Assembly (NCBI RefSeq): GCF_000002075.1
Contig: NW_004797323.1
Location: forward strand, 1,428,170-1,492,169
DNA from: Aplysia californica
Lineage: Eukaryota
Length of the DNA stretch: 64,000 nt
Direction of reading: 5' to 3'
Below, piece after piece: positions 1 to 64,000 of this stretch. Both the position numbers and the translations under genes were made by a program. The notes beneath the pieces were generated by a model. It searched no databases. It was not told the DNA's origin and saw only the letters and a program-made list of their open reading frames with translations. Position 1 is the stretch's first letter. Each line of letters starts with the position of its first letter.

Positions 1-393
1 CTAATGCATACTAAATACATGTTGGCACCTCATTAACTGACTTAAATAAACCCAAAACACAGAAGAAAGCCAGAAAAAAGACAATTTTTGAAAAATACTA
101 TTTTCTTACTAGTACTTTTTGAAAAAATGAAATGTTAAGGGATGATTCTGAAACCCCAGCAAATTGATAAAAATGTAAAAAGGATGAATGTTAGTTCCCA
201 ATACATTCTTGAAATGTAATGAGATGATTGTCTCATTTTTTTTTTTTCAGTGAATGTACCTAAGACCTTTTGTTCCCAAATTTCTTAATTGCATGACGAC
301 TTTACATGTAGCTGACCTTGTTCTTGACCTACTCCACGAATGGCATTGACCTTCGTTTCATCTTTCTCAACTTGTGTGCGCGTTCCCCTCCAG

Positions 394-509
394 CCCCGAC
401 TGCGGCTCCGGTTCGTGTGACTGTCACAAGTCTAAGTTCCACGGACCTGGAGATCACCTGGCAACCCCCGCCGAAGGACAACATCAACGGAGTCTTGATT
501 GGATACACG
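394..509 (+). CDS. sdk: Sidekick internal exon: first half of an FN3 domain (gene starts upstream of the window)
   Basis: ctccag|CCCC acceptor, ACG|gtaaga donor; APTAAPVRVTVTSLSSTDLEITWQPPPKDNINGVLIGYT; phase 1 in, 0 out. Confidence 0.9.
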
Positions 510-913
510 GTAAGAATGCTGACCGTTTTCATCATCTTCGTCATTGTCATCATCATTGCTGTAAAAAAAAAGTAGAGTAAAAAAGAAGGGTCGCAGGATA
601 TGTTTTGAACAAAGTGATGTAGATAATACAAATACTGAGGAAATGGTCTAAGACGACCTCTCATTGTTGAGGAGAAAAAGGGGTGTCTTAAACAAATGGC
701 CCTCTTACACAGTTTCATTAAAAATTTTTAAAGGGGGGGGGGCATGGGCAGTTTTTAAATTTATTTATGGTGTTTTACGGTGCTCACAAAAGCATAAGGT
801 CATATGAATACCTCAAATGGGAAGTGGGAGATGGGATGTTTTTATTTAATTTTTTAAAGGTGTCCCAAGACTCATGGAAAACTGTAGAGAGTGTAATGTA
901 CTCGTTTCGCCAG

Positions 914-1103
914 GTTCTGTACTGGAGTTCACCCACTGATACGTGTGAGGAGAGGAGTCCGAACTCGCTGCTGGAAAGTGGGCTGAGTGTGCTGTTGGAG
1001 GATCTCAACCCTTACACCATCTACTGCAGCACTGTGCAGGCAGTCAATCTGGCAGGAACTGGTCCCAAGAGTTCCCTGATTGCCAGGCGCACTTTGGAAG
1101 ATC
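914..1103 (+). CDS. sdk: Sidekick exon: second half of FN3
   Basis: cgccag|GTT, GATC|gtaagc; VLYW...LEDLNPYTIYCSTVQAVNLAGTGPKS...RTLED; phase 0 in, 1 out. Confidence 0.9.
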
Positions 1104-2371
1104 GTAAGCCACCATCTTGCCCGCTTGTCTGTGGTTGTCTATGTAGAAGTGGAGGGGGGGTGGGGGGTGGTGGGAATCAGCTTTTTTTCCCCTTAAAAAT
1201 GGAAAAATGGGAGCCATTTTGTTTTTATTCAAATTTACCCCAAAAGATCTGCAAAAAAAATATTTTAGGAGCTTTTTTTTTCTTCAAAATGTGAACCATT
1301 TTGTTTATATTCAAATTTGCCCCCCAAAATCTGCACAAGAAATGTTTTAGGCAATTGATCATTTAAACTTTCACAGCACTTGTCAGTAATTTTGTCCTTT
1401 ATTGTGTTTGGTTGATGTAGTCATGCAGCTAGTAAAAGCAAGGTGTATTATTAGCAAAATAATGTGTTAAGTTCAAACAAAACTTTGTGTTGCTACAATA
1501 TGTAATGGTAGAGTAGAGGAAGGCAGGACTCAGCTTATTTCCGTAATCATGAAACTAAGTTATCAATATGCTATTGAGTAACTTTTCAACCATTAAAGAT
1601 TCCATGGAAACCCCAAAACCAAAGACACAAATTTTAAAAAACCTACTAAAAGTAGGCAGAAGCTAACAAATCAAACACTCTTTTATTTTCTAATCACACT
1701 GCATTGCTTGCATAGGAATGGGCATGAGACAGACACCCCCCTCCCTCCAAAAAAAACAAAAAACAAAAACAAAACCCCCCCCACAAAAATAAACAAAACA
1801 TAACTGAACCAAACCAGCCAAGAGGAAAGAGGTTGTGCAAATCTGAAAAAAACAACAATCAGTTAAATAAGTATGAGAAATTTAGCAGTATAAAAAGTGG
1901 ACCATATGTACTAAAATGTCAAATTTGAAACATCAAGAACTGAGGCATGAGGTAAAGATTCTTTTCCCGTTGAGGGGTCACTCAAAATTGTTTTTAAAAA
2001 TCTTGCTCTTGCACGACTCGGAGGAGTTATAAAGAAAATAAAGATTTTTGTACCTGTCCCTCTTTATGAAGGTTAGTGCTACATTAAGGTTTCTATTTCA
2101 TTTCAGAGAGGTTTCCATGTGTGTGCATGTAGGATATAATATTAATTAAAGAGTGATTTAAACGAAGCCATAATGTCTTTCTCCCTATTTAAATATAAAT
2201 GATTGAATGAGCTGTAACAACATCTCCTAAAACTTCCCCTGTAAACCAGTTTAAAAATGTGGCAGTGAACCAGTTTTGGAAAATGAAAGGCAGTACATAC
2301 ATCTAAGCAGCAGTAAAGAAGTTATGTTAAAGTGTCTCTTTAAATGTGGTTGTTTCCCATTGTTTCCTCAG

Positions 2372-2506
2372 GTCCGGGTCCTCCGGCCAACTTGAGGTTC
2401 AGCAACATCGGTCTGGAGGAGCTGGTGGTACAGTGGGACCCGCCAATAGTGCCCAATGGCCTCATCAAATCGTACGAACTACAGTACTACGTCACGGTGG
2501 ATGGGG
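2372..2506 (+). CDS. sdk: Sidekick exon: first half of FN3 (not in ORF track)
   Basis: cctcag|GT, GGGG|gtgagt; RPGPPANLRFSNIGLEELVVQWDPPIVPNGLIKSYELQYYVTVDG; phase 1/1. Confidence 0.9.
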
Positions 2507-3391
2507 GTGAGTGACAGAAAGCACCGTCAAAATTGTGGAAGACAGCCACTTGGCGATATGGGCCACCTGAAGAAAAGTGGTCACTTAGACTGATAGATGT
2601 CTTACAATGGCATTATAGTGTGGGAAATGAGGGGAAATGGGGAGTGGCCATTTGTGTATATGATTGATTCATTCAGGTGGCTGTTAGAGCAGGTCTGGCT
2701 ATACATCTATCCTTTTAGAATTTGGTGAAGTTTGAGAGACATAAATTGCTTGCTTCCTTTTTTGAGTAATTGGTTATGTTGAGGAAATTTTTGTCCCACA
2801 ACATTTCTGACAGTATTAGTGTTTTGTTGAATTTTATTTTGCAACCTTCATGACTGAATTTGGTGCTGTTGTCGAATCTTTGTAACCTATAAGGCTTGAA
2901 CTGTTGGTGTTGTAAAATCATCATTATAAGGTAGGGATGTGTGTATAATAAACAGTAAAAAGTCAACAGCATTTATGGTTTAGACTTTACTGAGAACATG
3001 ACAAAAAGGGAACTCCCTAAGTGCCAAGGAAGAGAACAGGAAAAAAATGAAGCAGAGGGATGAGTATTGCATCGCTTAGAATTTGGGTACAAGAGTGCAG
3101 CAGAATTCTATTTTTTTCAACAGAACCGCGTATATATTGTTTAAGCTGTATTGCATAACACTTAAAACAGAAATTGGTATTGTCGTATAGTATTTTTTAA
3201 ATCATAAAATGCTTTTGACTGAAATTGTTGGTGTGTTTTTAACTTTAGAACACAACCTTCAGAGCAGAAATAGTTTGTGTGGAAACTTTATTACACTGCC
3301 TTCAGGGAGGAAAACGTTGATGTAGTAGCATTTTTATTATGCAACCTTTTTGGGGGGAAATTGGCGGTGCTGTAGAAACTTCATTACACTA

Positions 3392-4352
3392 CAGTAGTCT
3401 CCGCCTAAACGCACGCTATTCAAAAGCATGCTCCGCTCAAACGCACGCTTTCGTCATCTGACGGGTTTTTACTATATAATTTAGACGTACAAACGCATGA
3501 TCACTCTCTCTAAAAGCACGGTCCGATCCGTGAAACACACCGACAAGTTAAGCTTGACAAGGAGAAATTTTCACTACAACCTGCACAGCCTGCATAAGAC
3601 AAGCCTAGAAAACCGGATAGTTGGTGAGACTGCCCCTCACGCCGAACAAAGAGAGTGATGGACGGCGTTTTCACTCCCAACTTGCCACAGAAACATAGGT
3701 CAAGGACTAGTTGGTAAAAAGTTGGGGGACTGACATGATTTTTTTTTATTGGTCACTGGAAATGTATCTTTGAGAGAAGGTTTCTGACTGGTGTTTGGGT
3801 GACGACGTTTATTTTAATGTTAAGTTAGACCTAGGCCTGATGCGCGACACGCGTAAAACACTAGACAGGCCTCTAGATCTATAGCCAAGTAAGCCTAATC
3901 AGCTGCGCTCGAAGAACTTAAGACGTACTTTTTCAACGAATCGCTAAAGAAATGTTTTTAGGAATGTAGAGATCTATGATGCTGATGTCGTCCATGAATT
4001 TACCGTAGGGGGTGGTCCCTTGGAAAGCCATGTGGTTGGGCCATCGTCTCTATAACTATCACCAACAGTTCCCTCCTAGGCTATCTTATAGTGCATATTC
4101 ATTACATTGAGTCTTGTCTTTCTCCCCCCAAACGCCTTTGTATTCTTAAGCCCAGTCGGGGAATCCTTCACAAAACAGTCATGTGTTGTCACATCATCGG
4201 CCAAAATGACCCCCACCCTCCAAGGGAGGTCACTACAGTAATAAGGAATTGAGATGACTGCACCCCTTCCTCCCTTTGCAAAGGTTCATGCTCCATATAA
4301 ACACATGCTAAAGAGCCCTCCCAAGCACCGTGCGTTTAGGCGGAGACCATTG
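3392..4352 (+). mobile_element. Tc1/mariner (Tigger/pogo-like) non-autonomous element, copy 1
   Basis: TA-flanked TIR CAGTAGTCTCCGCCTAAACGCACG...CGTGCGTTTAGGCGGAGACCATTG. Confidence 0.85.
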
Positions 4353-4678
4353 TACCTTGAAAGCAGAAATTGTCAGAGTTGAAATTGGCTATGCTGTACA
4401 AGGATAATCTGTTACCTATGTTTTTATTTCATCTTGGAGATTTCAGTACTTTGATTTGAAGACTGATTTCTGTGTCAAGTAATGACCTACTAGGTCTTGT
4501 AGTTTTCTCTAAAAGACTGTAAGTTATGAATATTTGAATTAGATGCATGGAGTTTCTGTGGGTATAGCTCTATCAGAAAAGAGCTGTAGATTTGTAATTT
4601 CAGTTGAGAAATAGAATTGTTATTATCAGTTGCTGATGAACTGATTTTCTCTCTTGCTTTTACTTTTAAATTCTAAAG

Positions 4679-4837
4679 AAACGGCCAAGGTGACGCGGAC
4701 ACTAAGTGGCAGCGAGACACAGCAGAATGTGACAGACTTGGCAGAGGAGGAGAGGTACACGTTCACCCTGGCTGCCTTTACTGCTATCGGGAAAGGGAAT
4801 GTGACACAAAAGAGTGTCCGCACCGGATGGCAGCCTG
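4679..4837 (+). CDS. sdk: Sidekick exon: second half of FN3
   Basis: ctaaag|AA, CCTG|gtaagt; ETAKVTRTLSG...VTDLAEEERYTFTLAAFTAIGKG...VRTGWQPG; phase 1/1. Confidence 0.88.
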
Positions 4838-5255
4838 GTAAGTCTAGGAAAATAGGTTTTTTTCCAGAGAAATGTTGCTGAAATCCTAGATATCGTTGAG
4901 CTGCTGTTAAATTGTAGGCTCCAAAGTCTAAAATTTTGAAATAAAAAAAAAATTTGCAATTTCTTTATCTGTGGTATTGGTTGCATATGCTCAAGAAATA
5001 TTTTGTCAAGATAAATTCTAAATAGAGAGAAACAACAAGGTAAGATTGAAGAATGAAACAGTTTTTTGTCTCTCCAGTAAAATTTTGGTTTCTGAGCTTA
5101 GAACATTTTAACAGCTTGCTGACAGTATGTAGAATGTTTCCCTTGGGGGAGGGGAGAGGAAAAGGGGGGGGTGCATTTACATTGAATTTGTGAATCCCAG
5201 TGTGATTTTTCTCATGAGTAATACAACTATCATCTGTTGCTCTGTGTGGCCGCAG

Positions 5256-5405
5256 GTTCCCCTGATCCGCCTGGGCGGCCGACCGTCATGCGTCAGTCGA
5301 AGAACCTGGTCATCACGTGGGAGAAAAGAGGGCCAGGGAAGTCGCCAATTACAGGCTATCTGGTCCGTTCCAAAGAGAGAACAAGCAGACAAGCCAGGTC
5401 CACGG
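5256..5405 (+). CDS. sdk: Sidekick exon: first half of membrane-proximal FN3
   Basis: ccgcag|GT, ACGG|gtatgt; GSPDPPGRP...LVITWEKRGPGKSPITGYLVRSK...; phase 1/1. Confidence 0.88.
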
Positions 5406-6299
5406 GTATGTCATGTCGTACATTTGATACAATTCTGTGTCTGTGAATTTTTTTTGCTTTTAACAAATTGTAATTTTTCAGGGCAGCTTTCTTGGGTTTT
5501 GTTTTTCCTAGAAATATTTGTTAGAGGTTGATTTCCTTTAGTGTTGTAATTTTCCAGGAACTTGTTCATAGTTGGTATCATGTAATGTTTTGTTTCGCTT
5601 AAAACTTGTTGCTGTAGTTTTATTTTCTGTGTTTTGTTTTTCTTAGCACTCATTCAAGGCTGATTTCTTTGTGTTTTTATAAGAACTCTAACTCTTTGGG
5701 CCCGTAATTGTTTTCCACTGACACGCCCATTATGCTGGAATTAATTTTCTCAAAAGCACCCATTACAATAGAATACCTTATTCAAATTGATTCTGTTGCC
5801 ATATTTTTTCAGTGATTTAATACTACTGGAAAAGTGATTGAACGAACTATCACAATAGATGGGTTGCCTGGTTCTTTGTGTTATTATGTAAGAGCAATTG
5901 CGCTATAAAGGGGGGTAATAACTGAAAAATCATTAAATCGGCTAGTTTGATGAGTTTCTTCCAGCTTACTGTCACCACTACCCATGAAATACAGACTGAT
6001 ACTCAACAGAAATGTTTATAAGTCACCTTTGTCTCAATACCACACAAGTAGGTATTCCAGAACAGATCTTGTTCTATAATTTATATTTGGAGTATTTTTG
6101 TTTTTAATCTTGCATTTTCTCTAACCTATGTGGTCATTATCATGTCAGTATGTTTCTCTTTTCTAGAAGATAAATGAATTTTAAAACCCCCCAAAAAACA
6201 AAAGACTCAGCAAATGGCTAATTCCATTTTCAAAGCTTATTATTTTGGAAAAGAAAAGTACGGTTTCTGGGATACTTAAATAGGCGTAAGAGCCTTGAA

Positions 6300-6497
6300 C
6301 ACTTAGCTCTCACAGGCAACATGGAAGGCAAACAAGTTAGGGGTAGAACCAGACCATTCTTCTTTCGAGAGCCTAAACAAATAGGTGACGGGGAAAGATC
6401 AGGATAATATAGCTTTTTTGAGAGCAGTTGAACAAAGGAATGAATGGAGAACGATGATCATCTATGTCTGTTGCAGATCTGGCACTTTATGATGATG
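6300..6497 (+). mobile_element. RTE LINE 3' fragment, same family as 10850-11346
   Basis: Matches GGGAAAGATCAGG...CAAAGGAATGAATGGA...GCAGATCTGGCACT and has a (TGA)n tail; ends ~30 bp before an sdk acceptor. Confidence 0.8.
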
Positions 6498-6527
6498 GTT
6501 GTTATTTTTTTTGGTTAATATCCTCAG

Positions 6528-6701
6528 CCTCAAACAAGTGGCAGGAGTTGGTGAGAGTGAACAGTCCCGAGCCTTCTGCCACGGTGCACCTCAGCCTTCT
6601 CAAGCCTAATGTGAGCTATGCTTTCCGGGTCAGGGCCATCAACTCATATGGAATCAGCAACGCCAGCTTGGCGACAGACTTCTATGAAACGCCCAGCTCT
6701 T
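6528..6701 (+). CDS. sdk: Sidekick exon: second half of membrane-proximal FN3
   Basis: cctcag|CC, TCTT|gtgagt; ...LLKPNVSYAFRVRAINSYGISNAS...; phase 1/1. Confidence 0.9.
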
Positions 6702-7616
6702 GTGAGTTTGCCGTCATCACATAGCAGTGGGGGAAAGTTTTTTATTTTTTTGTTTTTTGTCCGATATTCAAGGTGGAATTTTGCAGATGATTGGAGGGAG
6801 CCATCAACTTGTACTGTATCCTGGCCACCAATACCAATGAGATGCCAGGGGAGAATTTTTGTTAATTGTGTTGTCTAATGATTTAGATGGACTATTGTGG
6901 GTGGTTAGAGGGTGCTAGTGATAGATCTTACTTCTTTCCTTTCCCTCTTTTGTTTCTGTCTGTCCAGTTTACTTTTTCCTAGAAGACCATTATTGTGTCC
7001 ACATGCTTCTTTTTATTCGAAGTAGGGGAATTTTTTTGTCATGGATTATTTTTGTGTTGTCTGTTTACATTCCCCTTTAAATTTATTTATTGGGATAATC
7101 TTATAAATTCTGATTGTTGTCTTTTCCTTGCTCTTGCTGCAACCTGCATTCAATGTGTGTGTGCATGTGTGCAGTTATTGGTTTGAGGCCACCACTGGTA
7201 GGTCTTATTTCTTTACTTTCCATCTGTTGTTTCTTTCCGTCTGTCTTACTTTTTCCCAGCACTAAACGACCATTATTGTGTTGATGTGCTTCTTTTTACT
7301 GAAAGTTGTCTAAAAATTTCTTTTGTGTTTAAACTGGCCCTAATTTCTGAAAAGTTGAAAAAAAAGCCATTTTTTATCGTGACACTTCTTTTTGTATGAG
7401 ATCTTATGGAATATTTAGGACTGTCCATTGCTTCTAGAACTGTATTTTCTTTTACTGCAATTAAATAAAATGTTATACAATATTTATGCATTACCTTTAA
7501 CATCTCCCAAAATATTTCAACCTTTCAAGTAGTACAAGATATTTCTGTTCCGTCTGTAACATCATTCAAAATGTTTCTACCCATCCAATAAATTACCGTG
7601 ATGTTTTCTGTTCCAG

Positions 7617-7748
7617 TGATTGTGAGGAAATCGGCACCGTTCTACACACAGTGGTGGTTCCTCATCATTGTGGCCCTGATTGGCATCGTTCTCATCCTAC
7701 TGGTTATCACAACTCTGTGTTACATGGGCCAGAGACGCAACAAAGGCA
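7617..7748 (+). CDS. sdk: Sidekick transmembrane exon (not in ORF track)
   Basis: ttccag|TG, GGCA|gtgagt; LIVRKSAPFYTQWWFLIIVALIGIVLILLVITTLCYMGQRRNKG; PFYxxWWFL is typical of Sdk. Confidence 0.92.
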
Positions 7749-7840
7749 GTGAGTTGTTTCTCCTCTGTTTGACTTAACGTTCCTGTAATAAGGGGACTGA
7801 TGTTGTAAATGTGTTATGGAGATACTGACAAAGAGAATTA

Positions 7841-8022
7841 CCGTTGAAATTGTCCAAGATGGCCACCAACTGTTAAAGAGAAAAGTTGTTGTCTTAGACG
7901 GATGGATGCCTAGGGTAGTGTCATTGTGATATAGAAAAATGCAAAGGGAGAAGTGGGATGGCTTGTGGCTGTTTGTACAGTGAATTGTCTTGGACAGTGG
8001 ACCTTAAGAGCAGGTTTGACTT
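7841..8022 (+). mobile_element. ~180-bp Tigger-like MITE family (other copies ~640-720, 14201-14379, 16596-16762, 40295-40430 reversed)
   Basis: Shared GTTGAAATTGTCCAAGATGGCCACC...GTCTTAGAC...CAGGTTTGAC. Confidence 0.7.
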
Positions 8023-8110
8023 TATTATGAAGTCGTGTGAGCTTCCAGTTAGAAGGAATACAAAACTGTAAGTTGTTGAACACCTCTTCTGCTTGCAGGG
8101 AATAAATGCT

Positions 8111-8275
8111 CTGCCTTTAGGTTCACAATGAATATTTACATTACCTTTTGGCTGGCAATACCTAAATATGTTGCCTTTTTGTCTCACAATGAATATATAC
8201 ATCCCCTTTTGGCTTATTATACATAGGTACATTTCTTCCTGGCTCACAATGAATATCTATTGCTTTTGGCTTAAC
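8111..8275 (+). repeat. Minisatellite, ~30-bp units alternating as a ~61-bp dimer
   Basis: TCACAATGAATAT x3 interleaved with a CCTTTTGGCT variant. Confidence 0.7.
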
Positions 8276-8888
8276 ATAGTCCTGCCACTGACAAGTGTAT
8301 GCACTCCTCACCTGCACCTGAAGACATGAACATCAGCTCTCGTGAGTTGTTATTTTTTAAAGTAACTATAAAGCACACCAAATAACAACTGGTCATTAGT
8401 TTTATATGCTGCCGTTAAAAAAAAGTTTTGTTCAGGATTTGATGCAAAGCAAAGGACATGTGTAGTTATCTGATCTTTAGAGGCATTGTTGAGTCAAAAT
8501 CTACAATTTATAAGCGTGTGTCTTGAAGTAGTTTACTGACATTGTGTGTATTTTGAAGAATTCCTTTAATTTTTCCCTCTGTTGCAGGTGGTGAATGTGG
8601 TTTGTGTTCGCTTTTGATCATTCTATGTATCGGCTAGATCTGTTCCTGGCGAAATATGGCTATTGTCATGCCTCAGAGAACACTCTATGCTGGTGGTGGT
8701 TGGAAGGGGCAGCTGTTTGACTCCACTTTTTTTCTTGTCCTTTGCTGTTTCTATTAGTATGTCTGTCTAGCTTCATTCTGGCACCTAATGATTGTTATGT
8801 CAATGTGCTTCTCTTTACCCAAAGCTCAAGGACTGTTTCTTAAACTCTGTTGTCTGAACACGAACAACTATTTTGTCTGTTCAAACAG

Positions 8889-9033
8889 AAGACCTGAAGC
8901 GATCAACGACCAACACTACCATGATGTCCGTGACCCCAGAGCCAGAAGACGGTGGATTCCCATCTCTAGAGCTGCAACGTTCACGCAGAAGTCTGAACAG
9001 AAACGGCAGAGTACAGAACAATATATATGCCAG
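8889..9033 (+). CDS. sdk: Sidekick cytoplasmic exon
   Basis: aaacag|AA, GCCAG|gtgaga; KDLKRSTT...EDGGFPSLELQRSRRSL...NNIYAR; phase 1 in, 2 out. Confidence 0.88.
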
Positions 9034-10260
9034 GTGAGAACTGACTGTTAACAAAGTTCGAGGCATTTCCCACTCTTCAGACTTGTGGTTGAAAAGTGAA
9101 CAATTAGATATTGTGTCTAATCAGAAACTCTTTTCTGATCGGGTACTTTTCAGGTTTTTTCTTTTACATTCATGATTTGATCTGTGTGGTTATTTTCAAA
9201 TATTTGGTACTTTTTAATAGTTGTGTTTGAGGTTTTTTCCGTTCATATCTCGTTCTGTGTTACTATTAGTATCCAGTATGTGGTACTTTTGGTTGTTAGG
9301 TTTCATGTTCCTCACATTCATATCTTGGTCCTTGTAGCTATTGTAATAATTATTATTATCATGATAGTATTTGTGGAGTTGAAGGCTGTCAGTTATGAGT
9401 AATTTGTACTAACTGTACCTTGTCTTCTGGTCTTCTCCAGTGAGTCTATAGGTGGCTCATCCTTTATTCCTCTCTCCTTCCACTCCTCTAGTCTTCCTCT
9501 TCCCGTCCTTTCCTGTGAGTCTGGTGTGGTTTGTCCCCCATTTATGTCCCTAAAGGACTAACTTTTCCCCCCACTTGGATTGAAATATCTTAAATTGACT
9601 GCTTTATTGTATTGTTTGTGATATCTTAATGAGAGTTTGTTTTTGTTTGTTTCAGATTTATTAGTATTGTAGGGGGCACTTTGAGGGCGCCACTGATAGG
9701 TCCTACTTTTCTTTCCATCTTTAGTTTATGTCTGTCTTGCATTTTCTTTGCACTAAATTATTGCCATTGTGTTCATATTCTTCTCTTTACTCAAACAAAC
9801 AAAACAAACTGATGTTTTTTAGACCTATATTTGTCCTGTTCTTTGTATGTACTGAGTGCTCAGATGAAATATCTGGTTTTATGATTGAAACCCATAACTT
9901 TGTATTCATTCCTGTATGTTGATGAACTGATTAGCATTCAATAGTAATTATGTTAAATTGAGTGTCATATATTGATGCTGCGATGCTCTGTCATGTAATT
10001 GATTTCTTAAAATTTTGTCAACATGCAAAAAAACCCAAACCCTTGTGATTTAAATGATGGGAGACGACAGAAACGTTAGCTCACAAAACTGTTATGCTAT
10101 TCATAGTACACATTTTCTCCTGATTTTTTTTTGGGTGGACTTGTAGATTGACCACCGCAGTGGTTATAAAGAAAAAAAAAGAGTTATTCTATTTTTTCCA
10201 CACACACAGTGAGATCACAATGGCAGCTATATAAAGATTTTGTTTTTTGTTTGTTTTTAG

Positions 10261-10441
10261 GTCACCGCCTCGCCCAAGCCCTGCGAGCGTGACCTACTCG
10301 GAAGACTTACCTCCTGTGGCTGGGGCCTCAGGGGGTGGGGCTGTTGGTGGTGCTGCGGCCATCAAACCACCGATGTCAGACGACGGGAGCTCTGTCCTGT
10401 CGGAGAAACCATCCAACCTCGGTGACTCCTCTGATGAAGTG
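10261..10441 (+). CDS. sdk: Sidekick cytoplasmic exon
   Basis: ttttag|G, GTG|gtaaga; RSPPRPSPASVTYSED and SVLSEKPS match conserved Sdk motifs; phase 2 in, 0 out. Confidence 0.92.
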
Positions 10442-10849
10442 GTAAGAGAAGATGGTCTCATGGAGACTTGCAATGTCTGTATGAAGAAAACAAAGATTTG
10501 AAAAATATTAAGTGGACTTAACTGACCCCACTGAAAAAGAACTGAAATGTTTTTAAATGAAAAAATAGGAAGTCTAGTCTGCAGCAGCAACAAATAAGTT
10601 GAGACTTCCAAAAAAAAAAGGAAAGACAATTATTTCTATCTGTAGAGAAAGTCTCTTTGTAAAGCTAACTCATTTTCAAAATTAATTCAGTATGTGCAAC
10701 AACCCAAAATTCACGCAGGTGCTATCTTAACCTTTTTTAAGCCATACCAGTCTTCCCTTCACGTTGCCATACCGGTTTTTACCGACTTTCCTGCTGTACG
10801 GATTTTACTGGCCTCACACACCGGATAAGGAGAACTACAATGGCTAAGG

Positions 10850-11346
10850 CTAGTTTCAATAAATAGAAACATCTCAATGAACACCAAAATGAAAGTCCTG
10901 AAATACTATGTTTGGTCAACCCTTCTATACGGCTGTGAATGCTGGACAATCACTAAAGAGAGTGAAAATAAAATAGAAGCAACAGAAATGTGGTTTCTTA
11001 GGAGACTGCTAAGAGTATCGTGGAAGGAAAAGAAATCAAATGAGGTAGTGCTTGATGAAGCCCATGGGGGACGCTCAATGTTAAAAGCAATCAGGAAACG
11101 ACAAATGCAGTTTTTGGGACACCTGAATAGACATAAAGGTCTTGAACATCTAGCTCTCACTGGCAAAATTGAGGGCAAGCGAGGCAGGGGTAGGCCCAGA
11201 ACAACATACTTAGGGAACCTAAACAAATGGGTAACAGGGAAAGATCAGGGAAACGTAGCTTTTTTGAGAGCATCTGAGCAAAGGAATGAATGGAAAACCA
11301 CAATCGCAGATGTCTGTGGCAGATCTGGCACTGGATGATGATGATG
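10850..11346 (+). mobile_element. 5'-truncated RTE-clade LINE, ORF2 C-terminus
   Basis: YVWSTLLYGCECWT...EMWFLRRLL...FLGH...GKIEGKRGRGRPR; (TGA)n tail. Confidence 0.9.
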
Positions 11347-12036
11347 AATTTAGAAGCTGATGTTCTAGGTCTTTTTATTTGAAATTTAATTGAAATACGT
11401 CACCTAGATCAAAAGCAAAAGCAATTTCTTAATTACATCCCTGAACCTCTGAGAAACACTGAAATAATTTGGTTCTGCTGTGCTGACCTGCTGACCTCTT
11501 TATGGTGCTAAAAGGGTTAAATAACAATAAGATATATATCGAAAAGAATATAAAACTCAAAACTCAAATAATCAGACTATCAGACCAATCAAACGTGACT
11601 TTGTCTTCCTTTCCAATAATTATGAGGACATCTTTTTTGTATGAAAGTGCTATAGGACTCATAATTATTGGCCCCTTGGATTTATCACATCTGCATGAGA
11701 CAGCATACATATGTATGAGTAGAAAAGGAAAAAACAAAGAAAGAAGAAGAGAGAAGTGGAAAGGAGAGAGAAAGGGAGTAGTTGTTTTAGAGAGGGAGAG
11801 AGAAAGGTTAATATGTTCTTACTTTTATAATTGGTGTGATATTTGTGTAGTCAAAGATGAGGACACCGCAACGTCTGTTCCCGGTTTTGGGGACATCATT
11901 TTGTCTTCTTGCGTTTCTCATAGTGTTTTATCCTTTCTCTCAGCTTCTCTTTTTTTCTATGATGATCTCCTATCTTTTACCATAATGTTTTCTTATCCTT
12001 TTTTGTAATCTTCCCTTATCCTTTGTCATGATCAAA

Positions 12037-12390
12037 GGCGTCGGTGGCCTATTGGTTAGGCTCTCGGACTCGCAACCATAAGGTTGTGGGTTCGAATCCC
12101 GTCAGGGTCCCGACGTTGTGTCCTTGGGAAAGGCACTTTACATGAATTTTCCTCACTTCACCCAGTTGGGAATGGGTACCCGGCTATAGACAGCGAAAGA
12201 TCTTGTCAGTTTGTTAGTGTTTAAGCGCTTAATCAGCTGCTTGCACTGTATGCTTCCCGGGAAGCAGAGAATGTTTCGGAGTGTTCTATGGTCTGCTGGG
12301 GTAATAATATAGTGTAGAGCGCATAGAGCCTGCTGTTGAGCGGGGATATGCGCTATACAAATGCTATTTATTTATTATTATTATTATTAT
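12037..12390 (+). mobile_element. tRNA-derived CORE-type SINE with L2/CR1-like tail
   Basis: A/B boxes GGTGGCCTATTGG / GGTTCGAATCCC; TTGTGTCCTTGGGAAAGGCACTT core; TGCGCTATACAAAT...(TTA)n tail. Confidence 0.85.
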
Positions 12391-13017
12391 CATCTCCTGT
12401 TTTTCATCATAATCTTTTCTTGCCTGTTTTCATGGTCTTGTTCCATTTAAAAATCATAATTGTATCCTGTGTTTTACCATAATCTTCTCTTGTCCTTCTT
12501 CCTGGTATCTTTTCTTTTCTTTTATGGTTATGTAGGACCTATTTTATACTCTATCATATGCTCTAATTTCATTGCAAGTTCCCGAAAACTCTTACTGAAA
12601 ACAAACATCATGCTTTTTAGCACGTTTAGTCTATTCCTTTATTATAATGTTTGTCTTTAAATTGTTTTATAGGTCTTCTCTCTTCTTTTGTCGTAATATC
12701 TTCACTTACCCTTTATTATATTATTCCGTCTTCTTTTTTATTTCATCCTGTCTTGTACTTGATTATAGTGTCTTCACTTGCCTTTTATCCAAATGTCTTC
12801 TTTTATCCTTTATTATATATGTAATGCCTTTCATTCTTTATTATATTTTTTCTCTTATACTTTATTATAAGGTGTTCTCTTACCCTCAATAATATATTGC
12901 CTTTTGTTTGTTCAACTATTTGTTATTGTCTTTTATAATCTCATCCTGTTCTTGGTCAAGTATTTTCACATCTTCATCTGTCACTGATGATGATGAGTCT
13001 CTGTGTTTCTCTTTTAG

Positions 13018-13356
13018 TCGAGTGATGAAAGTGATGACAGCAGCAATGAATCCATTGCCAAAGTGCCGGTCCCTGCCTCCCCGCCACCCCCAGCCTTCAG
13101 CAGCAATTTTAGCAAGAGCCACAGCCACCACCACAACAACAGCAGCAGCGGCGCTGGCGCCAGCAGCAGCAGCAACAACAACAGCAGGCCTGGGAATTCT
13201 TCCTGGAGGTTCCAGAGCCCCAATAATGCCTACACATACACAGACAGTGAGGCGGAGAGCAGCCATTATGCCTTTAGCCTAAACAACGGCAACCTGGTCG
13301 TAAACAATGTAGCAGGGGCAAGAACTCCTTTGTCAGGATTTTCCTCTTTCGTATGA
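13018..13356 (+). CDS. sdk: Sidekick terminal coding exon with PDZ-binding C-terminus
   Basis: ttttag|TCG in frame with ORF 13063-13356; ends YTDSE...GARTPLSGFSSFV*, the conserved Sidekick C-terminus. Confidence 0.95.
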   Translation, partial: SSDESDDSSNESIAKVPVPASPPPPAFSSNFSKSHSHHHNNSSSGAGASSSSNNNSRPGNSSWRFQSPNNAYTYTDSEAESSHYAFSLNNGNLVVNNVAGARTPLSGFSSFV

Positions 13357-15590
13357 CGAGAGCTGTGACAGATATTTTCTCCGCTGTACAGTTCTTGTTT
13401 TATGTGTTGTGATGAAAAAGAAATGAACAAAGTATTCATCTGGTCTAGAACAGATCTCAGGAAAAATTCTGTTATGTCATGGCAGAAACTGTGGATTAGG
13501 ATTTCTTGGGGAGGAAACAACCCTCTTGTTGGAAGTGTTTTTTTTTTCATCTACAGCATTACACCGTGTATTCCTTGTCGATATGGAACTTTTATATTTC
13601 TGTGAGTACAAGCCTATGCATAAACATTCCAATAATCCATGTACAGTTGAGCTGATTACATCAAAAATTTTGAAATATATCTCTCCATATGGTGTGTTCA
13701 GAGATATGAAGTTCACACCTCAGGAGATTTGGACATTATGAGATTTTAGTTTGTTGAAGTACAGTGCTGTGTTTGGGGGCCAGATGCAGCTTTAGGAAGT
13801 GACCTTGTGATGAATTGTGGACTCTCATTGGCCCAAGTCTGAAAAGTTCCACCGATAAACTGCCCTCTGGTTTGGAAACATTTATTAACTTTGTCAACTT
13901 TTAGCATTCATGGTCTTTTAGTTTCTCTTGTTTTGCTGCTCTCGATGTTGACTTTTGCTTTTATTATTGGTAGTTCCACCATGGAAGTTTTATACTTAAG
14001 AAATTGTACACTGATTAATAAGAAACTGGAAGCCTAACTTTCTTGGAAATTTGTTCTCTCTCTTGTGCTATTCAGTAGCAGATCTTTGACCTATCCGCCT
14101 CTACAGAACAGGAAAATAACTTTGGATAGGAAAAAGAGACAGTTACTTTGTATAATTACTGAAAGTAAGCGTGAAATCCTGTGCTTGATCTTTGTTTGAT
14201 TAGGTGAAATTGTCCAAGATGGCCACCCATTGTCGAGGAGAAAGGGGTTGTCTTAGACAGGTGGATGTGTTGGACAGTGTCATTCTAACAGAAAAAAAAA
14301 ATGTAAGAGGGGAAGTAGGAAGTGGTCGTTTGTAACAGTGATTTTCTGGGACAGGTGGCTGTCAGAGCAGGTTCAGCTGTTTTTCTTTTTTACACATCTA
14401 TCATATCGTCATTGCAGTTGGCTATTCACGTATGGAACAAAAGTTGAAAACTCAGGTCTTATGGCATTTGACCTAAGTACAATCTTGAAAAATCAGTTCT
14501 CACACTTTACTTTGCATCAATAATTCATGGCAACTCGGGAATTAATTGTAAAAACAAGAGACTAAAATGCATAATAGACAAAAAAGCTTTTTTCTCATTT
14601 TCTCAAAAGTATCTCCATGTGTGGATAGCGAAATGCACTGACGATATGGTATTTTCTCTCCTCAGTGGAGCACATAATTGTGTCACAAATGGAACTTTCC
14701 AAGGCTCAGTGCCTGTTACTGGTTTTGACACTCCCTGGACCTGTGGGGCCTCAGTGGGTCTCGTTGACTCCTCACTGTTTGTGTTCTCCTGTATATAATA
14801 CCATGCACCTGTCATGTTGATTTGTTTTTCTATTCTCATTGTAGATTTTTTAAAGGAATGTACAGTTTATTTTTTCTAATCTCTCTTTTCGGTGCAAGTA
14901 GCACTTTGAAATTACAAACATTGCGCATAACTTTTCTTGTTTTAGATGTCTCTCTGCGTGCTGTGGTCTTCCCTGCTCCATACTGTCATGTCAGCAGTAA
15001 ACACAGATGAGTTTGTGTGTGTGAAAAATGGGATGTTTGTGTATTGAATATATTGAAAGTTGATTGGTAGAGAGTGCTGCGCTTAATCATTAAAAAAATT
15101 CTTTTTTTACACATAAATATAATAGGTGTTAAATTAGGAGGTCCAACCATAAAAAAAATCTCTCACTTCTTGCAGTGTTTTGATTTTTAAAGAGTATTAT
15201 TCCCAAGACATAGACTATTATTATTATTATTTGACTAGGAATATTTTGAAGCATTTGTTGGAAATGTTGGTTTGAGTAAAAGCTGATGGGTGTATCATGT
15301 GTATCATGTTGATATGTAAATTTATTTATGAATGTTTATAAGCTTGTGTTTGTGTGTGTATATACAGGTGTGCTTGTTCATACTGTTTGAAAGTACCACA
15401 AATGTGTGTAAGTGTGTGTCAGTCTTGTGAGTGTATATGTGTATATGTTGGTGTGTATGGAAAACTAAATTGTTTTTTACATTTTCAGTTTGTGCTACAT
15501 GAAATGCATGATCAACTTGGCATCAGTATGTTTGACATGAATATATGCATACTCTTTTACAAGGACCCGTTGATGGGTTCAGACAAGGTT

Positions 15591-15775
15591 GGTGGGTGGT
15601 TGGCGGGTGCTCTGGTGTGGTTTACTTCTTCTTTCCTATCAAACATCTATTGTCCTTATCTCCCCTTCTTCTTTTTTATGTTTGTTACTCTCTTGTAACA
15701 CCTCTAATCTTCTGGCGCTCATATGACCTTATGCAGTTGCGAGTGCCGTAAAACCTCTACTAAAACTATAAACTA
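15591..15775 (+). mobile_element. ~185-bp retroposon family with LINE-like tail (other copies 19098-19250 +; 19258-19352, 21157-21330, 27622-27800, 35363-35485, 36326-36470, 36806-36960, 38725-38895 all -)
   Basis: GGTGGTTGGCGGGTGCTCTGGTGTGG...TTCCTATCAAACATCT...GGCGCTCATATGACCTTATGCAGTTGCGAGTGCCGTAAAAC. Confidence 0.8.
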
Positions 15776-15960
15776 AGACAAGGTTGTCTTAATAAAACCA
15801 TTCAGTACCTATATATAGTACTGGAGAGACTTAATTACTACAGTCCATTAGTGATGAATGAACTGACAAACTATATATATAAGAGAGTGAAGCTCATTAT
15901 CAGGCTCTTTAAAGGTTGTTAGAATATCACTTGTTTGTGAGCTTGTACACATAATTCCCT

Positions 15961-16060
15961 GTGCGTGCGCAAGTGTATGTGTATGCATGTGAGCGTGCGT
16001 GTGTGCGCGCGTGAGTGCGTGTGTGTGAGTGCGCTTGTGTGTGCGCTTGTGTGTGCGCTT
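15961..16060. repeat. (GT)/(GC) microsatellite abutting the gap
   Basis: Direct reading. Confidence 0.85.
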
Positions 16061-16228
16061 NNNNNNNNNNNNNNNNNNNNNNNNNNNNNNNNNNNNNNNN
16101 NNNNNNNNNNNNNNNNNNNNNNNNNNNNNNNNNNNNNNNNNNNNNNNNNNNNNNNNNNNNNNNNNNNNNNNNNNNNNNNNNNNNNNNNNNNNNNNNNNNN
16201 NNNNNNNNNNNNNNNNNNNNNNNNNNNN
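16061..16228. other. Assembly gap
   Basis: N run. Confidence 1.
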
Positions 16229-19200
16229 AGGGAGAATGAGGAAGAGAGGATTCTAAAGTTTATTCATGTACTGTTGACATTGATGGCTAAGTTTATTTGT
16301 TCATGTAATCTTTATTGTATGTAAAGCACTTTGCACTTGCACAGTGGAGGGGATGTCGTACCAGTGCAATCCATTATTATTATTTCCAGAAATGGTATGG
16401 TTTATGTCGTTGGTTGCTACGCCCTTGAATATATTTCTTCTGGAGTCAGTGATTAGTTGTTTTTTTTACTTACACTACACAAATGAACGCACATGATATT
16501 AGTCTGAGTTGTCTGAAAAGAAAACAAAAAAACAGCTCAAATGGACTGTTCATCAAGTACAGTCTTTCTTTGGCTCACAGCCACAAAAATATATTCAGTT
16601 GAAACTATCCAAGATGACTACCCATTGCCAAGGAGAAAAAAGTGGTCATCTTAGACAAGTGGTTCTTTTGGACAGTCTCATTTTAGTATAAAAAAATGCA
16701 AGGGGTGGGTAGAAGGTTGTTTGCACAGGCTGTTGTCTTGGAGAGGACAGATGGTTCGACTTAAATTCTATCATTTAGATTGTGAATGAGATGCTCAGTT
16801 TGTCTGTTGATTTGTTTGCCAGTGTCGAGCCTCTGATTGACTTTGCCATAGGCTTTATTTATATGAATTTTTAATATGGCCAGATGGATCAAAGACAAAT
16901 GGCTCCTGTTTTTAGATTTTAGTGGATGAGATTTATGTTTCGCTCATTTTTCTTTGCTGCACTTTTATGTAAATATGTTTGGTAGGAAGATTTGAACCTT
17001 TACAGTTTGATATAAATGTCTCCAATAAACATTTCCGCCCAGATACTTATGCAAGCATGGAAGTTACTGCAGTAAGGCTCCTGTGAATTCCGTTCCATTC
17101 AAACTGTTGAGACAAAGGGGACCACGTCAGAGTTTATCTGCTTGAGTTTTATTATATTAGTGAATTTCATTTCTGTGTCTCTTGGATTGATTTATTCACA
17201 TCAGTGTGAGTTCTATCGTTAAGCCAAGGAGTTACACTGTAAGTAAGAAAAAGAAGCAGTGTTGTTACCTGAGTATAATGCTATTGTGATTATTTTGTTA
17301 ACTTCCCTGATTGTCGGGGACACCCCCCGGGAACAAGAAAGAAGAGAAGTTAGTGGTGGTGTGGACCCCCCCCCCCCCAGTCTGTCTGTCTGTCTGTCTG
17401 TGCCTCTGTCCCTGTCTGGCCTTTCTCTCACTCTCTTTCTTTTCCCCTCTCTCTCTCTCTCTCTCAAAAAATGCAGGGCACATTCCCCCCAGCCCTTCAT
17501 GGCACCATTCACGTGGGCCCATCATCGTCTGAAGTCACGCCACTCTGCAGTAACTACTTTTAAAACTAATTGAGTGCACAAAGTCCAGGGAACCCCTATC
17601 CTCCTGTGCATAGTATACATGATTATATACTTTACCTGAGATCACATATATTTGGTTTCATGTGACGGACCCACCTAGACATTGTAGGAAGTTGAAACTT
17701 GTGCTCTTAGTATATGGTCAACCTGTGATAAGACTGGCTATCCCACAAAATATCAAGTTTTAAAATATTTGACGAAGGGACAGTAAATTATTCATTTCAT
17801 ATGTATAGTCAAAGACAGGTCTGACTTTTGATAAAAAATGCTCCTAAAAATTTAAAAATAAAGCCGAACAATTGGTCAACGACCTGGTTGCTGCATGATG
17901 AAACCAGATAAGTTTATTTGCTTTTTCTGTAAAATTTGCTCGGCTGGAGTTACTGGTCTCATCACAAGGATGGCAATATGTAACACCCCACACCCAGCAC
18001 CAGTTGATCTTCTCACAATGACCGATGTGGTGAAGACAAGAATTTTGTTATACTTAAACATTGTAGTTTGTTCTTTAAAAATTTGAAAGTACATCGTTAA
18101 CACTTTGTCATCATATATTGGGGAAAATCCAAAGAAACTGGGTGGTAAACATCGCCAATCGGTGAGATGAGGCGGCAAAGTGTTAAGGTATGTCGTAATC
18201 TAGACTTGTGGTTGATGCTGATTGGTTGCTTAGATTAGTGTAAGATGCCGTAGTCTTACACCGAGCTGTCAAGATACTTTGTTGATTTGAATGTTTGTGA
18301 CACATGATCAGGAATTGATGACATTCAGGTCGTGTTTGTTGATTTACTCTAGCCACAGATACAAATAAAGGGGATGAAGGGAATATTGTATTGAAATCAG
18401 GGACGAATAGCTATTTTATGTCAATTTATCAGGCTGTTTTCAGCATTGGTCGAATTTGTTGCTTTTTTTCCCCCAACAAGAGTTGGTGGCTTGAATGAAT
18501 GAGAGACAAGAGCGACGCAGCCGAAATGGATCACACTCATTACACTTGAGACGAAAGAGGTCATTATTGAGTAAATTGATCGAAACGATAAGACAAATGC
18601 TTAAAATGTCGAGGTTTCAATCCAATACTTTGTTGTCAGTATCCTCATATGGGCTTTTTACTGTTACCCTCCCTTGAATTTCAGCAAATAGGAGATATGG
18701 GTATAATGAGATACTATGCTTAATCTGCTCAATCTCAGAATTGCTGAGTTTGACAGAACCGAGTACAATGTATATTCTTGTAAGATTGGAAATCTCCAAG
18801 TATCTACACATGAAATTATAAGTTTGATTGATAAGAAAGGGGGTCCTTTCTGAACAAATTCTCTCCCGAGAGCCTGCCTGTGGAATGTGATACTCTCTCA
18901 GGTTGTTAATAAGAATTTGTGTATTAAAATATGGCTGCAGATAATCTATATATATTGAAACTGATGTTGTTTGTCTATATGTAGCATGTTGCATAGTGGA
19001 GCCCAGCTAGTATAACATTGTTAGTCATATTTCTGTAGGTATAGGTGTTCTGCTTATTATGATATATATGGGTCATATAAGCGCCAAAGATTAGAGGTGT
19101 GGGTGGTTTGAACCTTCTTTCCTATCAAATGTCTATCTTCCCTGTCTCTCCTTCTTTTTTGTGTTTGTTACTCTCTTTGTAACACCTCTAATCTTCGGCA

Positions 19201-19617
19201 CTTTTATGACCTTATTGTGTTGCAAGTGCTGTAAAACTCTTACTAAAACTAAAATAAAAGATAGGAGGTGTTAATAGAATAAAGAGTAACAAACATAGAA
19301 AAGAAGGAGAAGAGACAAGACGATGGATGTTTGACCGGAAAGAAGGAGCAAAAACGGTGTGCCTTAAGTCCGAAAATTTTATTTTACCTGTCTAGTCTCA
19401 AAGTTACAGTACATATGTGGGTGGACCTAAGGTTACTGTTAAGTGGGTGAGGGGGGTTTGTTTGCCAAAAGGTTTGGTGCGTGTCATTAAGTCAGATTTT
19501 CAGTGTCTGATTCTAACGATGTATCTGTCAAATTAGGTAAAAAAAACTTATTTTCTCTTAAATTTATAATTTATGTAACACTCAACCATAAATAATCACC
19601 ATTTGTGAACATATGAT

Positions 19618-19742
19618 TGGAGGGCACCACTGGTAGGTCCTCCTTCTTTACTATCCTTCTGTTTTGTCTGTCTGTCTCACTTTTTCCAAGCACTAAATGA
19701 CCATTATTGTGCTGATGAACTTCTCTTTACTCAAACTCAAAC
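19618..19742 (+). mobile_element. Short retroposon/LINE 3'-end family (other copies ~6905-7010, 7185-7300, 9683-9800, 35200-35260 reversed)
   Basis: GAGGGCACCACTGGTAGGTCC...GCACTAAATGACCATTATTGTGCTGATG...TTTACTCAAAC. Confidence 0.7.
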
Positions 19743-20066
19743 AATGTGTGATTCTATAATTATCATAAGAAAAGCAAACACTCTTCTACACAAAATACTG
19801 AGCTATCCTGGAGGACAATAATAAAGAAAAGTATTAGACCTAATTTGGCAGAAACATGGTTAGAATTGGACATTGGTGATATAAGCCAAGGTACCTTGTT
19901 CAATTCTTGACTTATTATTATCAAGAAGCTTGGCCATGAGCTGACTTTGGGCTTATATATTCATGTTTCCCTCTGCTCCGATTCTGGGGTTGTTGGGAGT
20001 AAGTGCATACCTAGACTTTGTGGAGAGGAACAAAATCTCACAGTCTTGTCTAGTGGGCATTTTGCT

Positions 20067-20909
20067 TATGTAAGCGTGCCTGGTGAAAGGTACCAAAAGA
20101 CGCATTTGTTCGAACCGAGATATCGGGCTTCAAAGGTCAAAAATAGAATTTTTGACAAAAACTAAGTTCCATTAAAAATGGATTCTTAAGCCATTAATAT
20201 AGATATTTACAAGGAGTTGAGTTGCTTTTACTTTAAAATGCTTAGAGATGTTTTATAACCACAGGTATATTGCATAATCCCAAAAAGTGTGTGAGAAAAT
20301 TGGTTTCAGAGTATACACTGCGGATGGATTCTCTAGTCCATTCATAAAGTCGACCCAATCACATTGCATACCAAAAAATTTAGGTCTTTCTCTCTCCCCT
20401 GTCTAATGGCGAGTAGTGCGCATGAATATCTAGAATGTGTAAACATAGCGAAGCTTTGGGCATCGACACCCTTTCGTCTTTTTGGAGAGCAAATTTTATC
20501 GCATATTTCTTCCCTGCGCAAACCGAAATCTAATTTCTTGAATATTCTTGCTCAAGGTGATGGCGAATTTGTTTTGAAGACGTAATATAAACATTTTGAA
20601 GCTTTTTAAAAATCTTAGCTGCATTTTAAAGTTGGTTTGCGAGGAGCGAATGGGTTGTCAAGTTGTCTCGAAGCGTAGATCTATCTATTTGAAGCAGAAA
20701 CAAAGAAACTATAAAGCTATTTTTCTCAAAACTTTGTTTCCGTACCCTGCCTTACAAAATCACCCATATCTCAAAAACTACGGAAGATATCTTAAAAATT
20801 CAAAAAGCATATTGTTCAGAAATAATTCCTTTACTTGAAAATAATTTTAAAAAACCCAGGGATTCTTCAAAATATGTCATTTGGTACCTTTCACCAGGCA
20901 AACACATAT
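20067..20909. mobile_element. Non-autonomous TIR DNA transposon (superfamily unassigned)
   Basis: TGCCTGGTGAAAGGTACCAAA / TTTGGTACCTTTCACCAGGCA. Confidence 0.7.
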
Positions 20910-22227
20910 ATTGAGGTCCCCATGGCAGCCTGAAGTTGAAGAGCTGCTGTTCTATGGCTTCTGCTTGGGCAAAAATCTGAATTTTTATAAATTTATATTT
21001 TTTGCCCCATCAACCTAATGTACATCATTTTGACGATGTGCTGCTTTTACCGTGAGAGGGATATAGTACAGTATCCCATTAGAAAGGTAAAAACATTAGC
21101 ATGCAAGGGCAAAGGTCGTATTACGCATCAGATATTGATTACGATCAAAAGTAAGTAAGAGTTTTATATCACTTGCAGCGCAAATGGGTCATATAAACGC
21201 CAAAGATTAAAGGTTTTAATAGTATTAGTATAAAGAGTAGTATACATGGAAAAGAAGGAGAGACAACGATGACAGATGTTTGATAGGAAAGAAGGAGCAA
21301 ACCACATCAGAGCACTTGCAAACCACCCACAGTAGAATCTAAAGGGCAGAAACATGATGACATTTAAGAGCAGCACATAGCTGCCTGAAAGATAAGGCAT
21401 AGTCGTATGCTCCAAAGGAGCAAATCCAGTCATTTGCTTTTGAGGTCGTGCAGGGGAAAGCAAGAGAAGGAAAAGCAAAAATGTAGTGACAGTACTGACA
21501 AAAGAGTTTTATTTGATGAGGCAGGTTATGAGTTGACTCCACTGTGATATGCTTTCCTAATCTTCCATCCTCAAACATATTTTTAAGTACTTTTCCATGA
21601 CAGAACCTTATTATGGGCACTTACTTCTGTGAACTGTTCATAGGTGCATTTTACATTATATACAAATGAAATGTGTACATATTTTAAATCATTATGAGAC
21701 TGCTGTGTTCCTGGTTATTTTGATGCAACTTAGGTTTGTTTGAAAATGCCATGAGAGAGTAGCAGTGAGTACATGCTCAATTTCACGACAATGGTACTTT
21801 GATTTGGGGATGAACGCGAGTGATATACTGATCAGTGTGTATGTGACAATGATCTTTTATCCCAAAATGGGATGTGAGAAGTCTATTTTCTCTATAGCTT
21901 TATCTTTTAATTTTGAAAACTATTGAGGACTTTAGCTAGCCAGTATTTTGTCAAAGAGCTGATGAATCTACCCAGTTGTATGTTATTTTGTGTAGTCTTC
22001 TTGCAAGTGTTTGAAGAAATGAATTGTTCGATTGATTTTGTACATTTGTATTGACCATTTTTTTCTTCTGGAAACGATTGTTTTTTTTACCCTTACGTCT
22101 TAATGGTCCCTCCTAGTCTTAGTTGTCTCTAGTATGATTTTTCTCTCCTTAGGTTTTAAATTTACCTCACGTAGGTGTAGAGTTGACTCTAGATCTTGAC
22201 CTATCTGTCTCCTGTGTATAAAATATT

Positions 22228-22442
22228 TTTCATGCCATGGGGATGACTTTAAGACTGTACAACATTATTTTGCTATGGCATTGGCCTTAGAATGTCACAA
22301 CATTATTTTGCCATGGCGATGACCTTAAGGTGACACAACACTATCTTGCCATGTTGATCGCCTTAATATGACTCGATGACATTTTGTCTTAGTGATGACC
22401 TTAAGATGACACATTTTTTTTTTTATTGTCGTGATGACTTGA
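22228..22442 (+). repeat. Minisatellite, ~38-bp unit, 5-6 copies
   Basis: TTTTGCCATGG.GATGACCTTAAG.TGACACAACATTA. Confidence 0.75.
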
Positions 22443-22544
22443 TGTTGTATTAATGATAATAATAATTTAAAAAATCAACTGGTTGGTGTAAGTAATTTTG
22501 AAAAGTGATGAATAATGGAGTCTTACACTGAGCTATTGAAATAA

Positions 22545-22848
22545 TAATAATTATTGATTGCATTTCTACAATGTATGTCCCTGCTCAACAGTAGACTCTA
22601 TGCACCTTGCAATTTATTATTATCATGAAAGGCTCTTTGACGTTCCAAAACATCCTGATCATTCAATACAAGCTGCCATCTTACCGCCTTTCAAACATTA
22701 ACTAGGCCTTTCTCTTTCTTATCTGAGTGACCATTCTCACGATGATGAAGGGAGGAAAATTTGTGTAAAGTGACAGGCCCTGGACTTGAATTTAACACTC
22801 AGCCTAAGGCTCGCAAGTCTGGCAACTTAAGTACCCGACCACCCACAT
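22545..22848 (-). mobile_element. CORE-type SINE, degenerate copy 3
   Basis: Reverse-complement similarity (CCCTGCTCAACAG..CTCTATGC; GAGGAAAATT..TGTAAAGTG). Confidence 0.6.
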
Positions 22849-25296
22849 TTGACACTCTAGACTACCCATTTAAGTTTTAACCATCTGTGGTGTCAGGGAA
22901 GTTGATAGTTTTCACTAGGAGGAGTCAATAAAATTCTTGAAAACGCTGTTAGCCTAAATCAATTCCAATTATCTTGTAGCCGTACATTTTCTGCAAGCTA
23001 GATGGCTTGGCAAAATTATACTAACTGGCAAAAATACTTTTTGGCATTCTCTTGGTCTTGAAGGGCTTCTGTAGCCATTTACTATATTTTGGAAGGGAGG
23101 GGGTTTGAAAGTATACTTTTCTATAACTAAACCTTACTAAGAAGACTGTTAATATTCAAAGAAAATTTACCTACATTGCTAATTAACTAAGCAAAATGCC
23201 GATGAGATATATTTGGAAATAGAAGAAGAAGCATCGTATGTAGAATGCCACTACACTAACTTCAAAAATGTGCTCAGAGCACTGTTTTTACTGAGTTATG
23301 CCACTTGGGGAGTCTAGTGAAATAGTCTAGCTCCTCATCTTGCGTGTGAAAGAAATGAGTTTGACAACTATTTTTCTGCTACGATGTATCCCCTGCAACC
23401 TGGGACAGCCCTGACAAGTAGGGTTGAAGCAGCTGCACTCCTAAAACTACATTGTATTGGTTGAGGTGTAAAACATTTACTACGGGAAGTTCTAGAAATA
23501 TGTTTACGGCCAGGTTTTATCTTTATTTACCTTCCACAAGCAACGCTATGCGCTCTCCCTTGCTGGGACATATAGTGGTAGATGGAGCAAGCTTTCCTAC
23601 CTGCTTTTTATTAGCTGACGAGATAATACTACCTGTATTAATAATAACATTAACATATTGCAAGAAGAGATTTGCATTTCAAACATATTGCTTCACATTA
23701 GCATCACTTGCCAGTTACAGTCTGTCTAAAGGTATTATTGACCACAAAAGTCTGAGAAATTCAAAAATATTTCTTGAACAAAAATTTTATAGCATTTTGG
23801 AGCACTGGTATTCCACTGTTATATAACATTTTGGGGAATCGAAGAAGAATTTGAACTTTTTAATGATAATTTTTCTGCTTCACAGAATCACCAACCACTT
23901 TCAGTATGTGCACACTCTACGTCATGGAGCCCCTAACAATATATGTATGTTCTGTTTGTCTCATGGTATCACTGAGCACTAGAAGTGCCTGTACTGTTCA
24001 CCTCACGATACCCTTGTGAACATGATGTACTGAAATACTCCTGAAAAATTGAAGTTTAGGGGGGAAAAATCGTAGTCTCCAGAACCCCTGTAGAGTAAAC
24101 TAATGTTTCAAACGTTAAAATAGCGAATGAATATCTATAAATGTGTATTTTAACATCATTTACGATTTCACAAAAATATTGCAAATAAACCAGTGTGCTT
24201 CCATGTCATTTACAATAAGTTGCGTAAGACTGATGGAAATGAAATTCAAGAAAACAATACGATTCTATGCTAATCTGATATAGGTTCGTCATTGGACAAA
24301 AAAGATAAGATTTTATTTGGAATATTAGGCAGGTCTGTGAGAGGATGATTTACTCATGATTTACTGGAGGGTTCTCAATAGTTTCCAGTTTGTAGCTTAG
24401 GACCCTCCCTTGGCTGGCCATTTAATTCTAATTGACAGTTTCAATCCTGCAGGGAATGTATAATGCAGTCACATATCATTCACATATCGTCTCGTCGGTG
24501 TCCGACTATATAACCATGTTTCTGCCAAAGTAGGTAAGAAACATTTTTTTTGGTCTCAAATTATGTTATTCACAACTGTAAGTATAATTGGTGATTTGTG
24601 TATTAAAATAAGTAAAAAGTACACTCTACACAAAATTTTGAGCAATTTTGGAAGATACTAATAAAAAAGAAAAAGAAATCTCCCCCCCCCAAATGTTTGA
24701 CCTAACTTAACAGATGCATGGTTTGCTTCAGACATGAAAAATATCATTTTCCTACTGGTTGCCACGTACCCTTTCACGGCAGTGTGATCTAAGGAAAGTA
24801 TGGTAACGAAGAGCGTAAGTTTCAAGTCCAGTTTAGCTCCCTATTCTGAAGTGCTTGACGTAGTGTGTAACATCCAGTTTTGAAATGTATCTACGTCTTA
24901 TAGAAACAGGAAACGGCGGGTTGTATTCTTATTGACATGGTGTGGGGTGAGGGGTGAGGGGTCATATTTTACTTTAACCTGTTTCCCTAAGGAGACAATG
25001 TCCAACTCGGCTGAGCCGAGGAAGTGAAGATTACTGCCTGCTGTCTTACCGCTAGGCTTGGATGCCTCACAGGTACCCTCCAGGTTTATGGAGGCCTGAC
25101 CCACATGGTCCTGTGCAACATGTTCTCTGCTGGTTACGCATATATATTTTATATTCTGCTGTTTGAGACTGAATATTTTGTCACATATTATGTCATATCT
25201 TGTGCATGCGCATCAATGGACAATAAACACAAAACCAATGATTTATATCTGGTGTTGTTCAGTCAAAATTATCTTTTTATTGTGTACATAGCGTAA

Positions 25297-25595
25297 CCCT
25301 TTGAGCCCTACCCCGGTGGCTCATAAAACCCCTGTATACTTAGCCCATGGTACACCGGTGAGCGAGACCCTATCCCCTGCCCACCTGGAACAAGACTCCC
25401 ACAGAAAACTGTTTACTACACAGGATGTTTTCGATTAATTTGTAGATCTTTCTGAATTAGATGTTGGTAATGTTGAGGACTACCTTGAGTGGGATGTGGA
25501 ATGTGATTCTGGCGATGATATGAATGAAGGCGTGAATCACTCAGGAGCTCAGGCAGAGGGGCACAGAAGCCTCAGGAGGTCCAGGGCTCAAAGGG
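25297..25595. mobile_element. piggyBac-like MITE
   Basis: TIR CCCTTTGAGCCCT / AGGGCTCAAAGGG, flanks GTAA/TTAA. Confidence 0.75.
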
Positions 25596-28500
25596 TTAAA
25601 TGTCGATGAGAAATTGCAACACATTTTTCAAATATAACCGTTTGGAGTGCCAGTTTCCCATTTGTTATTTAATATTAATTTGGGAAATCAAAGAAAAATT
25701 TGGGACTTCTTAATTTAATGCCCCAATAAAATCAGTGCCTTTCTTTGCACTTTTTGATCAACTGCACCAAAAAGAGTCCAAAGTTTACGCCATATTCCTA
25801 CAAAATTTAAGAATCTGAATTATACAAAGAAGAATTTTGACTGAAGCATTCAGAATCACATGAATAAACCAGCAGTATGCTTCATATTATTCGTAGCTTA
25901 ATATACTCTGATTCAATGAAAGGAGATGTAATCCGCATCTTTATATTCAGTAAAACAATTAACTTGGATTCATTGAATACATAAATGAGCAAGCTCGGAT
26001 TCAAAGAAATAGTTTGTAGTTGCAGGGTGAACAGTCCCCGCTGCCATGACTTCGCTCATTTTCCTCTTGCAACGAACCCTATCTGTTCCTGGAAACCATT
26101 CATGGAACCTGCATTATGAACCATTATTCACTTAGTCTATTGTTTATATCTTATGCTACCAATCAGCCACCTTCTTTCATACCAACACACGCGTTGTTGG
26201 CAGGTGCATGTGTCTTAGCCTGTGTCAAGGTCGGACGGGCAGCCAGCACACTCGTGACTGTGTGTACGTGTGTCTTGGGGAAGGGGGAGGGGGCACAAGC
26301 AGCCTAGGCATTTTTCCCCAGCTACCAATCAATACTACAATGATAAATGATAAGCTAGTTTTGATATAGATCTACGTAATGAATTACGCGTTCCGCGCTT
26401 GTCTTTGTAATCAAATGTTGGCGTATGCTAAGCTCTACATAGCAACACAACTTGTTTGGCAAGCAATACATCATAAATGACACAGGGGTGCATTTGAATG
26501 AATTGGCCCTTTTGCACAGTAGGCCTATGTGCTTGGTAGAGTTCACGGGTATTTTCTTGAACTTTTTCAGCATTTCTGTGGTACGGTATCAAAGAAACGA
26601 AAATGCCTGTCATTAAATTGAAACCAAAACCACTTTTGATTAAAGTCGAAAAGGGGAAAAAAACCCCAGGCATTTCAGGGTGGCCTACAACTTATTACTT
26701 CACTTTATACATTACTTGCTCAGTGCCTGTAATTATCTACAAAAAAAACTCACGTTCGCTATGACGAACACTCAGATTCAACTAAATTGAAGGTCGGGCC
26801 CGAAGACTTAGTTGAATCAGAGTTCTACTGTATCTATATGCATCAAGCATTGCCTCAACTCAAGATTCATGCAATAACGGGTTTACCAACTGGGCATGAC
26901 CACCAAAAACATAGGTGGTTATCTTGAAAAAGAAAGCATTTAATCTGGAGAGAAAACCTTGGAGGAATTTGAGTTGAGGCAAGCACTCAAGTTACAGGGG
27001 ACAAAAAAAAAATACTCTGCACACCATCCAGAGTAATCAGAATGTCTTTTATTCATAGCAGTTGACTAAGCAGTATGGTCCCATAAATAATTCAAGAGAT
27101 ACAGCATTGAATTATATACAATTCAGGAATGGGAAAAGCAGATGTGTCAAGTTCGCAGGAGAATTGAAGAAACAGGATCAGAAAATGGGACAGGAAGAAC
27201 GACACCTTTACCTCTTCTTTCAATTTTGAAAGTCCATTGCTAAGCAGTTCTTATTAAGGAAGGATCTAACAACAACAAATGGGTGAACATTTATATTTGA
27301 ACAATAGCAACAATAGCATATAACTGTTCGTAATAATAACAAGGTAAGAAGGAGAAAACAGTGTCGTATTACCATTACTACATATGACAAATCTATACAT
27401 GATTTATACATTCTGAACACACAGGCTCGAGCAGCCAGCACACTGTACAAAACGTCCAAGACTCTACACATGATGAAGTCGATAATCCACACTCAGAAAA
27501 GAGAAGGCGATCATACAAGCTATAAAATGTTTTTTAAAGTTTTCATCCCTTTCATCAAGGGAAACAGCAACGCTACAAATCTAACTGGATGACATATTAG
27601 CTATGTCTCAGTAACATTCGTTTTTAGTTCTAATAAAAGTTTTATGGAGCTTTATACTTAAAACTGAGTGACGAAGATTAGAGGAGTTACTAGAGAGTAA
27701 CATACAAAGAAAAGGAAGAGGAGAGACAAGGAAGATAGATCATAGTTTGAAAGAAAACAAGGAGCAAACCACACCTGCCCACTCATTAACCACCAACTCT
27801 CAGTAACATTAACATGGAGAAGCGTATTTTCCAAATGTCCAGTCAAGAGAGGAGTCTATGGTCCATTTATCATTATAAGATACAATTCTGCTAACAGCCT
27901 GAACAACCCTTGCTCCCATATTATCATATCACATATCTACAACATAAGAACCCTCGTCCCAAAATTGCACAACAAAACACAGAGCAATAAGTTCTTTATA
28001 TCCACATGCTTCATTATCAAACATGAACTTGCGGTAGCTAACAAGGTCTACAACTTCTCTTCCACTTCCTCTTCGCATGTTGAAAGTCAACATCAGTCCA
28101 TGGTGAACAAACTATTAGTATCATTATTATTACCAATAATTATACACTGTGCAAGAAGAGATTTGCTTTGTGACCATATACACTTCCTTGATATCATAAC
28201 CCTTCAGACAAAACAACACACACAACAGGATAATTACATTGAAAGCATTGCAAGCATTATGAATAATAAACTGGTGATTTACAGGAGAATATGCACATAT
28301 TAAATATTTGTTAATACTACAACTTACCTTTTATCAAAGCTAATGACTAACTACAGGGTGTCTTTTAATAAAAAGAGGGCCCATGAAAAAAGACAATAAT
28401 TTTGTCATATATGTACCATTTAAAAAGAAAAAATAGTAGAGGGTTTTACGGCGCTTGCAACTGGATAAGGTAATATGAGCGCCAAGGGATGGGTGTCAAC

Positions 28501-30379
28501 AGAGAAGTCTTTACAGGGAATCGGACTTAGACTGCTCACCTCTCCAGCTTCAACAGCACAAAGTCTGCTTCGACTATCAAGGCACCCCGGAAATAGTGGG
28601 TCACAAGAGTGTGACAAACAAACAAAAGAAGTAGAGGAAAAATGACGATAGTAAGAATTAGGAAAGAAAAAGCAGTAGTTCCCTGTTGCAGTTCAGGCAC
28701 AGTTATGAGCATGACACTGATAAATCAGCCCATTTACAAATAAATTCTACTGTGCATAAGAACATGGCCTAATTTTTTATTATTTTTTTTCTACATACGA
28801 ATTGTTTACACAATGTGACTGATTTGAATACAAAGAATATATAAGAAAAATTCTGAACCTGAAAACAAGTTTGCTAAGAGTGGTTTTCACTATGCGTATG
28901 TTTGCTATGTGTGCATGCAAGCGTGGACTTCAGGGGATGTTTCAATGAAATCATTATTTGAAATTGTCACCTCACTTTAAAGTCTCCACCAAATTAAAAG
29001 GACAACAAAGTTGAAAATGAAGTCACCTCAAAAGTTCAAAAGCCAAATTGCGACAAGTTGTGAAAAATTGAATGTTCACATGGTCAAAAACTATTCAGTG
29101 TCAAGGAATGAGAAAAGGAAAACTGCAAGGTTTGTTGACCTTTGTTTGGGGAAATCCTTCTGAGAGAGAGGGCAAGTACACCCCCCCCCCCCAAATAGTT
29201 ATGGCTATCAGCCATGGTCTGGTCAGAACCAGCTGACCTGGGGTACCTCTACTCAAACCCCCCCCCCCCCCCCCACTCGCCTCTATCCCCTTTCAACAAG
29301 GCATGTATACCAGCACTTGTGATATGGCTAGGCTCTTCTCCATTAATAAGTTGAAGACCTGAATTCTACACCCAAGAGAGAAGCTATTCAAGTGAGTATA
29401 TACCTCTGTGTGCTGGAGTGCTGTTTTTCACTCAGCATGACAGAGTCCAAGTAGCATGTCTCCAAAGTGATCTAAATGTGTGGATGAGGACTTAAAACAT
29501 TAATTATCAAATTAATCAAGATCTGTACCTCATTGAGCGATACAAGCTTAAGTATAGCATAGATTTTCCTTGGTCTTTGAAGAACACTTTCTTCAGATTA
29601 GGAATCAAGAGCACATTTTCTAAAGCAGTGAGCACTTGTGTGATTAATTGCTTGATGTAAAAGGCTCTGGTAGGCTTTGCATAAAGTGTGTTATGCCAAC
29701 AGGAAATCAATGACATGAATAAAATAGACATCAAATAGGAGAAAGATGAAAACTTCCACATCTCCAAAACTTGGAGGCATAGGAACATTCACTTCAAAAT
29801 GCTATAAATTATGGAGATCACTACAAAATGGGTTTTTTTTTCAAAATTTGCATTTAAATAATTTCTAATTCACTGGACCCTGACAACCATCAAACCCCAT
29901 CCTAACCATTATCAGAATCAGATTAGGAAAATTTCATGGTGCAGTTATGAAGCCAACGTTCAACCATCATGTATGGATTAACAGCTAAGCTACAATTCTT
30001 AAGCAAAACACTACGGCAAGCCCATTCACACAACAACCACAGGTAAAGTAAGAGTTTTACTGATTGTACCAGCAAGCAAAAATTCAATGCAACCAGCTGA
30101 TCTTTCGAGAAACATGGTAACAATGAAGAACTGAATTATCTTTCAAATGAATGTTGATCACAGAAAAAAATAGATAGGCCACCTGGTTTATCAAAAATAT
30201 TTTGAAAAGGTTGAGTACCGTGCCAATCTTCATTCCCCTACCTTTTTTAGTTCATAAATCTTCAATTTCTCAAGTTATCCAAAAATAACAAGGCTAGGGT
30301 GATCAGCCATCGAAAATCAGCCATAGTCCAGCAGATTGAATAAGAAAAAAAAGGGGGAAACATTAGAAGAAAGCGCATC

Positions 30380-30788
30380 CCATACGTGCATAAAGAGGAC
30401 CCAGGTTTTCTTGAACAAGTGTCTGAGGAGGCTGCTGAGGATCAAATGGACAGACAGGATCACCAACGAGGAAGTATTAAGAAGAACCAGACAGAACCTA
30501 GTCAGAGATGAGGTGGGAAGAAGACGTTGGCGATGGATTGGACACACTCTCAGGAAGTCAAGCAGCTGCACAACAAGGAAATGAAAGTGTTAGATTGGAA
30601 CCCACAGGGTAAAAGATCAAGGGGAAGACCTCGTGGAACCTGGAGAAGAGTCACGGAAATGGATGTACAGAAAAGTGGGAAGACGTGGAGTGACATCAAG
30701 CGACTAGCCCAGGATAGGGAAAGGTGGAGAGTGTTTGTTCGTGGCCTATATCCTGATCCAGGGTGAGAGAGGTAATGATGATGATGAT
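30380..30788 (+). mobile_element. 5'-truncated RTE-clade LINE, second family
   Basis: NKCLRRLLRIKW...RWRWIGHTLR / LDWNPQGKRSRGRPRGTWRR...AQDRERWR with frameshift; (TGA)n tail. Confidence 0.9.
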
Positions 30789-31024
30789 TAGAAGAAAGAG
30801 CTTTATCTTGTGCTTTCAAATCTTTCCCCAAAATATGTGAGAAACAGAAAGGATCACTTCTTTTTGTCACAGAAAATTGCAAATTATGCAATTCCGAGGT
30901 TTTTCAGCAAGCCTGTCTATGAAATATTTAGAGAAACTTGTTTTGCTATTTTATTGTATACACCAATAAACATAAACCTATTAAAGTTAATCTTGGCACA
31001 GTTTAAAATTAATGACTTTCTCTA

Positions 31025-33106
31025 CACGGCTGTTCCACTCAGGATCACTTAGTTGCCGGCCGACCTGACCTCTGAGACAAGGTCACGCCCTGGTCACGCT
31101 ACTTGCGGGCGTTCGGCCTCGCGGTCAGTGGCTCCCCCGCGATGTTATGTTTTGTACACATAAAGCAACACCAGTTTTTATGAAAGCCGAGAAAGTCAAT
31201 GAAACAACAACCAAATGATCACATGAAGACGAAGGTGATGTTTACGACAGTATAATTTTTATCACGGAGAAGTAAAAGAAAGTGTTGTTTAAAAGAGGGG
31301 GCTTTCATCATAGATTGGTTATTACAAACAAACATGTTTTTTTAAAAATAATTAAAAATAAACGGACCCACGGATTTTTACAGTCTTCATTGTCAGCTCA
31401 CAGTCAGACTTTGAACTTTCAAACATACTTACGTTTATGAGGTAAGACCAAAAAGTCTTGTTGCTATTGTTGATTAATGCACACAGTCTTGTCAATGAGT
31501 GGGAAAACAGTTGAGTCCAGCCAACGCACGAGTATATTTCACATGAGATTGAAGACCGTTCTTTACACCTTCACAGCTAAATTGATGTTACTATAGTAAA
31601 TAATTTGATAAACATACTACTATAAAACTGTTTAGGAACTAAGGTTTTATCTGTGAATAGTCTGAATCGTCTAAATCGTCTTGTTTACTTTTTCATGCGT
31701 TTTTCCACTGGCTCATGGAGTGTGGCCTTTAAATCTGAAGATGTCTGTAGTCGGTGTGCTTCCAACACAGCTTTAAGTTATTTTTAAAAAAAATTTTTAT
31801 GCCTACTGTTCTCTTTTCTACTCTGGCGATTGTGCCATGAGCATACACCCCCCCCCCCCCCCCCCTTGTTCGCCCAGCATGCCAAGGCCAAATCCGCAGG
31901 CTTTCATAAATGGCAAGCAATGGCGCTCTAGCATGTGTATTTTTGGTGTCACTGTGTGAGGAAATACTTTGCGGAATAGTTTTAGATATGAATCGATGTC
32001 TGCGCTAATGGAAATGTGTTCTGACGGGAGTACAGAAGAAGTATCTGGGGTGGGGGTATACGTTATGCTCGCGGGGGATGGACAAGGCAACTCGTGTCCT
32101 TCCGTAAGCAAAGGAATGCGCTCTTTACTGCACCCTTTGCTAAGTTTAACACAGCGAGCACACACAGGGCACTCGTTAATGCATATGCTTGCATCGTAAG
32201 CGGACCAAACATAGGCACTGTCTTCTACACATTAATTCTGTGCGGCCTTCAAAGCCGTATTTGTAATTTGTTTCCGTAGTGTGTATATTCGCGAGCCACA
32301 TTTCCTGCACAGAGTGTTGGAATGCTTGTCAGCTGTGTCGTTGTCAATGTTCAGTCTATAATCTTGTAATAAGTCAGACTTAAAGTTTTCACACAAAAAT
32401 TGACGCTGCTTAGAAACTTTAGTTTTTAAAGTTCTTCCACTACAAGTACGACACAACTTGTTTAAATTCTCAAAGTGGAAGTTATAAGAGTGTTCCATCT
32501 TTGATGTTAAAAGGCTCTATTATTATAAACACACAAGAAAGTCAGACGGCAAGTTCCCGCTTCACAGAGTTTTTCTTTGCACTGAGCGTTGCACTAGACT
32601 AGTCACATAAAGTGCGCTAGTTCATGTAAATTTAGCTCGGACCCTGAGATTTTTCACCACAATTGAGAGAATAGATTTACAAAAAGAAATATGAAGGTTA
32701 AAACAAAAATTGTCGGTTCGAATTATTAAAATCCGCTTTTAAATCCAAAAAAATAAATAACACAGAGCTGTACAACAGTGGTAGTATATAAGTATCCCAA
32801 GGGAATATAAAACAAGATAGAAACTGGTTTCAAACTGCCGGTTATAGAGGAGATGCTGAGCTTTTATTTGATATATAACACTCCTAGGTTTACGGGATGG
32901 AGAAAGGGAGTACTAAGCTGTAAATTCCAGTTAATTTCTTGAAATTGTACCCTTTCCGTACGGAGCGGTCAGATCTAGGGATAGGCCGGTGGAAGTGGCG
33001 TAACGCATCGAGATTTATTACCTTCCGCAAGAGGTCACAGGGGTCAGAAGGGTCAGATGGGCTACAACTAAGTGCGCCTCTCAGAGAATGAAACTGAACA
33101 GCCGTG
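31025..33106 (-). mobile_element. Internally deleted Chapaev / N-RAG-TP-like (CMC/Transib-related) DNA transposon
   Basis: Termini CACGGCTGTTC...GAACAGCCGTG, flanks TCTA/CCTA (imperfect 4-bp TSD); internal transposase relic. Confidence 0.85.
31685..32498 (-). pseudogene. Chapaev-type transposase relic with RAG1-N-terminal-like Zn domain; catalytic core deleted
   Basis: HFENLNKLCRTC...LNIDND...HSNTLCRKC...W...CPVC fused to TPKIHMLERH...GLGMLGEQG; in-frame TAA at 32232-32234, frameshifts at the G-run and near 31790. Confidence 0.85.
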
Positions 33107-33932
33107 CCTAGTGATCTATAAACTTTCTTATCTTCTGACTCTATAAAGAGTTGTAGTACAGGTTAGAAAAGCTGCAGGAAATCACATATCATATCATTAA
33201 GGTACCCCGATAAGCATGCACATTATCATGGTCATAAGGCAATTGCAGTAATTTTTTTCAGGTTACTAGTTACTGGCATGATAAGAATGCTTGTTCATCT
33301 TTATATTATATTCTCAATATAGCAGGGTATCGATTTGTAAAAAAACAACCAAAAAACAATTTTTGAGATATTTCTACTTTTGCTCAAGTTGCAAGTTCGA
33401 TGTAGGTCAGAATTATTCTTTAAAATGTTCACAAACAGCAAAAAATGACAAAGGCATTTGTGTTATGACAGTGACGATGCTGCATAAGATATAAAAGATA
33501 GCAGAGTTGATGAGGGCATAGACTCAATCTGTATTCCGAATAATGCAAATCTTTGTATATAAAAAATCTAACATAAGCAGCAGCCTAAAGAAAAGAGAAA
33601 TACAGAGGTAAGAAGAAAACAGAAGACCATGAATCCCATATAAGGTAGAAAAAAAATCTGGTATGCAATGTACAAAAATGAATTTTTGTTTGTATCTTTC
33701 TGATCAGAGACTGTCTCTAACTTCCATTCAAAGCCCCTTTGTTCTTTCCTCTTATTCGCACACACATACACACTGATAAACACATAATAATAATAATTTT
33801 AAAAAATAGTTGGCATTTGTATAGCTCAAATTTCTGGCAAGTTCCATGCGCTTTACAATGTATATTATTACCTCAATATAGATTTGCAGAGCTAACACAC
33901 ACAAAAAAAAGTCCACACATGTAGTTAATATA

Positions 33933-34855
33933 CAGTAGTCTCCCCCTAAATGCACGGTGTTCGGGAGGGCTCCTTAGCATGGGTTTATACGGAGTGTGTG
34001 TTTACATGAACCTGTGCAAAGAGAGGAAGGAACGCAACCATCACATTGCCTTGATATTTTAGTGACCTCCTTGGGGGGCTGAGGGTCACTAGCCGATAAT
34101 GTGATTACACATGACTGTTTAGTGAAGGATTCCCTGACAGCGGTAATATATACAAAGGCGTTGAATGGGTTGGTCAAGGGGGGGGGAGAGCATGAAATGC
34201 AATATAAAATGTCAGGAACAGACAAAAGGAAACTGTTCGTGATAGTCAAAGGGTATGGACAAGCACTCAGCCATGCGGCTTTCCAAGAAAAGACTCCCGA
34301 CTCCCTGTCATTTATTGCAACTTAAATAATTCATGGTAGACATCAGAATCAGACATTTTGAGAAACTTTTCTCGGATTTGTTGAACAAGTATGTTAAAAG
34401 TACTTTGAGCGTAGCCTAATCTTTAACCCTGTAGAGGCCTACCCAGAGTCCTACATCATTAACGTGTGTTGCGCATCATAGGCCTAACTCAACATTACGT
34501 TTGCAGTCATTCAAATATCAGTCAGGAAACTTCTCTCAAAGACACATTTCGAGTAACCAATCAAAAATCATTTCAGTCCCCCAAAATACTACTTGACCAG
34601 TCCTAGACCTATGTGTTTGCTGAAGATTGGGTGTGAAAACCCAGTCCATCCCTCTCTTTGTTCTGTGTGGGGGGGGCAGTTTTACCGAATATCCGGTTGT
34701 CTCGACTTGTTTTCGCGGATCGAAGAGAGCGTTTAGAAGAAGCGAACGTGCGTTCGTACATCTGAACTATATAGTAAAAACCTCATCATACGACAAAAGC
34801 ATGCATTTGAGCGGAGCGTGCTTTTGTATGGCGTGCGTTTAGGCAGAGACTACTG
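33933..34855 (-). mobile_element. Same Tigger/pogo-like family, copy 2 (opposite orientation)
   Basis: TA-flanked CAGTAGTCTCC...GAGACTACTG; internal sequence is the diverged reverse complement of 3392-4352. Confidence 0.85.
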
Positions 34856-34941
34856 TAGCCTAGAAGAGACACACACTGTCCACAAATCGTCTGGAGCCCC
34901 AATTCGCATAACTTCATCAACACGCTCTGTCCCGTCCACCC

Positions 34942-35050
34942 TCATGTGCTGTGGTCAAAAGTGGACATGAGCTCAGAGTAGCCGGTCATCCATCGGCTCA
35001 ACAGTGTGTCCACATGTCCCTCGCGCAGCTCCGACACCTGGCTCTGGAGC
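34942..35050 (-). CDS. CENP-U-like gene terminal coding exon
   Basis: cttcttgaag|G; RLQSQVSELREGHVDTLLSRWMTGYSELMSTFDHST*; the 10 exons sum to 2568 nt, i.e. 855 aa plus stop. Confidence 0.8.
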
Positions 35051-35559
35051 CTTCAAGAAGGGGGAAACAAAGCCACATCAAAACAAAAATAGATTATCTT
35101 TATAGTTTGGCAGCAGTAGAAATTCAACATCTTGTTTGATTTTGAGTACAGAAAAGCAATTTGACAAGATAACAGTCATTTGATACAAAGAAAAGGCAAG
35201 ACAGACTTACAAAATAACAGTGGGAAAGAAAAGAACAATGATCTACCAATGGTGCCCTCTGTCATTCTACCAGACATAGTAAGGTCAATTTGAAAAGTGC
35301 ACACTTGGCCCAGTTGATACATCAAGTAAAAATTTCATGACATTTGCAACTCAAACCATAGAGGTGCCAAAGATTAGAGATGTTACTAGGGAGTAGCATA
35401 TAAAGAAAAGGAGGAGAGATAAGGAAGAGGGATGTTTGACAGGAAAGAAGAAGCAGCCACACCAGAGCATCTGCCAGCCATCCTCAAAGTAAAAGTCAAC
35501 TACACGTATTTAAGTGTAGATAAAAATCTAGTGCAGGAGGTTGTATCTACTGCGTTACT

Positions 35560-35870
35560 ATAAGGTTATAAAATTAGTCTCCTACTGTAGGATATTAACT
35601 TATCGTTACCTCAGAATTACAAAGTTCTATCTGCTCAGGACTTAGTTTTGAGAAATTTAACATAAAAGATTTTGAGTACATCATGTCAAGCTTTTAAGAA
35701 TGCAATTCTTTGAATATCTTGATAACAACTCTAAATAATCTTACGATTTTGATAGAGCAGATAGGACATTTGTTTTTTTGACTTCATGGTCTTAATAACT
35801 CAAAATAGATAGAACTTTGTAATTCTGAGGCAGTGTAAGGTAGATCAATCTATACAGAGGTATCCTTTGA
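35560..35870. mobile_element. MITE-like inverted repeat element
   Basis: CCTCAGAATTACAAAGTTCTATCT / AGATAGAACTTTGTAATTCTGAGG. Confidence 0.6.
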
Positions 35871-36167
35871 AATTATTACGACAATGCACAACATCAATAA
35901 AAGATTTTAAAATCTTGATCACAGAGAATGTGTTGCACTAAGGTTTCATAGCATACCACATATTGGAAAGCATCAAATAGCATTAGGTAGAACGTAACAC
36001 AAGGCTCATTGGAGCAATTACTTTCATACCAAACCTGATGGAGAAAACAAATGGAGCTGAAAAGTAAAAAGTCCTGTATGTTTAGTAGATAGCATTTTTG
36101 TCTTAGGTCTTGATCGTCGTTAAGCCTATAACGTGGGTGTAGCCCAACCAAGACAGATCCCACTGAC

Positions 36168-36229
36168 CTTGCTTTCACCAGCTCCTGTTCCTTAAGGTCC
36201 CCCATCAGTTTGGCACATTGAGCTTTTTT
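36168..36229 (-). CDS. CENP-U-like gene exon 9 (coiled coil)
   Basis: cctcag|AAA, AG|gtcagt; KKAQCAKLMGDLKEQELVKA; phase 0 in, 2 out. Confidence 0.8.
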
Positions 36230-37075
36230 CTGAGGACAAATGAGCTTGATGATAACGAAATGACAAGATGGATAACACTTTTCTTTTTGAGTTTTAGTTT
36301 GATTTATATGGAACTTGCAACACAATTAGGTCATATAAAAGCCGATGATTAAAGGTGTTACTACTAGACAGTAACATACAAAGAAAAGAAGTAGAAGAGA
36401 TAAAGTAAATAGATGTGTGAGAGGAAAGAATGAGCAAACCACACCAGATCACTTGCCAACCACCTCCACTAAGGCCTGTAAGTCATGTTCAGTCTGCCAC
36501 ATTACTTTTTGACCATCAGCAAATAAAGACACCACAAATCTGGGAATTCAACTTACTTTCAAAAGCAAACAATCCCTGCGTCATTTCAAGTGTAGTATTG
36601 TGACATGGTATTTTCTTTAACTTACACAACCTCTACTGCAGTATCAGAAACAAAAAACCCTTGACCTGACAGGCCAGGAAACAACAGCTACCCGACGGTC
36701 CATTTTACAATCAATGTCAACAGCATTATAAAAAGAGTCGATGTTCATCACAAAAATATGTTCTGTTTTTTTATCCTCACACCACCACTCAAGATATAAT
36801 AGCTTTAGTAAGAGTTTTAACGCACTTGCGACACAATTAGTTGCTGATTACAAGTGCCAAAGTTTTGAGGTGTTACAAGAGAGTAACAAACACAAAAGAG
36901 AAGGAGGAGAGATAAAGATGATAGATATTTGATAGGAAAGAAGGAACAAACTACACCCATCAACCACGAACACAAAACAGTTTTTAAAATTTAGGAGCTA
37001 TTTATAGCTGTGTATCCATAAGAACGCTAACATAATCTAAGAAGAAAATGAAGACAAGGAACAGACAGGCCTCAC

Positions 37076-37123
37076 CTTTTTCAAGCTTTTCTGCATGTCT
37101 TTTATTAGTTGAGTTTTGACAAT
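37076..37123 (-). CDS. CENP-U-like gene exon 8 (coiled coil)
   Basis: caacag|ATT, AAG|gtgagg; IVKTQLIKDMQKSLKK; phase 0/0. Confidence 0.82.
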
Positions 37124-37213
37124 CTGTTGAAGTAAATAATAAGGAACAACAGAACAATAAAAAAAACAAAAAAACCCCACACAAAACGTTAGCAGCTTCT
37201 CAATACAGGAATT

Positions 37214-38468
37214 CATACCTGCCAACATTGCCTGGGCCAAAATCTGTAGTTGGACGCAAATTTTTGTCCAAAAATCTGTAGTTGACCTAAAAAAATCTGT
37301 AGTAGGCTATATTACCTCTTGTCGCATACTTAATTTGGGACCCTTATTAATATTTTATTTTGACCCACATCAAATATGCATGATTGTGTTTGCGACTTCA
37401 AACAAATGTAGAAAATGACTAAGAAAAAAAATTGACTGATATGAAAACTACCTGAGGCATTTACCCTATTAGTAGTTGGTGCAGTTCCTGTCCTATTCAT
37501 ACCTGCACGAACACACACACAAATGAAACCAAAAAACAACAACCCCCCCCCCCAATCAAAAAAACAAAAACAGACGCAAAGAAAAAAAGATGAAGAAAAA
37601 GTGGGCCTTGGATGACTTAGGCCTAGCCTTGGCCTTTTGTCTTTGCAGAGTTTACAAGGAAAGAGTAGGACAGATCCCGAGTCCACACAAGGCCTGCACC
37701 AACACGCGTTTTGCAGAGAGTTTTCTAGATCTAGAGGTAATAAAAAAATTTAGAATACTAAAATTTGCTTCCAAGTTCAGTTTTTGTCCCCTGGTGTTGC
37801 CTTCACCCCCCCCCCCCCCTCTCCCCCGAGTGTATCTTTAAAAAAAAAAATCCTCCCCCCATTCCGGAGTCCTATACTACGCAGCGCTCAGACTTTGAAT
37901 GAACTTTGGTGACCCCTACAAGTGCCCGTGCTCACAATGTGACGGAACGCGCAAGTTCATTGACCGGTCACAATGGCGAACCCGACAAGACGCTTGTATA
38001 ACTATAACTTTCTTTTCTTTTTCACAAGTGACAGCACAGCACAAATATTGATTTATTTTCAAGGCGACACAGCGTTTGCCATGCACAGTCTGCATGTTGT
38101 TACAATTAATGTTGCGTTATCAAACTACTACCAGCAAATTTCTGGGTGGTAACAAAAGTGAAAGTGTATGTTGATTATCCCGATCAAACGTCGGTATCAC
38201 ACCCGCTTGCCACCATAGCCGCCTGTCTGCGTGAAGAAACATACTCTCGAGGGAGCCGAATGAATCACAATCGCGACCGGCAAAAATGAACTTTCGGGCG
38301 TTATCGGATTTGGTTTTCAAATATTTGATAACTTTCTCAAATTCCCGGGGCCTGGCAGTCACCCTGCTGAATCCCGAAGTCGGTGGCTTCATCTCAAAAT
38401 CGGTGGATCGGTAGTTTGACCCTAAAGTCGGTGATCTACCGATTTTTTCTGTAGGGTTGGCAGGTATG
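37214..38468. mobile_element. hAT-like non-autonomous DNA transposon
   Basis: TIR CATACCTGCCAAC / GTTGGCAGGTATG; flanks GGAATT/CGAATT; subterminal AAAATCTGTAG repeats. Confidence 0.7.
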
Positions 38469-39060
38469 CGAATTGTTTTGGTCTTTGAGAATAGTTTTCA
38501 ATTCCCCAAATACATTGAGAGAAAAATTAATCTATTCAAACAGACCTCATATCATGGAGACTTTCCATTCTCGTTTTTAAAACTTCAGTTGCTTGAAAAC
38601 TAAAATACACACATAAAGGATTACTGTTGGGCATATGGTCTGACATTGACACTATACAAGAAATGATTTATTTCATTTCATTTTGTTATCTTTCCCGTAG
38701 TTGAGAAACTGAAACTTGATTTTTTCGTAAGAGTTTTACGGCACTTGCAACACAATAAGGTCATATAAGAGCCAAGGATAAGAGGTGTTACAAGGGAGTA
38801 ACAAACACAAAAAAGAATGAGGGGAGATAAAGATGATAGATGTTTGATAGGAAAGAAAGAGCAAACCACACTAGAGCACCCGCCAACCACCCACTCTGAA
38901 ACTGAGAAAAATGAATAAATTTGTGGAAAAATCATATTTTGCCCTTCACAAACCAACAACAAAATGTAAGAGAAAACAGAAGTATCAAGTTACAGTGGAG
39001 AAAAATATGATATAAGATTTCATCCTCAGCTCTCCAAAACAACAAATCACATGGTAAACA

Positions 39061-39383
39061 TGTGGTTAGGCTACCGGACTCGTAATCGTGAGGTTGTAGG
39101 TTTGGTGGTTCGAGCCGCAGGCCCGACGTTGTGTCCATGGGAAAGGCACTTTACACATATTTTCCTCACTTCACCCAGGTGGGAATGGGTACAAGGCCAT
39201 AGACAGTGAAAGATCTTGTCAGTATGTTAGTGTTTTAGCGCCTATAAATGGCCGCTTGCACAGTATATTTCCCAGGAAGTTGAGGTTGTTTCAGAATGCT
39301 CTCAGGTCTGCTGGGGTAATAGTATAGATTGTGAAACGCATAGAGTGGGGATTTGCGCTTTTCAAATGCTATCTATTATTATT
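39061..39383 (+). mobile_element. CORE-type SINE, copy 2
   Basis: Colinear match to 12037-12390. Confidence 0.85.
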
Positions 39384-39537
39384 AAACACTACTTGTACTA
39401 TTTATTTAAAAAAAACAGAAATCAAGACAATATCGATTCTATGGCAACCAAAAGACTGATCATCGTGCAAACTGGATCGTCATCATCATAACATTTTAAG
39501 CAAAAATAAAACTTAAGGAAAACAGAAAAAGACTTAC

Positions 39538-39616
39538 CATAGGCTTCACTGCCTGCTTCACTCCTTTAAAGACTTTCTGAACCAGTTTCCTAGCCACAGG
39601 GTCATCTTCCGCTTCG
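39538..39616 (-). CDS. CENP-U-like gene exon 7
   Basis: ctctcag|C, ATG|gtaagt; CEAEDDPVARKLVQKVFKGVKQAVKPM; phase 2 in, 0 out. Confidence 0.85.
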
Positions 39617-39943
39617 CTGAGAGGAGAGAAACAAGAATTTACCAATGATAATTGTTATTTATCAAATTGAATGTAATCATCTCAGCACCAATTATCTACC
39701 TGCTCAAAGTTATTGAACAAACTAAAGCATCACGCCCCTTGATGAAAAAGATTTCTCTAGGTCAGGATCACTTCTTTCCTGACAAAAGTATACTTATAAA
39801 AAACCCCAGAAACACTATGAGGATAATTTCATTATTGAAAATATTACAGGCTGCTCACACAATATGTGGACATTTTTTTTTGTTCAGTGTAGTAAATGCA
39901 GCGAGTAGGCATGGGTACAACCAAATTTTAGTGTCTGGTTTAA

Positions 39944-40160
39944 CTCTTTATCTCCGAGGGGGGGTGGTTAAACCCATTACGCTGGGGCCCTTTTTGGTAC
40001 TACATCTAAAAATGATAAAAACATCATTAAATGGGTCATTAAATCAAAACAAGTGAACCTATTTTGACAGTTCTTCATCTAATGAATGAAATCCGATAAA
40101 AGAGACCTGTTTTCGGCTCTGACCGCAAGCCGCTGGGAGAGGCTTGCCGGAGATAAGGAG
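39944..40160. mobile_element. TTAA-targeting (piggyBac-like) MITE
   Basis: TTAA-CTCTTTATCTCCG...CGGAGATAAGGAG-TTAA. Confidence 0.75.
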
Positions 40161-40989
40161 TTAAGTCTGAGATCAAGATGTAGCAAAGTTATGAGACTCA
40201 AGGTCCCTATAATCTAACATGGTGCAGATCAGTGACCCTTTTCTTGTACAGCTGAACATGCTTCAATGATTACTTGTTCAAGACAAGTAAAAACTGTACA
40301 GACAACCACTTCTCATTTGCTTTTTTTTTTCTTGAATGTAACGACACTGTCCAAGACGTCCCCCCAACTCAAAGACAACCATTTTCCTCCTTGACAATGG
40401 GTGGCTGTTACACTTTAGGTAATTTCGACTACTTGCTGCAACCAGCACTTTCAGGCACGCATTTGCCTGACCAGTTACAAGTATCACTATATTGTCTTTT
40501 ATGGCCACCGTATTATCAAGGAGATGAGTGACTGTCTCATTATTGTGTAAAAAATTCTTTTTAATAGGCAAGAGAAGACATGGGAAGCGACTGTTTATAT
40601 AGGTGATTACCTTATACAGCTGGCCGGAAGAGTAGGTTCGACTGTACCAAGAAAGCACTAGCACTGTAATTTGTAGTGACAGGCAGTACCTAAAGGCACC
40701 ACAATATGCGGTAATCTTTTTCCAACAAAGCTTTAAATAAGCATGCCAAGAAAACAAACAACAGAGGGTTTGGCGGGATTAAAAAGTTCACTTTCGAACC
40801 ATCAGGGGACATGACAACACCCCCCCCCCCCCCCCCTCCACGTTACGAATGTCTGAAACCTCGTAGTGAGGAACATGCCTTTAAAACTACTATTTGTGTC
40901 TGGTAGGGCATCAAAAATATACACAAAAAAACCCCAAAAAACCAACAACAAAAAAAGCTCCACATAAGCCGCCTTTGCCCATGCCTCAC

Positions 40990-41101
40990 CACAACTGATG
41001 CTCCAGATCCAGGAAAGAGTCAAAGATAACATCCAGCGGACTCAAGTCTGTCCCCACACACGTCTGGCCTTCCTCTCGCCACAAACAGACAGTCTGACCA
41101 C
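40990..41101 (-). CDS. CENP-U-like gene exon 6: start of conserved domain (NAGNAG acceptor, alternative start 41104)
   Basis: tttcagcag|GT, TG|gtgagg; GQTVCLWREEGQTCVGTDLSPLDVIFDSFLDLEHQL; phase 1 in, 2 out. Confidence 0.82.
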
Positions 41102-41579
41102 CTGCTGAAACATTGAGGAAAAATAACAGTCAATGAATGGTACTACATGTTCTAAAAACTGCTGATGTCACATATTATATTAGGTAACACAGAGTAAATC
41201 ATTAAATCTGAAAAGCTGGGTTTTTCTGACTCAAATGTACGGATTAAAATCCATATTAAAAATACCATAAAGTGGGCACCAAACAAACACCATAAATGAA
41301 AACTTGAAAAAAAGTAAAACAACAGCTCCAAAGCAGTATAAATCTTGGAACATGGAGCTATCATTTAGCGGTTTGCTGCCTACCATGAGCAGAAAGTTAT
41401 ATTGTTTAAAATGTTGGCAAAATTGCGAACTTGATAACCGCTATCACTGAATCTGTCTCCAGGCAAGTTGACTCCTATGGTCCTGAGAGGAGAAGCCACA
41501 GAAGGCTGATGAGTCAAACCAGCTACAAGGCACAAAATCGCGTGAAAACCGAAACTTTGAGAAAGGGGGAAAAGAACAA

Positions 41580-41830
41580 ATCGTCGCCTGAGTACAACAA
41601 CCTTGTAACCCACACAATAACAAAAAACTTTTTTTTGCCTTTTTCTACTAAATGTAACGTTGCCGATTTTGTGTCAAATTTGTAGACATGTAGCTCAATA
41701 AACATTGCCAGTGGAACATTCCAACTTAAATTTTTAACAAACATTGTTAAATGAATTGACAAAGTTTTTTCCTTCTCCAGTAAAATTTTGTTTTTGTGGG
41801 ATACAGGGTTGTTGTACTCAGGCGACCAAA
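41580..41830. repeat. Inverted repeat pair (internal part of a MITE)
   Basis: GTCGCCTGAGTACAACAACC.TGTA.CCCACA / TGTGGGATACAGGGTTGTTGTACTCAGGCGAC. Confidence 0.65.
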
Positions 41831-42610
41831 TATAAGAACTGGCAAATAATTGCTTATTTGTGTTGTTGACCATGGAGTACCAATATAGTGACAAAGGATT
41901 CTCAGACGTTGAAATCTCCAGACTGAAATACAATCAATCCAACAATATCCAAAGAGGATTAAAAATATTTGCAATCGAAAGAAACTGAGAGATAACTAGG
42001 ATATCGTCCGCGGAGAATTCTAACCATCCAACTCCGATTTAGTAAATTTTGCAGGAGAGACAAAAAACTGAATTCAAAGGCTCTTATGGGGATTTACCGT
42101 CTTTAAATGCGCTAGACTGGAATACATGACTCTACTTTTAAGTATTTAAAACAAAATTACCGAAATTTTATTATTTTAAGTCCTAAACCAGAGTTATACG
42201 GATAGACCGCTCAGTTTTGGATTTCTAACCGTCCAAGTGTCGACGAACGAATTGTTCGTTTAGAATTCTCCAACCCGGCGGGGACTCCACACGCTTCGTT
42301 ACGTCTAACTCAGTCATCGTGACACGTTAGCGTTACCGAACAACTCGAAATGACTACACCTGCAGTCAATCCAATAGGAAACCTACTATAAAAGTTTTAA
42401 TTAGTACTACATAGTACTGTAGATCTAGAATCTAACAATAATACTGTTATTATATCTAACACTGAACGTCGCACTTTATTTCCACATAATTCTAATTAGG
42501 CAATGGGCTTGTCGACAGATTAAGTGCGTCCTTAAGTTTTTACTATAAAGCTACTATTTGATCCTCCATTCTCAAGGAAATTGTGAGAAGGATTGGTTTC
42601 TTGTCTAGCT

Positions 42611-42613
<3 letters not shown>

Positions 42614-42681
<68 letters not shown>

Positions 42682-42730
42682 AGAGAGAGAAGGGGGGAGG
42701 GACTGAGAGAGAGAGAGGGGGGAGGGGTCT

Positions 42731-42811
<81 letters not shown>

Positions 42812-42818
42812 GGGGGGG
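42614..42818. repeat. (GA)n microsatellite plus poly-G
   Basis: Direct reading. Confidence 0.95.
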
Positions 42819-42989
42819 CAGAGAAGAATTTCCGTATACTAATTGTCTTCATGGAGCTTCTTTTATGGCTAGATCTACTTTTTTCCTGTTTGAAGTGCAG
42901 ATTCTGTCGCAGTGCTTGCTCCTAATCACTAGCATAATAGTTCTTTCATTTATCATTTTCCTCCATGTTTTCCTGTCCTCGGTTATTTC

Positions 42990-43320
42990 TTCATAGATGC
43001 TGACATCTACTCAAAGCTTAGGTAATCTGTTTTTGCAGATGTCTTTGTACCTCAGTTTTGACCTTCCCCTTGGTCTCTTTCCCTGGGCAAGTTGTCCATA
43101 GAGAAATTGCTTCGGAATCCGGTTGTCGTCCATTCTCTTGACATGGCCCAGCTATCTCAATCTTCTTAAACACAGGATTATTTGTAGGGTTGATTCATTA
43201 TGAGCGACAACAGCAGCATCATCGGCAAAGAAAAGGTCTCGTATTCTTGTTTGGTTTTTTGATTTTGGTCTTGGCTCGAAGTCGAGCAAGATTGAAAAGC
43301 CACCCATCAGTTCTCCAGTG
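42990..43320 (-). mobile_element. RTE-clade LINE fragment nested in the Sola1 element
   Basis: DLFFADDAAVVAHNE joined via a deletion to GHVKRMDDNRIPKQFLYGQLAQGKRPRGRSKLRYKD. Confidence 0.8.
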
Positions 43321-45299
43321 GAAGAAACTGAAATGCTTGTAACTCTAAAAACATGGTTTAACTTGGTTGGAAGACTCTAGAAGTAATATGATTTTTTTAA
43401 AGCTCAACTAAACCTCATATAATGCATCCCCATCTAAAGTATGGCCTAATTAAATAACACATTTTACATAGAAAGTCATCAAGATGAGGTACGCCATAGC
43501 AGCATCCAGTGTCAACAGGAATGAATTATCCTCTTGTCCAAGCACCATTATGAGGCTTTAAAATGCTCTACCCAATGAAGCTAAAGCTCTGGTTAGCTAA
43601 AAATAAACTACATAAACCAAAACACAATACACTGCATATCAAATTAGACTTAACCGTGGGTTTTAACTTGCACACTGGTGACGTACTCAATTCTAGATTG
43701 TCATAGAACTTGTGGTAAGCAGATGGCACAACAGACTTCATTTCTTGCATTTGTTATTAAAGTTCTCTATGGACGAATTAAACTTTCTACCGTGGTACAG
43801 AGGCAGTCCCTTCATGTCTTTATGGAGAATGTCTGTGGACTCGTCGCGCTTCAAAGGCAGATGTGACCAGTCATCATCAAATCCCAGTTTGTATTTAATT
43901 TGACCATCTGGTGTGTAAACTCTGGTTGGTTAGTTTGATGAAATCAGAAAAGATACAATGAGTCAAATACTTGACTCCATATGGCTTCACTTTCCTACTA
44001 TCTTCCATTAGCCTGACATAATCAGCAGGGTAGTAGATGTGCTGTGAGCACTGTCCAACTCCATCTGTGTATAGCCTTTCTCTAGGAATTTTAATGTTAC
44101 AGTTTTACCATTGACAGAGCTGAAATGTAGCAGTGCAGAACTCATTGTGACTTTGCAGTTCGGATACAACAACATCCATCTGAATATAATGATCTGGAGT
44201 CAAATCAGATGACAAAAAATCAGCCACACAAGGAGCAAATTTATTTGCAGTCAGAGCACCTTCGAATTCATTAGAGACATAACATACACAGTCCTTGCTC
44301 TGTAGTTCCTATACTGTGAAATTGTGTACATTCAATTTTGTCTTGTAGTACAAAGCAGAAGCATTGGTGCGTGGATATAGCAGAACTGATTGCTGGTCTG
44401 TTTTGATGTATTTGATTTTGGGGCTGCCAATGCAGTTTTTCTTGCCTGCTGTCTTTATTGTATGCCCCCTCTTCCACATTCCCCTCCTCAAAGCCCACAC
44501 AAAGATCACACCTATCTTTTCGAGGATGGAACAAAGACAGGTTCATAGCATTGATCTCCTCTTTAAACTTGAAGGTAGAAAGAACCCCCCCCCCCACACA
44601 CACTCATACTTTTCTTTATACAAACGGCGGTACACTGCCTGTAAGCTCTGGAAAACAGGTTCCAAGTATAACTTACTGGAGTCCTTCGGCAATAGTGAGA
44701 TGGCAACTTGGGCAGATCACGAAGAAACTGTTTAAATACCTTTGATGCTGTAGTCTCCTCCCTAACCCCTTTTCTCTGGTCTGGAACCTCACCCTCTGCT
44801 ACACCCAACCCACATGTGAGAACAATGTGAACACACTAGTAACAAAGTACAGGACTTAAGAAGAAAGCCGTGCACACTTTGACTCTGGCCCCATTCACTC
44901 GCAGATGGTACTTCATGGACTACGATCTTCTGCTTTCTCTTTCCTTTTTCTCCACAGGCTCGACACAGTCAACCAACCCTTTAACAAAAGCAGCCTTTTC
45001 TGATTTAACATTTATTTATAATCAAACGCCTCCTTCAGAGCAAAACGTTATCGCCGTGATCCACAATGGCGGGCTACCTAAACGAATTAGACGGTTAGAA
45101 TTCTTCAGTCACGGAAGTCAGTCGGAATATACGGTTAGAATTTCTCTTTAAAACAAGACTTTTGTTTGTCAAAATTGTTCTAGATTTTAATAGGACGTAG
45201 CCATTCATTATGTCGATCTATTTTAAGGAAAAAAGCAATTCGAGAAAATTTCGAGTTAGACGGTTAGAATTCTCTGCCGACGATATGATTTCTAGAAAT

Positions 45300-45818
45300 T
45301 TGTTTGGTAAAGTGTTTTACGGTGCTCGCAACTGCATAAGGTCATATGAGCGCGCGGGACACACCTAATACGTTCAGTTGGTAGGAAATTTTGAATTTTG
45401 CCTAGGTGGCGCCGAAGCCTACTCTTATCGATTTTAGACCATCAAGGAATCTTTAACGTGCGCAACTTGCACACGGGCCCTCCGGGATTTTTCGCCCATG
45501 TCCGAGAAGGCTGGGTGTAGATCTTTCCTACCAGAAGATCAGGGGTGTGGCTGAAAGACAGCAGTAAGAAGAAGCGAAGGAGTATCAGTAGAAAGGCTGC
45601 AGAAAGAATCAGGACCCCAGAGGAAGGGGCAAAGGAGGTGAGGGGGTGGGGGCAGGAAGAGGAGACGAAAGCAGACGACAGAACATTGCTAGAGAGCAGG
45701 AAATGAGGTGAAAGGAGACAAATTTAGAGAAGAAAATTTTTCGGTCGCTATCCGGATTCGAACCCGGAACTTTTGAATGAGAGGCCAACACCTTAACCTC
45801 CAGGCCACGAGAGCCCCC
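45300..45818 (-). mobile_element. tRNA-derived SINE with Deu/Nin-like core, copy 1
   Basis: Head GGGGCTCTCGTGGCCTGGAGGTTAAGG...GGTTCGAATCC; core GCACGTTAAAGAT; perfect 11-bp TSD TTTCTAGAAAT. Confidence 0.85.
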
Positions 45819-46363
45819 TTTCTAGAAATAATTATGAGACTTCAATTTCAACAAATCAATCTAGAAAAATATTTGATACATTTTTCTAGAAACGGTTTTA
45901 GACATGCAGTCTAACCAAAATGAGCTATATCTAAGAATATATTTATAGAAAGGATTCTGAGACTCAAATCTAAAGAGACTGAGGTAAATGCAAACCAATG
46001 TGACATTTTCTGGAAAAGATTTTTGATTTTTTAGGATGCACCATATCAATATTAAAAGCAGAAATGAATAAATGAGAAACATGAACAACTCTACAGAGAA
46101 ATACTCACGGTCAGTTATTTGACTATAATAAGTTATTTGCAGCTCCTTGAGAAAAACCCGAGTTCTATCTCAGAATCCACATGCAACACAAAAACATTCA
46201 AACTATAGAGAAACAAGATGAAAAGTCGCATTTGACACAACCTCATTTTGACAAGTATAACCAAGACTATTTGAAAGAAAGTCTCTGTATAATACATTTT
46301 TCCTGAACAACAAAAATATTAGACAGGTTCCAAATAAAACAGTGAACCTCATTATCAACTCAC

Positions 46364-46604
46364 TTTTCTTGGAACCCCGAGGGGGGGTGTGTTTCTGAGA
46401 AACTTCCTCCAACACTTTGGTGAGGTTCCTCCTCTGCAGTGCCCTCTGACTCCCAACAACGGTCTCGTTGAAGGAAACGTGATGCTTTCTTTGTGAGCTG
46501 GAGACCACAGGAGCTGCTTTGGGAGGACTCTTGGACTTCTTCTGGAGAGTTCTAGAGGCTGACTGCTGACTCTGGTTCACAATGTTGAAGGTTTCATCTG
46601 AAGC
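46364..46604 (-). CDS. CENP-U-like gene exon 5
   Basis: ctgcag|GCT, AAAA|gtgagt; ASDETFNIV...RKHHVSF...PPRGSKK; phase 0 in, 1 out. Confidence 0.82.
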
Positions 46605-47552
46605 CTGCAGTATGGATATGTGAATATATCGAGCACACACAGGAGACACGAGAGGGAAACAAATAAACATATTTAGGAGTATGTTGTCTGACAGAACAGG
46701 AGGAGGCAAGTTGATAAAAGCACGATCCTATGTAAAGCATGCCGGAAGTGTGGTTATGTTCACATAACAGCAACTAGATAAGAGCAACCTCTGCCTAACA
46801 GCAACATAAGCTTGTGTAACCAAATATTTCTTCATAAATAACCCCTTTAACAGCAAGCTTTTCCTCTAGCAGCAACCTTCATTGCCATAAATTGTCGGAC
46901 AATTTTTTTTTTGACAAATCAAAAACAGTGTGAGCAATGAGAATGGACTATACTTTCAGTGTATATTCATCGAGGGCCCTCCTCTCTCACTTGCCACCTG
47001 AGGTGCATGCTAATATAATAGCTGGAGATCGTTGTATAATTAAGTCAAACATGTCAACAAAAACAAAGAAGTAAAGGTTTGGAAATGTTGCCCCTGTGGT
47101 GTAAGGTAATAGCAACAAGGAAGCAGCAAACAGACAGACATGGAAGAAGAAGATGGACAGACAATGACACTCAGAACTAAAAACTGAACCTAGAAAAGAA
47201 AAAGAGTAAAACAATGAGTAGGTGTAATGATACAGATAGAGCAGTATTTCAAGTCAAAGGGAAAAAAAAAAGCGGAGCAGATGCATCATGTAGAGATCTA
47301 GCCAAGGCTTACTCCCGAAAGTGGAGGAACAAAGGACAAGCCAAAGGGGTAAAAGTTAAATTGGAATCCCCCCCCCTTCCCCATTTCCAATTGCATGATT
47401 TAGTGCACAAATCTAGAGTAGCAGTGGGGTCACAGTTGGGGGGTACAATTATTATGTTTTAAGATGACTGAGAACAAAAAAACTATGTGATCGTTGGGAT
47501 TCATGTTCAACTTTTGACGTCAAAGGTGAATGGGGAAAGAACAGTTGCTTAC

Positions 47553-49321
47553 CATATCCACTGAAGACTCATCTTGCTGTCCGAACTGTCTGTTCCCTCT
47601 TCTTGTCTTCTTTGTCTCGCAGTCTGTTTGAAGGATTTTATTGGCACTGCGGCGGGGAATGGAAAGCTTTCGCTGTGTTTTCCGAGAGGAGTTCGCCTCT
47701 GCCGAGCTTTGACTGGCATTCTCAGCAGTTGACTTTGACAACGCTTTTTTGCCTTGATGAGAAGTTCGCTGAGCCGAAATGCGGGACTGAGACTTTGAGT
47801 TTGGGCGTTGTTTACTGTGCTGAGAGTTTAAAGTTTTTGTGTTCGACATTTCAACACATTTTGTTATTTTGGAACTTGCAACCTTGGTGGAGGTTTGCAG
47901 AAGAGAAGAATCTCCTTGTTGGGGAGAATGGCTGGAGAACCAGAAGTCAATGGGATATTGTCTTTGCTTCAACATTGACTCTGGTGTCGACAGCAAACTT
48001 ACATTTCTGAGACGACTAGGTCGTTCCCGAGAAGAACTTAGGTCCTTTGCAAAAGTTTTACTGGAATTTTGTTTTCCTGGTTTTGACATTTTTTTGCCTA
48101 CACTAGAGTCACAGCTTAGGGTATCTTTTCTCTTACTGGAATTCAGCATCGCTGATTCTTTTTTACTTTTTGGAGAATTATTTTGAGAGACTGGGCTTAT
48201 GAATTCTTTTTTGTGAGAGGAACTCACTCTTCCAGATTTTGGAGACACTTTTTTATCATGATGTGAAGTGCTCTTGGAGTTGGAGCCTGCCTGTGCTTTT
48301 CTGCGTATTGAGTTCGATGTGCGAGCATCAGAAATTTCAGCACGATGAGTTGTTCTGGAGCTAGCTGCCAGAGGGGATGTTTTTCGACTGTGAGAGACAC
48401 CATCAGGAGAACGTTTTGGAAACCTAAAATCTACAGGATATTGTCGTTGTTTCAACATAAATTCTGGTGTAGACAGCAAACTTTTGTCTCTGAGACGACG
48501 GGGTCTTTCTGTACTATCACTTTCGTTGAAACTGGCGCTTGGCATACAGGACTTTTTAGTCAACACTTCAGATTTCCTATTCAATTTAGAAGAAGAGTGT
48601 TTTCGCAGTCTGTTTGAACTTTTGACACTGTCATCTTGGTGAGGTTCCTCGACTAAAGGTGTTGCATCAGATGATGTAGGATGCTCTGAAGTACTTTCCA
48701 ATTTAGCTTTTTTGGCAGGGGAGATGCCAGGGACCTCATGACTGTGATGGTCTTTCCGATGTCTGCCCTTTCTCTCCGAATTCTCTTTGTCAGTGCTTGA
48801 GCTGGACGCATCTGACTCATCTACGCCATCTTTCACAATGTGGTGTGGAGTGTCGCCATCACTGACACTTCCATTTTGAACCACAATCTGAGACGGACTC
48901 TGATGTGTTTTCGCTCTCTCCACCTCAGAATCTGTGTTCTGGGAAACATTTGCCAGGGCCTTGTCTCGTGACAAAGTCTCATTGGGTGTCACATCAATTT
49001 TGTCACTTTCTCCAGAAGAACATGATCTGGTTTTCAAAGTTTGTGAACTGCTACATGCCACATCATCATTATCCACTGCCTTAATGACAGATGGACGCAC
49101 AACACTGTCAACATGGTCATCAACATGTATTGATTCACCAGGGGTGTGATTCAGACGATGTAAACATAGAACAGCCTCTGAAAGACGGGGACTATTGCTC
49201 ACAACCTGCCCTTTGCTTAACGATAGGTCTTTTTCCTGTGGTGACACATGCTTCTCCTTACGCAGGCTATCAGATGCCTCAGGGATAAACTCATTCACAC
49301 CACCTTTCACACCTTTGCTGC
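47553..49321 (-). CDS. CENP-U-like gene exon 4: 1769-nt Ser/Lys-rich disordered region with internal duplication
   Basis: 596-aa ORF bounded by ttttcag|GC and ATG|gtaagc; phase 1 in, 0 out. Confidence 0.88.
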
Positions 49322-49670
49322 CTGAAAAGAAAAGAAACCTATTAGTCAGCTTAAAACCATTATAATTAAGGCCATTTCTATGCTCTTACAAAATATTTGG
49401 TCAAACGTCACAAACAAGAAAATAAATTTCTGTTTGGTTTATTTCCGATCGTAATAAAAAGATCACCAAACCTTTCACAGCATGGAAACATTATTTTATT
49501 AAGACCAAAACTCCTTTGCACTTATGGGAGAAATGGGAATTGACACTTCACAATACGACCCAAAACATTCATATTCAAAACTGAGGCTATACACCACACT
49601 ACTGTAACATCCAGGTAACAATATATCATATAATAATAATAGTTAGAACAACACTTCAGCTTGCTCTTAC

Positions 49671-49707
49671 TTTGTGGTTTTGTTGGTTTGACTGTTTTGG
49701 AAGGTAC
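49671..49707 (-). CDS. CENP-U-like gene exon 3
   Basis: ctttcag|GTA, CAAA|gtaaga; VPSKTVKPTKPQ; phase 0 in, 1 out. Confidence 0.7.
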
Positions 49708-50679
49708 CTGAAAGAAAGAGAAACAAATCATCAATTTCAAAATTCAAGGTTTACCTTTTCATTAAAGTTGGTCCTCACAAAAATTAGCAAAAATAAAATG
49801 GAAACCTGCCTCACACGGAAACGGAAAGAGAAATTCCTTCCCTTTGGAGGGTTTTTACCTTAGACGGAAAATGCTTTGTTCACTCAGCCCTGATTTCAAA
49901 CAAAACTATCAAGTTAGGTTCCATTGGCTCTGACCCTTACGCCATGTCACCAGGCCAGGAAGGGGGGTAGGGGTGTGACTTGAGGGTCATTTGACCAATG
50001 CCCGCTACCTTGATTGTATGGCCAGATGAGAAAAAAAGTTTCCCAAGTGGTTTGTTACATGCACTAGAGGGGGTGGCATTGGTTGACAGTGCTTACTAAA
50101 CCAATGGGTGGGGCTAAGGGTTGAAGCAAAGGAGATGTTCAACCATTTCTGCATTTAATAGGCCAAACAGTGGACTTATATACGAGATGCAAACACTGGT
50201 GGCAATGGATGAAGACTGGGGCATGTTATTATCAGACAGGCCATAATAGCTCTTGAGAAGTGTGAAGTTTTGACCACTGCTTGCTGAACAGACAAGTGGC
50301 CCTTGATCATCCTGGCTGGGCCTCTAGAATCCCCCCCTCTCTCCTTAAATTCCCCTGTCCAAGACATAATTTTTCTCTCGCTCCCTAGCGATTCCATCTA
50401 AGACAGGTTCGACTCCTGAACTTTATTACCAGCCTCAAATGGTATGAAAACCAAGGTTCATGATTCAAAGATGGAATTGACTTTTATTAAGAATAACAAA
50501 TGATTCAAGAAAAAGTACACATTTGGCCTATTATTGTCATCCCCCTCCCTCACCAAAAAACACACAAACACACATCATAGCCATAATACGACATAGAATA
50601 GAATTTTAAAATTTGCATCATATTGCAAATCTGTATATTGTTCCATCATCTGTCTACGTACAGAAAATCTGTTCCTTAC

Positions 50680-50755
50680 CCCCTTTCCTTTGTCATTTGT
50701 AGTTTTGTGAACCACTCCATCCAGCACAAATGTCCTTTTGCTGGTTTGCCAACGA
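50680..50755 (-). CDS. CENP-U-like gene exon 2
   Basis: ttcctcag|T, GGG|gtaagg; RWQTSKRTFVLDGVVHKTTNDKGKG; phase 2 in, 0 out. Confidence 0.65.
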
Positions 50756-50839
50756 CTGAGGAAAAAACCCAACGAGACAAAACAATTAAAAAACGAACCA
50801 GATTAAACTAATGTGAATAAAAGATACTTTGCAAATTAA

Positions 50840-51080
50840 CCCTATCCGTACGCCCGGGGGTCATTTTGTACCCCTGAGGTTGTATTCTTCACACATTTCA
50901 GTATACTTCTAGTGCGAATATCTCTTTGAAACTTTCAGTATTTAAAAAAAAATAATTTTGACAGACTGCTATGCAAAGCGTATGGATTGGATTAGCGAGT
51001 AAATTTCTTCTTTGGAAAGTGGTGGCACAGAGTTCCCCACGTCGTTTGGATACAATAGTAAAACATACGTATGGATAGGG
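50840..51080. mobile_element. piggyBac-like MITE
   Basis: TTAA-CCCTATCCGTACG...CGTATGGATAGGG-TTAA. Confidence 0.8.
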
Positions 51081-51574
51081 TTAAAATCACAAATACACAT
51101 GAAAGGACAAGGTACAAAATCTCCATCATATTTCAACTTAAAAAAACAAACTATATTTAACAGTCTTCTTTTTAGGATTAAACAGAAGAGCCAAAGAGGC
51201 AGAGTGGTTAACACAATATCCTCATCATCAATTGTTTCTGAACTATCATGTGAATCAGTCTTGTTCTTTGGATACTGCATCTGTGGTGAAGATTTTGGTC
51301 ATTCCGTCCTTATGGAAGACAGCAGAAGTTGTGCTGTACCTGTAGTCTCGTATTTTATCTATGACTTGCAGCCTGTGGCCCAGACATTTGTTGCATTCAA
51401 ATTCTTCAGAAAATAATTAATGCTCTTGAAGACCTGGATCCTTTTTAATTTGCTTACAAAGACAAAAGAAATGTTGAAGGTGTTGAGCTAGTGTTTCTGA
51501 ATCCATAAAACACCTTGAAACATCTGGTATACTTAAGCAATTTTTGTTAATTTTTTTATCAGCCTATAACACTA

Positions 51575-52243
51575 TAAGATAAGATAAGATAAGATACATC
51601 TTTATTGTCCAGATCCTGGCACATTGGTTTGGTGTTCCACCACGAGTACACACACACACACACACGCACACACACACAAACACACGTACACACACATGCA
51701 CACACAAGTAGGCTTACAATCACATACATAATATAAATGAGCAGCAATTTAAACAATAATAATCGTAAGCTAGATACACACTCAATGTTATTTTGATGCA
51801 TGCTCTAAGGTCGTAAGTACACTAAACAAGATAGATGGTTAAGATGGAAGCATTTTGATAGATGATGGTAAAAATGACCTTCTGTATCTTTCTTTGTTAC
51901 AGATCAGAAGCATGGGTCTTTTACTTCTGACTGATGTTTTTATTTGAGGGAACAAGGGATGTTTGTTGTCTAAAAAGATGGAATTAATTTTCTTAGTGCA
52001 AGCTGTTATGTACAATTCATCCAAGTAGGGGAATGAAGATGTTGAAATTTTACATGCTTTCCGTATTAGTCGATTTAATTTTTCTTTATCTTGTTGTCTT
52101 GTGTTCCCGGCCCATGCTGTTATACAAAAATTGATAATACTTTCTATGGTTGAATGGTAGAACATGGACATCAATGTTTTATCAACTTTAAAATACTTTA
52201 GCTTTCTAAGAAAAAATAGTCTTTTGTTCACTTTTTTATCCAA
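51575..52243 (-). mobile_element. L2/Rex1-Babar-type LINE 3' end
   Basis: KKVNKRLFFLRKLK...FYHSTIES..FCITAW...HPL...RYRRSFLPSSI; AATAAA plus (ATCTT)n tail; (CA)n in UTR. Confidence 0.85.
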
Positions 52244-52448
52244 TGAAAAGCGATGTCATGTACATATAACAAATTATTTATACCATCTACTCCAACAGTT
52301 ATATTATGTAAACAGAAAAATAAATAACACAGACATTAATTTTGCTGAAGATTCATCCATTATAGGAATCATCCATTTACAGCAAAAAAAGTTACCTTGA
52401 GGAAGTTAATTTGTTTATTAAACAGTGTGGAGATAACGAATAACTATC

Positions 52449-52494
52449 AGTAAGTAAGTCAAGTAAGTAAGTCAAGTAAGTAAGTAAGTAAGTG

Positions 52495-52558
<64 letters not shown>
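52449..52558. repeat. (TAAG)n microsatellite
   Basis: Direct reading. Confidence 0.95.
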
Positions 52559-52561
<3 letters not shown>

Positions 52562-53228
52562 ACAAAGAGATAATTTTTAATCTTAGAATATGGTTCACTA
52601 AAATGTTCCAGCTTTAGAAATAAATGATGAGACTTAAGATCACCCAGGCATAAAGATAACTAGGAATCACTATAGAAAAGCTGTTGTGAAATGAGCATGT
52701 TGACAATACATCATAAAAAAGCTAAGAGGCTATTTTGTTAAACTTGAGAAAATTAAAGTATAGTATTCATTCAAAATAAAATGATACAATGAAAACTTTT
52801 TACGACAAGGTAAAATTTGAAAGCTAAATAAAAATTCATTGCTTTCAGAATTTCATGGCGGAAACACCTCTCTAACAATTATGTTTGGACAGAAGGGAAA
52901 GCAGAAAAGGTAATGACGACAAAAGTTAACTAAGTTTCAACCATCACGCTGATAGGGCACAGAGGCAGAAGTCAACACCTAAATCTTTTTCACAGAAAAT
53001 TTGCAACTTGAACTTGCACCTATTATCTAGACCTTGGACTTCTGACGAAAAAAAAGGACTTTTATTCATTCAATTTCCTCTGAGTCTAATACAAACTAGA
53101 GAAGGAAGTATCCACCTAAATAAAATAGTTTTGTTGTCATTTCTTTTAAAAAATTCCATAAAACATTTTCTGAAAAGTCCAGTTGAATATAGAGTAAAAA
53201 TTGACCGGATCTAAATCTACATATATAT

Positions 53229-55131
53229 ATGTGTCGCGACGTCGTGGAATCGGGCGCTCGTCAATTTTTGGGTATATATGGGGTTATTGGTATCATGTTA
53301 AAGCCTCTTCATTTGCCTTGCTTATGGTGAAAAATAATCAATCTATGTTGAATGAAAGTTGAAATATTTGCGATTGAAGGAAGTTAGGATCGCCTGGTTT
53401 CAGAGGTGAAATTAGAGAAAATAGACCGCCAAAATTTGGTTATTTCCATTGCTTGAGAGTTCTTGGAAACAGAAAATTGAATTTTTATGCCCCCATGTTT
53501 TAACCCATAATTTGATGTTTTGCAGTTAGGTTTACCCTTTTCTTGAAAGCAATTGATTTGCAACACTTTTAAGGGCTATCATGTGTGTGATTTGCATCAG
53601 AAAATACTGCAGTTTGACCCCCAAAGCAGGGCCTGTGTGTGGAAATGAAAGTAAAAATTTACTAAAGGTATAGTCTCATATTAAATTACCTGTTAACTCT
53701 TCCTGGACGTATCGCTGATATATCTACGCGAGTCCACACCCCTTGCAGATGCATCGCCAATATATCAGCAATGATGGGATACCTCAGTTTTGTTTTGTTT
53801 TAATGCGATTCGTTATTTATAGACCTAAGTACTTATTATTGTTATTGTAAACTTGGGAATGGATTTAGAAAATGAAAATATCTAGTTTCACTTTGTCAAA
53901 GCATCTGTTCGGTGAAAAACAAGTGACTTACATCAACTAAACGATGTAACCAGAATCAGTAGAAATATATATATATACAAACAAAAATGGGAAGATTTAT
54001 GGCTTTCAAATAAAAAGCTGTGCATTCAGAAATTAATGGATATAGGCTACACTCTTGGCTTAACACATGCTGATTTGCTTTGATATGTTTGGTGAGCGTA
54101 ATTTTTTTCAGTCAAAATTTATTTTTCTTATCGCCATCACCCATTCTAACCCTTGTAATGCATATATATGTGTTTAAAATTAATCCTTGTTTCATGCTTG
54201 AATGTATTCTTCATTCAATTTCCTTCAATTTGACTTTGATATATTATTTATATATGTGAGGCATCATGGTGAAATCAGGCGCTTGTCAAAATAATAAACA
54301 CGCCTGTTCAACTCGTCAGCAAACCGCTCCTTTTCATCATTTGTTCAAATTCAATTAAATAAACATGACCCCCTGACCTTCTATCAATGTTTTAAACAAG
54401 TATCCATTTTTCTTTCTTCGTCATCTCATATTTCTTTACCTTGCTTAATTTGTTGCAAGATAGCTTTAAGATATGTCAGATGATGCTTATTCGTAGAATA
54501 CGGTTTGAAGCACAGTTGGTGTTGTAGTTTGGGCTTAGTCGCAGGTAAAACAAAGCCTAAAAAAAATTACTGCAAATTATATAACATTTTCATAGCGAAT
54601 CTGTCAGTCAGGTAAAATTCCCCTCGCTGACCTCTTGACCAGCTGGTAATGGTTGGTTCGAGTTATGCTGAGCGCCGGGGCACTGCGGGGTGTTGGTAGA
54701 ACTAAAGTAGCCGGCTGCCTGTGAACAGCTGAGTGAATTTGAAGAAACCGTCACGTTTCTGCTGGTTTGGCAATTTTTATTGAATTTTTAAAATTTTGGC
54801 TGAACATTGTTTTATGTCCACTTGAAAACACACTTGTGTGGATTTTACAGAAAAACATTGATTAAAGGGACAAAATCTGTAAATTTTCTTTCAAACTCTC
54901 AAGCAGAAGCTATAAGTCACCAGACTTCGGCATCCATTTTCTCGATAACCTCTGAACCCGGTGACCCCCACCTCCATCAATCGCAAATATCTCGACTTCT
55001 ATTTAAGGTAAATAGGTTATTTTTTTTCTCACAAAAAGCAAGGCAAATGAACAGGCTTTAAGATGATACCAATAAATCCATATATGCCTAAAAATTGATG
55101 AGTGCCTGATTCCAACTGCGTCGTTACACAA
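53229..55131. mobile_element. Non-autonomous DNA transposon with ~115-bp TIRs
   Basis: 53231-53340 is the diverged reverse complement of ~55015-55129. Confidence 0.75.
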
Positions 55132-55391
55132 TAAATAAATGTTACCTTTTGAGTGATGGCTATGCTTAAAATTATTTTGTACATCACCTGTTTAGCCAAG
55201 TCTGGCCACAAGTTAACTTACGTCTAGACCCCATTGACCCCCCAAAAACTATGTCTGGAAAGAAATATATGCCCACTAAACTTTGCAGGGCACTTCTGCA
55301 GGCTAGTGACCAAACAAAAATACACACACACAATAAACGACTTACAGTAACCTAGTCTACAAATTGCTCATGACGGGTGAGAAGCAAAACC

Positions 55392-56318
55392 CGCTAAGTG
55401 ACATTATTATTCTGTCATTGTCCGAATAACATTTTTTCATATTCGGACTCGAGTCCGAATAAGAAAAAATGTTATTCGGACACGGGTCCGGAAAAAAGGA
55501 AGTGTCTTCGTTCTATAGATCTAACGTTCAGTGCTTCCAATTTCCCGCCATTTTTTAGTTTCCCCCACACCTTTTCTGCCGATCCGATGCCCGCCGCCTC
55601 ATTGATACGCCACCCCCACCCCCATGTTTCCAACTTTCTTTGTTGTAGAAAAAGGTAAAATTGAAGATTAGCAGATCTCCTGGCACCTACATATTATGAG
55701 CTGTGTAAAAAAAAGAAGACCGATTCGTTCAAATACACAAGCCTGTGTCATCTCGATTGTTTACCAAGAAAAAGTTGTGAGTTGTGTTGCTGTGTAGAGC
55801 CGAGCATACGGCAACTTTTGATTCCATAGACCAGCGCACAATTCATTTCGTAGATGTACGTCAAGACTAGCTTATTGTAATAATGATCAGTTGCCGGGGG
55901 GGGGGCTGACGCGTATGCGACGTTCAACGCCTGGACCGATAGCGCCCCCCCTCCCCTGACACGCACACACAGCCACACGTGTGCAGGCCGCCCATCCGAC
56001 CCCGACACACGCTAACAAGCCATCTTTAATTGCTTCTGATGACCTCTTGACAAATAAACATTTATTAGAAGCGCTCTAACTTTTCAGGCCGGCCTCAAAT
56101 TCATCATAAGATAAAAACTCGGCTCCGGCACAATTTAACGCCATCTTGCCCAAAGTGATCCCGGTCTCTACCCAGCCTGAGGCAAGTCACGAGTGAGGCA
56201 GGACAGGAAGCCGGAGTCACGAGTCACAGGAAGTCGGAAGTGATGTCATGCTGGACAAGAATCAGAGTCCGAATAACATTTTTTCATATTCGGACTCGAG
56301 TCCGAATAGTCACTTCGT
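55392..56318 (-). mobile_element. TIR element with palindromic ends and a possible MULE/ZSWIM3-like transposase start
   Basis: TATTCGGACTCGAGTCCGAATA...AAAAAATGTTATTCGGAC inverted at both ends; MALNCAGAEFLSYDEFEAGLK at 56144-56082. Confidence 0.5.
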
Positions 56319-56694
56319 TTGGAAAATATTGAGATTTTTTTTCTTAAATACAAAAATGCACACACATATATATATGTTACGGTACCGGCTATCACATGCA
56401 CAGTGTTCAGCCAAAACCCAAAACATCCTTCAGAACCACAAAAAAATCTTCTTTTTACGCAAAACCCGTTACATCCAAAATCATATTTTTTCTAGACTCG
56501 ATATTCTAAAATTTTCTCTACCAGTCAATTAAATTTCCAGATCCTGTCACTTGACTTCCTCTTCAAAAGGGTGTTCACATTATAGAGTAAGTAGTTTTGT
56601 CCAGCCCAAAACAATATCAGCTCATTTAGTTCGAAAGAGATAGATAGCTCACCAACACCCTCTACCAGCACACAAAAAATCAATTCTTATCTAT

Positions 56695-57215
56695 TTGTTT
56701 TTGTAAAGTGTTTTACGGCGCTCGCAACTGCATAGGTCATATGAGCTCGCGGGACACACCTAATATTTTCAGTTGATAGGAAATTTGGAATTTTTGCCCG
56801 GGTGGCGGCCGAAGCCTACTCTTATCGATTTTAGACCACCAAGGGATCTTTAACGTGCGCAACTTGCACACGGGCCCTCCGAGATTTTTCGCCCTTGTCC
56901 GAGAAGGCTAGGTGTAGATCTTTCCTACCAGAAGATCAGAGGTGTGGCAGAAAGACAGCAGTAAGGAGGAGCCAAGGAGTAGCAGTAGAAAGGCTGCAGA
57001 AAGAGTCAGGAGCCCAGAGGAGGGAGCAAAGGAGGTGAGGGGGTGGGGGCAGAAAGTGGAATTGAAAGCAGACAACAGAACATTGCTAGAGCTGGAAAGG
57101 AGGTGAAAGGAGACAATTTTAGAGAAGAAAATTTTTCGGTCGCTACCCGGATTCGAACCCGGGGACCTTTGAATGAGAGGCCAACACCTTAACCTCTAGG
57201 CCACGAGAGCCCCCT
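56695..57215 (-). mobile_element. Deu/Nin-like SINE, copy 2
   Basis: Highly similar to copy 1; 12-bp TSD ATTC(T/C)TATCTAT. Confidence 0.85.
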
Positions 57216-58030
57216 ATTCCTATCTATGACAGCTTTCTAAAAGTGTTGTAGAGTGGACCATTCTTTTTTCAGGATCTGGTTTTGTCAAATTATTACTAAA
57301 TTTTCTCGAAAGTGCTACTAAAATGGATGGTCGCAGCTCAGGTTTTGCATGATCTCAGTCCCTCATGAATATTTTCAGACAGCAACACCACCTCTTCTGG
57401 GACATTTCAGAGACCACTTTGCCTCCACAATTTAGTGTTAAAGCTTAGATTTCATCTCACCACTGTCTAGTCATCTCCACGTGAGTCTTTACTCTTGAAA
57501 AATACTCAACCCATTTGTTGGACCGCATTTCATGGACAGTGTGTGTTGTGGGAAGCAGCAGTAAACTTTTTTAATTTTCCGTACTTTACTTTAGTAAAGG
57601 TGCGTGCTCTATAAATCCCCTTTAGATTTTATTTTCCTACGGACTGTTTACTTTCCTGCTGAAATTTTGGCTGAAGTAACACAGTAACATCAAAATAAAT
57701 GTGTTGCAACCTTAGATTATAATAGTTACTTTCTTTGTGTCTGACTTTATGTACGAATGATGAAAGAATGAATTTTATTTTAGATTGTTGATCATCCAAT
57801 TTTTAAACTTGACCTGTGTGCAAAGATTTGAGATTACGAGAACAAGATAAACCGAGCGATTTGATTTTAAATGACATCATTCATCAACCCCTTTCAAGAC
57901 AGAGCATAGTAAGCTAGGCCTAACATTATCTAAATTATTTTACATTATAGGACAGCACTGCCGTAGTCTGCCAGTCTGTCGTAGAGGAACAGAGGGGCCT
58001 CTAGTCCAGTACTCTACTCCTTGTCTACAA

Positions 58031-60400
58031 GAGTACATCCTGTGGTGCCATATATACAGTAAGCGATCTTTTGTGGATATCTCTGGAAGTTACAGGTCGA
58101 TCTTCATGATTTTTTCAGCAGAAGTTAGAAAAACTTCCTCTCTATACGGTGTAGCGCATTACTGTAACAGCAGTTAAAAATTTCTATATTTTGCGGTGGT
58201 GTTTGTTTGGTAACGTGTGTCTGGTTTGGTGCGCAAGGTGTCTGTTTGGTGCAACATATATTGTCTGGTTGGGTGCGCAATAGTTCCACGTTTACAGCTC
58301 TAGATCTAGATCTAGAGTAGGGCCGCGTCACCGCGCATCTGTTTGGGTGTGCAACCCCCGGTCTCCTGCTTTGTTTTGGATAAGAACAGCGAAAACGAGG
58401 TCACTTTCTGTGAGCATGCGCAGAATGCAGCTTATTTCACTTTCGTTTTGGAGGTTCCCGTCAACACACGTGATTCTACGGTTTCGGAAAGTTTTGCCCA
58501 GTGAATTTACTAAGCGCTTGAGTAGTCGATTATTTAGCACATCTAGCTAATCTAGCTCTAATGTATCGTAGAATGTATACTAGAATCGATAAATACTATC
58601 GCAGGCTGCTTCTTAGTGCCCAGGAACATGCCAGATAGGGTTGCGCACTGAAGCAGACCAAATTTGTGCAGTCCGTTTCAGTGCGCAACATCGGCTTTTT
58701 TGCTATTTGGCATTGATAGTGTGGCTTCTAGGCCCTTTGGTTGTTTTACTTATTAAGTTATTTCTTTATGACCTGCATTGTGCACTGAAACAGACTGTTA
58801 TCCTTCCGTTTGGATGCATTATATATTGCCATTGGAAGATGATCAGTATGTATTCATGTCAAAATTAATTAATATGGAAATTAAATCTCCAAAATGTTCA
58901 ATTTCTTCTTTTCATGTCTTTTTCTTCTTCTTTTTTGTCCTTTTCCTTTTTAAAAGAATACTAGTCTAGGTATAGTCTAATTCTTGTTTTCTTCTTTCAC
59001 CTCCTTGTGTCCACAGCACCTTTCTTTTTCAATTTCTTCTTTTCACGTTTTTTTCTTCTTTTTTGTGTCTTTTTCCTTCAAAAATACTAGTCTAGAGGTA
59101 TAGTCTAATTCTTGTTTTCTTCTTTCCCCTTCTCGTGTCCACAGCACCTTTCTTTTTATCCATTATCAAAACACATACACACAGTGTAAGGAAATCTCCT
59201 GTTTGGGGGCCCACAGCCCCCAAAAAGAACACGCCTCATTGACCTAAGTGGCCTTCCGTTATGGTCAGTACAGGAACTTCTTGCAAGGAAAAAAAGACAA
59301 GGCCACGATAGAGAAAGATGAAAAGTGTCAGAAAAGAGCTACATCTAGATCTGGAGCTGTAAACATGGTACTATTGTGCACCCAACCAGACGACATTATA
59401 TGTTGCACCAAACAGACACCTTGCGCACCAAACAGACACACGTTACCAAACAAACACCACCACAACATATAGAAATTTTTAAACTGCTGTTACAGTAATG
59501 CGCTACACTGTATAGAGAGGAAGTTTTTCTAACTTCTGGTGAAAAAATCATGGAGATCGACCTGTAACTTCCAGAGATATATCCACAAAAGATTGCTTAC
59601 TGTTTTATATCGCACCACAGGATGTACTCTAGCTCTTTTCTGACACTTTTCATCTTTCTCTATCCTGGCCTTGTCTTCTTTTCCTTGCAAGAAATTCCTG
59701 TACTGACCATAACGGAAGGCCAACAAGGTCAATGAGGCGTGTTCTTTTTGGGAGCTGTGCGCCCCCTAACAGGAGATTTCCTTACACCGTGTGTATGTGT
59801 TTTGATAAAATGGATAAAAAGAAAGGTGCTGTGGACACAAGAAGGGGAATATAATGCATCCAAATGGAAGGAAAACAGTCTGTTTCAGTGCACAATGCAG
59901 GTCATTTAAAGAAATAACTTAATAAGTAAAACAAACAAAGGCAAAGGGCCCAGAAGCCACACTATCAATGCCAAATAGCAAAAAAGCCGATATTGCGCAC
60001 TGAAACGGACTGCATAAATTTGGTCTGCTTCAGTGCGTAACCCAATCTGGCATATTCCTGGGCATTAAGAAGCAGCCTGCGATAGTAGATTCTAGTATAC
60101 ATTCTACGATACATTAAAGCTAGATTAACTAGATATGGGTTAAATAATCGACTACTCAAGCGCTTAGCTTAGACTAGTAAATTCACCGATACCGGTTATG
60201 AAAACCATTAATATGAAGAGGCAAAACTTTCCGACACCGTAGAATCACGTGTGTTGACGGGAACCTCCAAAACGAAAGTGAAATAAGCTGCATTCTGCGC
60301 ATGCTCACACTCACAGAAAGTGACCTCGTTTTCGCTGTTCTTATATCCAAAACAAAGCAGGAGACCGGGGGTTGCGCACCCAAAGAGATGCGCAGTGACC
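58031..60400. repeat. Complex inverted duplication A-B-C-D / A'-D'-B'
   Basis: A 58031-58310 vs 59344-59628; B ~58325-58822 vs ~59850-60400; D ~59126-59341 vs 59630-59848, all reverse-complement. Confidence 0.9.
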
Positions 60401-60835
60401 TGGTTAGACTCTAGAGCTCTAGATCTAGAGCTCTAGATCTAGTAGTATGTTGAGTAGGCCACTGGCTACTGATTCATGATGAGTGAGAGTGGCTGTCAAA
60501 TTTGACAAATTCCTCTACCCCTAGATCTAGAATCTAACTCTAAAACAATGAACAATACCAACTTGGAATTTAATATTAACAAAGCATAAACTCATCTTTG
60601 AAAAAGGCAGAGAGCTAAGGGGAGTGAGGGTATGATCATACAACCCCCCCATTTTCGTTTGTTTTTGGCTTTCACTTTCGACTTCGGTGTCTTGGTCTCT
60701 CCTTTCGCCTTGTTTGTCAACACAGTCAATAGACAATAATAGTTTTGTTTAGAATCATTTATCATTTAGACTGTCGCTAGTAACATTAAGTTACAGATTC
60801 TGAATCGAACCAAAATCAATTTTCAAACAACTCAC

Positions 60836-60870
60836 GAGAATCTCCTGGCTGGTCTTGGAGAAGAATCCAT
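60836..60870 (-). CDS. Candidate first coding exon of CENP-U-like gene (alternative in-frame ATG at 60900)
   Basis: MDSSPRPARRF(S), TC|gtgagt donor; phase 2 matches exon 50680-50755; promoter-like motifs just upstream. Confidence 0.5.
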
Positions 60871-60929
60871 AGATACAAGAGAAACTCTATCCCATAACAT
60901 CTAAAAATAATGCATTTCAAATGTCTTGT

Positions 60930-61010
60930 GCGCGGCCATTTTGTTTACAATAGAGGCAATTTTATAGGTTAGGAGGAAGTTATATTTTGGCCGCAAGAAA
61001 ACGGAAATAC
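60930..61010 (-). promoter_or_regulatory. Candidate TATA-less promoter of the CENP-U-like gene
   Basis: YY1-type AAAATGGCCGCG on - strand (60931-60942); GGAAGT and CGGAAAT ETS-like cores nearby. Confidence 0.35.
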
Positions 61011-61769
61011 AGAGAGAGAGAGCATTTCGCTCTTTTCCTTTTCGTTACCATTATAATACTTATAATTTTGACATGGCAACTAATTATAAAAAATGTTTTA
61101 CAACCTTTGTCCTGCAATTTTCCCTGTAAATTTGTACTGACTAAAGTCTACCCAAGTTTACTGTTGATCTGGGGAGCTTCTTTGCCATCCAAATCTACAT
61201 AGTCACTTTTTTTTGGGGTCGTTTGTTACTCTTATATTGGACACGGTACATGTATTTCTTTTTGTGTTTGTCTAGTTTTGTAACGACTAACAAATAACTT
61301 TGTTTAACAACCTGGGTCTGCAATTTTACTAGCAGATTGTAGCTTACTAACTTTACAATAGCCAAATCCAGTTTCGAACTCAGAGACTTGAAACAGGCTT
61401 ATTCTTTGTCGCTAAATGTTAATTAATGTCCTTATTAATACGTTCTGCTGGTCGTAGTGTTGAACATAGGCCTAATCTATTTATTTATGTCTACAAGTAA
61501 TTTGTAACAGCCAAAACAGATTTTGTTTTACCCCCTATATCTTGCAATTTTACGTAAAAATGTATCATGACTAAACCTAACCAAGCCTTAGTAGGCCAAG
61601 TAATCCGAGAAGCTAGATTAAAAAGCCGACATGCTCTTTATTGTCATCTAAATCTATTTAACTTTGTAACTTTTTATGCCAGTCGTTACACTGTCAGTAT
61701 TGGAGGTGACCTGTCCTGTTTTGAGATCTCGAGACTGAAACAGCTTCATTCCTTCGTCATTCAAATTTT

Positions 61770-61948
61770 CGGGTATTTATCTTTGTCGAGATAACAACAA
61801 ATAACAACTGATAACAATAAAACAACGACAGATATCAACACAAACGTCCTAATTTAGTTACCTTTACTTGGTTTTTAAGGTAGTTTGTTGTTATTTGTTG
61901 TTATCATGAGTTGTTATTTGTGGTCATCTCGACAAAGATAAATACTCA
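61770..61948. mobile_element. Hairpin MITE
   Basis: GTATTTATCTTTGTCGAGAT / ATCTCGACAAAGATAAATAC with internal ATAACAAC repeats. Confidence 0.7.
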
Positions 61949-62393
61949 GTGTTGAACATGATCTGTTTATTTATGTGTATGTCTAATTGTCATAAATAAC
62001 AAATAGTTTTGTATTACAACCCCCGTCCTGCAAGTTTGCAAGCAAGTTGAATTATTTCTCTGTCATCCGAAAGTCTTTAATAAGATGTTGTGCTGATCGT
62101 TGCACTCTCAACTCTCAATGTAGAACATAATTAGCCTACTATTTTTACTTATGTGTAGGCTTACGGTAATATAATATATGTCTATAGGCCTACTTGTAGC
62201 TTGGTGGGTCCTTGACTAAAATATTACTCACAGATTTGTTTTAAAACAGTTCAGGTCCGAGTGTTCAACGAGGGTAGTCGACCTAGTATAAGACGAGGTA
62301 AAGACGTTTGTAATCTTTCGGATTGTCTAAAATTAATGTTAAGCAGGGATCTGTTCTTGCTCTCATTACATAAATATTCTACAATTGGATATT

Positions 62394-62644
62394 NNNNNNN
62401 NNNNNNNNNNNNNNNNNNNNNNNNNNNNNNNNNNNNNNNNNNNNNNNNNNNNNNNNNNNNNNNNNNNNNNNNNNNNNNNNNNNNNNNNNNNNNNNNNNNN
62501 NNNNNNNNNNNNNNNNNNNNNNNNNNNNNNNNNNNNNNNNNNNNNNNNNNNNNNNNNNNNNNNNNNNNNNNNNNNNNNNNNNNNNNNNNNNNNNNNNNNN
62601 NNNNNNNNNNNNNNNNNNNNNNNNNNNNNNNNNNNNNNNNNNNN
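62394..62644. other. Assembly gap
   Basis: N run. Confidence 1.
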
Positions 62645-62880
62645 GCATATGTTTTATTAGACTGCATTCTTCTTTAAGAAGAACAGAGAGATCAATAAGA
62701 ACGGATCCAAATACATTCCCAATGGAGTAACAAACACTAGTGAACTGTCTGAAAAAAATTCTCCAATCTTTTGGATCATAGTCATTGTCAGATACACCCA
62801 ATGCACGTAGTAGATCTGGTACGTCGAGAGAGAAATCCTTGTATGTTGTATGTACCGAAGAAGTTTCCTTTCCCTACTAC
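62645..62880 (-). mobile_element. Chapaev3-type transposase fragment, truncated by the N gap
   Basis: YDPKDWRIF...GNVFGSVLI..SVLLKEE resembles Chapaev3 Y.P.EWRLFIDSS...HNGN...S.P..HSV.LKE; frameshifted. Confidence 0.65.
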
Positions 62881-64000
62881 GATAAAACGTTCTCTTTATA
62901 TCATTTTAAAGTTCTTTTTCTTGAAGTCAAAAGTTCTGATAAACCGTTCTAAAAATATAATGCACTTCTGGTTGACTGAAACAACTATGCATTGAAGTCG
63001 ATTTTTGTGAAATTTGATTTTCATCCTTAACTAAGCTTGTAGCCTACATGTACCACTTTTGCTATAGCCCCAAGCACTGTTTTTGCGATAAAAAGCGGTA
63101 TTTACAGAAGGCTAAAACGCCAATGCTTTTGCAAGACTTTTAAAGGCATTTTGATGTAAAAAAAAAAGAAGAAAATAAAAAGAAAGAAAAGAAAAATGGA
63201 TAGGAGTGGGGCTATATCTTTGCAGAGCTATTAAGTAGTTGTATTTTATTACGTTTATGTTTACCTGTTAAAAGATTCAGAGTAATGTGAAATCCTTGTG
63301 AAAGAGAAATACGAAAACTTAAACCCTCATCTCCGATGGAGAAATGTTTGATCGTTAGCCCTAACAGCATAATTAATGCGTGGTGTCAGATAGCACAAAC
63401 CAAAATTAAGTTGGATATTTAAGAAGTACAAAGGGCATGGGGCTCTCAACTGAGGACTGGTATGAGATGGATTGAGGAAAGAGAGAACAAGAATGACGTT
63501 TCGGTTTCTCGAGCATTGTAGGACAAAGCTCAGCACAATCAAACAGTTGCAAGGATTTTCTGGTGGGTATATTAATAAAGACTCTTTTTTGGTGGAAGAA
63601 ATGTGGGTGCCGGTTTAGTTGAAGGTTTACCGCGTTGTTTCTGGTTTAGTTGAAAGTGTACCACTGGACCAGTCTGACAACTGGTCAAGCTGAAGATCCA
63701 CCAGTTTATATAGGCTTGGGGCTTGTAACAAGGATCAGTTTACATAATTTTCTATTTACTTTTATATTGGTTTAGGACAGTCACTGGCTGTATTAAACAT
63801 GTTTTTGTTGATGAAGTTTGTTGGGGAGGGGGCGGGGGAGTGCGAGCAGAGGAAGGGGGGGGGGGGCGTTCTGGGGTGCTGGCTTTTATGGATCTTTAAC
63901 CCTGGTCATGCATGCTTTCGAGGCAATGAACGTACCGGTACCGTGCTGATAAGCTAGTCTGCCATGCTGAGATTAGAGGGGCAACATACAGTTAGATCCA

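What the first reader, a model, noticed from the sequence alone, without database searches (positions are those of the whole stretch)
31025..33106. RAG1-related transposon with bipartite ends and 10/21-bp spacers, a 12/23-like asymmetry
Seen: left end is CACGGCTGTTC (31025-35), a 10-nt spacer, then CACTTAGTTG (31046-55). Right end (reverse complement) is CACGGCTGTTC (33106-096), a 21-nt spacer, then CACTTAGTTG (33074-65). Both boxes are identical between the ends, the spacers share little sequence, and their lengths differ by exactly 11 bp. Known: V(D)J RSSs are CAC-starting heptamer/nonamer pairs with 12 and 23 spacers (also an 11-bp difference), and Transib/Chapaev/N-RAG-TP elements are RAG1 relatives with CAC termini. 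Inference: this family may use a one-turn/two-turn end-pairing rule, either ancestral to or convergent with the 12/23 rule.
Basis: partly seen in the sequence, partly recalled or inferred. Interest (0 to 1): 0.85.

Follow-up and report, generated by a model that had tools for sequence, protein, structure and literature searches.

The report
Lopsided ends of RAG1-like transposon
A broken copy of a known kind of jumping gene (Chapaev, a cousin of the antibody-gene enzyme RAG1) has two-part end signals whose second part lies about one DNA turn further in at one end than at the other; this layout holds in 13 related families, so the origin of RAG1's 12/23 rule can now be tested at the bench.

Summary
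Both boxes sit at the stated coordinates with 10- and 21-nt spacers. The 11-nt difference is not a private deletion: 24 distinct family ends have the 10-nt spacer, 28 have the 21-nt spacer and one has 9.

The element (31025-33106) is a 2.08-kb internally deleted, non-autonomous Chapaev-type DNA transposon with a 4-bp target duplication. The genome looks like the sea slug Aplysia californica, judged from assembly size as I remember it. An intact relative encodes a 937-aa transposase. Its N-terminal zinc finger matches the RAG1 NZD, and its predicted core superposes on RAG1 (Z about 25).

The new result is comparative. In 13 families (transposases 31-57% identical), only CACRGCK at positions 1-7 and YTTAGTT are conserved. 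TTAGTT starts at position 24-25 at the gene-distal end and 34-36 at the gene-proximal end, always in that polarity. A 14th family, read only from genome-wide pattern lists, has 24/33. Genome-wide, ends fall into these two spacing classes, with nothing above background in between.

A 12/23-like pairing rule remains untested; I put it near 0.35. This scan noted the same architecture before on another piece of this genome (s1-728366). I found no paper describing it.

The parts
31025..33106 (-). Whole element: 2,082-bp internally deleted, non-autonomous Chapaev-type DNA transposon. The transposase remnant reads on the minus strand.
   Evidence: At least 66 genomic matches at 78-94% identity. A 4,029-bp near-full-length copy of the same family lies at G000:C93:1502978-1507006 (L032), with ORFs of 622 and 291 aa. 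16 of 18 family copies with both ends have perfect 4-bp target duplications (read).
31021..31024 (.). Target-site duplication, left copy (TCTA).
   Evidence: It matches the right copy CCTA at 3 of 4 positions. Other copies show perfect 4-bp duplications.
31025..31035 (+). Terminal box at the gene-distal (3') end, CACGGCTGTTC. The first 7 nt (CACGGCT) are the part conserved between families (CACRGCK).
31036..31045 (+). Short spacer, 10 nt (CACTCAGGAT).
   Evidence: 24 distinct ends with 10 nt.
31046..31055 (+). Box 2 at the 3' end, CACTTAGTTG. The conserved core TTAGTT lies at 31049-31054, which is position 25 from the terminus.
31066..31127 (.). Subterminal TGACC/GGTCA repeats (starting at 31066, 31081, 31092, 31123).
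   Evidence: This is the most enriched subterminal 5-mer across 10 families: 45 observed against 4.9 +/- 2.2 in shuffles.
31818..32165 (-). Remnant ORF (115 aa) that spans the internal deletion. It joins the region just after the zinc finger to the C-terminal HMLERHC...GLGMLGEQG motif (zinc histidines and catalytic Glu region). The segment that carries both catalytic Asp residues in the relatives is missing.
   Evidence: The deletion junction lies at about 32031-32034 (query 1-1010 and 1007-2082 against the C93 copy).
32232..32498 (-). Remnant ORF (88 aa) encoding the N-terminal Chapa / RAG1-NZD-like zinc finger.
   Evidence: Weak Pfam hits to zf-AD and RAG1_imp_bd. The family profile hits RAG1 NZD 21wb_A at E 2.5e-7.
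32967..33055 (.). Subterminal GGTCA repeats (starting at 32967, 33033, 33042, 33051; the last three are 9 nt apart).
33065..33074 (-). Box 2 at the gene-proximal (5') end, CACTTAGTTG on the minus strand. The core lies at 33066-33071, which is position 36 from the terminus.
33075..33095 (-). Long spacer, 21 nt.
   Evidence: 28 distinct ends with 21 nt.
33096..33106 (-). Terminal box at the 5' end, CACGGCTGTTC on the minus strand.
33107..33110 (.). Target-site duplication, right copy (CCTA).

Best explanation
Shown: the window holds a dead, internally deleted copy of a Chapaev-superfamily cut-and-paste DNA transposon. It can only have moved in trans, using the transposase of full-length relatives. 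That transposase combines a RAG1-NZD-like zinc finger with a RAG1/Transib-fold DDE core, in which candidate catalytic residues (two Asp, one Glu) and a Cys2/His2 zinc site are conserved.

Shown: each end is a bipartite signal. A heptamer-like terminus CACRGCK is followed by an unconserved spacer and then YTTAGTT, and TGACC repeats lie further in. Spacer length comes in two classes that differ by 9-11 bp, about one helical turn. The long class is always at the end upstream of the transposase gene and the short class at the other end.

Inferred: one part of the transposase cuts at the CAC terminus, and another part (or a cofactor) binds YTTAGTT on the same face of the helix. The one-turn offset then makes the two ends structurally different in the synaptic complex. 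The element would thereby tell its 5' end from its 3' end and would favour, or perhaps require, pairing one short with one long end. The P element (9/21) and RAG (12/23) work this way. I put conserved functional asymmetry at about 0.85 and a strict heterotypic pairing rule at about 0.35.
For: Family identity:
- 4-bp target duplications: 16 of 18 copies of this family; ATTC, GATC, TACA, CGCT, AATG and AGAA in other families.
- An empty-site joint that skips exactly 4,109 bp, with 4 shared letters, in 3 runs.
- DUF1280 at E 1.9e-14 and RAG1 NZD at E 2.5e-7.
- RAG1 core by Foldseek at E 1.9e-15 and by VIA-align at Z 24-25, rmsd 3.0-3.9 over about 450 residues; BbRAGL Z 22.8; HzTransib Z 22.7; next family, P element transposase, Z 11.
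- Conserved D480, D551, C570, C573, H859, H864 and E881/E885.

Asymmetry:
- 24 ends with a 10-nt and 28 with a 21-nt spacer in this family; the exact genome pattern gives only 10 or 21.
- In 13 families with transposases 31-57% identical, TTAGTT starts at 24-25 at the 3' end and 34-36 at the 5' end, always in that polarity.
- Only positions 1-7 and YTTAGTT are conserved between families.
- Genome-wide counts for CACRGCK-N-YTTAGTT: gaps 15-16, 627 against control 73; gaps 25-27, 763 against 147; gaps 17-24, 338 against 389.
- In the listed parts I counted by eye about 43 inward-facing short+long pairs and no short+short or long+long pair.
Against: - No experiment shows that the transposase binds YTTAGTT or that pairing is heterotypic.
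- Non-autonomous copies inherit one short and one long end by descent, so the lack of homotypic pairs is weak evidence.
- The stretch between zinc finger and core (KTGGQP plus basic helices) gave no nonamer-binding-domain match when folded alone.
- The offset is 9-11 bp rather than one fixed number.
- One RING-bearing relative (L083) may have ends with a different offset (22/26); this is unvalidated.
- Target duplications could not be confirmed on the five short metagenome-contig families (L080-82, L084, L085, L087) or for family F3 (L067).
- Deep sampling comes from one genome. The other assemblies are unnamed, so the taxonomic breadth is unknown.
Confidence: 0.75

Rival explanations
1. The asymmetry marks the ends as different, for ordered cleavage, orientation of the synaptic complex, or regulation tied to the promoter-proximal end. 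It imposes no 12/23-type requirement, so same-type pairs would still work, only less well. This is what is reported for ProtoRAG 27/31.
For: Polarity is strictly tied to the direction of the transposase gene in 13 of 13 families. ProtoRAG prefers but does not strictly require asymmetric pairs (PMC8289069). Long spacers carry A/T tracts near positions 11-15 and 22-26 that short spacers lack, which could serve bending or a host factor.
Against: Nothing here separates a preference from a rule. The offset of almost exactly one helical turn points to a geometric constraint in a single complex, not to a mere label.
Confidence: 0.4
2. The 10/21 difference is a neutral indel inherited from a common ancestor and has no function; the ends are simply imperfect inverted repeats.
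For: Within this family both spacers contain CACTC, so the ends align as one repeat with an 11-nt gap. In families F2 and F9 the long spacer looks like a roughly 10-nt duplication (CCGAAA...CCGAAA).
Against: Spacer sequences have turned over completely between families, yet lengths stay at 24-25 and 33-36 with fixed polarity. Genome-wide there is no excess at intermediate spacings. An unconstrained 15-27-nt stretch would have drifted in length over divergence to 31-57% protein identity.
Confidence: 0.07
3. YTTAGTT is not a transposase site. It is the site of a host architectural or silencing factor, and the TGACC subterminal repeats are the true internal transposase-binding sites, as in CACTA and hAT elements.
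For: TGACC/GGTCA is the most enriched subterminal 5-mer, 45 against 4.9 expected. No DNA-binding domain could be assigned to YTTAGTT.
Against: YTTAGTT is the only internal motif kept at a fixed distance and orientation at both ends of all 13 families. The number and position of TGACC repeats vary, and three 5' ends have none within 160 nt.
Confidence: 0.15

Closest known systems
Chapaev superfamily transposons (CMC-Chapaev; 'N-RAG-TP' of Aplysia californica, Panchin & Moroz 2008; Chapa domain, Kapitonov & Koonin 2015, PMC4411706)
   Same: N-terminal Chapa/NZD zinc finger, DUF1280 DDE core, CAC termini, a 2-4-bp target duplication (4 bp here), and a single ORF with no RAG2-like gene.
   Different: No difference in kind: this is a member. 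The open literature I could search does not mention the bipartite, one-turn-asymmetric end structure. The original Repbase Reports could not be read.
V(D)J recombination signal sequences (heptamer CACAGTG, 12 or 23-bp spacer, nonamer) read by RAG1/RAG2
   Same: A CAC-initiated heptamer-like terminus (CACAGCG matches the RSS heptamer at 6 of 7 positions). A second conserved box follows an unconserved spacer. There are two spacer classes about one helical turn apart, and the enzyme shares the RAG1 core fold and N-terminal zinc finger.
   Different: Box 2 is YTTAGTT, not ACAAAAACC. Spacers are 15-16 and 24-27 nt by conserved cores (10 and 21 by this family's longer boxes). The target duplication is 4 bp, not 5. 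There is no RAG2 partner. No nonamer-binding domain could be shown, and a pairing rule is untested.
ProtoRAG (amphioxus) TIRs: TR1, a 27- or 31-bp spacer, TR5 (PMC8289069)
   Same: Bipartite ends with a CAC-initiated element and a distal conserved element, spacers that differ between the 5' and 3' ends, and a RAG1-fold transposase.
   Different: The ProtoRAG offset is 4 bp, not a helical turn. ProtoRAG has a RAG2L gene and a 5-bp target duplication. Its asymmetry has been tested functionally; here it has not.
[quoted passage not shown]
   Same: Nearly the same numbers (9/21 against 10/21) and the same logic: an identical terminal repeat with an internal binding site one turn further in at one end.
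   Different: The transposase lineage is unrelated (THAP plus a GTP-binding RNase H fold; Z only 11 to this model). The P element has 8-bp target duplications and no CAC heptamer.
Transib transposons (HzTransib)
   Same: Same core fold (Z 22.7) and CAC termini.
   Different: Transib has 5-bp target duplications and no Chapa zinc finger. From memory, its two TIRs are described as alike; I did not check this here.

Membership tests
Chapaev superfamily (CMC-Chapaev) DNA transposon | Transposase with an N-terminal Chapa (RAG1-NZD-like) zinc finger | tested here: met
   The profile of 17 transposases hits RAG1 NZD 21wb_A at E 2.5e-7 and full-length RAG1 6oem at E 1.1e-4 through residues 99-296. The window's 88-aa remnant has the same C..C/H..C pattern.
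Chapaev superfamily (CMC-Chapaev) DNA transposon | DDE catalytic core of the DUF1280 / RAG1-Transib-like type | tested here: met
   PF06918 at E 1.9e-14. RAG1 at Z 24-25. D480, D551 and E881/E885 conserved.
Chapaev superfamily (CMC-Chapaev) DNA transposon | Short target-site duplication (2-4 bp in CMC; 4 bp for Chapaev proper, from memory) | tested here: met
   16 of 18 copies of this family have perfect 4-bp duplications. Six other families show 4-bp duplications. The empty-site joint has 4 shared letters. The CMC range of 2-4 bp is stated in bioRxiv 10.64898/2026.08.26.747230.
Chapaev superfamily (CMC-Chapaev) DNA transposon | Termini that begin 5'-CAC | tested here: met
   All 26 ends of the 13 families begin CAC.
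RAG / RAG-like (RAGL, ProtoRAG) transposon | Paired RAG1-like and RAG2-like genes, and a 5-bp target duplication | tested here: not met
   There is a single ORF of at least 200 aa in the intact 4.1-kb element. The target duplication is 4 bp.
Transib superfamily in the strict sense | 5-bp target duplication; a transposase made of the core only, without the Chapa domain | tested here: not met
   The duplication is 4 bp and the Chapa domain is present. The core fold is shared.
RSS-type recombination signal obeying a 12/23 rule | Heptamer CACAGTG at the cleavage site | tested here: inconclusive
   The consensus is CACRGCK. CACAGCG matches at 6 of 7 positions and this window's CACGGCT at 4 of 7.
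RSS-type recombination signal obeying a 12/23 rule | A/T-rich nonamer ACAAAAACC bound by a nonamer-binding domain | tested here: not met
   Box 2 is YTTAGTT. The candidate DNA-binding segment (residues 240-372) gave no structural match.
RSS-type recombination signal obeying a 12/23 rule | Two spacer classes that differ by about one helical turn | tested here: met
   The offset is 10-11 bp in the 13 fully characterised families and 9 bp in F10, read from lists. Spacing is bimodal genome-wide.
RSS-type recombination signal obeying a 12/23 rule | Synapsis and cleavage require one signal of each class | not testable with these tools
   Indirect only: about 43 short+long inward-facing pairs and no same-type pair in the listed parts.

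The most novel reading that the evidence does not exclude
Chapaev transposases obey a true heterotypic (short/long) end-pairing rule that shares its mechanism and ancestry with the RAG 12/23 rule. Bipartite signals offset by one turn would then predate the split of Chapaev, Transib and RAG lineages, and would not be a vertebrate or RAG-specific invention.
Probability: 0.2. Interest if true: 0.9.

Novelty: new variant of a known kind. Interest (0 to 1): 0.68.

Why it matters
How and when the bipartite, asymmetric 12/23 signal of V(D)J recombination arose is an open question. Current accounts hold that invertebrate RAG-like transposases rely mainly on the terminal 15-17 bp and are 'relatively insensitive to TIR asymmetry' (PMC7204232). 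ProtoRAG shows only a 27/31 difference (PMC8289069).

Here a sister lineage shares both the RAG1 core fold and RAG1's N-terminal zinc finger. It keeps a heptamer-like terminus and a second box in two spacing classes one helical turn apart, with fixed polarity, across families whose spacers have otherwise diverged completely. That outcome has two readings: deep ancestry of one-turn asymmetry in the RAG/Transib/Chapaev group, or a striking convergence (as in the P element) that says something general about how DDE transposases tell left from right.

The question is directly testable. A naturally intact 937-aa transposase gene exists with two 99.3% identical copies, so no reconstruction is needed.

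Tried and rejected
- Long copy. The 8-kb copy at C526 is not autonomous. It is the same deleted element with a LINE (endonuclease, reverse transcriptase, RNase H) inserted.
- Single-sequence PDB search. Searching the 937-aa transposase alone found nothing; only the profile reached RAG1.
- NBD-like domain. I suspected that KTGGQP plus basic helices (residues 240-372) corresponds to the RAG1 nonamer-binding domain (GGRPR, from memory). Folded alone it gave pLDDT 70 and pTM 0.33, with no Foldseek match at E below 1. A few whole-model alignments reach RAG1 401-429, but at rmsd 6-11. Inconclusive; not claimed.
- Ends not found. None could be identified for the crinoid gene P0019 (L074, with introns; possibly domesticated), for the P0006 contigs (L077-79), or for the 5' end of family F7 (L069).
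- Target duplications do not match for the five families on short metagenome contigs (L080-82, L084, L085, L087; flanks may be chimeric) or for F3 (L067).
- Genome letters. The pair count there is manual and covers only the first 100 rows of each list.
- Reads. No end-to-end (circle) joints appeared for the intact family. All runs were contigs, so rare forms are lost and expression cannot be judged.
- Literature. I found no paper on Chapaev end asymmetry. Repbase Reports 2007/2008 and Panchin & Moroz 2008 were not readable.

Full report
**1. The observation**

The window reads exactly as reported. CACGGCTGTTC lies at 31025-31035 (+) and at 33096-33106 (-). CACTTAGTTG lies at 31046-31055 (+) and at 33065-33074 (-). 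The spacers are 10 and 21 nt. The flanks are TCTA and CCTA, a 3-of-4 match for a 4-bp target duplication.

Both spacers contain CACTC. The ends can therefore also be read as one imperfect inverted repeat of about 45 bp with an 11-nt indel.

**2. Not a private deletion**

The genome has 927,310,431 bases in 4,332 contigs. From memory this matches Aplysia californica AplCal3.0; I did not verify it. It holds at least 66 matches to the element.

- In the fetched copies, 28 distinct ends have the 21-nt spacer, 24 have the 10-nt spacer and one degenerate end has 9.
- An exact genome-wide search that allowed any spacer from 4 to 30 nt found 33 sites, against 0 for the reversed control. Twenty-one had 21 nt, twelve had 10 nt and none had another length.
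- 16 of 18 copies with both ends have perfect 4-bp target duplications (read).

**3. What the element is**

The minus strand carries two ORF remnants. One is an 88-aa zinc finger (32232-32498). The other is a 115-aa piece (31818-32165) ending in HMLERHC...GLGMLGEQG.

A 4,029-bp copy of the same family lies at C93 (L032). It has ORFs of 622 and 291 aa separated by one frameshift. Compared with it, the window copy lacks about 1.9 kb, with the junction near 32031-32034. In the relatives that region carries both catalytic Asp residues. The window copy is therefore non-autonomous.

An 8-kb copy at C526 is the same deleted element with a LINE inserted.

A second, distant family has an apparently intact 937-aa ORF (L065:3990-6803). 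Its two copies are 99.3% identical.

**4. Relationship to RAG1**

- Pfam finds DUF1280 at E 1.9e-14.
- The AlphaFold2 model has mean pLDDT 77.5, mostly above 85-90 from residue 370 to 925.
- Foldseek ranks RAG1 first (E 1.9e-15), then BbRAGL and HzTransib. The next family, Hermes, is at E 0.02.
- VIA-align gives Z 24-25 at rmsd 3.0-3.9 over about 450 residues. Model residues 365-931 align with RAG1 458-1008. BbRAGL scores 22.8, HzTransib 22.7 and P element transposase 11.
- D480, D551, C570, C573, H859, H864 and E881/E885 are conserved.

The literature fits this. The 'Chapa domain' links Chapaev transposases to the RAG1 N-terminus, and Aplysia Chapaevs are known (PMC4411706; bioRxiv 10.64898/2026.01.24.700457). 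N-RAG-TP was described in Aplysia (PMC8355894).

By its 4-bp target duplication, CAC termini, Chapa domain and single ORF, the element belongs to the Chapaev superfamily. It is not a Transib or RAGL element.

**5. The comparative result**

I located both ends in 13 families:

- Six in this genome: F1 (window and L032), F2 (L065), F3 (L067), F4 (L068), F5 (L070) and F6 (L071).
- Seven from other public assemblies and marine metagenomes: L072, L075, L076, L080-82, L084, L085 and L087.

Their transposases are 31-57% identical to F2.

Counting from the terminal C, the TTAGTT core starts at 24 or 25 at the end downstream of the transposase gene. It starts at 34, 35 or 36 at the upstream end. This holds in all 13 families, always with the same polarity.

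Between families only CAC.GC(G/T) at positions 1-7 and (T/C)TTAGTT are conserved. The spacers and everything beyond show no conservation.

Boundaries are backed by matching 4-bp duplications in F2, F4, F6, L072, L075 and L076. For F2 there is also an empty-site joint that skips exactly 4,109 bp, with 4 letters shared, in three sequencing runs. The flank there is itself a high-copy repeat, so the empty site may be paralogous rather than allelic.

**6. Genome-wide spacing**

The generic pattern CACRGCK-N-YTTAGTT gives these counts:

| Gap (nt) | Matches | Reversed control |
|---|---|---|
| 15-16 | 627 | 73 |
| 25-27 | 763 | 147 |
| 17-24 | 338 | 389 |

Spacing is therefore bimodal. The only visible family in the middle range sits at its upper edge, at gap 24 (F10, 24/33, offset 9).

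Part of the long-class count comes from an unrelated-looking repeat (see item 7 of section 9).

In the listed rows for contigs C1-C44 I counted by eye about 43 inward-facing short+long pairs. They range from a 270-bp MITE to 4-kb elements. I saw no short+short or long+long pair.

**7. Other cis features**

- TGACC/GGTCA is the most enriched subterminal 5-mer: 45 observed against 4.9 +/- 2.2 in shuffles. All eight copies in the window element lie within about 140 bp of the ends.
- Long spacers tend to carry A/T runs near positions 11-15 and 22-26: 11 of 13 have a run of four or more, against 3 of 13 short spacers. This hints at intrinsic bending or an architectural factor. I did not pursue it.

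**8. Mechanism and comparison with known systems**

Shown:

- The enzyme has the RAG1 fold.
- The signal is bipartite.
- There are two spacing classes about one turn apart, and their polarity is fixed.

Inferred:

- The transposase reads both boxes on one face of the helix.
- The extra turn makes the synaptic complex asymmetric.
- That asymmetry favours or requires one end of each class.

The same logic is documented for three systems. The P element has 9/21 spacing that is 'reminiscent of the 12 and 23 bp RSS' (PMC7776569). ProtoRAG has 27/31 spacing and prefers asymmetric pairs (PMC8289069). RAG itself uses 12/23.

I could not show a nonamer-binding-like domain. Nothing here tests pairing. 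Inheritance of one short and one long end by descent explains the absence of same-type pairs equally well.

A RING-bearing relative (L083) may have a different offset, 22/26. This rests on one contig and is unvalidated.

**9. Novelty**

The element itself is an ordinary member of a known superfamily. The conserved one-turn asymmetry of Chapaev ends is not mentioned in any paper I could search. The Repbase Reports that first described Chapaev could not be read.

This scan had already noted 'RSS-like asymmetric bipartite ends (16/26 spacers)' on another piece of this genome (s1-728366). My families F2-F4 and F6 show exactly that spacing, so the present finding is a second sighting of the same phenomenon. 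Here it is generalised to 13 families and to the whole genome.

Noticed in passing
L086:1-60 (Tara metagenome scaffold, family of P0007): The contig begins with the last 39 nt of the element's 3' end fused precisely to its 5' end (...GGGCGCCGTG|CACGGCGCCC...). This is a heptamer-to-heptamer, 'signal-joint-like' junction. It could come from an excised circle, a head-to-tail tandem or an assembly artefact.
   Followed up: partly
L065:3268-7372 and L066:3604-7706 (G000:C880 and C379): Two 99.3% identical copies of a 4.1-kb Chapaev element carry an uninterrupted 937-aa transposase ORF. The C379 copy lacks the first 8 nt of its 5' end. Contigs from several sequencing runs of two organisms hold more than 80% of the element. 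Internal-deletion joints (5842>6854, 4238>6477) appear in the reads. The element may be recently active.
   Followed up: partly
L031:2238-7434 (G000:C526): A non-LTR retrotransposon is inserted into a copy of the window's family. It has a zinc-knuckle ORF1, an endonuclease/reverse transcriptase ORF split in two, and an RNase H.
   Followed up: no
Genome-wide lists: A non-autonomous family of about 1.56 kb related to F6 is very abundant. Its ends are CACGGCGCACCGGCAGTGGAATTTTAGTT and CACGGCGTCACTTTTCGCCCGATTCTGTTACTTTTAGTT, and it makes up nearly half of the listed short ends. A 270-bp MITE with one short and one long end lies at G000:C7:1588895-1589166.
   Followed up: no
Long (5') spacers of 13 families: A/T-rich runs recur near positions 11-15 and 22-26 of the long spacer and are mostly absent from short spacers. 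Position 4 of the terminus is A in 7 of 13 5' ends but in only 2 of 13 3' ends.
   Followed up: partly
L083:377-3597 (NCBI GCA_013332675.1, RING-bearing relative P0017): The candidate ends, CACCTTGATTTTCAAG... and CACATGATTTTCAAG..., have TTAGG at positions 22 (5') and 26 (3'). The offset and polarity differ from the 13 families. There is no matching target duplication and only a single contig.
   Followed up: no
Genome-wide list: An unrelated-looking repeat, CACAGCTAAGACATCTGTTTAGCACGTGCCAAGCTTAGTT, recurs many times and inflates the long-class count. I did not determine what it is.
   Followed up: no
window:31848-31866: A run of about 18 C residues lies inside the element. It falls in the codons that follow GEQG in the transposase remnant. 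The near-full-length copy (L032) reads GEQGGEMLHA at that point.
   Followed up: no
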